DNA from: Rhizomicrobium sp.
GTDB lineage: Bacteria > Pseudomonadota > Alphaproteobacteria > Micropepsales > Micropepsaceae
Length of the DNA: 64,000 bases
Assembly: GCA_050728855.1 (NCBI GenBank)
Contig: JBOHKI010000003.1
Location: 43,894 to 107,893, forward strand
Reading direction: 5' to 3'
Both the position numbers and the translations under genes were made by a program. The number at the start of each line of letters is the position of its first letter. Within the stretch, counting starts at the first letter, position 1. Below, piece after piece: positions 1-64,000 of this stretch. The notes under the pieces are model-generated. The model saw nothing but the letters and a program-made list of their open reading frames with translations. It was not told where the DNA came from and ran no database searches.

Positions 1-63
1 GGATGACATTTTCTCTCCAGCGGAAAACGAGCCAGATATCGCTGCTGCAATTGCGTACAGACC

Positions 64-447
64 TTAATGCTGCGCCAGGCTCAGATTGTTGCCGTCGGGG
101 TCGAGGAACCAGGCGACTTTCGCGGCGCCGCCGGGCGCGGTCCAGATGCCGAGCGCATCCTGTTCGAAGCCGGGATAGCGCTGGAACACGACGCCCTTGG
201 CGGCCAGCGCTTTCGCCGCGGCGGCGATGTCGGGCACTTCCCAGCCCAGCACGGTCTGGGGCTGCGGCGTGTGTTCCTTCACGCTGGCCACGCGCAGCGC
301 GATGCCGTGGCCCGCGTCGTAGACCACCGCGAAGGGGTCCTCATGCGTCTGCTTGAGGCCCAGCACGCCGGCATAGAACGCCTTGGCGCGTTCGCGGTCG
401 GAGGTGGCAATGAAGGTCGCGGGCTTGGCGGATGCGGGGAGCGACAT
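64..447 (-). CDS. VOC/glyoxalase family protein
   Basis: FIATSDRERAKAFYAGVLGL and AWFLDPDGNNLSL are typical VOC motifs; ATG at 447 preferred over the upstream start at 477. Confidence 0.85.
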   Translation of the reverse strand: MSLPASAKPATFIATSDRERAKAFYAGVLGLKQTHEDPFAVVYDAGHGIALRVASVKEHTPQPQTVLGWEVPDIAAAAKALAAKGVVFQRYPGFEQDALGIWTAPGGAAKVAWFLDPDGNNLSLAQH

Positions 448-503
448 TGCGAAGGCCTCCGGAGCGGGACTAAACACTAGCGCGGAACCAAGCGGATTGC
501 GCC

Positions 504-956
504 ATGCCGGGTCTCTATTTCGAGGAGTTTTCCGTGGGCCAGACTTTCGTCCATCCCATCCGGCGCACCGTGACGGAGGCCGACAACGTCTTCTTCACCG
601 CGATCACGCACAACCCCGCCCAGCTTCATCTCGACGAGGAATACGCCAAGGGCACGGAGTTCGGCACCCGCGTCGTCAACTCGCTGTTCACGCTGGGCCT
701 GATGATCGGCATCTCGGTCGGCGAAACCACGCTCGGCACCACCGTCGCCAATCTCGGCATGGACGAGGTGCGCTTCCCCAAGCCCGTCTTCCACGGCGAC
801 ACGCTGCATGTGGAGAGCGAGGTGCTGGAGCTGCGCGCCAGCAAATCCCGCCCCGGCCAGGGCATCGTCACCTTTCTGCACAAGGCGATCAACCAGAAGG
901 GCGAGACCGTCGCCAAGTGCAAGCGCAGCGCGCTGATGCTGGGGAGGCCGAAGTGA
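504..956 (+). CDS. MaoC family dehydratase
   Basis: [31 protein letters not shown] and [13 protein letters not shown] hotdog-fold motifs. Confidence 0.9.
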
Positions 957-969
957 TGGCGCCAACGGT

Positions 970-1146
970 TCCCTCTCCCCCGCAATGCGGGGGAGAGGGT
1001 TAGGGTGAGGGGGTGCGGGAGTCTGAATATGGAAGTCGGGGATCGGGAATAGTGCGAGTACCAATTTGCCCATCCCCATCTGCCGTCTTCCGTGTTCCGA
1101 TACCCCCTCACCCTAACCCTCTCCCCCACATGCGCGGGGAGAGGGA
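970..1146. repeat. Intergenic palindromic element (REPIN-like), CCCCTCACCCTAACCCTCTCCCC family
   Basis: Arms 970-1013 and 1103-1146 are inverted copies, each with an internal CCCTCTCCCC..GGGGAGAGGG hairpin, around an 89-nt spacer. Confidence 0.85.
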
Positions 1147-1170
1147 GCGAACGCGACCGAGGAGGTGGAA

Positions 1171-1401
1171 TTGCGCGCTACAATCGATGTCGACGACGAA
1201 TTGTTTTTTCGGGCTTACGATGTGCTTCAAGTGCGAAATACCGAATCCATCTTGAACGCCGCCTTGGAGGCGCTCGTCGAGCGCGAGGCAGCGCGACGTC
1301 TGGCGCTATTGGGCGGCACGCAGCCGGACTTGCGGATACCAGGACGACGGCGCCGCCAGCGTCCCCAAGGTTCATCCCGGAAGGAATCGAAGCGGCCATG
1401 A
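1171..1401 (+). CDS. VapB-like (RHH, DUF2191-type) antitoxin, orphan
   Basis: GGAGG at 1161-1165 then TTG start gives MRATIDVDDEL...ALEALVEREAARRLALLGGTQPDL, matching the MRTTxxLDDEL..ALxALIERESARRLAxLGG pattern. Confidence 0.75.
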   Translation: MRATIDVDDELFFRAYDVLQVRNTESILNAALEALVEREAARRLALLGGTQPDLRIPGRRRRQRPQGSSRKESKRP

Positions 1402-2270
1402 TCCTTCGCTCGCTCCTTTTTGTCCCGGCCGACAGCGAGAGGAAGCTCGCCAGGGCGGCGTCCTCGCCCGCCGATGCGCTGATCCTCGATCTGGAGGACG
1501 CGGTGGCTGCGGAGAACCGGCCCAAGGCGCGCGCGCTGGCGAAGGAATTCCTCAAGGGCGATCATCCCCAGTCGCTCTGGGTGCGGGTCAATCCCCTGGG
1601 CAGCGATGATTTCATCCGCGACGTCGAGGCCATGGTGGCGAGCCGGCCGGCGGGCTTCATCGTGCCCAAGCCCGACGGGCCGCACACGCTGGGCGTGATC
1701 GACGCCCATCTCATCACCCGCGAGGTCAATGCCGGCCTGCCGCGGGGCACGATCAAGCTCATTCCCGTGGCCAGCGAAACCCCCATCGCGGCGCTGTCGC
1801 TCCAGGACTACCGCTCGCCGCCGCCGCGCCTGGCCGCGATGACGTGGGGCGCGGAGGATCTCGCCGCCGCATTGGGCGCCGTCACCAATCGCGACGAACA
1901 CGGCGCGTTCCTGTTCACCCACCGGATGGTGCGTTCGCTCTGCCTGATCGCCGCCAAGGCCGCCGGTGTCGACGCCATCGAGACCCTCCACGCCGATTTC
2001 CGCGACCGCGCCGGGCTGGAGCGCGCCGCCCGCTCGGCCCAGCGCGAAGGCTTCAGCGGCATGCTCGCCATCCATCCCGACCAGGTGGAGCCCATCAACG
2101 CCGCCTTCACGCCATCGGCGGGCGATGTCGAGCACGCGAAGAAGGTCGTGGCCGCCTTCGCGTCGGGCGCGGGCGTCGCTTCCCTCGACGGCAAGATGCT
2201 CGACCAGCCGCACCTGAAACAGGCAAAGCACGTGCTCGCGCTGCATGCACAGATCGCTTCAAAGAAATAG
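1398..2270 (+). CDS. CitE/HpcH-HpaI family acyl-CoA lyase
   Basis: RSLLFVPAD, DALILDLEDAV, WVRVN, GAEDL, GMLAIHPDQV, LDGKMLD motifs; ATGA overlap with the upstream stop. Confidence 0.9.
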   Translation: MILRSLLFVPADSERKLARAASSPADALILDLEDAVAAENRPKARALAKEFLKGDHPQSLWVRVNPLGSDDFIRDVEAMVASRPAGFIVPKPDGPHTLGVIDAHLITREVNAGLPRGTIKLIPVASETPIAALSLQDYRSPPPRLAAMTWGAEDLAAALGAVTNRDEHGAFLFTHRMVRSLCLIAAKAAGVDAIETLHADFRDRAGLERAARSAQREGFSGMLAIHPDQVEPINAAFTPSAGDVEHAKKVVAAFASGAGVASLDGKMLDQPHLKQAKHVLALHAQIASKK

Positions 2271-2279
2271 CATACGTTC

Positions 2280-2373
2280 GTCATGGCCGCCCTTGTGGCG
2301 GCCATCCATATTCCAGAGTCCCAACCGGTTGGCACTCTGGAATATGGATGGCCGGGACAGGCCCGGCCATGAC
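2280..2373. repeat. Palindromic element, GTCATGGCCG..CGGCCATCCA / TGGATGGCCGGG..CCCGGCCATGAC family
   Basis: Near-perfect 94-nt inverted repeat with nested hairpins between convergent genes. Confidence 0.85.
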
Positions 2374-2382
2374 GGTTGATTT

Positions 2383-4350
2383 CTATTGTTTGATAGCGTG
2401 CTTCCGCGCGCGGCCCATGATCCAGCCGTAGAGCAGCACGATCTGGGCGGCGAACAGGCCGGTGGCGATCCAGTTGATGTACGCAAAATCGCCGCCGACC
2501 AGCGCGAAGGGCGTGTCCTTGCCGGTGGCGGAGATCACGCCGGCCAGGATCACGCCCCACAGGCTCTCGCCCACGATCATGCCCGAGGCGATGAGCACCG
2601 CGAGGCGCCTGGAATAATCCGGATTGGGCGTGCGCCGGGTCCACACATTGTAGAGATGGCCGATGACGGCGCCGATCACCACCGGCAGCGTGGCGCTCAT
2701 CGGCAGGTAGATGCCGATGCCCACGGCCAGCGGAGACAGCCGCAGCAGCTTGGCCAGCCCCAGCACCTCGTCGAGCACGATGAGCCCCACGCCGATGCCC
2801 GCGCCGATCAGCAGCATCCGGACGTTGAGGTTGCCGCCGATCACGCCCTGCGCCAGCGCGCTGATCAGCGTCGCCTGCGGCGCGGCGAGCGGATGCGACG
2901 TGACGGTGTGAAGATTGGGCGCGCCCGCGAAGCCGAAGGCGTGGGCCAGCAGGTTCAGCACCGGCGGGATGACGGCCGCGCCCGCGATGACGCCGATGAT
3001 CAGCGCCCATTGCTGCGCCCGCGGCGTGGCGCCGACGAGCTGGCCCGTCTTCAGGTCCTGGAGGTTGTTGTTGGAGATGGTGGCGATGGCGAAGACAATG
3101 GCGGTCGCGAACAGCGCGTAGGCGACGAGCGCGGTGCGCTGCTCGGGCGCGGGATGGACGATCACCGCCAGCAGCGCCGCGCAGGCGACGATGGCGAGAA
3201 TCCCCACGCCCGAGATCGGCGAGTTCGACGCCCCGATCAGGCCCGCCATGTAGCCGCAGATCGCCGCCACCAGGAAGCCGCCGATGAAGATGAAGGGGAT
3301 CGCGGCCACGATCAGCGTCGTGGAACTCGCCGCCAGCGGCGTCGCGGCGAGGAAGAGATAGAGCAGATAGCCGATGACCAGCAGGCAGAGGATCGCGATC
3401 AGCAGGATCATGCCCGGCGACAGGTCGAGGTCGCGCTTGTCGCCGCCCGCCTTGGCCGCGCGCGACGACGACAGCGTCGACACCACGCCGCTGACCACGG
3501 GGCCGATCAGCTTGATCAGCGTCCACACCGAGGCCACCGCGATCGCGCCCGCGCCGATGAAGCGCACCTGGGTTCGCCAGATATGGTCGGTATAGGCCGC
3601 GATGTCCGCCCCCGCCGCCGGCGGCGTCAGATGGGTAAGGATCGGCACCGCGCCGACCCACGAAATCGCGAGCCCCAGCAGCATCGCCATGCCGACCGAC
3701 AGGCCGACGAGATAGCCCGCGCCGACCAGCGCCAGCGAGAAGCCCATGTCGAAGCCGCTGGTGGCATTGGCATAGCCGAAGCGGTCGAGCCGGAAGAACG
3801 CCGTGAATTCCGTCGTCGCGAAATTGGTCGCGGCCACGATGGCGAGCCCGGCCGAGGCCACCGCGCCGTAGACCACCGCCATCAGCCCTTCGCGCGATTC
3901 CGCCGAGTTGGACACGCGCGCCGCCTCGCCCACCTCCAGCACCTCGGCCGCGGCGACGCCTTCGGGATAGGGCAGGTCGGATGTCGTCACCATCGCGCGC
4001 CGGAGCGGGATGGTGAACAGCACGCCCAGTATGCCGCCCGAGGCGCAGATCCAGAACGAGGTCCAGAACGGGAAGTCGGCCCACCAGCCCACGATGAGAA
4101 GCCCCGGCAGCACGAAGATGATCGCCGACAGCGTGCCCGCCGCCGACGCCACCGTCTGCACGATGTTGTTCTCCAGGATGGAGGAATCCTTCACCGCCGA
4201 CAGCACCGCCATCGAGATCACCGCCGCCGGGATCGAGGTTGCGAAGGTGAGCCCGACCTTGAGCCCCAGATAGACGTTGGCCGCGGTGAATATCAGCGTG
4301 ATGGCAACGCCGAGGACGAGCCCCCGGATGGTGATTTCGCGAACGGCCAT
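2383..4350 (-). CDS. OPT family oligopeptide transporter
   Basis: EITIRG..ANVYLGLKVGLTFATSIPAAVISM, ENNIVQT.ASAA, LPYPEG.A, SNSPISG, NLQDLKTG.LVGATP. Confidence 0.92.
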   Translation of the reverse strand: MAVREITIRGLVLGVAITLIFTAANVYLGLKVGLTFATSIPAAVISMAVLSAVKDSSILENNIVQTVASAAGTLSAIIFVLPGLLIVGWWADFPFWTSFWICASGGILGVLFTIPLRRAMVTTSDLPYPEGVAAAEVLEVGEAARVSNSAESREGLMAVVYGAVASAGLAIVAATNFATTEFTAFFRLDRFGYANATSGFDMGFSLALVGAGYLVGLSVGMAMLLGLAISWVGAVPILTHLTPPAAGADIAAYTDHIWRTQVRFIGAGAIAVASVWTLIKLIGPVVSGVVSTLSSSRAAKAGGDKRDLDLSPGMILLIAILCLLVIGYLLYLFLAATPLAASSTTLIVAAIPFIFIGGFLVAAICGYMAGLIGASNSPISGVGILAIVACAALLAVIVHPAPEQRTALVAYALFATAIVFAIATISNNNLQDLKTGQLVGATPRAQQWALIIGVIAGAAVIPPVLNLLAHAFGFAGAPNLHTVTSHPLAAPQATLISALAQGVIGGNLNVRMLLIGAGIGVGLIVLDEVLGLAKLLRLSPLAVGIGIYLPMSATLPVVIGAVIGHLYNVWTRRTPNPDYSRRLAVLIASGMIVGESLWGVILAGVISATGKDTPFALVGGDFAYINWIATGLFAAQIVLLYGWIMGRARKHAIKQ

Positions 4351-4434
4351 AATTTCCCCCAGATTTGAGCCGGAGATTGTCCCGGGAAGCGCGCCGCCGC
4401 CAGTGAAATCTTGGGCGCCGCGAGTGGGGTTTCG

Positions 4435-6183
4435 ATGCGCCGGTTGGTCTTCGCCGCGTTCATGATATTCACGGCCAGCGCCGGCTGGGCGGCGGAGCCG
4501 TTGCCTTCCGGCTTCCCGGGTTGCGGCACGCTTGCGTCTTGTCTCGAGGCGCTGGACGTGACCGTGAAGGCGGCGCCGTATGGCGGGTTCTCGGAGAACG
4601 ATGCCATTTACCGCACATCGCTCGAGCGTTTCGGCCGAGCCGCGAAGATCGCGCTGCTTGTCCGCGCGCAAGGCAGCGATCCGGGATGGCGCGAGCGGGC
4701 GGATGCGATCCTCATGGGATGGAAGGATTTCGACGCCTCCGACGTCCCGGCCCTGGTTCACGCCCTGAACCTGAGCCCGGGCGGATGGATCGCCCGTCCG
4801 CTCGGTCGCATTGGAACGCCGGACGCGATGCAGGCCCTGGTGGCGGACGTGGCGCGCTATGGTGACATTCAAAACCAATCCGGATTGGTATTGACCTCGC
4901 TGGGGACCAAGACACTTCCCTATCTCTGGCCGATGCTGGAAGACGCTGAAAAAGCGCGCGCAGCCATCGCGCTGATCCAGAATATGAAGGACGTGGCCGC
5001 ACCTTCCGTGCCGGGATGGATGCAGATCGCCGCCGACAAGACGCAGTCTCCGGCGCGCCGCGCGGCCTCTTTGCGTGCGGTCCAGGGTGCAATCGCGTTT
5101 GCCAAACCCTACGCCGGCGAGATTCGAGCGCTGCTGGATGAGTCCGATCCGGTGCACGGCGCCGCGAAGACTCTGTTGCTTCTCATGGGCGACGATTCGA
5201 TGCTGGTCGAGGTACTCGCGACCTGCAGAGCAACGCCGGACGCGTTCACCGACACGGATGACATTGCGGATTGCCCATCACGACTCGCGGTCTATGGCGA
5301 AAAGCTCCTGCCCGGCGGCAACCTCGTCCTCACGAGGTTCGCGGAATCCCACAATGGGCTCGACCGCGCGCGGGGCGCGTTGCTGCTGGGCTATATCGGT
5401 TATCGCCCCGCGACAGCGACGCTGGAGAAGATGCTCGACGATCCGGATTGGCGGGCGGTTTATGGCGCCGCCCGCGCGCTGGCATGGCTCGGGGCGAGGG
5501 ACGCGATACCGTCGTTGCGCCGGCTCGCCATGACGCATTGGCTGGAGGCGGTGCGGAACGAAGCCGGGCTCGATCTTGCCGCGCTGCAATCGCCGGCAGG
5601 CGCGCTGGCGCGCCCGCCGGTGCGGCCGGGCAACTCGAATTTTCCGCCGGATGTCCTGGCGATCGACGTGACGGCGGAAGACGCGCCCGACGTTGCGCCC
5701 TGCGAAGCCGGCGTGTGGGCGTGGAAGGGACTGCGCTTCTCCGCGCCGGAGCAGTCGCGCGAGGACGTCGCGTTCAAAGGCGGCGTGCTCAAGGGACGCG
5801 ACATGGGCGAATGGGGCGGAGACCTGAGATGGATCGCTCCCGACGGCAGCGAAGTCATTCTGGAAGGTGGCAACGTTGCCGGTCTCGCGCCGTCCGAGGA
5901 CGGCGTGGTCGCGGTGTTCGGCGAAGTCGGCCTCTATCACCCATACGGCCAGTTACCGGGCTCAATCGTTGTCAGCAACGGTCCATCCGGTTTCGGCTAT
6001 GCCTTGCGCGCCGCGCAGGACGCCAGCGGCGCCTGGCATCTTCGGGAGATCGCGCGCCTGCCCCGGGCAGCCGATGCGTTCGACAGGGTCGCGCCCGATC
6101 TCTACGCCGCCTGGAGCGGTGGCCGCGCGGTGATGTTCTCGAACGAAAAAATCCTGGGCCTCGCCGTCTGCGTGGCGAAATAA
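4435..6183 (+). CDS. Exported HEAT-repeat protein with C-terminal beta-rich domain, function unknown
   Basis: Signal peptide MRRLVFAAFMIFTASAGWA; HEAT-like helices such as RARGALLLGYIG..ATATLEKMLDDPDWRAVYGAARALAWLG. Confidence 0.7.
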   Translation: MRRLVFAAFMIFTASAGWAAEPLPSGFPGCGTLASCLEALDVTVKAAPYGGFSENDAIYRTSLERFGRAAKIALLVRAQGSDPGWRERADAILMGWKDFDASDVPALVHALNLSPGGWIARPLGRIGTPDAMQALVADVARYGDIQNQSGLVLTSLGTKTLPYLWPMLEDAEKARAAIALIQNMKDVAAPSVPGWMQIAADKTQSPARRAASLRAVQGAIAFAKPYAGEIRALLDESDPVHGAAKTLLLLMGDDSMLVEVLATCRATPDAFTDTDDIADCPSRLAVYGEKLLPGGNLVLTRFAESHNGLDRARGALLLGYIGYRPATATLEKMLDDPDWRAVYGAARALAWLGARDAIPSLRRLAMTHWLEAVRNEAGLDLAALQSPAGALARPPVRPGNSNFPPDVLAIDVTAEDAPDVAPCEAGVWAWKGLRFSAPEQSREDVAFKGGVLKGRDMGEWGGDLRWIAPDGSEVILEGGNVAGLAPSEDGVVAVFGEVGLYHPYGQLPGSIVVSNGPSGFGYALRAAQDASGAWHLREIARLPRAADAFDRVAPDLYAAWSGGRAVMFSNEKILGLAVCVAK

Positions 6184-6185
6184 AA

Positions 6186-6217
6186 AAGAGGGAGGGCTAA
6201 CTCGAGCCCTCCCTCTT
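6186..6217. terminator. Bidirectional intrinsic terminator
   Basis: AAGAGGGAGGGCT / AGCCCTCCCTCTT 13-bp stem between convergent genes. Confidence 0.7.
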
Positions 6218-6266
6218 CCCGTGGCGCGCCCGTTTGCCCCAGGGCGCGCCGTCGCGGAACGGTCGA

Positions 6267-6938
6267 TCAGTAATGGACGATCTGGGCGGTGTTGCCGATC
6301 GCGGCGGAGGTCGCGGTCACGTTGCCCGTCACGTTCGTGACGCTGCCGTTGACGGCGGAGTTCACGTTCGAGTTGTTGATCTGGTAGTTCTGCACCGCGC
6401 CGTATTTGGCGTTGGTGTCTTCCTCGAAGCTGTTGCCGATCGCGGCGCTGGCCAGGCTCACGTCGTTGCCGGCGTTGGTGACGCTGGCGTTGAGCGTGGA
6501 CGACGGGTCGACCGCGTTGCACTCCTGGTTGGAGTAGACGTTGGTCGAGGTCGGATCCATCGACACGCCGGCCGAGTTGCAGATCGCCTGCGAGGTCAGG
6601 CTCACCGTGCCGCCCGTGTTGTTCACATTGGCGTTCATGTTGGAGCTGATGTTCACGCTGGAGACGTACTGGTTGTTCGTCACCTCGGTGTTGTTCATCG
6701 TGGTGATGTCGACCGCGTTGCCGCCGGCCACCGATTGCTGGGCGACGTTGCCCGAGACGTTCGAGGTGTCGACGTTCAGCGTCGAATTGGCGACGTGGAA
6801 GTCGACTTGGCCGTTCAGGATCGTGCTGGTGCCCTGGCCGGTGATCGCCGGATCAGTCGACCCCGCCGCGTAGGCGAGGCTCAGAGGCAGGATCGTCAGA
6901 ACTGTAGTAGCGATAAGGGTTCTGGTGAGACGTGTCAT
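6267..6938 (-). CDS. hfaD: Holdfast anchor protein HfaD-like (short form)
   Basis: AGGAG RBS; signal peptide; Asn/Ser/Thr/Val-rich with repeated A-x-(G/C)-N motifs (AGGN, AICN, AIGN, AIGN); third gene after hfaA and hfaB. Confidence 0.7.
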   Translation of the reverse strand: MTRLTRTLIATTVLTILPLSLAYAAGSTDPAITGQGTSTILNGQVDFHVANSTLNVDTSNVSGNVAQQSVAGGNAVDITTMNNTEVTNNQYVSSVNISSNMNANVNNTGGTVSLTSQAICNSAGVSMDPTSTNVYSNQECNAVDPSSTLNASVTNAGNDVSLASAAIGNSFEEDTNAKYGAVQNYQINNSNVNSAVNGSVTNVTGNVTATSAAIGNTAQIVHY

Positions 6939-7911
6939 GGTGGTGCTCCTCGGTGTTGGTGACGTCGGCGGACGCGATATGCGCCGGCGGGTTGGGCTGA
7001 TTGTTGTCGTCGGGCCCCGCGAGCGGATCGTCCGCGGCGGCGCAGGCGTTGGCCGGCACGCGGTAGAGGCGTGAGACCATCTGCAGGGTGGCGCGCTCCA
7101 GGACCGAGCGCACGGCGAGCTGGATCGGCTCGAGCGCGCTTTCGCCCACGCTCGCGTCGAAGAAATTGTGGCCCAGGAAGTCGAACACGCCGGCCTGGAT
7201 CTGCCGGCCGATGATCTGCTTCTGGTAGGAGACGACGTCGACGACTTCCAGCGTGTCGGTGTCGACCAGCCTGAGGTCGAGGCCGACATTCATCACATAG
7301 ACGTTGACGCCGGCCGTGCCCTTGACGCTGTTCGTCGCGGTGCCGCCGCCGTCGGCGTTGGCGCCTTCGGAGCGGATGTTGAAGTTGAGCTCGGTGATGC
7401 CGCCGACGATGTAGTAGTTCGAGCCCGGGATCGAGCCCGCGAAGATCTTGCGGTAGTCGCCGCCGTTCTGGGCCGGCGAGGGGCCGGCATCGGGCTTATC
7501 GTCGCTGATAAGCTTGTTGTTGGCGTATTTCAGCTCCATCTCGGCGACGGAGGTGTCGTAGCGCTCCACCATCGGCACGCCGGCCTTGGACAGCGCGCTC
7601 ATTTCCATCAGCGCCGCGCCCTGGGTGATCTTGCGGCCCGAATTGTCGGATTCGTACTTGCCGGTGTAGTCGGCGATCTGGCCGACGGCGACGCGCAGCG
7701 GGCGCTGGGCGGTGTAGTGCGCGAAGCAGCGCAGTGCCGCGGAATAGGGTGTTTCGTTTCCGATCACCGGCGAGCCGCCGATGGGCGCGGTGTAGCGTCC
7801 GGTGTCGTCCGCCGAGGTGCTGATGCAGCCCGACAGCGCCGCCAGTGCGCCGAGCAGCACGAGGGGCTTCAGGAGATGGCGTTTTCCGCGCGAAGTCATG
7901 GCCGAGGACAT
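6853..7911 (-). CDS. hfaB: Holdfast anchor outer-membrane lipoprotein HfaB (CsgG family)
   Basis: Lipobox LAALSGC; VAVGQIADYTGK, ITQGAALM, YYIVGGITELNFNIRS, GLDLRLVDT, EPIQLAVR CsgG-type motifs. Confidence 0.85.
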   Translation of the reverse strand: MSSAMTSRGKRHLLKPLVLLGALAALSGCISTSADDTGRYTAPIGGSPVIGNETPYSAALRCFAHYTAQRPLRVAVGQIADYTGKYESDNSGRKITQGAALMEMSALSKAGVPMVERYDTSVAEMELKYANNKLISDDKPDAGPSPAQNGGDYRKIFAGSIPGSNYYIVGGITELNFNIRSEGANADGGGTATNSVKGTAGVNVYVMNVGLDLRLVDTDTLEVVDVVSYQKQIIGRQIQAGVFDFLGHNFFDASVGESALEPIQLAVRSVLERATLQMVSRLYRVPANACAAADDPLAGPDDNNQPNPPAHIASADVTNTEEHHHDTSHQNPYRYYSSDDPASEPRLRGGVD

Positions 7912-7940
7912 GGGAGGGGCTTCCCTTCTCTTCTCTGAAT

Positions 7941-8369
7941 TCAGTGGCCGATGTTCGAATTGGCCGTCTGGTTTCCGTTGTTGACCTGGTTGCTGTTGAC
8001 GACGACGGTGTTGTTGCTGCCGACGGTCACGACGTTAAGCTGGTTGCCGATCGCAGTGGCCGTTGCAGTAGACATGCCACCGCCCGAAGCGACCGAATTG
8101 GTGAACGTGCCCTGGCTCGACATGCCCGAGATCGTGGCCATCTGCTGCACGCCCGACTGCTGGCTCATCTGCGAGGAGGTGAACTGGCCGTTGACCACGG
8201 TGAGATTGCCGTTGGCGTCGCGCAGCGAGGCGTTGACGGGCGCGTTTTCCTCGCCCGCCGCCATGCCGTAGCCCTGGTTGTAGCTCGAGGAATTCGAATA
8301 ATCGGCCGCCTGCGCCGCGCCGGCGAGGGCGGCGAGTGCAAGAGCGAGGGCGATGGTCTTTGCATGCAT
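7941..8369 (-). CDS. hfaA: Holdfast anchor protein HfaA
   Basis: Signal peptide; YNQGYG..ENAPV..RDANGNLTVVNG and ATAIGNQLNVVTVGSNNTVVVNSNQVNNG match the HfaA pattern. Confidence 0.85.
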   Translation of the reverse strand: MHAKTIALALALAALAGAAQAADYSNSSSYNQGYGMAAGEENAPVNASLRDANGNLTVVNGQFTSSQMSQQSGVQQMATISGMSSQGTFTNSVASGGGMSTATATAIGNQLNVVTVGSNNTVVVNSNQVNNGNQTANSNIGH

Positions 8370-8404
8370 GGCGGTACGAGCCCGGTTGTGTCCGCACCCT
8401 CATC

Positions 8405-8421
8405 AGCAACCGCCGTGCCAA
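8405..8421 (-). promoter_or_regulatory. Sigma54 (-24/-12) promoter of hfaABD
   Basis: The minus strand reads TTGGCACGGCGGTTGCT, a perfect TGGCAC-N5-TTGC, 36 nt upstream of the hfaA ATG. Confidence 0.85.
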
Positions 8422-8503
8422 AGCTTAATGGCCGTTAAGCACGCCGCGTGTTTCATTGCGGCACGAAGCCGTCTAGTTTTGCGCCAAAGCGGAGGAGAGC
8501 GCC

Positions 8504-9109
8504 GTGGCCAAGCTGGAATTCTTCTTCGATTGCTCCTCGCCGTGGACCTATCTCGCCTTCACCCGCATCCACGACATCGCCGCGCGCTGCCGCGCCGAGG
8601 TGGCGTGGCGTCCCATTCTGGTCGGCGGCGTGTTCAACGCGGTCAATCCGGATGTCTATGAGCGCCGCGCCCATCCCGATCCGCGCAAGGCGTCCTATTA
8701 TGAGAAGGACCTGCAGGACTGGGCACGGCTGGCCGGCATCCGCATCGGCAAGCCGGCGGTCTTTCCCGTCCGCGCCGTGGCCGCGATGCGCTGCGTGCTG
8801 GCGGCGGACGAAGCGGGCAAGCTCGTCCCGTTCGCCCGCGCGGTGTTCGAAGCCTATTGGGGCGATCTCAAGGACATCAGCCAGCCGGACGTCCTGGCCG
8901 CGATCGCGCAGGGGGTGGGGCTGGACGGCCCGGCGCTCCTCGACCGAGCCGGCGCGCCGCAGATCAAGGAGCGCCTCAAGGCGAACACCGATGCGGTCAT
9001 CGCGCGGGGCGGCTTCGGCTCGCCCACCATGTTCGTCGACGGGACCGGCATGTATTTCGGCAACGACCGGCTGCCGCTGGTCGAGGCGGCGCTGATGCGG
9101 GCAGGATAG
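8504..9109 (+). CDS. 2-hydroxychromene-2-carboxylate isomerase / kappa-GST (DsbA-like) family
   Basis: LEFFFDCSSPWTYLA; GGFGSPTMFV; YFGNDRL. Confidence 0.88.
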   Translation: MAKLEFFFDCSSPWTYLAFTRIHDIAARCRAEVAWRPILVGGVFNAVNPDVYERRAHPDPRKASYYEKDLQDWARLAGIRIGKPAVFPVRAVAAMRCVLAADEAGKLVPFARAVFEAYWGDLKDISQPDVLAAIAQGVGLDGPALLDRAGAPQIKERLKANTDAVIARGGFGSPTMFVDGTGMYFGNDRLPLVEAALMRAG

Positions 9110-9112
9110 GGC

Positions 9113-9841
9113 ATGGCCTTCCTCACCGAACCCCCTTCGCAGCCCGCGATCCGCGCGCCGCTGGTCATCTGGAGCCTGATCGCGGTCTTCGTCGGCATCG
9201 AGATCTCGCGCGAACTGTTCTGGTCCGGCGCGAGCGATGCGGTGTTCCAGCACTATGGCTTCGTGCCGGCGCGCTATTCGCAGGCCTGGCTCGCCGCCCA
9301 TCCCGGCGCAGGCGGCAGCCTGCTCGACCGCGTCCTGCCCTTTGTCACCTGCACCTTCCTGCATGGCAGCCTGCTGCATGTGGGGGTGAATTCCATCTGG
9401 CTGCTCGCGTTTGGCAGCGTCGTGGCGCGCAACATGGGGCCCGTGCGCTTCCTCGCCTTCTTCTTCACCTGCGCCGTGGCGGCGGCCGCGTTCGATCTGG
9501 CCATGCGATGGGGCTCGCCCGATCCGGCCATCGGCGCCTCGGGCGCGATCTCCGGCATGATGGCGGCGGGCATCCGCATGGCGGGCTTCAATGGCCGTGC
9601 CGACCGCGACGACCACACCTTCCGGCCGCTCACCGACCGGCTGGTGATCTCCTTCACGGTGTTCTGGATGATCGCCAACCTGGCCGCGGGCCTTGCCGGT
9701 TTCGGCACCGAGCCGGGCCAGACCATCGCCTGGCAGGCCCATATCGGCGGCTATCTGGCGGGCCTGCTGCTGATCGGACTGGTTTACCATCCGGCGCGGC
9801 AAGCGCCGCCGGAAGACGAATTCCCCACCGCCGCGGCTTGA
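9113..9841 (+). CDS. Rhomboid family intramembrane serine protease
   Basis: FLHGSLLHVGVN, catalytic GASG, AWQAHIGG. Confidence 0.88.
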   Translation: MAFLTEPPSQPAIRAPLVIWSLIAVFVGIEISRELFWSGASDAVFQHYGFVPARYSQAWLAAHPGAGGSLLDRVLPFVTCTFLHGSLLHVGVNSIWLLAFGSVVARNMGPVRFLAFFFTCAVAAAAFDLAMRWGSPDPAIGASGAISGMMAAGIRMAGFNGRADRDDHTFRPLTDRLVISFTVFWMIANLAAGLAGFGTEPGQTIAWQAHIGGYLAGLLLIGLVYHPARQAPPEDEFPTAAA

Positions 9842-9895
9842 AAGGGCCAGCAGGCGCAATAGATTAGTCTCAGGCCTCGCACAGGAGGGCCCGCG

Positions 9896-10210
9896 ATGAC
9901 CGACATGCCTCCGTCCGGAACCGTTCCACCCACGGCCGCGCCCATGCCCCAGGCGGCGCATCCGCCGTTCCCGGGCGTGCGCCTGCTCTATTCCGTGCTC
10001 TTCGGCGTGCTCGCCTATTTCGCGCTGGTGCTGGTGTTCGCGCTGACGGTGGTGCAGTTCATCGTGCTCGCCATCACCGGCAAGGTGAATGACGAATTGA
10101 AGAGCTTCTGCGGCAATCTCGTGCAATATGTCTGGGAACTGCTCGCCTTCATCACCTTCGTCCGCGATGACCAGCCCTTCCCGATGGGACCGTTCCCCAA
10201 GCGTCACTGA
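9896..10210 (+). CDS. DUF4389-like small membrane protein
   Basis: RLLYSVLF..VVQFIVLAITGKVNDELKSF...YITF..DDQPFP. Confidence 0.7.
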   Translation: MTDMPPSGTVPPTAAPMPQAAHPPFPGVRLLYSVLFGVLAYFALVLVFALTVVQFIVLAITGKVNDELKSFCGNLVQYVWELLAFITFVRDDQPFPMGPFPKRH

Positions 10211-11390
10211 TACCGGCGGCGTTGAAGACGGTCACGCGGCGCTGAAGCATTTCCAGCTCGCGCCGGATCGCGTCCATCTCAATCACGGTTCCTACGGCGC
10301 GGTGCCCAAACTCGTGCGCGCCGCGGAAGACCGCATCCGCGCGCATATCGAATCCGATCCGACCACGTTCTTCCGCGACGAGCTTGCCGGCGCGCTGCGC
10401 GCGATGGCGGCCAATGTCGCCGCGCGGTTCGGCGGGCAGGGCGAGGATTGGGTGTTCTGCGAAAACGCCACCGCCGCGGTCAATGGCGTTCTGGCGTCCT
10501 TCCCGCTCGCGCCGGGCGACGAGATCGTCACGACGTCCCATGTCTATGGCGCGGTGCTGAAGGCCATGCGCGCCTGCGCCGGTCGGCGGGGCGCGAAACT
10601 CGTGATCGCCGAATTGCCGCCCGTCTCGCAAAGCGACGACGGCGTGGCCGAGGCGATCGCGGCGGCCTTCACGCCGCGCACGCGCCTGCTGGTGGTCGAC
10701 CACATCACCTCCGCCACCGCCACCATCTTTCCCGTCGCGCGGATCGTGGCGCACACGCGCAAGTCGGGCATCGCGGTGCTGGTCGACGGTGCCCACGCCC
10801 CAGGCCAGATCGCGCTCGATGTGCCAGCGCTTGGCGCCGACTGGTACACCGGCAATGCCCACAAATGGTCCTTCGCGCCACGGGGCTGCGGTCTTCTGTG
10901 GACGGCGCCCGAGCGCCAGGCCCAGACACTGCCGGCCGTGCTCTCCCACGGCGCGGAGTCCGGCTACCGCGCCGCTTTCGACTGGATCGGCACGCGGGAT
11001 GTCTCGCCGTGGCTCGCCTTCGCGGCGGCAGGACAAGCCTTTGATTTGTTTGGAGGAAAAGCGCTCATGGTCCGCAACGCCGCGCTGGCGCGGGCGGGCG
11101 CAGATCTGCTCGGCGAGGGCCTGGGCACGGTCTGCGCGGCGCCGCCCGGGATGCGCGCGGCGATGGCGACCATCCTGCTGGGTGATTCGCCGGCCGGTCC
11201 GGAAATCGCCCCGGCCTTCCAGAAGGCGCTGGCGAATCGGTTCGGCCTCGTCGTGCCGGTGTCCAGTTTCGGCGGAAGCCTGACGTTTCGCGTCTCCGCC
11301 CAGATATACAATGAGATCGGCGATTATGAGCGTTGCCTGGCCGCCTGTCTCGAATTGCGCGATGGCCCATTTCGCGAGCATTTCCACTGA
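10167..11390 (+). CDS. Class V PLP aminotransferase (cysteine desulfurase / isopenicillin N epimerase-like); start uncertain
   Basis: HLNHGSYGAVP, VDHITS, VDGAHAPG, YTGNAHKW (PLP lysine); no canonical start near the expected N-terminus. Confidence 0.8.
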   Translation: MTSPSRWDRSPSVTDTGGVEDGHAALKHFQLAPDRVHLNHGSYGAVPKLVRAAEDRIRAHIESDPTTFFRDELAGALRAMAANVAARFGGQGEDWVFCENATAAVNGVLASFPLAPGDEIVTTSHVYGAVLKAMRACAGRRGAKLVIAELPPVSQSDDGVAEAIAAAFTPRTRLLVVDHITSATATIFPVARIVAHTRKSGIAVLVDGAHAPGQIALDVPALGADWYTGNAHKWSFAPRGCGLLWTAPERQAQTLPAVLSHGAESGYRAAFDWIGTRDVSPWLAFAAAGQAFDLFGGKALMVRNAALARAGADLLGEGLGTVCAAPPGMRAAMATILLGDSPAGPEIAPAFQKALANRFGLVVPVSSFGGSLTFRVSAQIYNEIGDYERCLAACLELRDGPFREHFH

Positions 11391-11650
11391 CAAAAAGTCC
11401 GCCTTAGAAAAGGCGGTTCGGTGTTAACGCCCGGAAAAGTGGCAATTCGGTGTTGCATTCCGGGTACAAGGTCTGCACGAAAGGGAGCCGGAAAGCCCCC
11501 TTCCGGATTATGTTCTTGCTCGTTTCGCGAGGTTCCCCGTATCTTTTGAACTGGTGCGAATAAACGGCCGTATTGCGTCCGGGATGAGGACGGGTGCGTC
11601 TGGAAAAAATTTCGCCTTTGAAGGCGGGATTGCAACGGGGAGCTCGAAAA

Positions 11651-14600
11651 ATGCCTGCACAGCGTAAGGTTCGGACCGGACGGTCCTTGACCATCATGGG
11701 TGCATTGATGCTGACGACCGCTTTGGCGGCGCCGGCCTTTGCCCAGGTCGAACAAGTGGTCGTGACCGCCCAGAAGAGGTCGGAAGACATCCAGCAAGTG
11801 CCGATCGCGGTGTCCGCCTTCAGCGGCGCGGACCTGACGGCCCACCAGATCCAGGGCTTCGCCGACCTTCAATTCGCGATCCCGTCGGTGAGCTACACCC
11901 ACGGCAATTTCGGCCCGTCGAACTTCACCATCCGCGGCATCGGTTCCGCCGCCGTGTCCACCTCCGGTGACAGCGGCGTGTCGGTGAACCTGAACCAGGT
12001 CTACCTGAATTCCCCGCCGCTCACCTCGGCGAGTTACTACGATCTCGACAACAGCCTCGGCATCCAGGTGCTGCGCGGTCCGCAGAGCACGCTGTGGGGC
12101 AGAAACGCCACCGGCGGCGCGATCGACGTCGAAACCGCCAAGCCCGATCTCGACAATTTCGCGTCGGACATCGAGGGCAGCTACGGCAATTACAACGACC
12201 AGGAAGTCCGGGCGATGGTCAATATGCCCATCTCGGACGGCACGGCCGCGCTGCGCGTCGCCGGCTTCTGGGAAAACCGCGACGGCACGGTGAAGAATGC
12301 CTATCCGGGCCTGAACCCGGGCTCCGGAATCGCCGACAAGCTCGATGGCCGCAACGACTATTCGTTCCGCGGCTCGTTCCGCTGGCAACCTTCGTCGGAC
12401 ACGACGGTCGACATGATGCTGCAGACCTCGCACGAGAGCGACTCGCGCGTCCGCGGCCAGGTCCAGCTTTGCGATCGCGACCCGTCGGGCGTGCTGGGCT
12501 GCTTGCCGGACAAGCTGGCCTTCGAGCCCACCAACGGCAACGCGACGCTGGGAACGCTGCTCTCCAGCAACCTGGTTCTCGGCGATGCGCTGAGCCTGTT
12601 CGACGTGGTCGGGCCGGGCGCGCTTCCGGGCCAGAATGCGACGCAATTCGTTCCGCATTCGCTGCGCGAAGTGAACACGCCGTTCACGCCGATCAGCCGC
12701 GGCAAGGATCTGTTCGCCATGACGCATTGGCACCAGAACCTCTCCGATTGGCTGGGGATGGATCTGACGTTCGGCTATGACAACAATTCCGGCCTCAGCC
12801 AGGAAAGCTACAACAACACTCCCGGTGACAGCCTCAACACCGCGCCGACCGCGACCCAGCAGGCGTACTGCACCGGGTTCGGTATCGTAAACTGTACGCG
12901 CCTGACGGCCGCGCAGCTGATCTTGGGCACTCCATTCCCGTTTGGCGCCGGTGCGTCGGCGAACTACAATGCCTACTACGCCGGCCACCTCGGCACGCTT
13001 CCGGTTACCCGCATCGCCGGCCCGAACAATACGGGCATCGCGAACCTGAGCGACATCAGCGGCTACCGCGGCGATGTGTACGGCTACGACCAGATCGACG
13101 GCCGTGACAACGAGTGGTCGGGCGAACTTCGCTTCGCCTCGAACTTCTCCGGTCCGTTCAACTTCAATTTGGGCTTCTACCACAACCACGATCACAACGA
13201 CGCCCACTACTACGTGGACGCCGACACGCTGGACTACGCGGCCGTGGTTCTGGGCGGCGCGACCGTCGCCAACGGCGCCGTGCTCTATCCCTCGCAATAC
13301 GACAACGACAACAACGACTATCAGCTGCTGTCGAATGCCGTGTTCGGCGAGTTGTACTACGAGCCGATCCCTCAAGTCCTGAAGTTCACGGTCGGCGCTC
13401 GCTACACCATCGACAAGAAGACGTTCGAGTCCGGCCAGGTGCTGTTCAATTCGGCGACCGCGATCGGCACGCCAAGCTTCAACTGGCTGGTGCTGCCTGA
13501 GTCTGCGAATGCGGTCGGCGGCTGCGGAGACTCGACGGTTGTTGACCCTGCGACGGGAACGATTCCCAACCCGGGCGGTCTGCCGTGCTTCAGCAACCAG
13601 AGCACCGAGTTCCGGGAGTGGACCGGACGCGGCCTCGTGGAATGGACGCCGACGCTGGACTTCTCGGATGCGACGCACATGTACCTGTCGTATTCGCGCG
13701 GCGTGCGCGACGGCGGCTTCAACCCGCCGCCGCTGAACCCGGGCTCCTTCCCGCTGACGTTCTCGCCGGAAACGCTTGACGCCTACGAACTCGGCTCCAA
13801 GAACACGTTCCTCGGCGGCACGCTGCAGGCCAACATCACGGCCTGGTACTACAAGTATTCGGGCTTCCAGGTGTCGGAGATCATCGACCGCACGTCGATC
13901 AACCAGAACATCAATTCCAGGCTGTACGGCGTGGAAGGCGAAATCTTCTGGGCGCCGACCGACAAGCTCCAGTTCAACTTCAACACCGGCTACACGCATT
14001 CCTCGATCGAGAACCAGCTCGACATCGATCCGCGCAATCCGGTGGGCAACGTCACCACCAACACCGCGCTGGTCAAGGATGCGCAGACGGCGTCGCTCTG
14101 CGTGATCAACAACCTCGCCGGCTTCCCGAATGCCATCGCGGCCGGCCTTGCGGTTGCTTCGCCTGACGGCGGCGTGACGGTGATCAACGGAAACCCGATC
14201 CCGTCGGGCTTCGGTTCGTGCTCCGCGGCGACCGCGGCTACGATCGACGGAATCGTCATCGCCGGCGTGCATCCCTACTCGCTGGTTCAGGGCAATCCCG
14301 TCAATCTGAAGGGCAACCAGATGCCGAACACGCCGCCGTGGACGGTCAGTGTCGGCGGTCAGTACACCTTCGATGTGGGTGACGGTTACACCTTGATCCC
14401 GCGCGCGGACATCTACTGGACCGATGCCCAGTGGGCCCGCATCTTCGAGGATGGCGCCGACAAAGTGCGGTCCTACACCGTCGCCAACGCGCAGATCATG
14501 CTCAACTCGCCGAACAATCTGTGGTACGCGCGGGTTTGGGTGAAGAACATCTTCGACAAGGACAACATGACGGGCGAATACCTCACCGACGCGTCGTCGG

Positions 14601-14668
14601 GCCTGTTCACCAACGCCTTCGTCGGCGAGCCGCGTACCTACGGCTTGACCCTGGGCGTGCATCTCTAA
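11651..14668 (+). CDS. TonB-dependent receptor
   Basis: Signal peptide; TonB box/plug VEQVVVTAQKRSEDIQQVPIAVSA, VLRGPQSTLWGRNATGG; C-terminal GEPRTYGLTLGVHL. Confidence 0.93.
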   Translation: MPAQRKVRTGRSLTIMGALMLTTALAAPAFAQVEQVVVTAQKRSEDIQQVPIAVSAFSGADLTAHQIQGFADLQFAIPSVSYTHGNFGPSNFTIRGIGSAAVSTSGDSGVSVNLNQVYLNSPPLTSASYYDLDNSLGIQVLRGPQSTLWGRNATGGAIDVETAKPDLDNFASDIEGSYGNYNDQEVRAMVNMPISDGTAALRVAGFWENRDGTVKNAYPGLNPGSGIADKLDGRNDYSFRGSFRWQPSSDTTVDMMLQTSHESDSRVRGQVQLCDRDPSGVLGCLPDKLAFEPTNGNATLGTLLSSNLVLGDALSLFDVVGPGALPGQNATQFVPHSLREVNTPFTPISRGKDLFAMTHWHQNLSDWLGMDLTFGYDNNSGLSQESYNNTPGDSLNTAPTATQQAYCTGFGIVNCTRLTAAQLILGTPFPFGAGASANYNAYYAGHLGTLPVTRIAGPNNTGIANLSDISGYRGDVYGYDQIDGRDNEWSGELRFASNFSGPFNFNLGFYHNHDHNDAHYYVDADTLDYAAVVLGGATVANGAVLYPSQYDNDNNDYQLLSNAVFGELYYEPIPQVLKFTVGARYTIDKKTFESGQVLFNSATAIGTPSFNWLVLPESANAVGGCGDSTVVDPATGTIPNPGGLPCFSNQSTEFREWTGRGLVEWTPTLDFSDATHMYLSYSRGVRDGGFNPPPLNPGSFPLTFSPETLDAYELGSKNTFLGGTLQANITAWYYKYSGFQVSEIIDRTSINQNINSRLYGVEGEIFWAPTDKLQFNFNTGYTHSSIENQLDIDPRNPVGNVTTNTALVKDAQTASLCVINNLAGFPNAIAAGLAVASPDGGVTVINGNPIPSGFGSCSAATAATIDGIVIAGVHPYSLVQGNPVNLKGNQMPNTPPWTVSVGGQYTFDVGDGYTLIPRADIYWTDAQWARIFEDGADKVRSYTVANAQIMLNSPNNLWYARVWVKNIFDKDNMTGEYLTDASSGLFTNAFVGEPRTYGLTLGVHL

Positions 14669-14693
14669 GCCCGGGCAACCGGGTCGATAGCGG

Positions 14694-14718
14694 GGGCGCC
14701 GGGAAACCGGCGCCCTTT
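14694..14718 (+). terminator. Intrinsic terminator
   Basis: GGGCGCCGG-GAAA-CCGGCGCCC followed by TTT. Confidence 0.7.
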
Positions 14719-14844
14719 CGCGTTCCGGGCACCCCGGGGGGAGGGGGGGTGCGTGGAGACGGTGAAACAAAGATCATGGGATGGTGGATGCCGGTCCGCC
14801 ATCCCCCAGGTTTCGTGGGCCGGCGCGGCAAGGAGTGGACGAGC

Positions 14845-15786
14845 ATGGAACAGCGCAATGTGGGCCGCTCCGGCCTCAAGGTCTCGCTGGTGGGCCTGGG
14901 CTGCAACAATTTCGGCGTGCTCGACGTCGAATCCTCCCGCAAGGTCGTGCACCGCGCCCTCGATTTGGGCGTCACCCTGCTGGACACCGCCGATGTCTAT
15001 GGCAACCGCGGCGGCTCCGAACAGCAGCTGGGCGAGATCCTGGGCCCGCGCCGGAAGGACATCGTCCTCGCCACCAAATTCGCCATGCAGATGGACGATT
15101 CAGGCGCCAAGGCCGGCGCCTCGAGGCGCTACATCGTGGACGCCTGCGAGGCGAGCCTGAAGCGGCTCAAGACCGATTGGATCGATCTCTACCAGCAGCA
15201 CCGTTTCGATTCCGCCACCCCCATCGAGGAGACGCTGGCGGCGCTGGACGATCTGGTGCGTGCCGGCAAGGTGCGCTACGCCGGCTGCTCCAATTTTTCC
15301 GCCTGGCAGGTCGCCGACGCGCATTGGACCGCGCGCGACCGCGCCCGCACCGCCTTCATCTGCGCCCAGGACGAATACAGCCTGCTGTCGCGCGACATCG
15401 ATCGCGAGCTCGTGCCCGCGCTCCGGCATTTCGGCATGGGCCTGCTGCCCTATTTCCCGCTGGCCAGCGGCATGCTCACCGGCAAGTACCGGCAGGGCGC
15501 CGATATCCCCGCCGGCACGCGCATGGCGCTGATGAAACGCCTGGCCGACCGCTACATGACGGATGCCAACTGGCGGATCGTGGGCGCGCTCGAGGCGTTC
15601 TGCCAGGAGCGCGATCACAGCCTGCTGGAGCTTGCCTTTTCCTGGCTCGCCGCGCGCTCGCCGGTCGCCAGCGTGATCGCCGGCGCGACGAGGCCCGAGC
15701 AGATCGAGGCGAACGTGAAGGCCGCGGACTGGAAGCTGTCGCCGGAAGACCTGGCCGCGATCGACACGCTGACGAAGAAGGACTGA
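14845..15786 (+). CDS. Aldo/keto reductase
   Basis: VGLGCNNFG, LDTADVYG, VLATKF, LKTDWIDLYQQH, YFPLASGMLTGKY. Confidence 0.93.
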   Translation: MEQRNVGRSGLKVSLVGLGCNNFGVLDVESSRKVVHRALDLGVTLLDTADVYGNRGGSEQQLGEILGPRRKDIVLATKFAMQMDDSGAKAGASRRYIVDACEASLKRLKTDWIDLYQQHRFDSATPIEETLAALDDLVRAGKVRYAGCSNFSAWQVADAHWTARDRARTAFICAQDEYSLLSRDIDRELVPALRHFGMGLLPYFPLASGMLTGKYRQGADIPAGTRMALMKRLADRYMTDANWRIVGALEAFCQERDHSLLELAFSWLAARSPVASVIAGATRPEQIEANVKAADWKLSPEDLAAIDTLTKKD

Positions 15787-15830
15787 CGAAGGAGAGTTGG
15801 CGAAGAAGAGTTGGCGAAGCAGCGCCGGGG

Positions 15831-18800
15831 CTACTCGGCCGGCTGCGGCCGCTGGCGGCTGAACATGCCGCTCACCCGCGTGCCGATGCGGTCGAGATAC
15901 ACATAGAGCACTGGCGTGATGTAGAGCGTCAGCAGCTGGGACAGCATCAGCCCGCCGACGACGGCGAGGCCCAGCGGGCGGCGCGTCTCCGCTCCCTGCC
16001 CGAAGCCGATGGCGATGGGCAGGGTGCCCATCAGCGCCGCCATGGTCGTCATCATGATCGGCCGGAAGCGGATCAGGGCGGCCTCCACGATGGCCTTCTC
16101 CGGCGCGACGCCCTCGCTGCGTTCCCGCGACAGCGCGAAGTCGATCATCATGATGGCGTTCTTCTTGACGATGCCGATGAGCATGATCATGCCGACAAAG
16201 GCATAGAGGCTGAGCGTCGTGTCCGATGAGGCCAGTCCCAGGAGGAAGGCCAGGTGCGCCAGCCACAGCGTGAGCAGCGCGCCCACCGCCGCCGACGGCA
16301 GTCCCGACAGGATCGTCAGCGGATGGATGAAGCTCTCATAGAGGATGCCCAGCACGATATAGACCACGACCAGCGCCGCGAGCAGCAACAGACCCAACCC
16401 GCTGGTCGAGCTCTGGAACGCCTGGGCCGTGCCCTCGAAGGTGGACTGCACGGTCTCCGGCATGTTGATCCGGCGCTGCACCTTCGCGATCGCGCTCACC
16501 GCGTCGCTGAGCGCATAGCCCGGCGCCAGGTCGAAGGAGATCGTCACCGATGGCAGCTGTCCCAGATGGTTGACCGACAGCGGCATCACGCTCGGCGCAA
16601 CCTTCGTGACCGAGGTGAGCGGCACCAGCGTCGTGCCGTCCGCCGCCGTCACATAGAGCCGCTGGAGCGCGGTCGGATCGGCCTGATAGCGCTGCTCCAG
16701 CTCCAGGATCACCTTGTAGGTGTCGGACGAGCCGTAGATCTGGGAGATCTGCTCGCCACCGAAGGCCGCGCCCAGCGCCGTCTCGATGGCCGCGGGCGTC
16801 ACGTTGAGCGCCGCCGCCTTGTTGCGGTCGATGGTCACCGCGATCGCCGGCGAGGAGAGCTGCAGGTCGGTGTTGACCTGCACGAAGCCCGGCGTGTCCT
16901 GGAGCGCCTCCATCAGCTTGGTCGAGGTCTCCTGGAGCTCGGTCTGGTCGAGGTCCTGCAGGGTGTACTGGTACTGCGATTTGGTGAGCTTGCCGCCGAT
17001 GCGGATCATCGGCGGGATCTGCGCATTCACGCTGATGCCGGGAATGCCGGAGAGCTTGTGGCGGAAGTCCTCCATGATCCGGCCGATCGGCCGCGTCCGT
17101 TCGCTGAGCGGCTTCAGTGTGGCGAAGATGCGCCCCGCATTTGTGCCGGCGCTCGTCCCGCCCGCGCCGACCGACGACATGAACCCCGCCACGTCGGGAT
17201 CGTCCGCGATGATGGCGGCGGCCTGCTTCTGATAGCGCACCATCTGGTCGAACGACGTGCCGTTCTGCGCCTCGGTGATGAACAGGATCTGCCCGGTGTC
17301 CGAGGTCGGCAGGAAATCCTGCGGGATGAACATGAAGAGCAGGATGGTGGCCGCGATGCTGCCCAGGAACACGAGGAAGATGATGAAGCGGTGCGCCACG
17401 CTCCAGTTCAGCGTGCGCTCGTAGAAGCCCTGCATGCGTTCGAAGGTGCGCTCGGAAAGTTCGTAGAAGCGGTTGTGGCTGCGCTTGTGCTCCGGCTTGA
17501 GCAGGCGCGCGCACAGCATCGGCGTCAGCGTAACCGACACCACGCCGGAGAACACGATGGCCAGGATGATGGTGACCGCGAATTCGTGCAGGATGCGCCC
17601 GATCAACCCGCCCATGAACACGATGGGGATGAACACCGCCGCCAGCGAGGCGGTCATGGACAGGATCGTGAAAGCGATCTCGCGCGCGCCCTTGATCGTG
17701 GCCTCGAAGGGCTCTTCGCCCGCTTCCACATGACGGACGATGTTCTCCAGCATGACGATGGCGTCGTCGACGACGAAGCCCACCGACAGCGTCAGCGCCA
17801 GCAGCGAGAGATTGTCCAGGCTGAAGCCGAAGAACAGCATCCCGGCGAAGGTTCCGATGACGGCGATGGGCAGCGCCAGCGACGGGATCAATGTCGCCGA
17901 GAGCGTTCGCAGGAATACGAAGATCACGCCCACGACGAGGATCGCGGCCAGGAGCAGCGTGGTTTCGACATCCGACACCGAGGCGCGGATCGACTGGCTG
18001 CGGTCGTAGAGCACGTTCAGCGACAGCGTCGCCGGCAGCTGGCCCAGGAAGCGCGGCAGGATGGACTTGACCTCGTCCACCACCGCGATGGTGTTGGAGC
18101 CGGGCTGGCGCTGGATGGCGAGCACGATGGCGCGATTGCCGTTGTACCAGCTCGCCACATACTTGTTCTCGACGCTGTCCACCACCTTGGCGACGTCCTC
18201 GACGCGCACCGGCGCGCCGTTGCGGTAGGCGATGATCTGCTGCTGGAACTGGCTCGCGTCGGTCAGCTGCCCGGTCGAGTGCACCACCACGGTCTGGCGT
18301 TCGCCATTCAGCGTGCCGGTCGGGATGTTCGGGTTGGCGGCGTCCGCGATGGTGGCCACCTGGTCGATGCCGATGCCGCGCGCGGCCAGCGCCGACGGAT
18401 CGGCCTCGATGCGCACGGCGAATTTCTGCGAGCCGTAGACGTTGACCTGCGCCACGCCGTCCAGCGTCGACAGCTGCCGCGCGAGCAGGGTTTCGGCATA
18501 TTTGTCCACTTCCTGGAGCGGCAGCGTCTGCGAACCCAGCGCCAGATAGACGATCGGCTGGTCGGCCGGATTGACCTTGCGCATGGTCGGCGGCGTCGGC
18601 ATCTGCTGCGGCAGTTGCCGCGTCGCCGCCGAGATCGCGGCCTGCACGTCCTGCGCCGCGCCGTCGAGATTGCGGTCGATGTCGAAGACGATGGTGACCT
18701 GCGTCGAGCCTTCGGTGCTCGAGGAATCCATCGAGCTGACGCCAGCGATGGTGGAGAACTGGCTCTCCAGCGGCGTGGCCACCGCCGAGGCCATGGTCTC

Positions 18801-18968
18801 GGGATCCGCGCCTGGCAGCGACGCCGACACCACGATGGTGGGGAAATCGACGTTGGGCAGTTCGCTGACCGGCAGGCTGAAGAACCCGAACACGCCGAAA
18901 ATGACGAGCGCCGCCATCAGCAGCGTCGTCATCACCGGCAATCGGACGAACGGCTCGGAAAGGTTCAT
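15831..18968 (-). CDS. RND efflux permease (MdtB/MdtC-like)
   Basis: LPVSELPNVDFPTI, GFVVDDAIVMLENI, GIVKKNAIM, RFRPIMMTT. Confidence 0.93.
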   Translation of the reverse strand: MNLSEPFVRLPVMTTLLMAALVIFGVFGFFSLPVSELPNVDFPTIVVSASLPGADPETMASAVATPLESQFSTIAGVSSMDSSSTEGSTQVTIVFDIDRNLDGAAQDVQAAISAATRQLPQQMPTPPTMRKVNPADQPIVYLALGSQTLPLQEVDKYAETLLARQLSTLDGVAQVNVYGSQKFAVRIEADPSALAARGIGIDQVATIADAANPNIPTGTLNGERQTVVVHSTGQLTDASQFQQQIIAYRNGAPVRVEDVAKVVDSVENKYVASWYNGNRAIVLAIQRQPGSNTIAVVDEVKSILPRFLGQLPATLSLNVLYDRSQSIRASVSDVETTLLLAAILVVGVIFVFLRTLSATLIPSLALPIAVIGTFAGMLFFGFSLDNLSLLALTLSVGFVVDDAIVMLENIVRHVEAGEEPFEATIKGAREIAFTILSMTASLAAVFIPIVFMGGLIGRILHEFAVTIILAIVFSGVVSVTLTPMLCARLLKPEHKRSHNRFYELSERTFERMQGFYERTLNWSVAHRFIIFLVFLGSIAATILLFMFIPQDFLPTSDTGQILFITEAQNGTSFDQMVRYQKQAAAIIADDPDVAGFMSSVGAGGTSAGTNAGRIFATLKPLSERTRPIGRIMEDFRHKLSGIPGISVNAQIPPMIRIGGKLTKSQYQYTLQDLDQTELQETSTKLMEALQDTPGFVQVNTDLQLSSPAIAVTIDRNKAAALNVTPAAIETALGAAFGGEQISQIYGSSDTYKVILELEQRYQADPTALQRLYVTAADGTTLVPLTSVTKVAPSVMPLSVNHLGQLPSVTISFDLAPGYALSDAVSAIAKVQRRINMPETVQSTFEGTAQAFQSSTSGLGLLLLAALVVVYIVLGILYESFIHPLTILSGLPSAAVGALLTLWLAHLAFLLGLASSDTTLSLYAFVGMIMLIGIVKKNAIMMIDFALSRERSEGVAPEKAIVEAALIRFRPIMMTTMAALMGTLPIAIGFGQGAETRRPLGLAVVGGLMLSQLLTLYITPVLYVYLDRIGTRVSGMFSRQRPQPAE

Positions 18969-20203
18969 TTCACGCGTGCGCCGCCGCGCCGCGCCCCGCT
19001 ATTGGCGCCGCCGCCCGGCTTCTGGATGGCCACCGGCCGGCCCGGCTGCACGCGCAGCTGCCCGTCGGTGATCACGGTCTCGCCGGGCTTGAGGGCACCC
19101 TTCACGACGTCGGTGGTGCCGTCATCGTTGAGGACGGACACCGCCACCATGCGCGCCTTTTTCTGCGCATCGACGGCATAGACATAGGAGCCGTCGGGCC
19201 CCTGGTTCACCGCATCGCGCGGCACGGTCAGCGCGTGGGGGAAGTTGTTGATGGCGACTTCGATATCCACCAGCTGTCCCGGCACCAGGCGGTAGTCCTC
19301 ATTGGCGAATGTCGCGCGCAGCTCGACGGTTCCGGTCGCCGCGTTGACCTGGTTGCCCAGGAAATCCACCGGCGCGGTGATCGTGGATTCCGTCGTGCCG
19401 TGGATCGCCACGGTGGCCGTCAGGTCGTGCGCCGCCATGCGGTCCTGGATGCGGGCGATGTCGGTCTGCGGCAGCGAGAAGGAAACCTTCACGGGCTGGA
19501 TCTGCGTGATGGTGACCAGTGGGTTGGTGCCGTTGGCGGGGATCAGGTTGCCCGGCTGGATCAGGATCGGCCCGGTCTTGCCGGTCACCGGCGAACGGAT
19601 GGTGGCGAATTGCAGGTTGAGCGCGGCCACGTCGACCAGCGCCTTGTCGGCCTTTACCGTCGCGGCCAGCGCGCGCGCCTGCGCCACGGCCTGGTCGCGC
19701 TGCTGGGCCGACGCGGCGCCCGATTGCGCCAGTACCGAATAGCGCCGGGCGTCGTTCTGCGCGCTGACGAGCGAGGCCTGGTCGCGCGCCATCGTGGCCC
19801 TGGCCTGCGCCAACGCGGCGAGGAACGGCCGCGGGTCGAGCCGGAACAGCACGTCGCCCTGATGGACGATCTGGCCTTCGGTGAAGGCGGCGCTCTCGAG
19901 CTGTCCGCCGACCTGGGCGGTCACCTGCACCGTCGCGTTGGCCACCACCGTGCCGATGGTGCGCTCCTGGGCGATCACGTCGCGCGCCTGCACCTGCGCC
20001 ACCAGCACCGGCGGCGCCGGGTGGGGTGCTGCGACCGGGGCATACAGGATCCCGATCACGTAGCGGATCGCCAGGACCGCAAGGACCGCGGCCACGATTC
20101 CGGCGATCAGGCGCGTGCGTGTGTTGGTGCGGCGGATGCTGCCCGGCAGGGCCGTCACCGTACCCGGGAAGGTCTGAAGCGAATTCGGGAGCCTGATATT
20201 CAT
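18965..20203 (-). CDS. RND periplasmic adaptor (MdtA-like)
   Basis: N-terminal TM; IGTVVANATVQVTAQVGGQL, IRSPVTGKTG, VDAATG-like NQVNAATGTV; 4-nt overlap with the permease. Confidence 0.9.
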   Translation of the reverse strand: MNIRLPNSLQTFPGTVTALPGSIRRTNTRTRLIAGIVAAVLAVLAIRYVIGILYAPVAAPHPAPPVLVAQVQARDVIAQERTIGTVVANATVQVTAQVGGQLESAAFTEGQIVHQGDVLFRLDPRPFLAALAQARATMARDQASLVSAQNDARRYSVLAQSGAASAQQRDQAVAQARALAATVKADKALVDVAALNLQFATIRSPVTGKTGPILIQPGNLIPANGTNPLVTITQIQPVKVSFSLPQTDIARIQDRMAAHDLTATVAIHGTTESTITAPVDFLGNQVNAATGTVELRATFANEDYRLVPGQLVDIEVAINNFPHALTVPRDAVNQGPDGSYVYAVDAQKKARMVAVSVLNDDGTTDVVKGALKPGETVITDGQLRVQPGRPVAIQKPGGGANSGARRGGARVK

Positions 20204-20541
20204 TCCTGTCCGATCCTGACGGCCATCGGCCGCATGGCGGGCAATCCCGCCTCGGCCGCACAACCGGTGGACGCCCGCCTCCGCGCGGCGCGTCTGCCAT
20301 ACCCATAATCGCTCCCGTACCGTGTCGTACCATGCCTTGTGGAAAATTCGAGCCCCGACCTCGCCCTGCGGCGCCGCGTGCGCGTTATTTTCCCGTCACA
20401 AAACGGCACGGCGATCCCCGGGGGCGCTGCCGTAAACGCTTGATCGCGCGGCATGTTCCCCGACCTGTCCGATCCCGTCCGCCGGGCATTGGCGGATCGC
20501 TGAATCGTGTTTAATGAAGGGCAAATCGATGCGGGGGATGC

Positions 20542-20961
20542 ATGCTCTGGGGCAAGAACGACAAGCTGGTCGTGGCCGTGACCTGTTCGGACTGGCGCCT
20601 GCACCAGCGCAAGGTGGATTTCACCAGCCGGATCGGCCGGGCGGTGCGCTGCGGCAGGGTGGACATGGTCGTCCTGCCGGGGCCGGATGGCCTGCTCGTG
20701 CCCAAGCGGGTGGGGGAATGGGAGGCGGCCCTCAGCCAGGTGGGCCTCCTGGCCGACGCCCATCATGCCCACGCACTGGCCGTGATCGCCCATCAGCGCT
20801 GCGCCGGCCATCCCGTATCCGACGCCGAGCATGAGGTGGACGCGGTGGCGGCGGCCAAGGCACTCAAGGGCGCTCTGGCCTTCGCCGGCCCCGCCTACGC
20901 CATCGTCGCCACCTATGGCAGCGACAGCGATTGGGGCCTGAAAACAATAGGGAAATTCTAG
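20542..20961 (+). CDS. Small beta-carbonic-anhydrase-like Zn protein
   Basis: C-S-D-W-R and H-Q-R-C-A-G match the beta-CA CxDxR and HxxC zinc ligands. Confidence 0.6.
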   Translation: MLWGKNDKLVVAVTCSDWRLHQRKVDFTSRIGRAVRCGRVDMVVLPGPDGLLVPKRVGEWEAALSQVGLLADAHHAHALAVIAHQRCAGHPVSDAEHEVDAVAAAKALKGALAFAGPAYAIVATYGSDSDWGLKTIGKF

Positions 20962-21021
20962 GCGTTTGCGGTTGCGAAGGCGCCCGTCTATAAGCGCGCG
21001 CTCCCCGAAAGCCGCAGGCCC

Positions 21022-22845
21022 ATGGACATCCGGAATATCGCCATCATTGCCCATGTCGACCATGGCAAGACCACGCTTGTGGACCAGCTCCTCAAGCAGT
21101 CCGGAAGCGTGCGCGAGAACCAGCACATGGAAGAGCGCGCCCTGGATTCCAACGACCTGGAGCGCGAGCGCGGCATCACCATCCTGGCCAAGTGCACATC
21201 CGTCGACTGGGAAGGCACGCGCATCAACATCGTCGACACGCCCGGCCACGCCGATTTCGGCGGCGAGGTGGAGCGCATCCTCTCCATGGTCGACGGCGTG
21301 GTGCTGCTGGTGGACGCGGCGGAATCCGTCATGCCGCAGACCAAATTCGTGCTGTCCAAGGCGCTCAAACTGGGGCTGAAGCCCATCGTCGTCATCAACA
21401 AGATCGACCGCCACGACGCGCAGCCGAAGGAGACGCTCGAAAGCATCTTCGACCTCTTCCTGGCGCTGGAGGCGAACGACGACCAACTCGATTTCCATGT
21501 CCTGTACGCGTCGGGCCGCAGCGGCTGGGCCGTGACCGATCTGGCCGATGATCGCAAGGATTTGTCGCCACTCTTTGCCAGAATTGTCGCAGATGTTCCC
21601 AAGCCCAGGGCGCTGGGCAAGGCGGGGGACGAATACCCGTTTACCATGCTGGTCACCACGCTGGAGGCCGACAACTATCTCGGCCGCATCCTGACCTGGC
21701 GCATCGAGACGGGCGCCATCAGCGTCAACCGCGTCATCAAGGCGCTGGACCGCAACGGCAAGGAGATCGAGCGGACCCGCGTGACCAAGCTGCTGGCCTT
21801 CCGCGGGCTGGCGCGCGTCCCCGTGGCGCGGGTCGAGGCGGGCGACATCGTCGCCATAGCCGGCCTGCCCAACGCCACCGTCGCCGACACGCTTTGCGAC
21901 ATCAATGTCGCCGAACCGATCCAGGCCCAGCCGATCGATCCGCCAACGCTCGCCATCACGCTGTCGGTCAACGATTCTCCGCTGGCGGGCCGCGAGGGCG
22001 ACAAGGTGCAGAGCCGCGTCATTCGCGACCGGCTGCTGCGCGAGGCCGAGGGCAATGTCGCCATCAAGGTGCGCGAGACCGGCGAGGGCGCCTACGAGGT
22101 CGCCGGCCGCGGCGAACTCCAGCTCGGCGTGCTCATCGAGCAGATGCGCCGCGAAGGCTTCGAGCTTTCGATCTCCCGTCCGCGCGTGCTCTATCAGACC
22201 GGCCCCAAGGGCGAGCGGCTTGAGCCGATGGAAGAAGTCACCATCGACGTCGACGATCCCTATGCCGGCGTGGTGATCGAGAAGATCTCCATGCGCAAGG
22301 GCGAGCTTCAGGACATGCGCCCCACGGGCGCGGGCAAGACCCGGCTGGTGTTCTTCGCGCCGTCGCGCGGCCTGATCGGCTATCACGGCGAATTCCTCAC
22401 CGACACGCGCGGCACCGGCGTCATCAACCGCATGTTCCACGGCTACGCCCCCCATAAGGGCGCGGTGGAAGGCCGGCGCAACGGCGTGCTGATCTCCACC
22501 GGCGACGGCGAGGCGGTGGCTTACGCGCTGTGGTATCTGGAGGAGCGCGGCAAGCTCTTCGTCATCCCGGGCACGAAGATCTACCAGGGCATGATCGTGG
22601 GCGAGCACTCCCGCGACAACGACCTCGACGTCAATCCGCTCAAGGCCAAGCAGCTCACCAACATCCGCACCACCTCGAAAGACGAGGCCGTGCGGCTGAC
22701 CCCCATCGTGCCGATGACCCTGGAACAGGCCATCGCCTATATTGAGGACGAGGAGCTGGTCGAGGTCACGCCGCACTCCATCCGCCTGCGCAAGCGCGAG
22801 CTGACCCCGCATCTGCGCAAACGCGCCAAGGCGGAGGCGGAGTAG
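21022..22845 (+). CDS. typA: Translational GTPase TypA/BipA
   Basis: [63 protein letters not shown]. Confidence 0.97.
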
Positions 22846-22848
22846 AGA

Positions 22849-23133
22849 CTAAGGCCGGCCGACCTTCACGCCGGTCTTGCGATGGCTGGAGAAATAGAGC
22901 CGCAACACCCAGTTCATCTTGGTCTGCCAGCCTTTACCTTGCTTTTTGAACCACTTCACCACGTCTTCATCGAGGCGAATGGTGACGCTCTTTTTCCCCG
23001 GGCGATAGAACAGGCCGACATAATGCGGCCTCTTCCAATCCGCTTCCGTCATTTCGGGAATATCGCTGGTATCGATTCGATCGTCGGGCAGCGCCTCGAG
23101 TGCCGCAAGTTCCGCGCGCAGCGCGGGCGTCAT
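22849..23133 (-). CDS. brnA: BrnA family antitoxin
   Basis: IDTSDIPE...KKSVTIRLDEDVVKWFKKQGKGWQTKMN; ATG 1 nt after the brnT stop. Confidence 0.88.
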   Translation of the reverse strand: MTPALRAELAALEALPDDRIDTSDIPEMTEADWKRPHYVGLFYRPGKKSVTIRLDEDVVKWFKKQGKGWQTKMNWVLRLYFSSHRKTGVKVGRP

Positions 23134-23134
23134 C

Positions 23135-23428
23135 TTAGGAATTCCCGTGATACGCACGACGTTCGCGCGGCGTGAGTTTGCGCGCCGAGATGATCCGGAC
23201 GATTTCTTGGTCCGCTTCTTCGACGATCGTGCAGGTGACGCGGACGAGTGCTCTTCCCACTTGTCCGACGATTTTCCAGCGGACTTCTCCATGCTCATCA
23301 CCTTCTATGTCCCGCAGCGCCAGGGGATCGTCGAATGCTTGCACGGCCAGGAGGAAGCTGATCCCATGCTTGCGGCGATTTGCTTCGGCCTTGCGCGCAT
23401 CCCATTCGAACCGTATTCCCGACGTCAT
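23135..23428 (-). CDS. brnT: BrnT family toxin (RNase)
   Basis: RFEWDARKAEANRRKHGISF..A..F.DP; IRIISARKLTPRERRAY. Confidence 0.9.
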   Translation of the reverse strand: MTSGIRFEWDARKAEANRRKHGISFLLAVQAFDDPLALRDIEGDEHGEVRWKIVGQVGRALVRVTCTIVEEADQEIVRIISARKLTPRERRAYHGNS

Positions 23429-23513
23429 CGTGCGTGCCTTCGGACTTAGTGGTTGCGTGCCATGGCGACATCAGAATCTCCTCGAACATTTCTCGAATAT
23501 GGCAATGCAAAAT

Positions 23514-23550
23514 ATGTACGTACATTAGTAGTTACGCGCTTCGGTGTCAA
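23514..23550 (-). promoter_or_regulatory. Sigma70 promoter of brnTA with palindromic operator
   Basis: Minus strand TTGACA-N17-TAATGT; perfect palindrome ATGTACGTACAT (23514-23525) overlaps the -10/+1. Confidence 0.75.
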
Positions 23551-24398
23551 GTCTTCCGCTTCAATCCCAGCCTGCCGGCGATGATGTTGTCGACCGTGCG
23601 CTTGGGAAGGTGCGCGACCAGGAAGTCCTGCAATCCGCCCGGCGACACCGTGTAGTGCACCTTGGGCTTGGCGAGCGTCAGCGCCCGCCACACCGCCATG
23701 CCGATCTTCTCCGGCGGATAGCCCTTGCGGCCCATGGTGAGCATGTATGCGCGGATCTTGTTCAGCGGCTCGGCGTAGGGCGTGTTGGCATAGCGCGCCA
23801 CGTCGACCTGCTCGGCCTTGTCCCAGATCGGCGTCGCCACCGCGCCCGGCGCGACCACGATCACGTCGATGCCGAATAGCATCAGCTCGCGGCGCAGCGC
23901 CTCGGAGAATCCCTCGAAGCCGAACTTGGAGACGTTGTACGGACCCATGAACGGGTTGGCGTTGCGTCCGCCGACGCTGGTGATGTCGACGATGCGCCCG
24001 GGCTTGCCCTTGCGCGCGGTGTCCGCGCCCAGGAGCGGCGCGAAGGCCTGGGTCACGATCAATTGACCGGTGAGGTTGACCTCGAGCTGCTGGCGGAACT
24101 CGTCCACGTCGAGATAGAGCAGCGGGCCCGCGATCGCGATGCCGGCATTGTTGACGAGGCCCGACAGCGTCTCGTTGCCGAGCGCCGCGGCGGCCTGCTC
24201 CGCGCCATTGCGCACCGCCGCGGCATCGGTCACGTCGAAGATCAGCGGCCTGAAGCCGGCGCCGAACTCCTTCGACAGCCGGTCCGCGTCGGCCTGCTTG
24301 CGCACGCTGCCGAAGACGCGGAACCCTTTTTTGATCAGCACTTTCGCGCAACCCCAGCCGATGCCCGTGGATGCGCCCGTGATTACGACGCTTTTCAT
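23547..24398 (-). CDS. Short-chain dehydrogenase/reductase
   Basis: VITGASTGIG, LVNNAG, catalytic YNVSK. Confidence 0.92.
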   Translation of the reverse strand: MKSVVITGASTGIGWGCAKVLIKKGFRVFGSVRKQADADRLSKEFGAGFRPLIFDVTDAAAVRNGAEQAAAALGNETLSGLVNNAGIAIAGPLLYLDVDEFRQQLEVNLTGQLIVTQAFAPLLGADTARKGKPGRIVDITSVGGRNANPFMGPYNVSKFGFEGFSEALRRELMLFGIDVIVVAPGAVATPIWDKAEQVDVARYANTPYAEPLNKIRAYMLTMGRKGYPPEKIGMAVWRALTLAKPKVHYTVSPGGLQDFLVAHLPKRTVDNIIAGRLGLKRKT

Positions 24399-24464
24399 GT
24401 CCCGCTCCTCGATAATCCCGGGTTCCAGTATAGAGACATGCGCTCCCCGCTGCTAAGAAGCCGC

Positions 24465-25268
24465 ATGGCCATCGATTCCGAAACACTCGCCTTCGCCCAC
24501 CGCCTCGCCGACGCGGCGGGCGCCGTCATCCGCCCCTATTTCCGCAAGCGCATCGAGGTCATCGACAAGGGCGGCAAGGGCACGCGGCCGATATTCGATC
24601 CGGTGACGGAGGCCGACCGGGGCGCGGAAGACGCCATGCGCGCCCTGATCCGCGCCGAGCGGCCCCGGGATGGCATACTGGGCGAGGAGCGGGGCCACGA
24701 ACCCGGGACCTCGGGGCGCACCTGGATCCTCGATCCCATCGACGGCACGCGACCCTTCATCACCGGCCGCCACACCTGGGGCACGCTGATCGCGCTGGCG
24801 GAGGGCGACCGTCCGGTTCTGGGCATCATCGACCAGCCCGTGCTGCACGAACGTTTCATCGGGCATGACGGCAAGTCCGTCTATCGGGGACCGGACGGGC
24901 GCGAGCCCATGCAGACGCGCGCCTGCGCCGCGCTCTCCGCCGCGGTCGTATCCACGACCCATCCGTGGAGCTATTTCAGCCGCGGCCAGCGCGCCGCGTT
25001 CGAGCGCGTCTGCGAACTTTCGCGCATGAGCTATTTCGGCGGCGACTGCTACGGCTACGCGCTGCTCGCCATGGGCTTCATCGACGTGGTTATCGAATCG
25101 CGCCTGGCGCCGTGGGACGTGGCGGCGCTGATCCCCGTGATCGAGGGCGCGGGCGGGATGGTGACCGACTGGACTGGCGCGCCTTTCGTCAACGGCGCCT
25201 GCGTGCTCGCCGCGGGTGACGCCCGCGTCCATGCCGAAGCCGTGGCCCTGCTCCGCGACGCGCAATAG
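24465..25268 (+). CDS. hisN: Histidinol-phosphate phosphatase (inositol monophosphatase family)
   Basis: DPVTEADR, GEE, WILDPIDGT..F.TG..WGTLIAL, DCYGYALLAMG, WDVAA. Confidence 0.82.
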   Translation: MAIDSETLAFAHRLADAAGAVIRPYFRKRIEVIDKGGKGTRPIFDPVTEADRGAEDAMRALIRAERPRDGILGEERGHEPGTSGRTWILDPIDGTRPFITGRHTWGTLIALAEGDRPVLGIIDQPVLHERFIGHDGKSVYRGPDGREPMQTRACAALSAAVVSTTHPWSYFSRGQRAAFERVCELSRMSYFGGDCYGYALLAMGFIDVVIESRLAPWDVAALIPVIEGAGGMVTDWTGAPFVNGACVLAAGDARVHAEAVALLRDAQ

Positions 25269-25350
25269 CACAACCGCGACAGCACGAGACTGTGAAGTGC
25301 CGGGCCGGTGAACGCGCGGCATGATCGGCTTGCAATCGGGGGACGCGATC

Positions 25351-25809
25351 ATGAACAAGTATATCTGGGCGAGCATCCTGGGCGGATTGTTCGCGGGGAC
25401 CTTGGACATCGGCGTCGCATGCGCGCTGTCCGGCGTCGGGCCCGATGTCATCCTGCATTTCCTGGCGGCGGGTTTGATCGGGCGCGACGCGTCCTTCCAG
25501 GGCGGCGTGCCGACCATGGCGCTGGGTCTGGCGATCCAGGAGTTCATCGCCATCGTGGCCGCCGGCATCTTCGTCTTCGCGAGCACGAAGCTTCCCATGC
25601 TGCTGGAGCGGCCGGTCGCATGGGGCGTGGTGCTGGGCGCCGTAACGAACGTCATTCTCACTTTCGTGGTGCAGCCGCTCTCCCTCGTCGCCCGCAAGCA
25701 TCCGATTGCTTCGTGGACGCCGCTCCTGGAGAACCTCGCCGCCAACATGATCCTGTTCGGGCCGCCCATCGCCTTGATCGCGGGGCGGATTCTTCGTCCG
25801 CGTGCTTAG
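25351..25809 (+). CDS. Multi-pass membrane protein, unknown function
   Basis: Four hydrophobic segments; GGGAC-type RBS; high-GC codon usage. Confidence 0.7.
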   Translation: MNKYIWASILGGLFAGTLDIGVACALSGVGPDVILHFLAAGLIGRDASFQGGVPTMALGLAIQEFIAIVAAGIFVFASTKLPMLLERPVAWGVVLGAVTNVILTFVVQPLSLVARKHPIASWTPLLENLAANMILFGPPIALIAGRILRPRA

Positions 25810-26714
25810 GAGGGGACGTTGTCGTCGATGAACGCGTCGAACGCCTGCCAGAAGCGGGCGCGGATGGAATCGTTTTCCATCAGGATCTCGTGCTCGGCAT
25901 CGGCGAGCTCGACATATTTGCCGTGCGGCAGGCGCGGCGCGAAGGCGCGCTCGGCCTCGGTCTCCACGATGCGGTCGCGGCCCGCGCCCACGATCAGCAC
26001 CGGCGTGAGGATGGCTTCGGCATAGCCCGGCGCCGTCACCTCCGCCATCGAGGCGTTGGCGCGCTGCAGCCACTTCCAGGTCGGCCCCGCGAGCCTCAAA
26101 TCGGGATGGGCCTTGATGATGTCCTGCGTGCGCTGGAAGCGGGCGCGGTCGGACGTCACCAATTGCCGGTCGAATCCCATGTCGATGGGATCGCGCTTGT
26201 CCATGCCCCAGATCCACTCGTCGCCGTTGCCGAACAGGTTCTGCAGATAGAGCGCGCCCAGCGCGAGCCGGCGGGGCACGCCGCGCGTGCCCGCGCGAAG
26301 CATCGGCGCGGTGAGCACGGCGGCGGCGAGCGCGTTGGGCCGGTCGTGCATCAGGCGCAGCATGTTGTGGCCGCCCATGGAATGGGCCAGCGCGATCGGC
26401 GGGCGCGCAGCGATCGGCTTCACCACCTGGTCGAGGAACGCCTCGATGGCGGCGTCATATTGCGTGAACGACCCGATGTGGGCCTTGAGCGGATTGCCGA
26501 GCAGGCGATAGGAGCCGCCCTGGCCCGGCCAGTCGAAGGTCGCCACCGTGAAGCCGCGCGCGTTCAGCTCGCCGATGACTTCGCAATATTTCTCGATGAA
26601 CTCTGTCTGCCCATGCGCCAGCACGCAGACGCCGCGCGCCGAAGCGGGCGCGTCGAACACCGCGACGCGCAGCCGCTTGCCGTCCGGCGTGCTTATGAAT
26701 CCCGGCTCAGCCAC
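25806..26714 (-). CDS. Alpha/beta hydrolase (lysophospholipase PldB-like)
   Basis: HGQTEFIEKY, DWPGQGGS, AHSMGG nucleophile, AEHEILME. Confidence 0.9.
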   Translation of the reverse strand: MAEPGFISTPDGKRLRVAVFDAPASARGVCVLAHGQTEFIEKYCEVIGELNARGFTVATFDWPGQGGSYRLLGNPLKAHIGSFTQYDAAIEAFLDQVVKPIAARPPIALAHSMGGHNMLRLMHDRPNALAAAVLTAPMLRAGTRGVPRRLALGALYLQNLFGNGDEWIWGMDKRDPIDMGFDRQLVTSDRARFQRTQDIIKAHPDLRLAGPTWKWLQRANASMAEVTAPGYAEAILTPVLIVGAGRDRIVETEAERAFAPRLPHGKYVELADAEHEILMENDSIRARFWQAFDAFIDDNVPS

Positions 26715-27030
26715 GCGCCTTGGCGAGGATCGGGCCGAGCTTCATGGCCAGCCCCATGTCGCCGGCCACGCGCAGCTTGCCCTGCATGAAGGCCGAGGTG
26801 CCGTCGAGTTCGCCCTTGACCATCTTCTCGAAGGTTTCGAGGCTGAGCGTGATCGTGCAGTCCGCGTTCTTGCCGTCGCCGTCGCTGACCGTGTTGGGCG
26901 TGGCCTTGCCGTCGATATACACGCTGCCCGGATCGCCGAAATCGAACTTCAGCGTCCCGCCAAGGCCGGAATTGTCGCCGATCGCGCTGCCCATCTGCTT
27001 CACGATTTCCTGAACCTGGGGTGAGCTCAT
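26707..27030 (-). CDS. SCP2 sterol/lipid-binding domain protein
   Basis: ADCTITLS..TF..G.LDG..AFMQGKLRVAGDMGLAMKL. Confidence 0.88.
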   Translation of the reverse strand: MSSPQVQEIVKQMGSAIGDNSGLGGTLKFDFGDPGSVYIDGKATPNTVSDGDGKNADCTITLSLETFEKMVKGELDGTSAFMQGKLRVAGDMGLAMKLGPILAKARG

Positions 27031-27190
27031 GGCTGGTCTTCCCTGATGTGAGGTGATGCTCCCGGGCCGCTCTTTCCGGCGGATGTGGCGGCATATGAGC
27101 ACTTGTCATTAAGCGGCACAATCCCGGTTTGCGGCCATGGCGCGGCCCTTGCCGCGGGCTTAGACTGCCGGTGATATCGGGGGCCCGACA

Positions 27191-28081
27191 ATGACACGCA
27201 GTGAGCGCGAGGCCGTGCTGGCCTTCCTGAAGAGCAACGACGCGCCGGCGGATGCAAGCCTCGCCGATCAGCGCGCGCGGCTGGAATCGCTGGCGGCGTT
27301 CTTTCCCGTGGCCGATGGAACGGAAGTCGAGCCGGGCACGGTGGGGGGCGTGAAAGGCGAGTGGGTCGCCGCGCGCCGCGCACGCCGCGATGCGGTGGTT
27401 CTCTATCTTCACGGCGGCGGTTATCTCCTGGGCTCGCCGGTTTCGCATCGCCACCTGCTCGCCGCGGTGAGCGAGGCGAGCGGGCTTCGCACCTTCGCCG
27501 CGGAGTATCGGCTGGCGCCGGAGCATCCGTTTCCCGCCGCCGTGGACGATGCCGTGGCCGCCTACAAAGGTCTCCTCGATTCCGGAATCGCCGCGAACCG
27601 CATCGTCATCATGGGCGACAGCGCCGGCGGCGGCCTCACCATCGCGACACTCGTTGCCGCGCGCGACAAGGGGCTGGCGATGCCGGCCTGCGCGGTGGCG
27701 ATCTCGCCCTGGGCCGATCTCAGCCAGGGCGGCGAAGCCCATCGCGCGCGCAAGAGCCGCGATCCCATGGTCGGCAAGGAGGGCCTCGACGAGATGGCCG
27801 CCGCGTATCTGGCCGGCGCCGATCCGAAAACGCCGCTGGCCTCACCGCTCTTCGCCGATCTCAAGGGCCTGCCGCCGCTGCTGATCCAGGTCGGCACCGA
27901 GGAGGCGCTCTACGACGACGCCATGGCGCTGACCCGCCGCGCCGACTCAGCCGGCGTCGATGTGAGCTCGGAGAGCTGGGGCGGCATGGTGCATGTCTGG
28001 CACATCTTCCATCCCATCCTGGGCGAAGGCCGCGACGCCATCGCCCGCATCGGCAGCTTCGTGAAGACCCACATCGCATGA
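27191..28081 (+). CDS. Alpha/beta hydrolase, HSL-family esterase
   Basis: YLHGGGY, YRLAPEHPFPA, GDSAGGGL, GMVHVW. Confidence 0.92.
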   Translation: MTRSEREAVLAFLKSNDAPADASLADQRARLESLAAFFPVADGTEVEPGTVGGVKGEWVAARRARRDAVVLYLHGGGYLLGSPVSHRHLLAAVSEASGLRTFAAEYRLAPEHPFPAAVDDAVAAYKGLLDSGIAANRIVIMGDSAGGGLTIATLVAARDKGLAMPACAVAISPWADLSQGGEAHRARKSRDPMVGKEGLDEMAAAYLAGADPKTPLASPLFADLKGLPPLLIQVGTEEALYDDAMALTRRADSAGVDVSSESWGGMVHVWHIFHPILGEGRDAIARIGSFVKTHIA

Positions 28082-28503
28082 GCGCGCGCGGCGAAGAAGA
28101 AATCTCCGCTCTGGAGACCGCGATACCGGAACATCCCGTCAGGCGCGATGCGCTGGGCAGTTTCTGCTTCTACTTCCACTTCCTGATGATGGGCTACATC
28201 GTCTCGGGCTGGGCGGCGCCGTGGCGCGGCGCGCTCTACTTCTACATCGTGTTCCTGCCGCTGGTGATCGGCCAGTGGCAGCTCAACAAGAACACCTGCG
28301 TGCTCAACAATCTGGAATCGCTGCTGCGCACCGGCAAGTGGCGCAATCCGAAGAACCGCGAAGAGGGCGCCTGGCTGCACACCACCATCGTCAACGCGAC
28401 CGGCATCGCCATCACCAAATTCCAGCTCGACATCGTCATGTACACGCTGATGGCCGCCTTCTGGGGGCTGGCGTGGTGGCATCTGGGGGCGTGGCGGATT
28501 TGA
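28078..28503 (+). CDS. Membrane protein (DUF2784-like)
   Basis: ATGA overlap with the esterase stop; three TM segments; CVLNNLESLLR resembles the DUF2784 CPLT..E..LR motif. Confidence 0.6.
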   Translation: MSARGEEEISALETAIPEHPVRRDALGSFCFYFHFLMMGYIVSGWAAPWRGALYFYIVFLPLVIGQWQLNKNTCVLNNLESLLRTGKWRNPKNREEGAWLHTTIVNATGIAITKFQLDIVMYTLMAAFWGLAWWHLGAWRI

Positions 28504-28539
28504 GCGTGGACGATTGGCGCAAAGCGCGTCCCGCGGCCC

Positions 28540-28567
28540 CTTGAAAAGCGGAAAACCCTTCCTAGGT
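28540..28567 (+). promoter_or_regulatory. RpoH (sigma32)-type promoter of the sHSP gene
   Basis: CTTG-N17-CCTAGGT compared with the alphaproteobacterial consensus CTTG-N17-CYTATNT. Confidence 0.6.
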
Positions 28568-28574
28568 AAGCACT

Positions 28575-28671
28575 TGTCCGGGCGGCCATGACGGCGTCCG
28601 GGCGAGGAAAACGGTCTTGGCCCCTGTCGGGGCAGGGCCTCAACCAAACGCTTCCAGGAGGTTTGACCATG
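28575..28671 (+). promoter_or_regulatory. ROSE-like RNA thermometer in the sHSP 5'UTR
   Basis: Final hairpin CAAAC-G(bulge)-CUU / AGGAGGUUUG (28645-28665) sequesters the SD; upstream GGCCCCTG..CAGGGCC hairpin. Confidence 0.55.
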
Positions 28672-29139
28672 CGTTTCGATTTCACTCCGCTTTCCCGTTC
28701 CACCATCGGTTTCGACCGGCTGTTCGACATGCTGGACCAGATGGCCCAGCACGACACCGCCAACGGCTACCCGCCCTACAACATCGAGCGCACCGACGAC
28801 GCCCATTACCGCGTCTCGCTGGCCGTCGCGGGCTTCGCCGAGAAGGATCTCACGATCGAGCTGCGTGACGGCGTCCTGACGGTCGCCGGCAAGCGCGAGG
28901 AGAGCGAGAAGAGCGACGGCACGAACGTGCTCTACCAGGGCATCGCCGGCCGCGCCTTCGAGCGCCGCTTCCAGCTCGCCGAGCACGTCGAAGTGCGCGG
29001 CGCCAAGCTCGAGAACGGCCTGCTCCATGTCGACCTCGAACAGGTCGTGCCGGAGGAGAAGAAGCCCCGCCGCATCGCGATCAACGCGCCCGAAGCGCCG
29101 TCGCTGAAGACCATCGAAGGCAGCGCCAAGGCCGCGTAA
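28669..29139 (+). CDS. Small heat-shock protein Hsp20 (IbpA family)
   Basis: RFDFTPLSRSTIGFDRLF, YPPYNIE, AVAGF, LYQGIAGRAFERRFQLA, LENGLLHVDL. Confidence 0.95.
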   Translation: MRFDFTPLSRSTIGFDRLFDMLDQMAQHDTANGYPPYNIERTDDAHYRVSLAVAGFAEKDLTIELRDGVLTVAGKREESEKSDGTNVLYQGIAGRAFERRFQLAEHVEVRGAKLENGLLHVDLEQVVPEEKKPRRIAINAPEAPSLKTIEGSAKAA

Positions 29140-29155
29140 GCGGACACTCGAAAGC

Positions 29156-29200
29156 AAAGGCCGGGCATCCGCATGCTACTGCGGAGCGCCCGGCCTTTTT
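29156..29200 (+). terminator. Intrinsic terminator
   Basis: AAAGGCCGGGC..GCCCGGCCTTTTT. Confidence 0.75.
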
Positions 29201-29276
29201 GTTTGGGTTAGAAATATGATCGATTAGGTGTAAGTTGATCGTTGCCGGTCAAGTCATTCAATAACGGAATTCGCAA

Positions 29277-30053
29277 ATGATTCGAAACGATGAGCATTGG
29301 CTCAGTCACCTCGGTTTGAGGCGCGTTCCCGAGATCAAGGCGGCGCTGTTCGCGATTGGGTCCGGCTTGCTGGCGTTCTGGCTTCTGTCGACTCTTAGCG
29401 ATGTACACTATGCTGTCAGCGCCGACGTCGCGTTCATCGCGATACTGTTGGTGACTCTATTGATATTTCTGCTTTTGTCCGGGCGTTTGAATGAGGTTTC
29501 CGGGGGAGGCTTTTCAGCGAAGTTTCAAGCAGCGGCTAATGCGCCCGCTGAAGCCGCTGGATTGGCTGGCGAAGATGTCTACGAATTTGAAAAGCTTGGC
29601 CAGGAGCATCTCGAGCGGCTGGTATCCGGTATCGAGGACGGTGATGTTGTCAACTTGCGGCTTCGACTCCATTACGGGTCATACAAAGCGGCCGAGCTAA
29701 AGGGGTACGTGGATCGGTTAACCGGCCTTACTCCCAATGCATTCGTCATGGTTGTGGATCAAGTCGGACGATTTATTGCGGCAACTGAGGCTGCTCGATT
29801 TGCTAAGTTGCCGCTGAGTCATATCGAGAATTTCGTTTTGGCTATCGGCAAGGGAGATCAGTCAAATCTCAAGCTATGTGGTTTTCGGAAGTCGGCCAAA
29901 GCTAAGATCGGAATCGACAATCGACACGCATTGGAGATCATGCAGCGTGAAAGAACAAATTTCGTTGTTCTCTTGAACGAAGATCGTGAACCCAAAAAAA
30001 TAGCTACGCGGGGAGAGGTGCTTGAGCACCTGATTTTGGCACTGGCCCGCTAG
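29277..30053 (+). CDS. AT-rich two-TM protein with C-terminal CBS-like domain(s), function unknown
   Basis: Two N-terminal TM helices; ALEIMQRERTNFVVLLNEDREPKKIATRGEVL and FVMVVDQVGRFIA resemble CBS motifs; many A/T-ending codons, unlike the flanks. Confidence 0.65.
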   Translation: MIRNDEHWLSHLGLRRVPEIKAALFAIGSGLLAFWLLSTLSDVHYAVSADVAFIAILLVTLLIFLLLSGRLNEVSGGGFSAKFQAAANAPAEAAGLAGEDVYEFEKLGQEHLERLVSGIEDGDVVNLRLRLHYGSYKAAELKGYVDRLTGLTPNAFVMVVDQVGRFIAATEAARFAKLPLSHIENFVLAIGKGDQSNLKLCGFRKSAKAKIGIDNRHALEIMQRERTNFVVLLNEDREPKKIATRGEVLEHLILALAR

Positions 30054-30149
30054 GCGTCCAATTCGTCGCGAACCATCAAAAGTCCCCGCGTGACAGGCCC
30101 GTCATCTTGGTCCTATTGTTGCGGTGCCCTCGCTATCCCCGGTTCGCCG

Positions 30150-31073
30150 ATGCCGTCCTGGCAAAGCTCGTTTTTCGGACGCCTCACCCGCATGTCGCGG
30201 CCGAGAACCGCGTCGGTGGAGACCGATATCGAGGAGTTGCGCCGCCAGTTCGCCTATCTCTCCGACCGTTTCGGCACGATCCCGCCCGATGTGAGCTTCG
30301 AGCCGGCGCAGGTGGGCCCCATCAAGGGCGAATGGGTGCGCATCGATGCGGCGAGCCCGAACCGGCTGATCCTCTACTTCCATGGCGGCGGATACGTGTC
30401 CGGCTCGCCGGAATCCCATCGCCCGCTCATCGCGCGGCTCAGCCAGGCCGCAGGCGCGACCGCGTTCTCCGTCAACTACCGTCTCGCGCCCGAATTCGCG
30501 TTTCCCGCGGGCTTGCGCGACGGCATCGACGCCTACCGCCATCTCATCCAGCGCAAGATTCCGGCAAGCTCGATCGTGCTCGCCGGCGACGGCGCCGGCG
30601 GCGGCCTCGCTTTCGGATGCCTGCTCGCGATCCGCAACGCCGGCCTGCCGATGCCGGCGGCCTGCGTGGCGATGAGCCCGTGGGCGGACATGTCGCTCTC
30701 CGGCTGGTCGATGCTGCAGAACGCGCGCAACGAAGCGGCGATTTCGTGGGAGCTGCTGTTCGTGGCCGCGCGGCATTATCTGCGCAAGACGAACCCCGCC
30801 GATCCCTATGCCTCGCCGGTGTTCGCGAGCTTCAAGGATTTCCCGCCGATCATGGTGCATGCCGGCAGCCTCGAGATCCTGCGCGACGACGCCAGCCGCA
30901 TCGGCGAACGCGCCGCCGAAGCCGGCGTGCCGGTGAGCGTCGAGATCTATGACGGCATGCAGCACATCTTCCAGGCCAACGCCTATGTGCCCGAGGCGCG
31001 GGTTTCGCTGCAGCGCCTGGGCAATTTCATCCGGCAGCGCACGCCCGACATGGCGGCCGATGCCGCGCAATAG
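30150..31073 (+). CDS. Alpha/beta hydrolase, HSL-family-like (GDGAG in place of GDSAG)
   Basis: YFHGGGY, YRLAPEFAFPA, GDGAGGGL, GMQHIF; the nucleophile Ser position is Gly. Confidence 0.85.
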   Translation: MPSWQSSFFGRLTRMSRPRTASVETDIEELRRQFAYLSDRFGTIPPDVSFEPAQVGPIKGEWVRIDAASPNRLILYFHGGGYVSGSPESHRPLIARLSQAAGATAFSVNYRLAPEFAFPAGLRDGIDAYRHLIQRKIPASSIVLAGDGAGGGLAFGCLLAIRNAGLPMPAACVAMSPWADMSLSGWSMLQNARNEAAISWELLFVAARHYLRKTNPADPYASPVFASFKDFPPIMVHAGSLEILRDDASRIGERAAEAGVPVSVEIYDGMQHIFQANAYVPEARVSLQRLGNFIRQRTPDMAADAAQ

Positions 31074-31180
31074 CGTCCGCGCGCTCCACATTCCCGCCGC
31101 ATTCCCGCCTTTGTTCGTTCCCGGCGAAACATTCCGGCGGAACACGCGTTTTCGCTGATGACCTTCCGCAGGAGAAAATC

Positions 31181-31846
31181 ATGAGCGACATGAGAGCCTA
31201 TGTCACGCCCGCAGAAAACATCGACGTGGACCAGCGCACCGGCAAGCTGATCGGCGCGGCCGTGGTTGCGATCATGCTCGGCGCCGGCGCGGTCTATGGA
31301 TATCAGGCCAGCTGGTTCAGCCACGCATCCGCGAGCGATGACAATCCGCCGCCGCCCGCCGTCACGCTGCCGAACACCGCGCCGCCCGCGCCGGGCGTGC
31401 AATCGCAGTCGATGCAGTCGACGGCGCCGGCGACCAGTCCCGCAGCCGCCGCACCGGTGACGCCGTCCGCGCCGGTGATCGACACGCAGCCCAGCGCCGC
31501 GAAGACGGCGGCTGCGCCCGCCGCCGCGACGCACACCACGCGCGTCCATCGCGCAGTCCGCAGCGAGCCGGCATCTGCGACGCCCGAGTCCAGGACACCG
31601 GACGTGGCCGCGCCGGTGACCAACACCGTCACGCCGCCCGCGCAGAGCGCGCCGGTCCAGCCTTTGGTGGCTCCGTCGACGGCCGCGCCCGCGACGACAG
31701 CCCCCACGACGACGGCCGCGCCCCCGGCGGCCACGCCGCAATCGACGGCCACGCCGCAGTCCGCCACTCCGGACTCGCAGCAGCAGCCGGCCCAGCCGCA
31801 GCAAACGCCGCAGCAAACGCCGCAGCAGGGTCAGACGCCGCAGTAA
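31181..31846 (+). CDS. Single-TM Pro/Ala/Thr/Gln-rich low-complexity protein
   Basis: AGGAG RBS; TM LIGAAVVAIMLGAGAVYGY; about 170-aa disordered tail ending in PQQT repeats. Confidence 0.7.
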   Translation: MSDMRAYVTPAENIDVDQRTGKLIGAAVVAIMLGAGAVYGYQASWFSHASASDDNPPPPAVTLPNTAPPAPGVQSQSMQSTAPATSPAAAAPVTPSAPVIDTQPSAAKTAAAPAAATHTTRVHRAVRSEPASATPESRTPDVAAPVTNTVTPPAQSAPVQPLVAPSTAAPATTAPTTTAAPPAATPQSTATPQSATPDSQQQPAQPQQTPQQTPQQGQTPQ

Positions 31847-31860
31847 GTCTGGCGGAAGGA

Positions 31861-31899
31861 AGAACGCCCGCGTGCTGCCAACGAGCGCGCGGGCGTTCT
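31861..31899. terminator. Bidirectional terminator hairpin
   Basis: AGAACGCCCGCG / CGCGGGCGTTCT between convergent genes. Confidence 0.65.
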
Positions 31900-31903
31900 G
31901 CCG

Positions 31904-32647
31904 TCAGTTCGGCTTCCTGAAGCGGAACGCGAATTGATCGGTCTTCCCGCGGATCGACGGATCGAACACGATCATGGTGTGCGGATCGGCGGGGTTGGCG
32001 AGAATGCCGGTCTCGCCGTCGAACACAAAGCCCGCGGCTTCCATCTCCGTCTTCACGACGGCCGGATCGATGCGGTGCAGCTTGTCCGCCGTCTCGACGG
32101 CCGGCGAGCCGGGCAGGGCGGCGTGATCGACGATCACCACCACGCCGCCGGGCTTCAGCATCGCGAACCAGCCCTTGTCGACGGCGGCCATGTCGGCATG
32201 CACGCGCGACAGATGCAGGTCGTGGTAGTTCCACGACGTCCAGACGACATCGAGCGGACCCATCGTCTGCGCCGGCAACGGCACGATCGGCACCACGGTC
32301 ACGTTGCCGTAGCCGGGCGCGGCCGCGATGTCCGCAGCCGCGGGCTCCGCATCCGGTCCCTTCGGATCGGGCACCGCCGCGTAGAGGTGACCTCCGGGGC
32401 CCACGGCCTTGGAGAAGATCCGGGTGAAGTAGCCACCGCCGGGCAGAAGCTCGAGAACGGTGTCGCCCGGCTTGATGCCCGCGAACACCACCATCTCGGC
32501 CGGCTTGCGCGAGGCGTCGCGCGCCATGTCGGCGGCCGGCCGTCCCGGATCCGACACCGCGGCGGTCACATAGGCCGGCATGTCGGCCGCCTGCGCCGCG
32601 CCCACCGCGGCCACGAGCGTCGCGGCCAGGAGCATTCCTCGAAGCAT
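31904..32647 (-). CDS. Exported class I SAM-dependent methyltransferase-like protein
   Basis: Signal peptide; RDASRKPAE, VLELLPGGGYFTRIFS, YHDLH, LKPGG, LHRIDP. Confidence 0.85.
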   Translation of the reverse strand: MLRGMLLAATLVAAVGAAQAADMPAYVTAAVSDPGRPAADMARDASRKPAEMVVFAGIKPGDTVLELLPGGGYFTRIFSKAVGPGGHLYAAVPDPKGPDAEPAAADIAAAPGYGNVTVVPIVPLPAQTMGPLDVVWTSWNYHDLHLSRVHADMAAVDKGWFAMLKPGGVVVIVDHAALPGSPAVETADKLHRIDPAVVKTEMEAAGFVFDGETGILANPADPHTMIVFDPSIRGKTDQFAFRFRKPN

Positions 32648-32716
32648 GATCCATCCTCCCCGTGAAAGGCCGGATCATGGCGGAAACCGCGGCCCCGCGC
32701 CATTGGGGTGCGCCTG

Positions 32717-34003
32717 TCAGGCGCTGGCGGCGTGGGCGGCGTGCGAATCCGACAATTGCGCGGGAAGCTTGGTGCCGGTCAGGATCGCGCCGCCCAGGTC
32801 GCTGTCGCGCAGATCGCAATCGGCGAGCGTGGCATAGGCGAGATCGCAATCGTTGAACGCGGCGCGGCGCAGATCGGCGCCGCGGAAATCGGCGTAACGC
32901 GCCTGCGCGCCGTCGAGGCGCGCGGGCAGCAGCCGCTGGTCGGAGATCAGGAGCGGCCCGAGCTTGCAATCGCGCAGGTCGGCGTTGTTGAGCTTGGCGC
33001 CGGAAAGGTTGGCGCCGCGCAGATCGGCGCCGGAAAGCTTCGCGCCGCGCAGATCGGCGCCGGCGAAGTTCGAGCCCTGGAGCGACGCGCCCGAAAGATC
33101 GACGCCGTAGAGCACCGCGCCCGGCGCGATCAGCGCCGTGAGCGCGCGATGGGCGAGCGAGGCGATCCCGCGCAGGTCGATGCCGGAAAGATCGGCCGGC
33201 CTGCCCTCTCGCCCGTCGGTATCGGCCCAGCGCGAATGCGAATCCAAAATGTCGGCGATGGGCGCGCCGAGCTCGTCGATGTTGCGCCCGGCCGGCGCCT
33301 CGGTGAGCGCGGTGGCCATGATCGCGCCGTCGAGATTGGCGCGGTTCATCTGGCAGCCCACCAGGATCGCGCCGCTGAAATCCGCGCCCGACAGGTTGCA
33401 GCCCGAAAGGTCCGCGTTCTCGAGATTGGCGCCGGTGAGCTTGGCGTCGCGCAGGTTGGCGCGGGTCAGCCGGCAGCCCTTCATCACGGCGTCGGTGAAG
33501 TCGGCCTGGATCGCCATCGCGCCGGTCATGCGGGCGCGTTCGAGGTTGGCGCTGGTGAGCAGCGCTGCGGGCATTTCGGACGGACCGATATCGTGCTGGA
33601 GCACGCGCAGGTTTCCGAAGCGGTCCTTCTCCGCGATGGTGCCTTCGCGCAGGTCGGCTTCGTAGAGGTCCGCGCCGATCAGGTTGGAGCCGCGCAGGCA
33701 GGCGCCGCGCATGTCGGCGCGCCGCAGGGACGCTCCGGCGAGGTTGGCGCGGCGCAAATCGGTTCCGAAGAAACTCGCCGAATCCAGGCGGCAGCCTTCG
33801 AGGTTGGCTTCCTCCAGCACCGCGCCTGTGAAGTCCGCATCCGCCAGGTTGCGGCCCGACAGATCCAGCCCGGACAGATCGCAAAACGCGAAAACCGCGC
33901 GGGCCCCGCCCATGCGGCCGGCGTACAGCATTTCATGGCGGGCCGCGGCGGCCGCGACCTGCTTCTGGGTGAGCTTGGAGAAGCTGACGCGGCGGTTCAT
34001 CAA
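32717..34003 (-). CDS. Pentapeptide repeat protein
   Basis: Two long blocks of A(D/N)L(S/R)G(A/C) repeats split by an H..W...GREG..ADLSG segment. Confidence 0.92.
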   Translation of the reverse strand: MMNRRVSFSKLTQKQVAAAAARHEMLYAGRMGGARAVFAFCDLSGLDLSGRNLADADFTGAVLEEANLEGCRLDSASFFGTDLRRANLAGASLRRADMRGACLRGSNLIGADLYEADLREGTIAEKDRFGNLRVLQHDIGPSEMPAALLTSANLERARMTGAMAIQADFTDAVMKGCRLTRANLRDAKLTGANLENADLSGCNLSGADFSGAILVGCQMNRANLDGAIMATALTEAPAGRNIDELGAPIADILDSHSRWADTDGREGRPADLSGIDLRGIASLAHRALTALIAPGAVLYGVDLSGASLQGSNFAGADLRGAKLSGADLRGANLSGAKLNNADLRDCKLGPLLISDQRLLPARLDGAQARYADFRGADLRRAAFNDCDLAYATLADCDLRDSDLGGAILTGTKLPAQLSDSHAAHAASA

Positions 34004-34234
34004 ATGACCAATGGTTAAATGGCAACTGTTCCGGCGGTCATTCTGAGGCGAGGGGCGCTAATAGGTCATTAAAAAACAAAAAAGCGAGGGATTAAGGGCT
34101 GTTAGGGGCTGGCATACACGTGCGAATTTTGGTTATGTGCCGCCGAATTGGGCGCTGGGGTGTCTCCCTTCAGGACGCAGGCCGGACTCTGTCCGTCCGC
34201 TCCTTCCACCGGCCCGCGAAGCAAGAGGTCTCAC

Positions 34235-37200
34235 GTGTACAAACGCGCGTTGCTGCTCACGGCCGCCACAGTCGCCCTCATGTCCGGCCCGGCCATGGCC
34301 GCGACCGACAATACCGACATCAAGACGAAAGTGACCACGCCCGTGGACACGGCCACGGCCGCGAGCGGCGCGCCCGGCAACATCCTGATCGACACCAACG
34401 GTTCGGTGGTCGTGCAGTCCACCACGGCCGCGGTGACGATCGATTCGAGCAATATTGTCACCAACAAGGCCTCGATCAGCAACACCGGCACCACCGGCGC
34501 GCTCGGCGTCCAGCTGGACACCGGCTTCACCGGCGCGTTCGACAGCACCGGCGCGATCGACATGTCGGGCTCCGGCCTGAACAAGATCGGCATCGAGATC
34601 AGCAACGGCACTGGCGGCAGCTCCGAGGTCTTCACCGGCACCTCGGCGCTCCCGAGCCCGAACCTCGCCGTGACGAATCCCGTCGCGATCTATCTCGAGG
34701 CCGGCTCGACGTTGAACCTCGCCGGAGACGACGGCACCGGCATTCTGGTGAACCCCTCGGCAATCGTCGAGGGAGACATCACGATCAACGGCACGCTGAC
34801 GCTCGAGGCCACCACCGCGACGGCCACGACCGGCGGCGCCAGCGTCGGCGTCAACCTGGAAGGCACGCTCGCCCAGAACCCGACGACGCTGGTCAACAGC
34901 AACTTCACCGTCGGGACCTCGGGCGTGATCAGCGTCACCGGCGCGAACGCGCAAGGCGTCAACGTCTCCGGCGCCATCAGCGGCTATTTCGCCAATCTCG
35001 GCGACATCCAGGCGCTGGGCACGGTCACGCCGGCCGCCACGACGTCCAGCACGAAAAACCCGGAAGCGGGCAGCGCGATCACGATCTCCAATTCGATCGG
35101 CGGCGGTTTCTACAATGGCGGCTCCAGCACCGACACCACCGGGCGCGCCAGCATCGCCGAATCGGGCGAGTCGCCGGCCCTCGATTTTCTGATCACGGCC
35201 GGGAACACGTCCGACATGCACATCGGCGCGGTGACGGATGCGACGCTGCTCCAGGCCGATGCCAACGCCACCGGCTTCGGCATCATCAATCGCGGCAGCA
35301 TCGGCGCGATTTCGCTGGGCCCGAACATCAGCGTCACCGGCCTCCAGCTCAACGGATCGAACGGCTACGCGATCAACGTGGATGGCGGCATTTTCAACGC
35401 CGGCACCATCACGGCGACCACCACGACGGACGTGAACCCCATCGGCTCCGGCGTCGCGGCGCAGGGCATCGTCATCGGCACGAACGTGACGGTGCCGCGA
35501 ATCGTCAACTCCAACGAGGAGAACACGGCCTCGTCGGCGGCGAGCAGCATCATCAGCGCCCAGATTTCGGGCTCCACCCCCGGCATCGCCACCGCGATCG
35601 ACATCCTGCAGGACGCCACCGTCAACGAAATCGACAACCAGGGCACAATCAGCGCCAGCGCCACCACCACCGATGCCACGATCGCAAATCTCTCGGCATT
35701 CGCCATCCGCGATCAAACCTCCGGCGGCACGCTGCAGACGATCACCAACAGCGGCAACATCGGCGCCGTTGTCTCGACGCTGAACAACGGCCTTCAGGTC
35801 GCCTCCGCCATCGACCTGCTGGATTCCACGCAGAACGTCACCATCACCAACAGTGGAATGATTTCGGGCTCGATCCTGCTCGGCACCGGCAACGATACGA
35901 TCACCGACGAGGGCGCGACGCCCAACACCATCGCCTCGATGAACGGCGATTTGAATTTCGGCGGCGGGCACGATTCGCTCCAGATCGGCCAGCAGGGCAA
36001 CGCCAGCCATCCGGGCGTGTTCACCGGCGCCATCCAGGAGACCGCGGGCGGCACCGTCATGGTCGATATCGGCCCGGGCAGCTCGCTGTTCCTTCAGAAC
36101 GACGGCACCGACACCAACAACGGCCTGAACGTGACCACCAACCTGCCGGTCAGCACGATGACCCTGGAGAACGGCGGCACGCTCGGCCTGACGCTGGCCC
36201 AGGCCTTCAATGTCAACGCCCCGGGTGTCGGCCCGAGCGGCGCCCTTGCCGTCATCCAGTCGACCGGCGCCATCGACATCCACACCGCCAGCGCTACGGC
36301 GCAGACGCCGGCCATGACACTGACGTTCGGAAGCTTCATCACCTCGACGACATCCGATCCGTCCCAATTCGTGCTGATGGCGTCGCCGGCGAACATGCTG
36401 ACCATCGACAATGTCGGCGAGATCCAGAACGAGGTCGCCGGCTCCAAGGTCCCGTTCCTCTTCGTCGGCGACATCTGCACCTACAACGTCACAGGCTCGC
36501 TGCTGCCGTGCTCCGGCACCGAGCCGATCAACAACACCGATTCCGAGCTGATCCTGAACCTGACGCCCAAGACCGTCGGCACCAACCCGGACCAGCTGCC
36601 GTTGACCGGCTACGCCGCCAAGATGTTCCCGCTCGCCAACATCGCGCTGGCCAGCGACAACGCGCTGGGCGCGGCGGTGATCTCCGCCGGCTCGGCCAGC
36701 AACATCACCACCACCGCGCAGGGCAACGCGCTCTACCAGAAGATCTACTCGTCCTTCGCGCCGGACGTGACCGGCTCCCAGCGCGCCCTCGCGGTGTCGC
36801 TGACCGACCAGTCGACCGGCCCGGTCGGCGCGCGCCAGCGCGCGCTGCGCATGTATGCCGGCCAGGACGGCGACGCCACGATGTGGGGCCAGGAGTTCAC
36901 CGAGCGCCTCAACGTCGGCACCCAGACCGCGGCCGCGGGCTTCAACGATTCCGGCTTCGGCTTCGCGCTCGGCATCGACGGCGGCTCGCCGGCCGCCGGG
37001 CGTTACGGCGGCGCTTTCACCTTCTACTCCGGCGACACCAGCGAGAAGACGCCGCGCGACACCAAGACGACCTCGGAATGGTACATGCTCACCGGCTATT
37101 CCGACTGGCGCGGCAAGGGCCTGTTCGTCGACAGCCAGCTGACGGTCGGTTACGGCAGCATCGACGGCAAGCGCTACTTCAACTTCGACGAAACCTCGCT

Positions 37201-37771
37201 CAGGCGCATCGCCGAGGGCAAGCGCGCCGCCGCGATCGCGGCCGGCGGCGTCACCGCGGGCGTAGCACTCACCGCCGGCGGCACGGTGATCATGCCGCAG
37301 CTCAGCATCGACGCGCTGACCATGCGCGAGGAGGGCTACACCGAAACCAATGGCGGCGTGACCACCTCGCAGGCCGATGACGGTTTCGATCTCAGGGTCC
37401 GCCAGGAATACAACAATTCGGTGCGCGGCTTCCTCGGCCTCGACATGCGCCAGGATCTCAATTTCGGCGAATTCTTCCTCCAGCCGGAGATCCGCGGCGG
37501 CTACCGCTACGACTTCCTCAACGCGGCGCAGAAGCTGAGCGCGCAGTTCGTCTGCTCCACCGTCGCCGGCAGCGGCTGCGGCGACACCTCGTTCAATATC
37601 ACCGGTCCCGATCCGGCGAAGGCCAATTTCGTGGCCGGCGGCAGCATCGCCGCCACCACGGGCGCCTGGTCCATCGGCCTGAACTACGACTACATCCGCG
37701 GCATCGGCAACGGCGGCGGCCACGACAGCGTCACCCAGGCCGGCACCATCACCCTGATCGGGCGGATATGA
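34235..37771 (+). CDS. Autotransporter (type Va) with Thr/Ser/Gly/Asn-rich beta-helix passenger
   Basis: GAGGT RBS plus GTG; signal peptide; C-terminal barrel-like region (MWGQEF, GFGFALGIDG, YGGAFTFYSG, LQPEIRGGYRYDF, WSIGLNYDY). Confidence 0.85.
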   Translation: MYKRALLLTAATVALMSGPAMAATDNTDIKTKVTTPVDTATAASGAPGNILIDTNGSVVVQSTTAAVTIDSSNIVTNKASISNTGTTGALGVQLDTGFTGAFDSTGAIDMSGSGLNKIGIEISNGTGGSSEVFTGTSALPSPNLAVTNPVAIYLEAGSTLNLAGDDGTGILVNPSAIVEGDITINGTLTLEATTATATTGGASVGVNLEGTLAQNPTTLVNSNFTVGTSGVISVTGANAQGVNVSGAISGYFANLGDIQALGTVTPAATTSSTKNPEAGSAITISNSIGGGFYNGGSSTDTTGRASIAESGESPALDFLITAGNTSDMHIGAVTDATLLQADANATGFGIINRGSIGAISLGPNISVTGLQLNGSNGYAINVDGGIFNAGTITATTTTDVNPIGSGVAAQGIVIGTNVTVPRIVNSNEENTASSAASSIISAQISGSTPGIATAIDILQDATVNEIDNQGTISASATTTDATIANLSAFAIRDQTSGGTLQTITNSGNIGAVVSTLNNGLQVASAIDLLDSTQNVTITNSGMISGSILLGTGNDTITDEGATPNTIASMNGDLNFGGGHDSLQIGQQGNASHPGVFTGAIQETAGGTVMVDIGPGSSLFLQNDGTDTNNGLNVTTNLPVSTMTLENGGTLGLTLAQAFNVNAPGVGPSGALAVIQSTGAIDIHTASATAQTPAMTLTFGSFITSTTSDPSQFVLMASPANMLTIDNVGEIQNEVAGSKVPFLFVGDICTYNVTGSLLPCSGTEPINNTDSELILNLTPKTVGTNPDQLPLTGYAAKMFPLANIALASDNALGAAVISAGSASNITTTAQGNALYQKIYSSFAPDVTGSQRALAVSLTDQSTGPVGARQRALRMYAGQDGDATMWGQEFTERLNVGTQTAAAGFNDSGFGFALGIDGGSPAAGRYGGAFTFYSGDTSEKTPRDTKTTSEWYMLTGYSDWRGKGLFVDSQLTVGYGSIDGKRYFNFDETSLRRIAEGKRAAAIAAGGVTAGVALTAGGTVIMPQLSIDALTMREEGYTETNGGVTTSQADDGFDLRVRQEYNNSVRGFLGLDMRQDLNFGEFFLQPEIRGGYRYDFLNAAQKLSAQFVCSTVAGSGCGDTSFNITGPDPAKANFVAGGSIAATTGAWSIGLNYDYIRGIGNGGGHDSVTQAGTITLIGRI

Positions 37772-37840
37772 TCCATCGAGGCATTCCCGGCTCGCGCCGG
37801 GACTGCAATCCGCGATGACGTCGTGCCGATGCGCGCGGCG

Positions 37841-38881
37841 TCAGTCGCGCCCCGAAGCGCGCGCGATTTCCAGCAGCCGGTCCACGTCTTCGTCCGGCGT
37901 CGCGAAGGCGCAGACCAGGCGCGCGAGCACCCGGCCGTCGCGCGAGGTTTCCCAGTCGTAGAAGCGCGCCCCTACCTGGCGCAGCCTTGCCGCCATCCCG
38001 CCGGGCATCCAGGCGAACACCGCATTCGCCTCCACCGGCGCCGCCAGCGTGACGCCCGCGATGCGCCTAAGTCCTTCGCCCAGCCGCGCGGCCAGCGCGT
38101 TGGCGCGGCGCGCCGTATCGAGCCAGCGCCCGGCGGCGAGATAGGCGTCGAGCTGGGCGGAGACGAAGCGCATCTTCGAAACCAGATGCCCCGCCTTCTT
38201 CTGGCGGTAGGCGAAACCGGCGGCGCGGGCGGGATCGAAGAAGATAGCGACCTCGGCCATCAGCGCGCCGTTCTTGGTCGCGCCCAGCGACAGCGCGTCG
38301 ACGCCGGCGCGCCAGGCGATGTCGGCGGGCGCGCAGCCCAGGCTCGCGACGGCGTTGGCGAAGCGCGCGCCGTCCATGTGCAGCGCCATGCCGTGGCCGT
38401 GCGCGCAATCGGCCAGCGCGCGGATTTGCGCCGGCGTGTAGACGGCGCCCATTTCGCTGGCCTGCGTGATGCTGACCACGGCCGGCTTGGGGCTGTGCAC
38501 GCCGGCGCTGAATTCGCCGAGCGCGGCCTCAATCGCGGCGGGCCCGATCCTGGCGTGCTCGCCCTCCAGCAGCACCAGCTTGCCGCCGCCGGTGAAGAAT
38601 TCCGGCGCGCCGCATTCGTCCACCGCGATGTGGCTCTTGCGGTGGCAGAAGACCGCGCCATACATCGGGCACAGCACCGCCAGGCTCAGCGCATTGGCCG
38701 CCGTCCCGCTCACCACCGCAAACGCCGCCAATTCATGCTCGAAGATTTCCGCCAGGCGCTCGCGCACCCGCACCGTCAGCGCGTCCTCGCCATAGGAGAC
38801 CGCCGTGCCCTCCGCGGCCCGCGCCACCGCCGCCAATATCTCAGGTGACGCACCGTAAGCATTGTCGCTGACGAAGTTCAT
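37841..38881 (-). CDS. ltaE: Low-specificity L-threonine aldolase
   Basis: MNFVSDN, YGED, GTAANAL, SHIAVDECGAPEFF, LHMDGARFANA, SLGATKNG. Confidence 0.88.
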   Translation of the reverse strand: MNFVSDNAYGASPEILAAVARAAEGTAVSYGEDALTVRVRERLAEIFEHELAAFAVVSGTAANALSLAVLCPMYGAVFCHRKSHIAVDECGAPEFFTGGGKLVLLEGEHARIGPAAIEAALGEFSAGVHSPKPAVVSITQASEMGAVYTPAQIRALADCAHGHGMALHMDGARFANAVASLGCAPADIAWRAGVDALSLGATKNGALMAEVAIFFDPARAAGFAYRQKKAGHLVSKMRFVSAQLDAYLAAGRWLDTARRANALAARLGEGLRRIAGVTLAAPVEANAVFAWMPGGMAARLRQVGARFYDWETSRDGRVLARLVCAFATPDEDVDRLLEIARASGRD

Positions 38882-39073
38882 TTTCTCGATGTCATGGCCC
38901 GCGAATGCGGGCTACCCAGGTGAAGTTGGCAGGATTTTGCCCGCGCTGTCGAGCGAGTACAGAGATAGCCGGGCGGGCGTCAGCTGGGTGGCCCGCTCGC
39001 GGGCCATGACAATTGGAGAATTGCCATCGCCCCCGTTTGATGCTGCAATCGAAGGAACGGTATGGGTGAGAAT

Positions 39074-40270
39074 ATGGCGGATCTGGAAGCGTTTCGCAGC
39101 GAAACCCGCGCCTGGCTGGAGGCGAATTGTCCGGCCTCGATGCGCGGGCAGGGCGGCGGCGCGTTCGAGGACGACGCGGTGTGGGGCGGCCGCAAGGCCA
39201 CCTACAGGAACCCCGACGCCAAGCTCTGGCTCGACCGCATGGGCGGCCGGGGCTGGACCGCGCCCACCTGGCCGAAAGACTATGGCGGCGGCGGCCTCTC
39301 CAAGGACGAGGCCAAGGTGCTGAGCCAGGAGCTCGCCCGCATCAAGGCGCGTCCGGCGCTGCTCTCCTTCGGCCTGTGGATGCTGGGCCCGGTGCTGCTG
39401 GAATATGCGAGCGAAGAGCAGAAGAAGACCTACCTGCCCAAGATCGTGCGCGGCGAGATCCGCTGGTGCCAGGGCTATTCCGAACCCGGCGCGGGCTCCG
39501 ACCTCGCCTCGCTCAAGACCAAGTGCGAGGACAATGGCGATCACTTCCTGATCAACGGCCAGAAGGTGTGGACCTCCTACGCCGACCAGGCCGACTGGAT
39601 CTTCTGCCTCGTCCGCACCGATGCGACGAAGAAGCACGAAGGCATCTCCTTCGTGCTGTTCGACATGGCGAGCCCCGGCGTCGAGCCCCGCCCGATCAAG
39701 CTGATCAGCGGCCAGTCGCCGTTCTGCGAAACCTTCTTCACCGACGTGAAGGTCCCCAAACACCAGATGGTGGGCAAGCTCAACGGCGGCTGGGAGATCG
39801 CCAAGCGCCTCCTGCAATACGAGCGCCAGAACATCTCCTCCGGCGGCTTCGGCGGCGGCGCCGGCGTGGAGCTGGAGGACGTCGCCAAGCACTATGCGGG
39901 CGAGGATGCCGGCGCGATCGCCGACGCCGATTTGCGCGCCCGCGTCGCCGCGCACCGCATGGAGGCCCGCGCCTTCGCGCTGACCGTTCGCCGCATCGAG
40001 GAAGAATCCAGGGCACAGAAGGGCCCGAGCCCCGCGGTCTCGATCATCAAATACGCCGCCGCCAAATTGAACCAGGAGCGTTGCGAGCTGATGGTGGAAG
40101 CCATGGGCACGCAGGGCCTGGGCTGGGACGGCGACGGCTACGCGCCGGGCGAGATCGCCGCCATGCGCGGCATGCTGCGATCGAAAGGCAATTCCATCGA
40201 AGGCGGCACGTCGGAGGTGAATCTCAACGTGATCTCGAAAAGAGTATTGGGCCTTTTGGATCATCAATGA
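39074..40270 (+). CDS. Acyl-CoA dehydrogenase, large (PimC/FadE26-type) subunit
   Basis: WCQGYSEPGAGSDLASL, INGQKVWTS, CETFFTDVKVP, GWEIAKRLLQYER, IEGGTSEV. Confidence 0.9.
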   Translation: MADLEAFRSETRAWLEANCPASMRGQGGGAFEDDAVWGGRKATYRNPDAKLWLDRMGGRGWTAPTWPKDYGGGGLSKDEAKVLSQELARIKARPALLSFGLWMLGPVLLEYASEEQKKTYLPKIVRGEIRWCQGYSEPGAGSDLASLKTKCEDNGDHFLINGQKVWTSYADQADWIFCLVRTDATKKHEGISFVLFDMASPGVEPRPIKLISGQSPFCETFFTDVKVPKHQMVGKLNGGWEIAKRLLQYERQNISSGGFGGGAGVELEDVAKHYAGEDAGAIADADLRARVAAHRMEARAFALTVRRIEEESRAQKGPSPAVSIIKYAAAKLNQERCELMVEAMGTQGLGWDGDGYAPGEIAAMRGMLRSKGNSIEGGTSEVNLNVISKRVLGLLDHQ

Positions 40271-40273
40271 GTT

Positions 40274-40423
40274 CTTCCTCCCCCGCGAGAGCGGGGGAGG
40301 GGACCGCGAAGCGGTGGAAGGGTGTGTTGGTGTTGACGATGATTGTCGAAATCGACTCACCCCTACCGTCACGCGCCACCTCGGCGGCGCGCGCCACCTT
40401 CCCCGCTCTCGCGGGGCAGGAAG
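40274..40423. repeat. Palindromic element, CCTCCCCCGCGAGAGCGGGGGAGG family
   Basis: Inverted arms CTTCCTCCCCCGCGAGAGCGGGG / CCCCGCTCTCGCGGGGCAGGAAG directly after a stop codon. Confidence 0.8.
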
Positions 40424-40430
40424 CAGGGAG

Positions 40431-41633
40431 ATGAACATGTCGACCGCCGACGATCTCGAATCCTTCCGCGCCGAGACGCGTGCCTGGCTCGCGGAGAACT
40501 TTCCGGCCTCGCTGAAGGACCGCGACGTGTCGATGACCGCCATGGCCGGCATCGCGCTCACGGGCGACGCCAAACTGTGGCAGGAGCGGATGGGCGCCAA
40601 GGGCTGGGGCACGCCCACCTATCCCAAAGCCTATGGCGGCGGCGGCCTGAGCCCCGCACAGACCAGGGTCCTCCAGCAGGAGATGGCGCGCATCGGCGCC
40701 AAGAATCCGATCGGCGGCATGGGCGTGATGATGTTCGGCCCGACGCTGCTGGAATACGGCAGCGAGGCGCAGAAGGCGCGCCACGTCCCCGGCATCGTCA
40801 CCGGCTCCGTGCGCTGGTGCCAGGGCTATTCCGAGCCCAATGCCGGCTCCGATCTCGCGGCGCTGCGCACCCAGGCCGTCGACATGGGCGACCACTACGT
40901 CGTCAACGGCCAGAAGATCTGGACCAGCGGCGCGCAATTCGCCGACTGGTGCTTCTGCCTCGTCCGCACCGACAATTCCAAAAAGCACGAAGGCATCTCG
41001 TTCCTCCTCATCGACATGAAATCGCCCGGCATCGAGGTGCGCCCGATCAAGCTCATCAGCGGCAACTCGCCGTTCTGCGAGACCTTCTTCACTGATGTGA
41101 AGGTGCCCAAGGAAAACCTGATGGGCCCGCTCAACGGCGGCTGGACCATCGGCAAGCGCCTGCTCCAGTTCGAGCGCGCCGGTCTCGGCAGCGGCGGCGG
41201 CAGCGCCGGGCGCGGCGGCGCGATACAGGCCATCGACGAGATCGCCAAGACCTATGCCGGCACCGACGACAAGGGCCGCATCGCCGACCGCGACCTGCGC
41301 GCCCGCATCGCCCGGCACCAGATGGACGCCAGGGCCTTCGCGCTCACCATCCAGCGCGCCCAGGCCGAAGCCCGCTCCAACATGAGCCCCAGCGCCACCA
41401 CCTCCATCATGAAGAACGCCGGCTCGCGGCTCCAGCAGGACCGCGCCGAACTGCTGCTGGAGATCATGGGCAGCCAGGGCCTGGGCTGGGACGGCGACGG
41501 TTTCTCCCGCGAGGAGATCGAATCCACCCGCGCCTGGCTCGGCGGCAAGGCCGTCACGATCTATGGCGGCACCTTCGAGATCCAGAACAACATCATCGCC
41601 AAGCGGATATTGGGGTTGCTGGATCATCAATGA
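40431..41633 (+). CDS. Acyl-CoA dehydrogenase, large (PimC/FadE26-type) subunit, paralog
   Basis: WCQGYSEPNAGSDLAAL, GWTIGKRLLQFER, TIYGGTFEIQ; ends KRILGLLDHQ like the preceding gene. Confidence 0.9.
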   Translation: MNMSTADDLESFRAETRAWLAENFPASLKDRDVSMTAMAGIALTGDAKLWQERMGAKGWGTPTYPKAYGGGGLSPAQTRVLQQEMARIGAKNPIGGMGVMMFGPTLLEYGSEAQKARHVPGIVTGSVRWCQGYSEPNAGSDLAALRTQAVDMGDHYVVNGQKIWTSGAQFADWCFCLVRTDNSKKHEGISFLLIDMKSPGIEVRPIKLISGNSPFCETFFTDVKVPKENLMGPLNGGWTIGKRLLQFERAGLGSGGGSAGRGGAIQAIDEIAKTYAGTDDKGRIADRDLRARIARHQMDARAFALTIQRAQAEARSNMSPSATTSIMKNAGSRLQQDRAELLLEIMGSQGLGWDGDGFSREEIESTRAWLGGKAVTIYGGTFEIQNNIIAKRILGLLDHQ

Positions 41634-41638
41634 AAGCC

Positions 41639-41741
41639 TGTCATCCCGGCCGAGCGATGCGGATGCATCGCGCAGAGCCGGGACCCACGGAGCGGCAATC
41701 GCGATGGGTCCCGGGTCTCGCTGCGCTCGCCCGGGATGACA
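41639..41741. repeat. Palindromic element, TGTCATCCCGG..CCGGGATGACA family
   Basis: 11-bp terminal inverted repeat with nested hairpins. Confidence 0.8.
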
Positions 41742-41778
41742 TCGAGGTTTGGAATGACAACACGGAAGTGGTGCTGAA

Positions 41779-42870
41779 ATGGCAGTCTTGAGCGAAGAAC
41801 AAACCATGCTGCGCGACGCGGCGAAGTCGTGGGTGAGCGGGAAATCGCCCGTCACCCAATTCCGCAAGCTGCGCGACAGCGCCAATGCGGATGGCTTCGA
41901 CCGCGCCGCGTGGAAAGAAATGGCCGAGATGGGCTGGGCGGGGATCATCATCCCCGAGGAATTCGGCGGCTCCGGCATGGGCTACCAGACGCTGGGCCTC
42001 GTGCTGGAGGAAACCGGCCGCACGCTCACCGCCTCGCCGCTCGTCTCCACCGCCCTCGTCGCAACCTCGGCATTGCTGCTCGGCGGCAGCGAGGCGCAGA
42101 AACGGGAATGGCTGCCCAGGATCGCCGAAGGCAAGGCCATCGCCACGCTGGCGGTCGACGAAGGCCCGCATCACGCGCCCGAGAAGCTCGCCTTCGAAGC
42201 GAGGAAGACCGGCGGCGGCTACACGCTGAACGGCAGGAAGGTGTTCGTGCTCGACGGCGCCACCGCCGATCTCGTCATCGTCGCGGCCAGGAACGGCCTG
42301 TTCCTGGTGCCGGGCGACGCGAAGGGTCTCACCCGCACGGCGCTCAGGAGCGTCGACAGCCGCGGCGTCGCCAATCTCGAATTCCAGGACGTGGAAGTGC
42401 CCGCCGTCGCAATGATGAGCGCCGATGTGCTCGATGCCGTGCTCGACCGCGCCCGCGCCGGCCTCGCCGCCGAGATGCTGGGCTCGGCCACGCAGAGCTT
42501 CGAGACCACGCTCGATTACCTCAAGACCCGCGTGCAGTTCGGCCAGGTCATCGGCACCTTCCAGGCCTTGCAGCACCGCGCCGCCAAGATGTTTACCGAT
42601 CTGGAGTTGACGCGCTCCTGCGTCGAGGCCGCGCTCGCCGCCATCGACAGGAACGCCAATGACGTGGCCGCGCTCGCCTCGCTCGCCAAGGCCAAGGCCA
42701 GCGAGCTCGCGCATCTCGTCTCCAACGAAATGGTCCAGATGCATGGCGGCATCGGCATGACCGACGCCCACGATTCCGGTCTCTACCTGAAGCGCGCTCG
42801 CGCCGCGGAAGCGAGTTTCGGCGGCGCCTCCTACCACCGCGACCGCTACGCAAGGCTGATGGGATACTGA
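41779..42870 (+). CDS. Acyl-CoA dehydrogenase, small (PimD/FadE27-type) subunit
   Basis: LSEEQTMLRD, RVQFGQVIGTFQALQHR, QMHGGIGMT; lacks the YSEP..GSD motif. Confidence 0.9.
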   Translation: MAVLSEEQTMLRDAAKSWVSGKSPVTQFRKLRDSANADGFDRAAWKEMAEMGWAGIIIPEEFGGSGMGYQTLGLVLEETGRTLTASPLVSTALVATSALLLGGSEAQKREWLPRIAEGKAIATLAVDEGPHHAPEKLAFEARKTGGGYTLNGRKVFVLDGATADLVIVAARNGLFLVPGDAKGLTRTALRSVDSRGVANLEFQDVEVPAVAMMSADVLDAVLDRARAGLAAEMLGSATQSFETTLDYLKTRVQFGQVIGTFQALQHRAAKMFTDLELTRSCVEAALAAIDRNANDVAALASLAKAKASELAHLVSNEMVQMHGGIGMTDAHDSGLYLKRARAAEASFGGASYHRDRYARLMGY

Positions 42871-42990
42871 CCTTCCACCCCCGTTTACGGGGGAGGAGCG
42901 CTGCGCAGCAGCGCGGGGGGGATTTTCGGCCGGCCGAAACGTCCCCCTTCGCGGCCCTTGGCCGCTCTCCCCCCGTAAACGGGGGGAGAA
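42871..42990. repeat. Palindromic element, CCCCCGTTTACGGGGGAGG family
   Basis: CCCCCGTTTACGGGGGAG / CTCCCCCCGTAAACGGGGGGAG arms between convergent genes. Confidence 0.8.
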
Positions 42991-42992
42991 AA

Positions 42993-43481
42993 TCACTCCG
43001 CCGCGATGGCGCCGAGTTTGTAGGAGGCGAGCGCTTCCAGCTCGTTGACCACTTCGTCGCCCAGCAGCGTGGCTTCGTCCGTGGCGCGGGCGGCGCGGCC
43101 GACGGCGTCGACATGCAGCATCACCACCATGCGGTCCGGCGTCTGGCCGCGGCGCATGGCGGCGTCGAGATAGAGGCAGAGCTTGTTGGCGATGCGCCCG
43201 GCGGCGACGAGGCCGACGGTGCCGGCGAGCCCGCGGATCTCGTGGGCGCGCAGATAGGTCTCGGCATGGTCGCCGAATTGCGCCGCCTTCTCGAGCGACG
43301 ACACATAGTCCAGCACCGCGTCCTTGAGCTGGGATGCGCGCGCGGTCAGCGCCCGGCCGGCGCGCTTGGCGGCGGTCTCGCTCTTCAGCAGCGCCACGAA
43401 TTGGGAAACGTCCACCGGCCGCAGCATGGCGGGGTAGGATTTCGCGTCGATGATCTCAGCCTTGCGCTTGCGGGTGAACAT
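42993..43481 (-). CDS. Hpt (histidine phosphotransfer)-like protein
   Basis: AHEIRGLAGTVG matches the Hpt HxxKG.AG..G motif; 7 nt downstream of a single-domain response regulator. Confidence 0.7.
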   Translation of the reverse strand: MFTRKRKAEIIDAKSYPAMLRPVDVSQFVALLKSETAAKRAGRALTARASQLKDAVLDYVSSLEKAAQFGDHAETYLRAHEIRGLAGTVGLVAAGRIANKLCLYLDAAMRRGQTPDRMVVMLHVDAVGRAARATDEATLLGDEVVNELEALASYKLGAIAAE

Positions 43482-43488
43482 GGCATTC

Positions 43489-44004
43489 CTACTGCATCGC
43501 CAGATCGTCTTTGTAGTCCTCGGCGCGGCGCCATGGTCCCGGATAGTCGTCCATCCGGCGGCGGCGGCGGTCGGGCCCGAAATAACCGTCGCAGCGCACG
43601 AAGGGCCGCGGCCGGTCGACGATCTCCACGATGCGGCTGAGCAGGTTCTGCACCGTGATCGGCTTGGCGAGGAATTCCGTGACGCCGGCATCGCGCGCCG
43701 CTTCCACGCGCGGCCGCTCGGTGTGGCCGGTGATCATCACGATCGGCACGTAGGGATTGGGGGTGTCATGGCCGGTGCGGATCTTGCGGGTGAACTCGAT
43801 CCCGTCCATCGGCTTCATCGACAGGTCGGTGAGGACGAAATCGGGCTTGCGCTCGCGCAGCTCCTGATAGCCCTGGCTGCCGTCGGTGCACTCATAGACC
43901 TGCTTCATCCCCAGCGCGTGCAGCAGCGAGCGCAGGAGCGCGCGCATATGGGCGTTGTCCTCGACGACCAGCGCCTTCAGGTAATCGAATGCGGCAGCCG
44001 TCAT
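43489..44004 (-). CDS. CheY-like response regulator with c-di-GMP-binding ARR tail (Cle-type)
   Basis: Receiver residues VEDN, TDLSMKPMDG, MITG, LAKP; tail YFGPDRRRRR..YPGPWRR contains two [YF]xGPx[RK]R motifs. Confidence 0.82.
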   Translation of the reverse strand: MTAAAFDYLKALVVEDNAHMRALLRSLLHALGMKQVYECTDGSQGYQELRERKPDFVLTDLSMKPMDGIEFTRKIRTGHDTPNPYVPIVMITGHTERPRVEAARDAGVTEFLAKPITVQNLLSRIVEIVDRPRPFVRCDGYFGPDRRRRRMDDYPGPWRRAEDYKDDLAMQ

Positions 44005-44137
44005 GGGGCGCCCGCACGTATCGGGCGCCGCGCTTGCGGCAGGCGGCATATCGGCAGCACTATCGGCGCTCCCCAAAAAAGCTCGACGTGAATGAACAAG
44101 CTATGATCGTCTGGTTAGCAAACCCTTAGCGGATTCG

Positions 44138-44623
44138 ATGGAACTTTCCCCACCACGGCGCGACATGACCCGCCTTGCGCGGCTGCGGCTGGCGCTGATC
44201 CTGGCCGCAAAGGCGCTGCGCACGCCGGTCGCGTTCGGGGCCAGCGCCGTGGTGGAAGACGGCGGCGGCCGCGTGCTGCTGGTGCGCCATTCCTACATGA
44301 GCGGCTGGCACTTCCCCGGCGGCGGGGTGGACGCGGGCGAGCCGCCCGCCCAGGCCGTCATCCGCGAGCTGCGGGAGGAAGTCGGGCTGGTGACCAGCGC
44401 CCCGCCGGAATTCCTCGGCCTGTTCACCCGCCGGGTGGGCTGGGCCACCAACGTCATCGTCCTCTACCGCGTGCGCGACGCCGTGCTCGCCTTCAAGCCC
44501 AATCTGGAGATCCGCGAAATCCTCTTCGCCGATCCCAAGGCCCCGCCCGACGGCGCCACCGCCGGCGTCTGCCGCCGCCTGCGCGAACTCTCCACCGCAA
44601 CCCCCCACCCGCCGCAGTGGTGA
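44138..44623 (+). CDS. NUDIX hydrolase
   Basis: Nudix box GGGVDAGEPPAQAVIRELREEVG. Confidence 0.88.
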   Translation: MELSPPRRDMTRLARLRLALILAAKALRTPVAFGASAVVEDGGGRVLLVRHSYMSGWHFPGGGVDAGEPPAQAVIRELREEVGLVTSAPPEFLGLFTRRVGWATNVIVLYRVRDAVLAFKPNLEIREILFADPKAPPDGATAGVCRRLRELSTATPHPPQW

Positions 44624-44671
44624 GAAACGTACATCTCCCTCACCCCCGCGGGTGCGGGGGAGCCCTGAAGA

Positions 44672-44814
44672 CAACCTCCCCCTTGCGGGGAGGTCGAAAA
44701 ATGCCCTTCGCATTTTTCGGGTGGGGGGCCGAGCCGCGCTTTCGCCACCGTGCCCCCCACCCAAAAATTCTCGCCGTGCTCGAATTTTTCGACCTCCCCG
44801 CAAGGGGGAGGTTG
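44672..44814. repeat. Palindromic element, AACCTCCCCCTTGCGGGGAGGTCG family, copy 1
   Basis: Perfect 31-bp inverted arms 44672-44702 / 44784-44814 with internal hairpins. Confidence 0.88.
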
Positions 44815-44891
44815 ATTATGGCGCTAAATCAGGGAGATAGGGTTCGGCCGAAGGGCGCATGGGCTGCCACAAACTTTCCTGTTCGCACCCC

Positions 44892-44920
44892 TTGTGTTCT
44901 ACTTTAGGGTGTACTATATC
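44892..44920 (+). promoter_or_regulatory. Putative sigma70 promoter for the candidate ncRNA
   Basis: TTGTGT-N17-TATATC in an AT-rich patch; no ORF follows. Confidence 0.5.
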
Positions 44921-44949
44921 TCCTGCCGAGGACACGCAGGAGTTTCATT

Positions 44950-45174
44950 GGGTGACGTAGCCACAGCGCAAGACCAGACAGGCAAGGGCGCACACTTGCG
45001 TGCAGCCCGCGCCGGTTGGAGATGACGGGCATGCGTGCGCCCCACCCGACGGGGATTTTTGGGCGCAGGGCCAGCGGTCTCTCTCCGGCATGCAAGCCGT
45101 GGAGATACCCATCGGGTGAACGAGCGGAAGGGTTCGAATCCTCCACGCCGCCGGCCCGCTGGCGATCACCCCCA
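44950..45174 (+). ncRNA. Candidate structured ncRNA with tRNA-like features, unassigned
   Basis: 5' GGGTGA pairs with 3' TCACCC, followed by CCA; T-loop GGTTCGAATCC at 45131-45141; at least five internal hairpins; upstream promoter and downstream hairpin. Confidence 0.6.
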
Positions 45175-45205
45175 GCCCTGGCCATCGCGATGGTCCAGGG
45201 CTTTG
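45175..45205 (+). terminator. Hairpin immediately after the CCA end (terminator or processing trailer)
   Basis: GCCCTGG-CCATCG/CGATGG-T-CCAGGGC followed by TTT. Confidence 0.55.
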
Positions 45206-45229
45206 GCGTGTATGGGGCGCGCCTCTGCT

Positions 45230-45374
45230 CAACCTCCCCCTTGCGGGGGTTGGTAGCGACAGCGTGCCAACGAAAAATGCCCTTCGCATTTTTCGGGTGG
45301 GGGAACGCGCTGGCGGAGAGAACCCCCGCCCGAAATCGCGTTGCGCGATTTCGACCTCCCCGTAAGGGGGAGGT
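45230..45374. repeat. Palindromic element, AACCTCCCCCTTGCGGGG family, copy 2, with inserted mini-hairpin
   Basis: Shares the identical 33-mer CGAAAAATGCCCTTCGCATTTTTCGGGTGGGGG with copy 1 in the same orientation. Confidence 0.85.
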
Positions 45375-45411
45375 GGGAGAGGGTGGCTCACTTCTCCGCG
45401 TACGGATTTAT

Positions 45412-45605
45412 TCGCGGTGTGGAGGGGGACGGCAGTGGTGAAGAGACGCGCTCTGCTTTCGCCCGCAATCTCACCCCCTCCGTCTCGCACGACTGTCGTC
45501 GTGCGATCCACCTCCCCCTGCCTACGCAAAGGCTTCGGCAGGCGAGTGAGCGCACACCCGGCCACCGGAGCTTCAGCGCAGGTGGCCGCTCTCGCGGGGG
45601 AGGAA
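45412..45605. repeat. Degenerate CCTCCCCC-GCTCTCGC-GGGGGAGG family element with a 69-nt nested insert
   Basis: Same arm as 40274-40423 but interrupted between CCTCCCCC (45511-45518) and GCTCTCGCGGGGGAGG (45588-45603). Confidence 0.7.
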
Positions 45606-45641
45606 GCCGGGAAGGGGAGGTGGGAAGGGCGCACGAGCGCC

Positions 45642-46532
45642 CTACGGTCCATCCACCGAATATCCCGCCTTGCGCAGCAGCGCGGGGACGCCGGAGGGGC
45701 CGGCGAGGTGGGCGGCGCCGACGGTGACGAAGAAGGTGTGGTTCTCGTCCAGCATCGCGCGCAGCCTGGCGACCCAGGCCGCGTTGCGGTCGTCGAGCAG
45801 TGCCTTCTTCACGCCGGGCTCTTTGGCGAGCTCGCCGTTCATCAGCCGGTCGATGGTACGGACGTCGCCATGCGACCAGGCGTCGGTGAGCGCGCCGATC
45901 TCGTCGGGCTGGCGCCGAAGCTGGCGCAGGTCGGCGACGAACTCGCCGATCGCCAGCCGCTCGTCCTTCGGCGCGATCAGCGAAAGCTGCTGGCCCACGG
46001 TCTCGAAGTAACGGACGGGACATCCCCGCGCTGTGGCGATGGCGAAGACCTGGCGGTCGATGCCGGACCCGGGATCGTAATGTTCCTGCTTCATCATCCC
46101 GACCTGCAGGATGAGCGAGGCGAGCCAGGGCTGCTTGTCGTCCAGCGCCTGCGCCGGCACGCCCGCCTTCTCGATCGCGAAGGCGTAGTCGGCCAATGCG
46201 CTTTTCGGCAGCAGGCGCGGTAGCGCTTCGCCCGGCGGCAGCAAGCCGTGCGCCGCCACGAAGGCGGACGCCTCCGCCTGGCCCGCCTTGTCCGTCGGCG
46301 CCTCGAACACGAAGACGCCGGAGGCCGCCATCGCCGCCTCGATCCGCGGCGTGCGCCAGGTGACGTCGGGCGGCAGCAGGTGCAGCGCGCCCAGCAGATA
46401 CACCGTCGCCGTCCCGCCATGCACGGTCCACAGCGCGGGATGCGCCGCGATCGCGCCGTGTGCCGGCTCGGCACGCGCCGGCGCGAGCGCGAAGAACGCG
46501 AGACAGGCGAGCAGAGCGAAGGCGCGCTTCAT
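45642..46532 (-). CDS. TraB/GumN family exported protein
   Basis: Signal peptide; PALWTV..TVYLLGALHLL, FETVGQQL, LLDDRNAAW, FVTVGAAHLAG. Confidence 0.88.
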   Translation of the reverse strand: MKRAFALLACLAFFALAPARAEPAHGAIAAHPALWTVHGGTATVYLLGALHLLPPDVTWRTPRIEAAMAASGVFVFEAPTDKAGQAEASAFVAAHGLLPPGEALPRLLPKSALADYAFAIEKAGVPAQALDDKQPWLASLILQVGMMKQEHYDPGSGIDRQVFAIATARGCPVRYFETVGQQLSLIAPKDERLAIGEFVADLRQLRRQPDEIGALTDAWSHGDVRTIDRLMNGELAKEPGVKKALLDDRNAAWVARLRAMLDENHTFFVTVGAAHLAGPSGVPALLRKAGYSVDGP

Positions 46533-47869
46533 CAGCGGTAGAAGAACGGCTTGCTCTTGTCGTTCAGGTCGCGGTAGCGGTCGCGCAGCCTGGTCTGGCG
46601 CGACACCAGCGCGATGTTCTCGCCCTTGATGAAGACCGCGGTGGGCGCGGCGAGGTTGAGCGGATCGCCGTCCCAGATCACCACGTCCGCGTCCTTGCCG
46701 GGCTCGAGCGTGCCGTAGCTGGAATCGATGCCCCAGATCCGCGCCGGGTTCGCGGTGATGGCGGCCAGCGCGTGATCCCACGGCATGCCGTTGGCCACCG
46801 CGTTGCCCGCGATCTGGCTCAGCGTGCGCGCGTATTGCGCCGGGTTGTCGTTCTGCGGCTGGAACGCGACGGTGACGCCCGCGGCGTCGAGCCGTGCGGC
46901 GCCCTTCAGCGTCGCGCCGAGATCGGAGAAGCTGGCCGGCAGATTGTTGTCGTTGTCCAGCACCACCGGCACATGCGCCGCCGCGAGTTCCTTCGCCACC
47001 TGCCACGCCTCGCCGCCGCCGGCCACGATCAGCCTGATCCGGTTCGCCTCGCAATAGGCGAGGATCTGGCGGATCGTGGATGCCCGCTCGACATGGACGA
47101 TGAGCGGCTCCTTGCCCTGGATCACCGGCGCCAGCGCGTCGAGATCGACCTTGTTGCTGCGCTGATCGCGCGCGCCGCCGGGCCGCCGGTAGCCGCCCCG
47201 CTGGGCGAGATATTCGCGCGCGTCGTCCAGCGTCTCGCGGAACTTCACCCAGATGTCGGGCCGCGAATTGGCCTGGTGCGCGCCGCCATTCGGTTCGAGT
47301 TCGACCAGGACGCCGGCCTGCTTCCTGTCGACGATGTCCGGCCCGTTGCCCAGATGGATGACGGTGGCGGTGCCGCAGAACACGTCGCCGCAATCGGCCG
47401 GTCCCGTCAGCGAGCGCGTCACGCCGGCGATGCGCGCCACCGGGATCAGCGTCGATTCCGGGTTCAGCGCGTCCGCCGTGTCGAAGGCGGCGCTGTCCTC
47501 CGCCTGGTTGGGCGCGCTGTCGTTGGTTTCGGAGACGAGCTGAACCTCCTCGATCCCCAGCTGCGTCCACGATGCCATCAGCCCCGGCGTGACCGGCCTG
47601 CCATGCGCGTCGATGATCGTGGCGCCCGGCGGCGGCGCGATGTTCGGCCCGACCTGCGCGATCTTGCCGTTCACGATCAGCACATCGGCATCGGCAAGCG
47701 TCCCCGCCGCGCCCACGGTGTAGACCTTGCCATGCTGGATGAGCGTCGCGGGCGTGAGCGGCGTGAACACGATGGTATGGTGTTCGCCGCCGCCGCCCGG
47801 CGCCTGCGCAGAGGCCGCACCGGCAAGCACCAGCGCGCAAACGGCGGAGAGGATCCATGAGCGGTTCAT
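46532..47869 (-). CDS. Exported amidohydrolase-fold protein, metal site degenerate
   Basis: TPGLMASWTQLG where the family has PG.ID.HxH; GTLEPGKDADVVIWDGDP retained. Confidence 0.85.
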   Translation of the reverse strand: MNRSWILSAVCALVLAGAASAQAPGGGGEHHTIVFTPLTPATLIQHGKVYTVGAAGTLADADVLIVNGKIAQVGPNIAPPPGATIIDAHGRPVTPGLMASWTQLGIEEVQLVSETNDSAPNQAEDSAAFDTADALNPESTLIPVARIAGVTRSLTGPADCGDVFCGTATVIHLGNGPDIVDRKQAGVLVELEPNGGAHQANSRPDIWVKFRETLDDAREYLAQRGGYRRPGGARDQRSNKVDLDALAPVIQGKEPLIVHVERASTIRQILAYCEANRIRLIVAGGGEAWQVAKELAAAHVPVVLDNDNNLPASFSDLGATLKGAARLDAAGVTVAFQPQNDNPAQYARTLSQIAGNAVANGMPWDHALAAITANPARIWGIDSSYGTLEPGKDADVVIWDGDPLNLAAPTAVFIKGENIALVSRQTRLRDRYRDLNDKSKPFFYR

Positions 47870-49302
47870 TGTCCTGCTCCTCCGGTGTTGGCGTTGTCTT
47901 CCTGGCCAAGCTCGAAGTCGCTGCGCGGGCTCATCTTGGGATTGTCGCGGTCGAACAGCAGCGCGCCGTCGATGAACACCTTCTCCGCATGGGTGTAGAC
48001 GCTGAACGGATCGCCGTCCCACAGCACCACGTCGGCCTCCTTGCCGGGCTCGAGCGTTCCGACCTTGTCGAGGATGCCGAGCGCCATCGCCGGATTGCGC
48101 GTCATCCACGCCACCGCATGGGCGCGCGGAATGTCGTAGCCCATGCGGCGCCCGGACAGCATCGCCTTGGCGACCTCCTGGTTGAGGCGCTGGATGCCGA
48201 TGGGATCGTCGGAGTGGATGGTGGCGCAGGCGCCCGCGTGATCCACCATCGCGATGTTCTCCGGGATGCCGTCATAGGCTTCCATCTTGAAGCCCCACCA
48301 ATCCGCCCACATCACCGCGCAGATGTGGTTCTTCTTCAGCAGGTCCGCGATCTTGTAGGCCTCGGCAGCGTGGTGGAATGCGGCGATGCGGAAGCCGAAC
48401 TCGTGCGACACGTCGATCATGGTCGCCATCTGGTCGGAGCGGTAGCAATGCATCTGTACCGGGATCTGCCTGTCGAGCACGAGGGCCAGCGTCTCCAGCC
48501 CGATGTCGCGCGCCGGCGCGTCGCCCTTGCTGCCGCCCTTCCAGTATTTGCGCCAGACCTCGCGGTATTCGCGCGCCTTCTCGAACGCCGCGCGATAGCC
48601 GGCGACGTTGCCCATCATCGTCTGCGGCCCGCCCTTCTCGCCATAGACGCGCTTGGGGTTCTCGCCGCACGCCATCTTCAGGTCGTAGGGCGCGCCGGGA
48701 AACTTCATCGCCTGCGTCGTGATCGCCGGCACGTTCTTGAGCACCACCGAGCGGCCGCCGATCAGGTTCGCCGAGCCCGGAAGGATCTCCATCGCCGTCA
48801 CGCCGCCCGCCAGCGCGCGGGTGAAGCCGGGATCCTGCGGCCACACGGAATTCTCGCTGCGCACTTCGGGCGTCGTCGGCTTGGTGGCCTCGTTGCCGTC
48901 CTGCGTCGCCTCGTTGGACGGCGACGGGTAGACCCCCAAATGCGAATGGATGTCGATGATTCCCGGCGTCACGAACTTGTTGGCGCCGTCGATCACCACG
49001 CCGCCTTCCGGCACCGCCAGATGCTGGCCCACCGCCACGATCTTGCCGTCCCGCATCAGCACGCCGCCGTGATCGATCTCCTTGTCCGTCGCCGTCAGCA
49101 CGGTGGCGTTGCGGATCAGCGTCGGCCTGGACGGCAGCGGCTTGTAGGTGGAGGGGAACTCATCGTTGGGGAAGTGATCGGCGATTTTGGCGCTGTCGCC
49201 GGTCGGCTTGTGAAACCCCGGCAGGATCGCCCAGGCGGCGACCAGCGTGACCACGACGATGGCGGCCGCGCCCCAGGTGGGCAGCGTTTTGTTCGGATCC
49301 AT
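47866..49302 (-). CDS. Exported/anchored amidohydrolase
   Basis: TPGIIDIHSHLG (HxH), KMACGENPKRVYG, HCYR, FHHA, IHSDD, GTLEPGKEAD. Confidence 0.9.
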   Translation of the reverse strand: MDPNKTLPTWGAAAIVVVTLVAAWAILPGFHKPTGDSAKIADHFPNDEFPSTYKPLPSRPTLIRNATVLTATDKEIDHGGVLMRDGKIVAVGQHLAVPEGGVVIDGANKFVTPGIIDIHSHLGVYPSPSNEATQDGNEATKPTTPEVRSENSVWPQDPGFTRALAGGVTAMEILPGSANLIGGRSVVLKNVPAITTQAMKFPGAPYDLKMACGENPKRVYGEKGGPQTMMGNVAGYRAAFEKAREYREVWRKYWKGGSKGDAPARDIGLETLALVLDRQIPVQMHCYRSDQMATMIDVSHEFGFRIAAFHHAAEAYKIADLLKKNHICAVMWADWWGFKMEAYDGIPENIAMVDHAGACATIHSDDPIGIQRLNQEVAKAMLSGRRMGYDIPRAHAVAWMTRNPAMALGILDKVGTLEPGKEADVVLWDGDPFSVYTHAEKVFIDGALLFDRDNPKMSPRSDFELGQEDNANTGGAGQ

Positions 49303-49356
49303 GCGATTCCCCTCGCTCAGGCGGCCACCATCGCGCGCGAGTCGCGGGCTGGCAAA

Positions 49357-49641
49357 TCACTTATCCTCGCCGAAACGGGCTTCCACAAGCGCGACCATGG
49401 CGGTGATGGCGTCCTCGGCATCGTCGCCCACGGCCTCGATGTCGATATCCTTGCCGAGACCCGCGCCCAGCATCATCAAGTCGAGGATCGAATCGGCATC
49501 CACCGTCTCGCCGCCGTAGGAGATGGTGATGTGCGACTTGAAGCGCGCGGTCGCTTCCACGATCTTGGCGGAGGCGCGGGCGTGCAGTCCCTTCTCGTTG
49601 ACGATGCGGGCGCGGGCGCGATGCCGCTCGGGCTCGTCCAC
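49357..49641 (-). CDS. ptsH: HPr/NPr phosphocarrier protein
   Basis: IVNEKGLHARASAK (His15), ADSILDLMMLGA (Ser46 equivalent); GTG start 2 nt after the EIIA stop. Confidence 0.88.
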   Translation of the reverse strand: MDEPERHRARARIVNEKGLHARASAKIVEATARFKSHITISYGGETVDADSILDLMMLGAGLGKDIDIEAVGDDAEDAITAMVALVEARFGEDK

Positions 49642-49643
49642 GT

Positions 49644-50051
49644 TCAGCCGACTCCGGCCGGCAGATCCGCGGAACCGGCCCGCATGTATTTCCGACCTGC
49701 CTCGATGGCCACCTGCACGGCCTGCTCCAGCGGCAGCTTGTTGCGCACGTCGACGAGCTTGATCAGGCCGGGCAGGTTGACGCCCGCGAACACCTCGATC
49801 TTGCCGGGCGACAGAAGCGTCAGGGCCAGGTTGCACGGCGTGCCGCCATACATGTCCGTTGCGAGCACGACGCCACGTCCGAGATCGACGGATTTGGCGG
49901 CCGCCGCGATCTCGCGCTGCCGGCGTTCAATGTCGTCCTCGGGTCCGATACACACGGCGCGCAGATGGCCTTGCGGGCCCTTGATGTGCTCCATCGCCGC
50001 GATGAATTCCTGCGCAAGGCGGCCATGGGTGACGAGAACGATGCCGATCAT
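49644..50051 (-). CDS. manX: PTS EIIA, mannose-type (ManX)
   Basis: MIGIVLVTHGRLA, TDMYGGTPCN, GVNLP.LIKL. Confidence 0.85.
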   Translation of the reverse strand: MIGIVLVTHGRLAQEFIAAMEHIKGPQGHLRAVCIGPEDDIERRQREIAAAAKSVDLGRGVVLATDMYGGTPCNLALTLLSPGKIEVFAGVNLPGLIKLVDVRNKLPLEQAVQVAIEAGRKYMRAGSADLPAGVG

Positions 50052-50125
50052 ACTGTCCGTGTCGCGGAAAGGCGCCGAACGATAGCAATCCGCGCGCGCC
50101 ATGGAAGGATCAAATTTGCGGGTTC

Positions 50126-51721
50126 TTACTTGACATCGCCGGAGAGCGGCAGTTCGACCACGAAGCGCGCGCCGCCCTCGCGGCGGTTTTCCGCCCAGAT
50201 GCGCCCGCCGAGGCCCGTGGCGATCTGCCGGGCGATGGGAAGGCCGAGACCTGAATTTGCGCCGAAGCCATGCTCGGCCGGGCGCTCGGTATAGAAACGG
50301 TCGAAGATCGATTCCAGGTTTTCCGGCGGAATGCCTGGTCCTTCGTCGTCCACGGTGACGCGCGCGCTTTGTCCCTCGGCGACCGCCGCGATCGTCACCT
50401 TGCCGGCCGCGGCGCTGAACGACATGGCGTTGTCGATCAGGTTGCGGAAGATCTGTCCCAGCCTCTCGTCGCGCCCGATGACGGTGGCGCCCGGAGGCAG
50501 GTCCACGCTCAGTGCGATCTCGGTGCCCTTGAGATCGTGGGTGATGCGGTAGATGTCCACGATGGTTTCGAGCAGATGGGCGAGGTCGACAGGCTCGGTG
50601 GCCTCCCGGCTCAGTTCGGCGTCGAGACGCGAGGCGTCTGATATGTCGGTGATCAGCCGGTCGATGCGCTTCACGTCGTCGCGCACGATCGCCATCATCC
50701 GCGTACGTCCATCGTCATCGCGGGCGCGCGACAGCATCTCCACCGCGCTCTTTAGCGAGGTGAGCGGGTTTTTCAGTTCGTGCGCCACGTCGGCCGCGAA
50801 GCTTTCGATCGCGTCAATGCGGGCATAGAGCGCGTTGGTCATCGCGATCAGGGTTTCGGACAGGTCGCCGATCTCGTCGTTGCGCTCGGCGAGCGAGGGA
50901 ATGGTCTCGCGCCCGGCGCGCCCGCGCCGCACACGGTCCGCCGCGCCGGCCAGCCGCTGGATGGGCTCGGCAATAGTGCCTGACAGATAGAGCGAGGAGA
51001 TCACCATCACCGTGAAGGCGATGAGGAACACTTCGATCAGGGTGGCCCGCTCCTGGCGCAGGATGCCGTCGATATCCCCGCCCTCGGTCGAGACCATCAG
51101 CACGCCATAGATCGCCTTGAAGCGCTGCACCGGCACGGCGACGGAAAGGATCAGCCGGTTCTGCTCGTCGACGCGTTCCGCCGCGGCGACGTCGCCATTG
51201 AGCGCCGCGTTGACCTCGGCATAGACACGGCCGTTCTTGCCCGCCTCGAAATACGGCTCAAGGCTCTCGAACGGGCGCACGCCCATCACGCCGTCATAGA
51301 CGCGGCGGATGGCGGCGCCGGTGCGGCTCCAGAAATCGATTGGCGGAAGCTCGGCGACCTGTACGACATTGCGGGCCAGCAGGTTGCGCGTGTCGATGAG
51401 GAGCTGGCCGTTGGTGCCGTAGAGCCGGGCGCGCAGCTTGGTGGGGGCGATGAGCTGGCGCAGCAGCGGGCGGGCCTGCTCGATGTTGATGGTGCGGGTG
51501 TCGGCGTTGGCGGTGTATTCGGCGAGCGTGCCGGCGACGATCAGCGATTGCAGCCGGATGCCCGAGAGCCGTTCGTCGACCAGGTCCGCGCTGTTGGATT
51601 GAACCACCAGCACGCAGGCGATCAGCACGACGAGCGCAACCGCATTGAACAGAATGATGCGCAGGGAAAGCGCGGAGAAACGTCCGCGGGTCTGTTCGGC
51701 GGAGCGGCTGAAGAGGGCCAG
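50126..51721 (-). CDS. chvG: Sensor histidine kinase ChvG/ExoS (start probably non-canonical CTG at 51721)
   Basis: TM1 LRIILFNAVALVVL, periplasmic domain, HAMP, FAADVAHELKNPLTS, LIDNA, DDEGPG, GLGLPI; downstream of chvI. Confidence 0.88.
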   Translation of the reverse strand: MALFSRSAEQTRGRFSALSLRIILFNAVALVVLIACVLVVQSNSADLVDERLSGIRLQSLIVAGTLAEYTANADTRTINIEQARPLLRQLIAPTKLRARLYGTNGQLLIDTRNLLARNVVQVAELPPIDFWSRTGAAIRRVYDGVMGVRPFESLEPYFEAGKNGRVYAEVNAALNGDVAAAERVDEQNRLILSVAVPVQRFKAIYGVLMVSTEGGDIDGILRQERATLIEVFLIAFTVMVISSLYLSGTIAEPIQRLAGAADRVRRGRAGRETIPSLAERNDEIGDLSETLIAMTNALYARIDAIESFAADVAHELKNPLTSLKSAVEMLSRARDDDGRTRMMAIVRDDVKRIDRLITDISDASRLDAELSREATEPVDLAHLLETIVDIYRITHDLKGTEIALSVDLPPGATVIGRDERLGQIFRNLIDNAMSFSAAAGKVTIAAVAEGQSARVTVDDEGPGIPPENLESIFDRFYTERPAEHGFGANSGLGLPIARQIATGLGGRIWAENRREGGARFVVELPLSGDVK

Positions 51722-51723
51722 CG

Positions 51724-52425
51724 TCAGGCTTCCTTGTAGCGGTAACCCACGCCGTAGAGAGTCTCGATGGCGTCGAAATTGTCGTCCACCGCCTTGAACT
51801 TCTTGCGCAGGCGCTTGATGTGGCTGTCGATGGTGCGGTCGTCGACATAGACCTGGTCGTCATAGGCCGCGTCCATGAGGTTGTCGCGGCTCTTCACGAA
51901 GCCGGGGCGCTGGGCGAGGCTTTGGAGGATGAGGAACTCGGTGACGGTAAGCCTCACCGGCTTGCCCTCCCAGGTGCATTCGTGGCGCAGCGGATCGAGC
52001 GCGAGTTTGCCGCGCGTCAGCGCCTCCTTCTTCTGCTCTCCGGGTGTCGGCGGGACTTTGTGATGCTCGTTGCGGCGCAGCACCGCCTTCACCCGCTCCA
52101 GAAGCAGCCGCTGGGAGAAGGGTTTGCGGATGTAGTCGTCGGCGCCGGCATTGAGCCCCATCAACTCGTCGATCTCCTCGTCCTTGGAGGTGAGGAAGAT
52201 CACAGGAAGGTCACCGTTCTGTCGAAGCCGCCGCAGCAATTCGAGCCCGTCCATGCGCGGCATCTTGATGTCGAGGACTGCGAGGTCGGGCGGGGCGGAA
52301 GACAGGCCGGCCAGGGCGGCGGCGCCGTCCGAGAAGGTGCGGACCGTGTAGCCTTCCTGCTCCAGAAGCATGCTGACGGAGGCCAGGATATTCTTGTCGT
52401 CGTCGACGAGTGCGATGGTCGCCAT
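51724..52425 (-). CDS. chvI: Response regulator ChvI
   Basis: [61 protein letters not shown]. Confidence 0.95.
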
Positions 52426-52486
52426 GGTACTCCCCCAGCGGGCAGGCGTTAGTATAGGGAGAAGATGTCCAAATCAAAGCAAAGCC

Positions 52487-53302
52487 ATGGCAGAACCTGT
52501 CCCGACCGATAATCCCGATTCCTATGAGCCACGCCGCTTCCGGACGACGGTCCCCTATTACGCGCGCTACCGTCTGGCCTATCCGCCGGAGCTGATCGCC
52601 CGGGTGATCCAGACCGTAGGCCTCAAGCCCGGCGATGCCGTGATGGATCTGGGTTGCGGCCCCGGCCCGATCGCCATTCTGCTGGCGCAGGCCGGCATGG
52701 CTGTCACCGCGGTCGATCCTGAGCCAGACATGCTCGCCGCCGCCGGCGCGGCCGCCCGCGAGGCCGGGGTCGCAATCGAATCCCGCGCCGGGAGCTCCTT
52801 CGACATGCCCAGGGGCATCGGTCCGTTCAAGCTCGTGACCATGGGGCGCTCGTTCCACTGGATGGACCGGGAGGCCACGCTCAGGACACTCGATTCGCTG
52901 ATCGCTCCCGGCGGCGCGATCGCGCTGCTGCACGACGAACATCCGCGCACCGCGGAAAACGCCTGGCGCCTGGTTCTTCGCGATATCGGCAACAAATACG
53001 GCCGCGAAAGCTCACCCCACGTCCAGGCCATGGCAAGCCCGGGATATCGCAAGCACGAATCCCTGCTGCTGGACTCGCCGTTCAACCGCCTCGAGCACCT
53101 CGGGATCTTCGTCAAGCGTCAGATCACCGCCGATCATATCGTGGGGCTGGCCTATTCGCTCTCCACGACCGCACCGCAGAAGCTCGGCGACCGCGCGCCC
53201 GCCTTCGAAAAGGAGTTGCGCGACGCGCTTGCGGCCCTGTCGCCGGACGGCCGCTTCACGGAGATCGCCGAACCGCTCGCGCTGGTGGCGCGGCGAAGCT
53301 AG
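52487..53302 (+). CDS. Class I SAM-dependent methyltransferase
   Basis: [35 protein letters not shown]. Confidence 0.88.
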
Positions 53303-53772
53303 TGAAACTCGACCTTCAGGATCTCGTAGCTCCGCGCGCCGCCTGGGGCGGCGACTTCCACCGTGTCGCCTTTTGACTTGCCGATGAGGGCGCGGGCGAT
53401 AGGCGAGGAGATCGAGATGCGGCCCTTCTTGGCATCGGATTCCAGATCGCCGACAAGCTGGAACTTGCGCTTCTCATCTGTGTCTTCGTCCACCAGCGTC
53501 ACGGTCGCCCCGAATTTCACCGTCGTGCCGGACATCTTGGACACGTCGATGACCTCGGCGCGGCCGATGGAGTCCTCGAGCTCGATGACACGGCCCTCGA
53601 TGAAGGCCTGGCGTTCCTTGGCCGCGTGATATTCGGCGTTCTCGGACAGATCGCCATGCGCGCGCGCTTCGGCGATGTGCTTGATGATGTCGTGGCGTTC
53701 GACATTCTTCAGGTGGTTGAGTTCGTCCTCGAGGGCCTTGTGGCCCGCGGCGGTCATCGGAATGCGTTCCAT
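53299..53772 (-). CDS. greA: Transcription elongation factor GreA
   Basis: [35 protein letters not shown]. Confidence 0.96.
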
Positions 53773-53908
53773 GGAAATCCCTGGTCCTGCGCAACGGCAA
53801 AGACGCTCCCGCCGGCCGTCCCTTCGGGAACGCGGCCGATGCGAACGTGGCACTTTGCCCTAAATCGTTGATTCGCCTAGGCGTTTATCCCGCTCATCGG
53901 CGAATACG

Positions 53909-57250
<3,342 letters not shown>

Positions 57251-57390
57251 CGTCTCTCGCGTGCGGACAGAAGCGCGCCCGGCCGGGGCGCCCTTGGTCC
57301 GTTCAGATTGCAGGTTAAGGGGATCGTTTAGAGGCGGGGGGAGCCAGTATCAACCCTCTTAAGGGCAAGATGTGGCATTAACTCACAGTG

Positions 57391-57972
57391 ATGACCCGAA
57401 CGACCCTCTACAAAGGCGTCTATTTTGCCATGCTTGGCGGCGGGGCCCTCTTGGCAGGGGCCATCTTGCTGCATTTCCGCGCTTCCCCTGTGGCTTTGGC
57501 CACGGTGATTTTGGCGGCGCTGATTCCCGGCCGAATCCTCGGCTTCTTCTGGCGGGACTTACTGCGCGGGCTGCGGCTTCTGAACGCGAAAGACTACGCC
57601 GCGTCGAAATTCCATTTGGAGCGATTTCTCGAATATTTCCGCGGGCACCGCTGGATCCGGCATCTCATCTGGCTCGGGTCCAGCACCTATTCGCGCAATC
57701 CGGAGGTGCTCGCCCTCAACAATCTCGGCGCGGCGGAAATTGGGCTGGGCCAACTCGACCTTGCGCGCGCGCATCTGAATGCCGTAGTCGCTTTGGATCC
57801 GCTCTGCCCACTGCCTTTCTACAATCTGGGTGTGCTGGCCGGCGCGCAAGGCGACATGGCAGAGCAGGAACGCTGCTTCATGCAAGCCTGGCGCCTTGGG
57901 TATCGGAACAGTGTCATCGATAAGATCGTGCGCGCCTCGCAAAATCGATTCGCAAACACGGACGGGCGTTAA
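57391..57972 (+). CDS. Membrane-anchored TPR-like protein
   Basis: Two N-terminal TM segments; ALNNLGAAEIGLGQLDLA and PFYNLGVLA TPR helices; codon usage more AT-rich than flanks. Confidence 0.65.
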   Translation: MTRTTLYKGVYFAMLGGGALLAGAILLHFRASPVALATVILAALIPGRILGFFWRDLLRGLRLLNAKDYAASKFHLERFLEYFRGHRWIRHLIWLGSSTYSRNPEVLALNNLGAAEIGLGQLDLARAHLNAVVALDPLCPLPFYNLGVLAGAQGDMAEQERCFMQAWRLGYRNSVIDKIVRASQNRFANTDGR

Positions 57973-57973
57973 G

Positions 57974-59017
57974 CTAACTCCGCCACTTGAGCACACGCTC
58001 CTGGATCGGGTTGACAAACGGTGCGCCGCTGGCAGTCGAGTCCGCCCAGGCTTTCTTCAGGCGATGATACCACATTGCCGGAACGTCGGAGTCCTGGATC
58101 AGCATCAGGGACGGATTGAACTTCAATCCCTCGCGCTGGAGTTCAACGATCTTGCGGTCGTCGCCGAGAAAGGTGGGGCCGATGGCGTCGAAGAACGGCT
58201 TCACGAACCACATCCAGGCGGGCCAGTAGAAGATCTGCGTCACCTGCGTGCTGTCCGCATCGAGCGGCGTGCAGACGGTGAGGCCGCTCACCTTGAAGGT
58301 CCGCCCCAGTACGACGCCATCAATGTTCTCGAAGCGGGTGGAGGGCAGTTCGAAGGTGATCTCGGTCGACACGTTGGCGCCGAGCAGGCCGTAGACCGGC
58401 TTGGTCGGCTTGTGGCGTGTCATGATGAAGCCGTTTGACAGCGGCGCGTAGTGCTTCACCTTTTCGCGCGGCGTCTTGTGCCACCACCAATGGGCATGGA
58501 CATAAGGTCCGTGCGCCGGGTCCATCAATCCGATGACGGCGTGGTCTATGCCGCAGGGAAACCGCTGGCTCTCCACCCAGCGTGGCGCCGCGTCCGGGAT
58601 TGGCACGCGGGGCGGTTCGCCTCTGGGCGCCTCGCGCTCGTTCGCCGCCATATAGACCCAGATCAGCCCGTCCTGCTCGCGGAGCGGGTAGTGGCGCACG
58701 CGGATTCGTCCGGCCTCGAGGTCCTGCCCTTCGGCCGTGGACGGGATGAGCGCGCACGCGCCGTCCGCCCGGAAGCGCCAGCCATGGTAGGGGCACTCGA
58801 CGGTGTTCTCCGGCATGACACGGCCGGCGGAGAGCGGCACGCCGCGATGCGGACAGATGTCGCGCAGCGCGAAGGCTTCGCCGTTCTTCATGCGCCCAAG
58901 AAGCACCGGCTCGCCCAGCAGCATCTGGCGCTTGAGCTGGCCCGCCCGCACATCGCGCGCCAGCGCGGCCATGTACCAGCTGTCGCGCAGAAATGGATCG
59001 TCGCCGGCCGCGCTCAT
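57974..59017 (-). CDS. Rieske non-heme iron oxygenase alpha subunit (VanA-like group)
   Basis: CPHRG..ECPYHGWRF (Rieske) and DPAHGPYVH (mononuclear Fe). Confidence 0.9.
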   Translation of the reverse strand: MSAAGDDPFLRDSWYMAALARDVRAGQLKRQMLLGEPVLLGRMKNGEAFALRDICPHRGVPLSAGRVMPENTVECPYHGWRFRADGACALIPSTAEGQDLEAGRIRVRHYPLREQDGLIWVYMAANEREAPRGEPPRVPIPDAAPRWVESQRFPCGIDHAVIGLMDPAHGPYVHAHWWWHKTPREKVKHYAPLSNGFIMTRHKPTKPVYGLLGANVSTEITFELPSTRFENIDGVVLGRTFKVSGLTVCTPLDADSTQVTQIFYWPAWMWFVKPFFDAIGPTFLGDDRKIVELQREGLKFNPSLMLIQDSDVPAMWYHRLKKAWADSTASGAPFVNPIQERVLKWRS

Positions 59018-60081
59018 GGCTTGGGCGGAGTCTTGGCCGCCAATGGCTTCAACAGGCTGTCGAGACCGGTCATGAAGAGCTGGCCTTCGGGTGCGGGGAG
59101 CTTATAGGCCCAGCCGTCCGTGCGCGCGTCGATTTCGCGCGCCTCGCGCGCCGCAAGCGCCTTGCCCGGCGCGCTGTCAGCCGCGACGGTCGCCCAATAG
59201 TCGTCGCCCTGCTTGATCGTCTGGACGGTCACGGACAGGCCGTCGAAGGTCTTGGTGATATGCCGCGCGGCGTCGCCGAAATCGAAGTCCCTGGCCGGCC
59301 GCGCGTCGTCGAAGGTGAAGCCGGCGACGGCTGTGGCCACGGCGTCCGCCGCGCCCGGATCGCTCAGTTCGCGGCCCTTGGGCAGGTCGGCGACCGCGAA
59401 GTCGGCGTCACTCGGCTTCTCGCGCCGCGCTTCATAGGACTCGCCGCCCGCGGGATCGACGTCGACCTCGGCGATGCGGGCGCGGTCGACATCCATCACG
59501 TTCTTTTCGATCCAGTCCGAAGCACCGCTCTTGAATTCAACCGGGCTCTTCACCAGCCAGCTTTGGCTGGAATCGGGCTTGCGCACGAACAGGCCGATGG
59601 AGCCGTTGGGATCGCCGATATCCACGCTCTTGCCCACGATCATCGCGGCCAGCACGCGGTTGTGATCGTCTCGCAGCTCGATCAGGGTGCCGTCGCCCTT
59701 CGGCGGCGCGCCCAGGCCCACCTTCGGCAGCCAGTCCCGCCGCGCGGTCTTGGGCTCGATGGTCATGAGCGCGGCAAAGCCGACGATCGTTCCCTTGAGC
59801 GTCTCGAACGATGCCGGATAGTCGTTGCGTTGCGGGATCACCCACCCCTTGTAGGGCTTGAGGACGACGTCGAACGTGCCCGCCTTCGATTCCACATGGA
59901 TGCGCGCGATCTCGCGGATATGGCTTGCGAGATTGGGGAAGAAGGATTGCGGCGTCTCGCGCGGCGCGACTTCGCGCTGCTCGGCGTTGAGCGCCAGGAT
60001 CGCCAGCGCGATGCTCGCGAACGCCGCCAGCGCGAGGATCGCGAGATTGCGGCGGCGCGGGTCGTTGAGGATCGGGTTCAT
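59014..60081 (-). CDS. DUF4340-like periplasmic protein
   Basis: N-terminal TM; position after GldG-like gene; W.I...DYPA and W...VMDVD..RI motifs. Confidence 0.7.
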   Translation of the reverse strand: MNPILNDPRRRNLAILALAAFASIALAILALNAEQREVAPRETPQSFFPNLASHIREIARIHVESKAGTFDVVLKPYKGWVIPQRNDYPASFETLKGTIVGFAALMTIEPKTARRDWLPKVGLGAPPKGDGTLIELRDDHNRVLAAMIVGKSVDIGDPNGSIGLFVRKPDSSQSWLVKSPVEFKSGASDWIEKNVMDVDRARIAEVDVDPAGGESYEARREKPSDADFAVADLPKGRELSDPGAADAVATAVAGFTFDDARPARDFDFGDAARHITKTFDGLSVTVQTIKQGDDYWATVAADSAPGKALAAREAREIDARTDGWAYKLPAPEGQLFMTGLDSLLKPLAAKTPPKP

Positions 60082-60088
60082 GGCCGCC

Positions 60089-61969
60089 TCACAACGGGAT
60101 CGCGCGCGCACGGCGGCGGCGGCGTACGATGGCAAGGCCGATGGCGAAAAGCGCCACGAGCAGGGGAACGAGCGCGATATTCACCAGCGCCAGGATTTCG
60201 CCCAGCAAGTCGATGTCCTTGCGCAGATTGTGCTGCAGGTCGCGCAGCTGGGCGCGAGTGTCGGCGAGATCGCGCTTGAAGCGCTGGATTTCTGCCTGCT
60301 GCTCCGGCGTGAGCGACGCCGAATTGACCGGCTGGCCGTTGGTCGATCCGCCCTGCTGGAGCGCGCGCAGACGGCTCTCCGTGTCGGTCATGCGGGTCTG
60401 GAGCGCGTCGGCTTCCTGCTGGAACTGCGCCTGCGCCTCGGCCTGGAGCTTCTTGACCACGGTGAAGGGCCGGTCGTTGGTCGCCCGCGTGCGCAGCGAG
60501 ATGAGGTCGCTGGAGCCTGTGAGGTTCTCCACCGCGTTGATGACGAAGGCGGCGTTGTCGGCGAAGGGGGAGGCGACCTTCTTGCCGTAGAGATCCTCGA
60601 CATGGACCCAGAAGCGGTCGTCGAAGATGTCGCTGTCGGCCATCACCACGACATTGATGGTCTTGGCCTCCTTCACCTGCGCCGCGGCGCCCGGCGCCAT
60701 GGCCGCGCCGTTGGGATACGCCGTACGAGCGGGGCCGGAAATGCGCGCGGCGATCGTGAAAGGGTGTCCCGCGGGCTCGATCGCAGTCATCAGATCTTGC
60801 GGCCGCGGGTTGAAGCGGACCTGCGTGGCATCCAGCAGTCCCGCTGCGTTGGAACTGGAGACCAGCGGCTGGAATGTCGTGGTGGCGCCCTTGGCCGGGC
60901 TGAGCGCGCCGGCGCTGGCAAGGTTCAACACCTGAAGTGTCGCGGTGATCTGGTCGCCGGTGTCGAACTGGTCCGACGTCAGGTGCAGCCACACCGGATA
61001 GCTCGCCACCGGATTGCGCGGATCGCCGATCTGCACCCGCTGCGCCAGCTTGCGGTCGCCGACGATCTTGTTGGGGTCGTAGGAAATCCCCCAGGCCCGG
61101 AACAGCTGCGGCAGGTCTGACGAAACCGGCCCGCTGCCTTGCCCGCCGGCCTGCGCGATCTCCGAATAGGGATCGACGAAGACGAGCGCGCGGCCGCCCT
61201 TCAGCACGAACTGGTCGATGGCGTAGGACTGCGCCTGGCTGAGCGGTGCGGGATGAACGATCATCAGCACGTCGACGCCGGCCGGAATGCTCGTGAATGA
61301 CGGGTCGAGCATCTGGGTGTCGTAGCTCTTCGCCAGTTCCTGATAGATCACGAAGGGCTGGCTCGCGCCCTGCATCATCGCGGCCATGCCCCCTGCGCCC
61401 GTGTCGAGCGGAAGGCTGGTGACAATGGCGAGCTTGGGCTTTTTGGGATTGGCGAGGCGATAGATCAGCGAGGTGATGTCGTATTCGAGATAGTTCTCCC
61501 GCTCCTGGCTGAAGAACGGGATGACTTCGCGCCCGTCGATGGAGTTCGTGCCGACCAGCCCGAAATAGACCATGTCGCCGGAATCCGTGGGCGCGCCGGT
61601 GAGACCGTCCGCGACCGCCTCGTCTTCCTGCTCGGTATAGGGCTCGGGATCGACCTCCTGGAGGATGATCTTGCCGCCGCTGAGCGCCTGGTATTCCCGC
61701 AGCAGGTCGCGCACGCGTCCGGCATAGGTGTTGATCTGCGCATAGTCGGACGCGATCTTGCGCGAGAAAAAGAACTTGATGTGGATCGGCTCTTCCAGCC
61801 CGGCGATGATGTTGCGCGTGCCCTTGGCCAGCGTGAAGGCGCCGGTCTCGGTCAGGTCGAGGCGCGCGGTGGTGATCGTGGCGTCGGCAGCGATGTTGAG
61901 CCCGACGAAAACGATCGCGGCCAGGATCAGCGCGGTCAGCGCATAGAGGCGGCGGGAGAGCGGCGTCAT
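60089..61969 (-). CDS. GldG-like ABC auxiliary component
   Basis: RLDLTETGAFTLAKGT, EYDITSLI, DQFVLKGGRALVFVDP, VMADSD, N.VE.LTG..LISLR, C-terminal coiled coil plus TM. Confidence 0.85.
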   Translation of the reverse strand: MTPLSRRLYALTALILAAIVFVGLNIAADATITTARLDLTETGAFTLAKGTRNIIAGLEEPIHIKFFFSRKIASDYAQINTYAGRVRDLLREYQALSGGKIILQEVDPEPYTEQEDEAVADGLTGAPTDSGDMVYFGLVGTNSIDGREVIPFFSQERENYLEYDITSLIYRLANPKKPKLAIVTSLPLDTGAGGMAAMMQGASQPFVIYQELAKSYDTQMLDPSFTSIPAGVDVLMIVHPAPLSQAQSYAIDQFVLKGGRALVFVDPYSEIAQAGGQGSGPVSSDLPQLFRAWGISYDPNKIVGDRKLAQRVQIGDPRNPVASYPVWLHLTSDQFDTGDQITATLQVLNLASAGALSPAKGATTTFQPLVSSSNAAGLLDATQVRFNPRPQDLMTAIEPAGHPFTIAARISGPARTAYPNGAAMAPGAAAQVKEAKTINVVVMADSDIFDDRFWVHVEDLYGKKVASPFADNAAFVINAVENLTGSSDLISLRTRATNDRPFTVVKKLQAEAQAQFQQEADALQTRMTDTESRLRALQQGGSTNGQPVNSASLTPEQQAEIQRFKRDLADTRAQLRDLQHNLRKDIDLLGEILALVNIALVPLLVALFAIGLAIVRRRRRARAIPL

Positions 61970-61973
61970 CGCG

Positions 61974-62708
61974 CTACCCCGCCTTCTTGAGGTCGACGGC
62001 CACGATATTGGCCGCGAGGAACAGGGCGATCAGCGAGAAGAAGTAGATCAGGTCGCGCAAATCGATCACGCCCTGGGTGATGGAGGAGAAATGCGTGATG
62101 AAGCTGAAGGACGACACCGCGTTGACCACCGCGAACGGCGCCCAGGCACGGAAGAACTCCAGAACGAACGGCGCACCGGAAATCGTGAACAGGAAGCAGA
62201 CCACGACGCTGACGACGAAGGCGATGACCGGGTTGCTGGTGGTCGCGGAGATCGCCGAGCCGATGGCGAGATAGCCGCCCGCCATAAGGAAGCTGCCGAT
62301 ATAGCTGGCCACGATCACGCCGTTGTCGGGATGGCCAAGGAAGTTGACGGTGATCCAGATCGGAAAGGTCAGCGCCAGCGCCACGCCGGTGAACGCCCAC
62401 GCCGCCAGGAACTTGCCGAGCACGGTAGCCCACAGTGGGACGGGCAGGGTGAGCAGCAGTTCCATCGTGCCGCTGCGGCGTTCCTCCGCCCACAGCCGCA
62501 TCGACAGCGCCGGCACCAGGAACAGGTAGAGCCAGGGGTGATAGGCGAAGAACACCGAAAGATCGGCGACGCCGTTGTCGTAGAAGCGGCCGATATAGAA
62601 GGTGAAGCAGCCCATCGCGATCAGGAAGATCACGATGAAGACGTAGGCGAGCGGCGTGGCGAAATAGGCCAGGAATTCGCGCTTGAAGATGGTCCAGACC
62701 TGGCTCAC
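61974..62708 (-). CDS. ABC-2 permease (GldF-like)
   Basis: REFLAYFATPLAYVF, MRLWAEERRSGTMELLLTLP, GVIDLRD. Confidence 0.9.
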   Translation of the reverse strand: MSQVWTIFKREFLAYFATPLAYVFIVIFLIAMGCFTFYIGRFYDNGVADLSVFFAYHPWLYLFLVPALSMRLWAEERRSGTMELLLTLPVPLWATVLGKFLAAWAFTGVALALTFPIWITVNFLGHPDNGVIVASYIGSFLMAGGYLAIGSAISATTSNPVIAFVVSVVVCFLFTISGAPFVLEFFRAWAPFAVVNAVSSFSFITHFSSITQGVIDLRDLIYFFSLIALFLAANIVAVDLKKAG

Positions 62709-63676
62709 GCGCGGCTCTCCCGCGCGCGCGTGGCGTCATGCGTGGTGATGGCGCGGAACACATCATCCAGGCGGCCGGATTCCACGTGGAGCCGCTTCAG
62801 CGCCCAGTGTTCGCTCGCGATGAGGCGGCTGATATCCTCGGCGAGGATGCTTTGGCTCTTGGGAAACGCCGTGAGATCCACCAGGCCGCCGGGCAGCGCC
62901 GTCTCGTCGACGCCGGCGACGCCCGCCAGCGCCCTCAGCCTGGCCTTCGCGCGTTCCGCCTGGTCGGCGGGCAGGGTGAGCGTGACGGCGTTGTGATGGC
63001 GCGAGCGCGCGAGCAGTTCGGCCGGCGTTCCGTCCGCCACCACGCGGCCGCGGTCGATGATCACCGCGCGCGTGCAGATTGCTTCCACTTCCTCCAGGAG
63101 ATGTGTGGACACGATGATCGCCTTTTCCGGCGCCATCTTGCGGATCAGGGTGCGCACCGCGTGTTTCTGGTTCGGATCGAGTCCGTCCGTCGGCTCGTCC
63201 ATGATCAGCACGGCGGGATCGTGCAGGATCGCCTGCGCCAGCCCGACGCGTCGCTTGAAGCCCTTGGACAGCGTCTCGATGGGCTGATCGAGCACGGGGT
63301 CGAGCTCTGTGCCCGCCACCGCGTCGGCCATCGCCTGCTTGGCGGCGGCGCCGCGCAGGCTGCGCACTTCCGCGATGAAGGCGAGGAATTGGCGCGGTGT
63401 CATGTCGCCATAGGCGGGCGCGCCTTCCGGCAGATAGCCGATCGTGCGCTGGGCAGCGATGGCATCGGTGGCGAGATCGTGGCCGCACACCCGCACCGTG
63501 CCGCCGCTCGGCGTGAGGTAGCCCGTCACCATCTTCATGGTGGTGGATTTTCCGGCGCCGTTCGGCCCCAGGAAGCCCAGCACTTCGCCCTTGCTCACCG
63601 TGAGATCGATCCCGGCAACGGCCGCGATGGTGCCGAATTGCTTCGTCAGGCCGGAGATTTCGATCATGGCGGGCAT
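62705..63676 (-). CDS. ABC transporter ATP-binding protein (GldA-like)
   Basis: GPNGAGKST, LSKGFKRRVGLAQA, IMDEPTDGLDP, STHLL. Confidence 0.93.
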   Translation of the reverse strand: MPAMIEISGLTKQFGTIAAVAGIDLTVSKGEVLGFLGPNGAGKSTTMKMVTGYLTPSGGTVRVCGHDLATDAIAAQRTIGYLPEGAPAYGDMTPRQFLAFIAEVRSLRGAAAKQAMADAVAGTELDPVLDQPIETLSKGFKRRVGLAQAILHDPAVLIMDEPTDGLDPNQKHAVRTLIRKMAPEKAIIVSTHLLEEVEAICTRAVIIDRGRVVADGTPAELLARSRHHNAVTLTLPADQAERAKARLRALAGVAGVDETALPGGLVDLTAFPKSQSILAEDISRLIASEHWALKRLHVESGRLDDVFRAITTHDATRARESRA

Positions 63677-63767
63677 AACCGGGCCTTAGAGAAATCGCCG
63701 AGTCGCCGCAAGACCATGGAAATTAAGGAATAGCCATCGACCTCGGACCGTTGCCCGCATGCGCCAC

Positions 63768-63795
63768 TTGACTTGATTGATCGTTCAACTAGTGT
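63768..63795 (+). promoter_or_regulatory. Promoter with overlapping palindromic TetR operator
   Basis: TTGACT-N16-TAGTGT; imperfect palindrome TTGATTGATCGTTCAA (63773-63788) fills the spacer. Confidence 0.6.
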
Positions 63796-63802
63796 GATCC
63801 CC

Positions 63803-64000
63803 ATGCCCGACGACACAAGAACCAGACTGGTCCTCACCGCCATGCGGCTGTTCTCCGAAAAGGGCTATGAGTCCACGAGCGTGGCGGACATCCTGAAGGC
63901 GGCGGGCGCCAATTCGGGCAGCCTCTACCATTTCTTCCCGACCAAGCAGGACCTGCTGCTGGAAGTGCTGCGCCTGTATCGCGACGGCATCGCGCCCATG
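63803..64000 (+). CDS. TetR/AcrR family regulator (truncated by window edge)
   Basis: TRLVLTAMRLFSEKGYESTSVADILKAAGANSGSLYHFFPTKQDLL helix-turn-helix. Confidence 0.9.
   Translation, partial: MPDDTRTRLVLTAMRLFSEKGYESTSVADILKAAGANSGSLYHFFPTKQDLLLEVLRLYRDGIAPM

What the first reader, a model, noticed from the sequence alone, without database searches (positions are those of the whole stretch)
44892..45205. Candidate novel ~225-nt tRNA-mimicking structured RNA with promoter, leader, T-loop and 3' CCA
Seen, in order: TTGTGT-N17-TATATC; leader hairpin TCCTGC/GCAGGA (44921-44941); a 5' end GGGTGACGTAGCC resembling a tRNA start, with GGGTGA (44950-55) pairing TCACCC (45166-71) followed by CCA (45172-74); the closing helix continuing via GCCA/TGGC and GCG/CGC; hairpins at 44986-45008, 45036-45067, 45082-45105 and 45107-45117; long-range GCCGG/CCGGC (45011-15/45151-55); a TPsiC-type loop G-TTCGAAT-C (45132-45140); and a strong hairpin plus TTT directly after the CCA. 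No credible ORF is present. It is three times tRNA length and lacks hallmarks of tmRNA, RNase P RNA, SRP RNA and 6S RNA. Known: bacterial Y RNAs (YrlA) combine a terminal helix with a tRNA-like domain but normally lie next to a Ro60/rsr gene, which is absent here. Inference: an undescribed tRNA-like RNA, possibly matured by RNase P/RNase Z-type processing.
Basis: partly seen in the sequence, partly recalled or inferred. Interest (0 to 1): 0.85.

Follow-up and report, generated by a model that had tools for sequence, protein, structure and literature searches.

The report
Undescribed multi-copy structured RNA, not tRNA-like
The flagged stretch is a real non-coding RNA gene about 280 bases long, from a family absent from Rfam and from the literature searched and present in up to nine copies per genome in Rhizomicrobium-like soil bacteria; its resemblance to tRNA is a coincidence of this one copy.

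Summary
The ones that make it look like tRNA do not hold up. The GTTCGAATC 9-mer is expected 0.74 times per window by chance. It sits in the variable loop of a hairpin whose stem covaries in relatives. The "acceptor" helix pairs in about 40% of cells across paralogs, like shifted controls. The CCA is not conserved. ARAGORN and Rfam 15 find nothing.

What is there is a non-coding gene (about 44927-45204, + strand) with its own promoter-like site and a strong terminator. It belongs to a family I recovered at 54 loci (43 unique). Orthologs lie convergent to the same TraB/GumN gene in three relatives. One Rhizomicrobium genome holds 9 paralogs and another holds 6.

Shared features are:
- a Shine-Dalgarno-like site and a 2-3 codon mini-ORF whose stop lies 6 nt before helix P1;
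- two competing, covarying helices (P1 and P2) around an invariant 13-nt loop;
- a variable domain;
- conserved 3' blocks.

Many other copies carry a GTTC-N7-GTTC SOS-type box. The window copy does not.

Function is untested. My best inference is a sibling regulatory RNA gated by ribosomes at its 5' end.

The parts
44892..44897 (+). -35-like hexamer TTGTGT
   Evidence: Read. TTGCGT or TTGTGT sits at the same place, 17 nt before TATATC-like hexamers, in type-C paralogs. Not scored by the consensus scan.
44915..44920 (+). -10-like hexamer TATATC; the transcription start is inferred near 44927 and was not measured
   Evidence: CTATATC, CTATCTC and TTATATG/TTATATC occur in the paralogs L011, L016, L031, L015 and L027. 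An alternative upstream -10 (TACTTT, 44900-05) is homologous to the type-B promoter.
44920..44942 (+). Inverted repeat CUCCUGC/GCAGGAG. It is either a 5' hairpin or an operator spanning the start site. Its 3' arm is the Shine-Dalgarno-like GGAG.
   Evidence: -10.1 kcal/mol, z -2.9. Only 52-57% of cells pair in type-C paralogs. Type-A copies have GUUCUCC/GGAGAAC at the same place.
44952..44960 (+). Mini-ORF GTG ACG TAG, with a Shine-Dalgarno-like GGAG 9 nt upstream
   Evidence: 40 of 43 unique family loci have TAG, TGA or TAA exactly 6 nt before P1. 38 have an in-frame NTG, mostly 2-3 codons upstream, with variable codons between. 35 of those 38 have a Shine-Dalgarno-like tetramer upstream.
44967..45000 (+). 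Helix P1: CGCAAG (44967-72) pairs with CUUGCG (44995-45000)
   Evidence: 100% of cells paired in 41 unique sequences; G:C changes to A:U in 5. It shares G45000 with P2 and leaves no linker before the 3' strand of P2, so the two helices compete.
44973..44985 (+). Near-invariant purine-rich loop ACCAGACAGGCAA (family consensus A[AC]CA[GU]ACAGG[CU]AA)
   Evidence: Alignment A3, invariant columns. Part of it was fixed by the search pattern, but the flanking GCAAGA and the A/C, G/U, C/U-only variation were not.
44986..45008 (+). Hairpin P2: GGGCGCAC / GUGC(A)GCCC.
   Evidence: -12.4 kcal/mol, z -2.6. 95.7-100% paired, with C:G (24), A:U (10) and U:G (2) at the inner pair.
45012..45088 (+).
   Evidence: -38.7 kcal/mol, z -2.2. 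The outer closing helix is 92.9% paired with 3 compensatory pairs in type-C paralogs. The inner helix is GGAUC/GAUCC or GGCGC/GCGCC in relatives. Domain length varies by family member.
45088..45104 (+). Conserved block GCAUGCAAGCCGUGGAG
   Evidence: Conserved in type A (GCAUGCAAACCGGGGAGG) and type C; the CCGUGGAGG part is also kept in type B.
45107..45117 (+). Small hairpin ACCC-AUC-GGGU, inside a roughly 10-nt insertion (AUACCCAUCG) specific to this copy; the conserved GGUGAAC-GAGCG follows it
   Evidence: Type B has CCGUGGAG-GUUGAACCGAGCG without the insert. The helix is only 54% paired in paralogs.
45121..45151 (+). Helices P4 (45121-25 with 45147-51) and P5 (45127-31 with 45140-44). The P5 loop, 45132-39 GUUCGAAU, is the supposed T-loop.
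   Evidence: 90% paired, 3 compensatory pairs, shifted controls 34-59%. The loop sequence differs in every relative. The thermodynamic fold pairs UUCGAA with itself rather than leaving a 7-nt T-loop.
45150..45171 (+). Conserved 3' block GCCGGCC...GGCGAUCACC, homologous to GCCGGCUG..AGCGAGGAAACC of type B
   Evidence: CCGGC is invariant across A4. Compare L009, L010 and L012.
45174..45204 (+). Intrinsic terminator: a 12-bp stem with one bulge, then UUU
   Evidence: -20.4 kcal/mol, z -3.6, 0 of 200 shuffles as good. Nearly identical in L007, L011 and L031. Type A ends in hairpin + CUUUCUUUU.

Best explanation
The window carries one gene (about 44927-45204, + strand, about 280 nt) of a previously undescribed family of stand-alone structured non-coding RNAs. 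The family occurs in Rhizomicrobium-like Alphaproteobacteria (Micropepsaceae).

Shown:
- The gene is non-coding.
- It has a promoter-like site and a strong terminator.
- It is conserved in position next to TraB/GumN.
- It has 6-9 dispersed paralogs in related genomes.
- It shares a covarying architecture with them: a 5' inverted repeat, a Shine-Dalgarno-like site with a 2-3 codon mini-ORF, competing helices P1 and P2 around an invariant purine-rich loop, a variable hairpin domain, conserved 3' blocks with hairpins P4/P5, and a terminator.

Inferred mechanism:
- The RNA acts in trans as a sibling regulatory RNA.
- Its invariant loop and other conserved unpaired blocks are the effector surface, pairing with targets or binding a protein.
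- A ribosome terminating on the mini-ORF, 6 nt from P1, would hold the 5' strand of P1 open and so favour P2.
- Paralogs carry different promoters (a GTTC-N7-GTTC SOS-type box, a TGAC-N5-GTCA operator, or the type-C promoter seen here), so they would feed different signals into one effector.

It is not a tRNA mimic.
For: Non-coding: flat codon-position GC; no conserved ORF of 18 aa or more on either strand.

Homologs in conserved position:
- nhmmer finds it downstream of, and convergent to, TraB/GumN in L007 (E 1e-17), L010 (3e-6) and L009 (5e-6).

Family size:
- The 24-nt core pattern finds 22 true loci in GTDB genomes. Nine are in assembly DATJXR01 and six in DASXFU01.
- It finds 31 more true loci in JGI metagenomes.
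- A covariance model separates true members (56-88 bits; window 76.6 bits, E 4e-18) from chance matches (23 bits or less).
- Paralogs share only promoter plus RNA, at 73-98% identity.

Structure:
- P1 is 100% paired and P2 95.7%, both with compensatory changes and with G:U pairs that fit only the + strand.
- The domain-2 closing helix is 92.9% paired with 3 compensatory pairs.
- P4/P5 are 90% paired with 3 compensatory pairs.
- Terminator z -3.6.

Mini-ORF:
- A stop codon lies 6 nt before P1 in 40 of 43 unique loci (TAG 26, TGA 10, TAA 4; never TGG).
- An in-frame NTG is present in 38, and the codons between vary.
- A Shine-Dalgarno-like tetramer is present in 35 of 38.

Promoter boxes in other copies: GTTC-N7-GTTC in 21 of 43. 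This is the Caulobacter SOS-box consensus as quoted in PMC6237742. TGAC-N5-GTCA occurs at a fixed distance in 15 of 41.

Context: downstream genes differ between copies (HU, tRNA-Gly, a yebC-like gene, or a convergent gene), which argues for an independent unit.
Against: - There are no expression data; both RNA ends are inferred.
- The whole-molecule fold is barely better than shuffles (z -1.65).
- The homolog set was gathered with an exact pattern that fixes GGGCGC and CTTG. The core therefore looks more invariant than it may be, and only 2 of 6 P1 pairs were free to vary.
- The sequences are related, so the shuffle controls overstate significance, and few independent compensatory events are documented.
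- The mini-ORF is missing in 3 paralog lineages (L015/L046, L031/L035, L027/L052). It has CTG starts in one clade and mutated starts in L032 and L042.
- P2 is more stable than P1 (mean -10.0 against -6.0 kcal/mol), so a switch is not demonstrated.
- No target or protein partner is known. A search of the window for sites complementary to the loop gave chance level.
- The window copy lacks both regulatory boxes seen in other copies.
Confidence: 0.75

Rival explanations
1. tRNA-mimicking RNA: a terminal acceptor-like helix with a 3' CCA and a T-arm, matured by RNase P/RNase Z and possibly aminoacylated or bound by tRNA-binding proteins, as in Y RNA or tmRNA.
For: The window sequence contains GGGTGA/TCACCC followed by CCA, and GTTCGAATC in a hairpin loop. 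In three loci a tRNA-Gly gene follows a family member.
Against: - ARAGORN finds 0 genes.
- No tRNA, tmRNA or Y-RNA hit in Rfam, even at E up to 10.
- The 9-mer is at chance level.
- The loop sequence is not conserved.
- The acceptor-like helices are 36-43% paired in paralogs, like shifted controls.
- There is no discriminator base.
- The CCA is not conserved, and its A is part of the terminator stem.
- No TROVE/Ro60 domain was found in the 30 window ORFs scanned.
Confidence: 0.02
2. Cis-acting leader or attenuator: the RNA is a 5' untranslated region whose terminator controls read-through into a downstream gene, with the mini-ORF acting as a leader peptide.
For: It has a Shine-Dalgarno-like site, a mini-ORF, alternative helices and a terminator. 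Ten type-A copies lie about 130-170 nt upstream of an HU gene on the same strand.
Against: - In the window and its orthologs the next gene is convergent (TraB/GumN), so there is nothing to regulate in cis.
- Downstream genes differ between copies: HU, tRNA-Gly, a yebC-like gene, or convergent genes.
- P1/P2 lie about 200 nt from the terminator and do not overlap it.
Confidence: 0.06
3. Dispersed DNA repeat or mobile-element remnant. The conservation would then reflect recent copying or a DNA-level site (recombination or protein binding), not a functional RNA.
For: It is multi-copy with some near-identical copies (L011, L013, L020 and L025 at 97-99%). Palindromic REP/MITE-like elements flank the window copy on both sides and follow L015/L046.
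Against: - Most paralogs are 73-85% identical, with compensatory and G:U-compatible changes in helices. That pattern indicates selection on one RNA strand.
- The conserved unit begins at the promoter and ends at the terminator, with no terminal repeats of its own.
- There is no transposase or integrase nearby.
- The pattern is absent from viral contigs, and the candidate region gave no blastn match in the plasmid or phage collections.
- The position next to TraB/GumN is kept across genomes whose TraB proteins are 58-67% identical to the window's.
Confidence: 0.08
4. SOS-regulated type I toxin mRNA, as in tisB or dinQ: a long folded mRNA family, LexA-controlled, encoding a tiny toxin.
For: GTTC-N7-GTTC boxes occur over the -10 element in 21 of 43 copies. 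The RNA is multi-copy, structured and about 250-390 nt long. It has a short upstream ORF.
Against: - No conserved ORF of 18 aa or more on either strand. The clusters found are Arg/Pro-rich translations of the conserved core in shifting frames.
- Flat codon-position GC.
- The only conserved ORF encodes 2-3 residues of variable identity.
- No antisense promoter or RNA is evident.
Confidence: 0.04

Closest known systems
Sibling (multi-copy) trans-acting bacterial sRNAs, e.g. Qrr1-5, AbcR1/2, CcsR1-4 (from my own knowledge)
   Same: They are stand-alone genes with their own promoter and an intrinsic terminator. Several diverged paralogs per genome share one near-invariant single-stranded stretch, and the paralogs have different promoters.
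   Different: This RNA is much longer (about 250-390 nt) and has several conserved internal loops and a variable domain. It has a conserved mini-ORF. No target, Hfq dependence or regulon is known. There is no sequence or Rfam relationship.
Large structured ncRNAs of unknown function found by comparative genomics (raiA, OLE, ROOL-type; from my own knowledge)
   Same: Many conserved unpaired nucleotides lie between covarying helices. The RNA is not linked to one downstream gene, and its function cannot be read from context.
   Different: No Rfam model of these families matches. This family is multi-copy, as far as the exact-pattern scans show it is confined to Rhizomicrobium and a few unclassified proteobacterial genome assemblies, and it carries a translated-looking mini-ORF.
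Bacterial Y RNA (YrlA), tmRNA and tRNA
   Same: In this one copy, a terminal complementarity, a GTTCGAATC loop and a CCA are present.
   Different: None of the three features is conserved in the family. There is no CM or ARAGORN hit, no Ro60/TROVE gene was found, and there is no tag reading frame.
LexA-regulated type I toxin mRNAs (tisB, dinQ; from my own knowledge)
   Same: An SOS-type box overlaps the -10 in many copies. The RNA is long, folded and multi-copy, with a short upstream ORF.
   Different: There is no toxin ORF. The window copy has no SOS box.
Leader-peptide attenuators and 'start-stop' minimal ORFs (from my own knowledge)
   Same: A Shine-Dalgarno-like site and a very short ORF sit directly upstream of alternative helices, so ribosome position could select the RNA fold.
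   Different: There is no downstream gene in cis in the window. The terminator is about 200 nt away and is not part of the alternative pairing.

Membership tests
tRNA / tRNA-like element | Detected by tRNA gene finders or covariance models | tested here: not met
   ARAGORN finds 0 genes in the window. No RF00005 hit at the gathering score or at E up to 10.
tRNA / tRNA-like element | Conserved T-loop (GTTCRANYC) closed by a 5-bp T-stem | tested here: not met
   The 9-mer is at chance level. The T-stem has only 3 pairs in the window and is 38% paired in paralogs. The loop reads CCUAGCCU, GUUAAACU or UCUAGCCC in relatives.
tRNA / tRNA-like element | Acceptor helix joining the 5' and 3' ends, a discriminator base, and CCA | tested here: not met
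   The helices are 40.5, 35.7 and 42.9% paired in 7 paralogs, against 31-47% for shifted controls. There is no discriminator base. The CCA is not conserved and overlaps the terminator stem.
Bacterial Y RNA (YrlA) | Match to the Rfam Y RNA / YrlA models | tested here: not met
   No hit.
Bacterial Y RNA (YrlA) | Encoded next to an rsr (Ro60/TROVE) gene | tested here: not met
   No TROVE domain in the 30 window ORFs scanned. These include all flanking genes and the 10 largest ORFs. Smaller ORFs far from the locus were not scanned.
tmRNA (one- or two-piece) | Detected by ARAGORN or Rfam; tag reading frame ending in a hydrophobic tail | tested here: not met
   No conserved ORF beyond 2-3 codons.
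New family (this report): Micropepsaceae multi-copy RNA | Core CGCAAG-A[AC]CA[GU]ACAGG[CU]AA-GGGCGCN-..CUUGCG-NGC(N)GCCC with helices P1 and P2 | tested here: met
   Exact match at 44967-45008 with 0 expected by chance. 76.6 bits, E 4e-18 against model R1; note that the window was one of the 41 training sequences. Independent nhmmer hits to L007, L009 and L010.
New family (this report): Micropepsaceae multi-copy RNA | Mini-ORF (NTG, 1-2 codons, stop) ending 6 nt before P1, with a Shine-Dalgarno-like site upstream | tested here: met
   GTG ACG TAG at 44952-60, with GGAG at 44939-42.
New family (this report): Micropepsaceae multi-copy RNA | Conserved 3' blocks (GCAUGNAARCCGKGGAG; GCCGGC...GCGA..ACC), hairpins P4/P5, and an intrinsic terminator | tested here: met
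New family (this report): Micropepsaceae multi-copy RNA | Transcribed as a discrete RNA | not testable with these tools
   No transcriptome data are available for this organism.
LexA (SOS) regulon of Alphaproteobacteria | GTTC-N7-GTTC box at the promoter (consensus as quoted in PMC6237742) | tested here: not met
   The window has GTTC-TACTTTA-GGGT, a half-site only. 21 of 43 other family copies have the full box. LexA binding itself was not tested.
Type I toxin-antitoxin mRNA | Conserved small (about 20-60 aa) hydrophobic ORF | tested here: not met

The most novel reading that the evidence does not exclude
This is a new class of ribosome-gated structured RNA. A translated 2-3 codon 'start-stop'-type ORF ends 6 nt before a pair of competing helices, so it would set the fold of a roughly 300-nt RNA according to translation status. 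The class has expanded into 6-9 sibling genes per genome. These are wired to different promoters, including LexA/SOS-type ones, and act through an invariant purine-rich loop on a still unknown protein or RNA partner.
Probability: 0.3. Interest if true: 0.8.

Novelty: new variant of a known kind. Interest (0 to 1): 0.6.

Why it matters
A conserved, multi-copy structured RNA family missing from Rfam 15 and from the literature searched adds a new entry to the short list of large bacterial ncRNAs of unknown function. It comes from an uncultivated-dominated soil lineage (Micropepsaceae).

Three features make it experimentally tractable:
- a mini-ORF placed 6 nt before competing helices;
- SOS-type boxes on half of the copies;
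- sibling genes with different promoters.

The case also shows that single-sequence tRNA-like hallmarks (a T-loop 9-mer, a CCA, terminal complementarity) can be pure coincidence in GC-rich intergenic DNA.

Tried and rejected
- **Rfam.** Gathering-score scan of the whole window, and E up to 10 on 44500-45600. E up to 1 on nine homologous loci of all three types. No family covers the RNA. Sub-threshold whalefall-1 hits fall only on the flanking repeats.
- **ARAGORN.** Nothing.
- **blastn against plasmids and phages, and a pattern scan of viral contigs.** Nothing.
- **Synteny through the NUDIX side.** In three relatives NUDIX is followed directly by an adh_short gene and no RNA. The TraB/GumN side worked instead.
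- **Coding potential.** Codon-position GC. Six-frame small-ORF clustering across 53 loci found no conserved peptide.
- **Targets.** Sites in the window complementary to the invariant loop are at chance level.
- **Extra copies.** None in the window, and no diverged copies in 542 kb of fetched loci.
- **Recurrent neighbour genes.** None apart from HU next to type-A copies.
- **Structure-aware alignment.** MAFFT Q-INS-i was not installed. A plain MAFFT alignment of the 3' domain across all types gave no RNAalifold consensus, so helices were tested on subtype alignments.
- **H-type pseudoknot of P1 plus P2.** Judged sterically unlikely because there is no linker between the 3' strand of P1 and the 3' strand of P2. 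I treat the two as alternatives.
- **Long-range pairing.** ACAGACAGG with CCUGCUGU in type A is possible (8 bp with one bulge), but both sides are invariant, so it is untestable. It is absent in the window type.
- **Literature.** Four searches found no description.
Full report
**Setting.** The window comes from a Rhizomicrobium-like alphaproteobacterium (Micropepsaceae). The best named relatives of two flanking proteins are 'Rhizomicrobium sp.' metagenome-assembled genomes. The finding lies in a 1-kb gap between two convergent genes. One is a NUDIX hydrolase gene (44138-44623, +). The other is a TraB/GumN-family gene (about 45642-46502, -, with a signal peptide). The gap contains two copies of a palindromic element of about 145 nt (44672-44814 and 45229-45376) on either side of a unique 415-nt core that holds the candidate. 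Downstream genes are ordinary chromosomal ones: amidohydrolases, EIIA-Man, a ChvG/ChvI-like two-component pair, GreA and CarB. No integrase or transposase is present.

**Observation check.**
- The leader inverted repeat, the 44986-45008 hairpin, the 45012-45088 domain and the terminator each fold better than shuffles, with z from -2.2 to -3.6.
- The region shows no codon-position GC signal.
- The tRNA-like elements are weak. GTTCGAATC is expected 0.74 times per window by chance. The 225-nt 'mature' RNA has z = -1.65.
- ARAGORN finds nothing. Rfam 15 reports nothing on the candidate even at E up to 10.

**Finding relatives.**
- In three relatives with about 80% identical NUDIX proteins, NUDIX is followed directly by an adh_short gene and no RNA.
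- On the other side the order ChvI, ChvG, EIIA, HPr, amidohydrolases, TraB/GumN is conserved. nhmmer finds the candidate just downstream of, and convergent to, TraB/GumN in L007 (E 1e-17; the contig ends inside the RNA), L010 and L009.
- From their alignment I took the core CANACAGGNAAGGGCGCNNNCTTG and scanned two collections. GTDB genomes gave 24 loci, of which 22 are real. JGI metagenomes gave 32 loci, of which 31 are real.
- A covariance model of the core scores all real members at 56-88 bits. The three chance matches score 23 bits or less, or do not match at all.
- One assembly (DATJXR01, Rhizomicrobium SMAG_U15131) has nine copies on nine contigs. Another (DASXFU01) has six.
- Paralogs are 73-98% identical, and the similarity covers only promoter plus RNA.
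- Viral contigs, plasmids and phages gave nothing. The window holds a single copy.

**Family anatomy.**
1. A sigma-70-like promoter. In 'type A' copies the -10 is embedded in GTTC-N7-GTTC (21 of 43 unique loci). This is the alphaproteobacterial SOS-box consensus as quoted in PMC6237742. Fifteen of 41 copies also carry TGAC-N5-GTCA at a fixed distance upstream. The window's 'type C' promoter (TTGTGT-N17-TATATC) has neither, but it is itself conserved among type-C paralogs.
2. An inverted repeat at the start site. Its 3' arm is a Shine-Dalgarno-like GGAG.
3. A mini-ORF. It consists of NTG (ATG 19, TTG 10, CTG 6, GTG 3), one or two variable codons in most copies, and a stop codon. The stop is TAG (26), TGA (10) or TAA (4), never TGG, and it always lies 6 nt before P1. 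A stop is present in 40 of 43 loci, with an in-frame start in 38 and a Shine-Dalgarno-like tetramer in 35 of those 38.
4. Helices P1 (CGCAAG/CUUGCG) and P2 (GGGCGCN/NGC(N)GCCC) flank the near-invariant loop A[AC]CA[GU]ACAGG[CU]AA. P1 is 100% paired and P2 95.7% paired in 41 unique sequences. Both show compensatory changes (G:C to A:U; C:G to A:U or U:G) and G:U pairs that fit only the + strand. Shifted controls pair at 31-47%. The 3' strand of P1 lies in the loop of P2 with no linker to the 3' strand of P2, and in the window the two share G45000. I therefore read them as competing helices, with P2 the more stable (mean -10.0 against -6.0 kcal/mol).
5. A hairpin domain of variable length whose closing helix covaries (92.9% paired, three compensatory pairs).
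6. Conserved blocks (GCAUGCAARCCGKGGAG, GGUUGAAsCGA, GCCGGC..AGCGA..ACC) and hairpins P4/P5 (90% paired, three compensatory pairs).
7. An intrinsic terminator.

- The three 'acceptor' helices pair in 40.5, 35.7 and 42.9% of cells, no better than shifted controls.
- The GCCGG/CCGGC long-range helix has three of its five pairs broken in most sequences.
- The T-arm pairs in 38% of cells.
- The hairpin that carries GUUCGAAU is family hairpin P5. Its stem covaries: GACGG/CCGUC, GAUGG/CCAUC, UGGC/GCCA, GCGUCC/GGGCGC. Its loop differs in each relative.
- In the window the fold program prefers to pair UUCGAA with itself.
- The CCA reads AUCCAG, CCAAAG or ACCGAG in relatives, and its A is the first base of the terminator stem.
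- No TROVE/Ro60 domain was found in the 30 window ORFs scanned.
- The tRNA-mimic reading is therefore rejected.

**What it is not.**
- It is not a protein gene or a type I toxin mRNA. No ORF of 18 aa or more is conserved on either strand.
- It is not a cis leader in the window, because the next gene is convergent. Other copies are followed by HU (ten loci), tRNA-Gly, a yebC-like gene or convergent genes.
- It is unlikely to be a mere DNA repeat. The helices show strand-specific compensatory change, the unit has no terminal repeats of its own, and the TraB-adjacent position is kept across genomes whose TraB proteins are only 58-67% identical to the window's.

**Most likely mechanism (inference).** It is a stand-alone regulatory or scaffold RNA. 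Its invariant loop and the other conserved unpaired blocks form the effector surface.
- The fixed 6-nt spacing between the mini-ORF stop and P1 means that a terminating ribosome would cover the 5' strand of P1. Translation of the mini-ORF would then bias the P1/P2 choice.
- The Shine-Dalgarno-like site is itself in the 5' inverted repeat.
- Sibling copies with different promoters (SOS-type box, TGAC-N5-GTCA operator, type C) would couple different signals to the same effector.

None of this is tested. There are no expression data, no partner is known, and the homolog set is biased by the exact search pattern.

**Novelty.** No Rfam 15 family matches any of the three subtypes, and four literature searches found no description. 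I rate it a new family of a known general kind (a stand-alone bacterial structured sRNA) with unusual traits: a conserved mini-ORF next to competing helices, up to nine siblings, and SOS-type boxes. Interest is moderate to high. As far as the exact-pattern scans show, its phylogenetic range is narrow.

Noticed in passing
window 44672-44814 and 45229-45376: Two copies of a palindromic REP/MITE-like element of about 145 nt flank the RNA gene. Each is built from hairpins ACCTCCCC-N5-GGGGAGGT and CGAAAAATGC..GCATTTTTCG. They give sub-threshold whalefall-1 (RF01762) hits of 33.4 and 24.7 bits against a gathering score of 37. These are the only copies in the 64-kb window. The same hairpin recurs in related genomes (L015/L046 next to the RNA, also L018 and L052).
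   Followed up: partly
window 44623-45642 compared with L001-L006: Gene order breaks exactly at the RNA locus. In three relatives NUDIX is followed at once by adh_short and an acetyltransferase. In the window it is followed by repeats, the RNA, and the TraB/GumN - amidohydrolase - EIIA-Man - ChvG/ChvI block.
   Followed up: partly
L022, L023, L028, L032, L034, L039, L041, L042, L047, L063: Type-A family copies sit about 130-170 nt upstream of an HU (hupB-like) gene on the same strand, with a conserved spacer (TTACTCCCCGAAATCCTAGGAAATC...). It is unknown whether the RNA and HU are functionally linked.
   Followed up: partly
L045, L049, L059; L050 (=L017), L054, L064: Other type-A copies are followed within about 60-120 nt by a tRNA-Gly(CCC)-like gene, or by a yebC-like ORF (MAGHSQFKNIMHRKG...). 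Both were read from the sequence and not run through a gene finder.
   Followed up: no
promoters of L012, L014, L017, L023, L026, L028, L042, L045, L047, L049, L053, L055, L059, L064, L066: A conserved palindrome TGAC-N5-GTCA lies at a fixed distance (104-124 nt, mostly 116-124) upstream of the RNA core, followed by an A/T-rich TTCC stretch. This is probably an operator for an unidentified transcription factor. It is absent from the window copy.
   Followed up: partly
L009 4929-5052 and 5578-8067: In the ortholog locus of assembly DASXFU01, a different 124-nt perfect-armed palindrome lies between TraB/GumN and the RNA. The gene divergent from the RNA encodes a TIR / NB-ARC / TPR protein, which is defence-like.
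   Followed up: no
window 32717-37771: A pentapeptide-repeat protein of 428 aa (9 matched stretches to the Pfam Pentapeptide family) lies next to a 1207-aa autotransporter whose codon-position GC is unusual (0.55/0.53/0.92).
   Followed up: no
type-A RNAs, e.g. L034, L039: The invariant loop ACAGACAGG could pair with the conserved 3' block CCUGCUGU (8 bp with one bulged A), which would close the RNA into a large pseudoknot. Both sides are invariant, so covariation cannot test it, and the pairing is not available in the window's subtype.
   Followed up: partly
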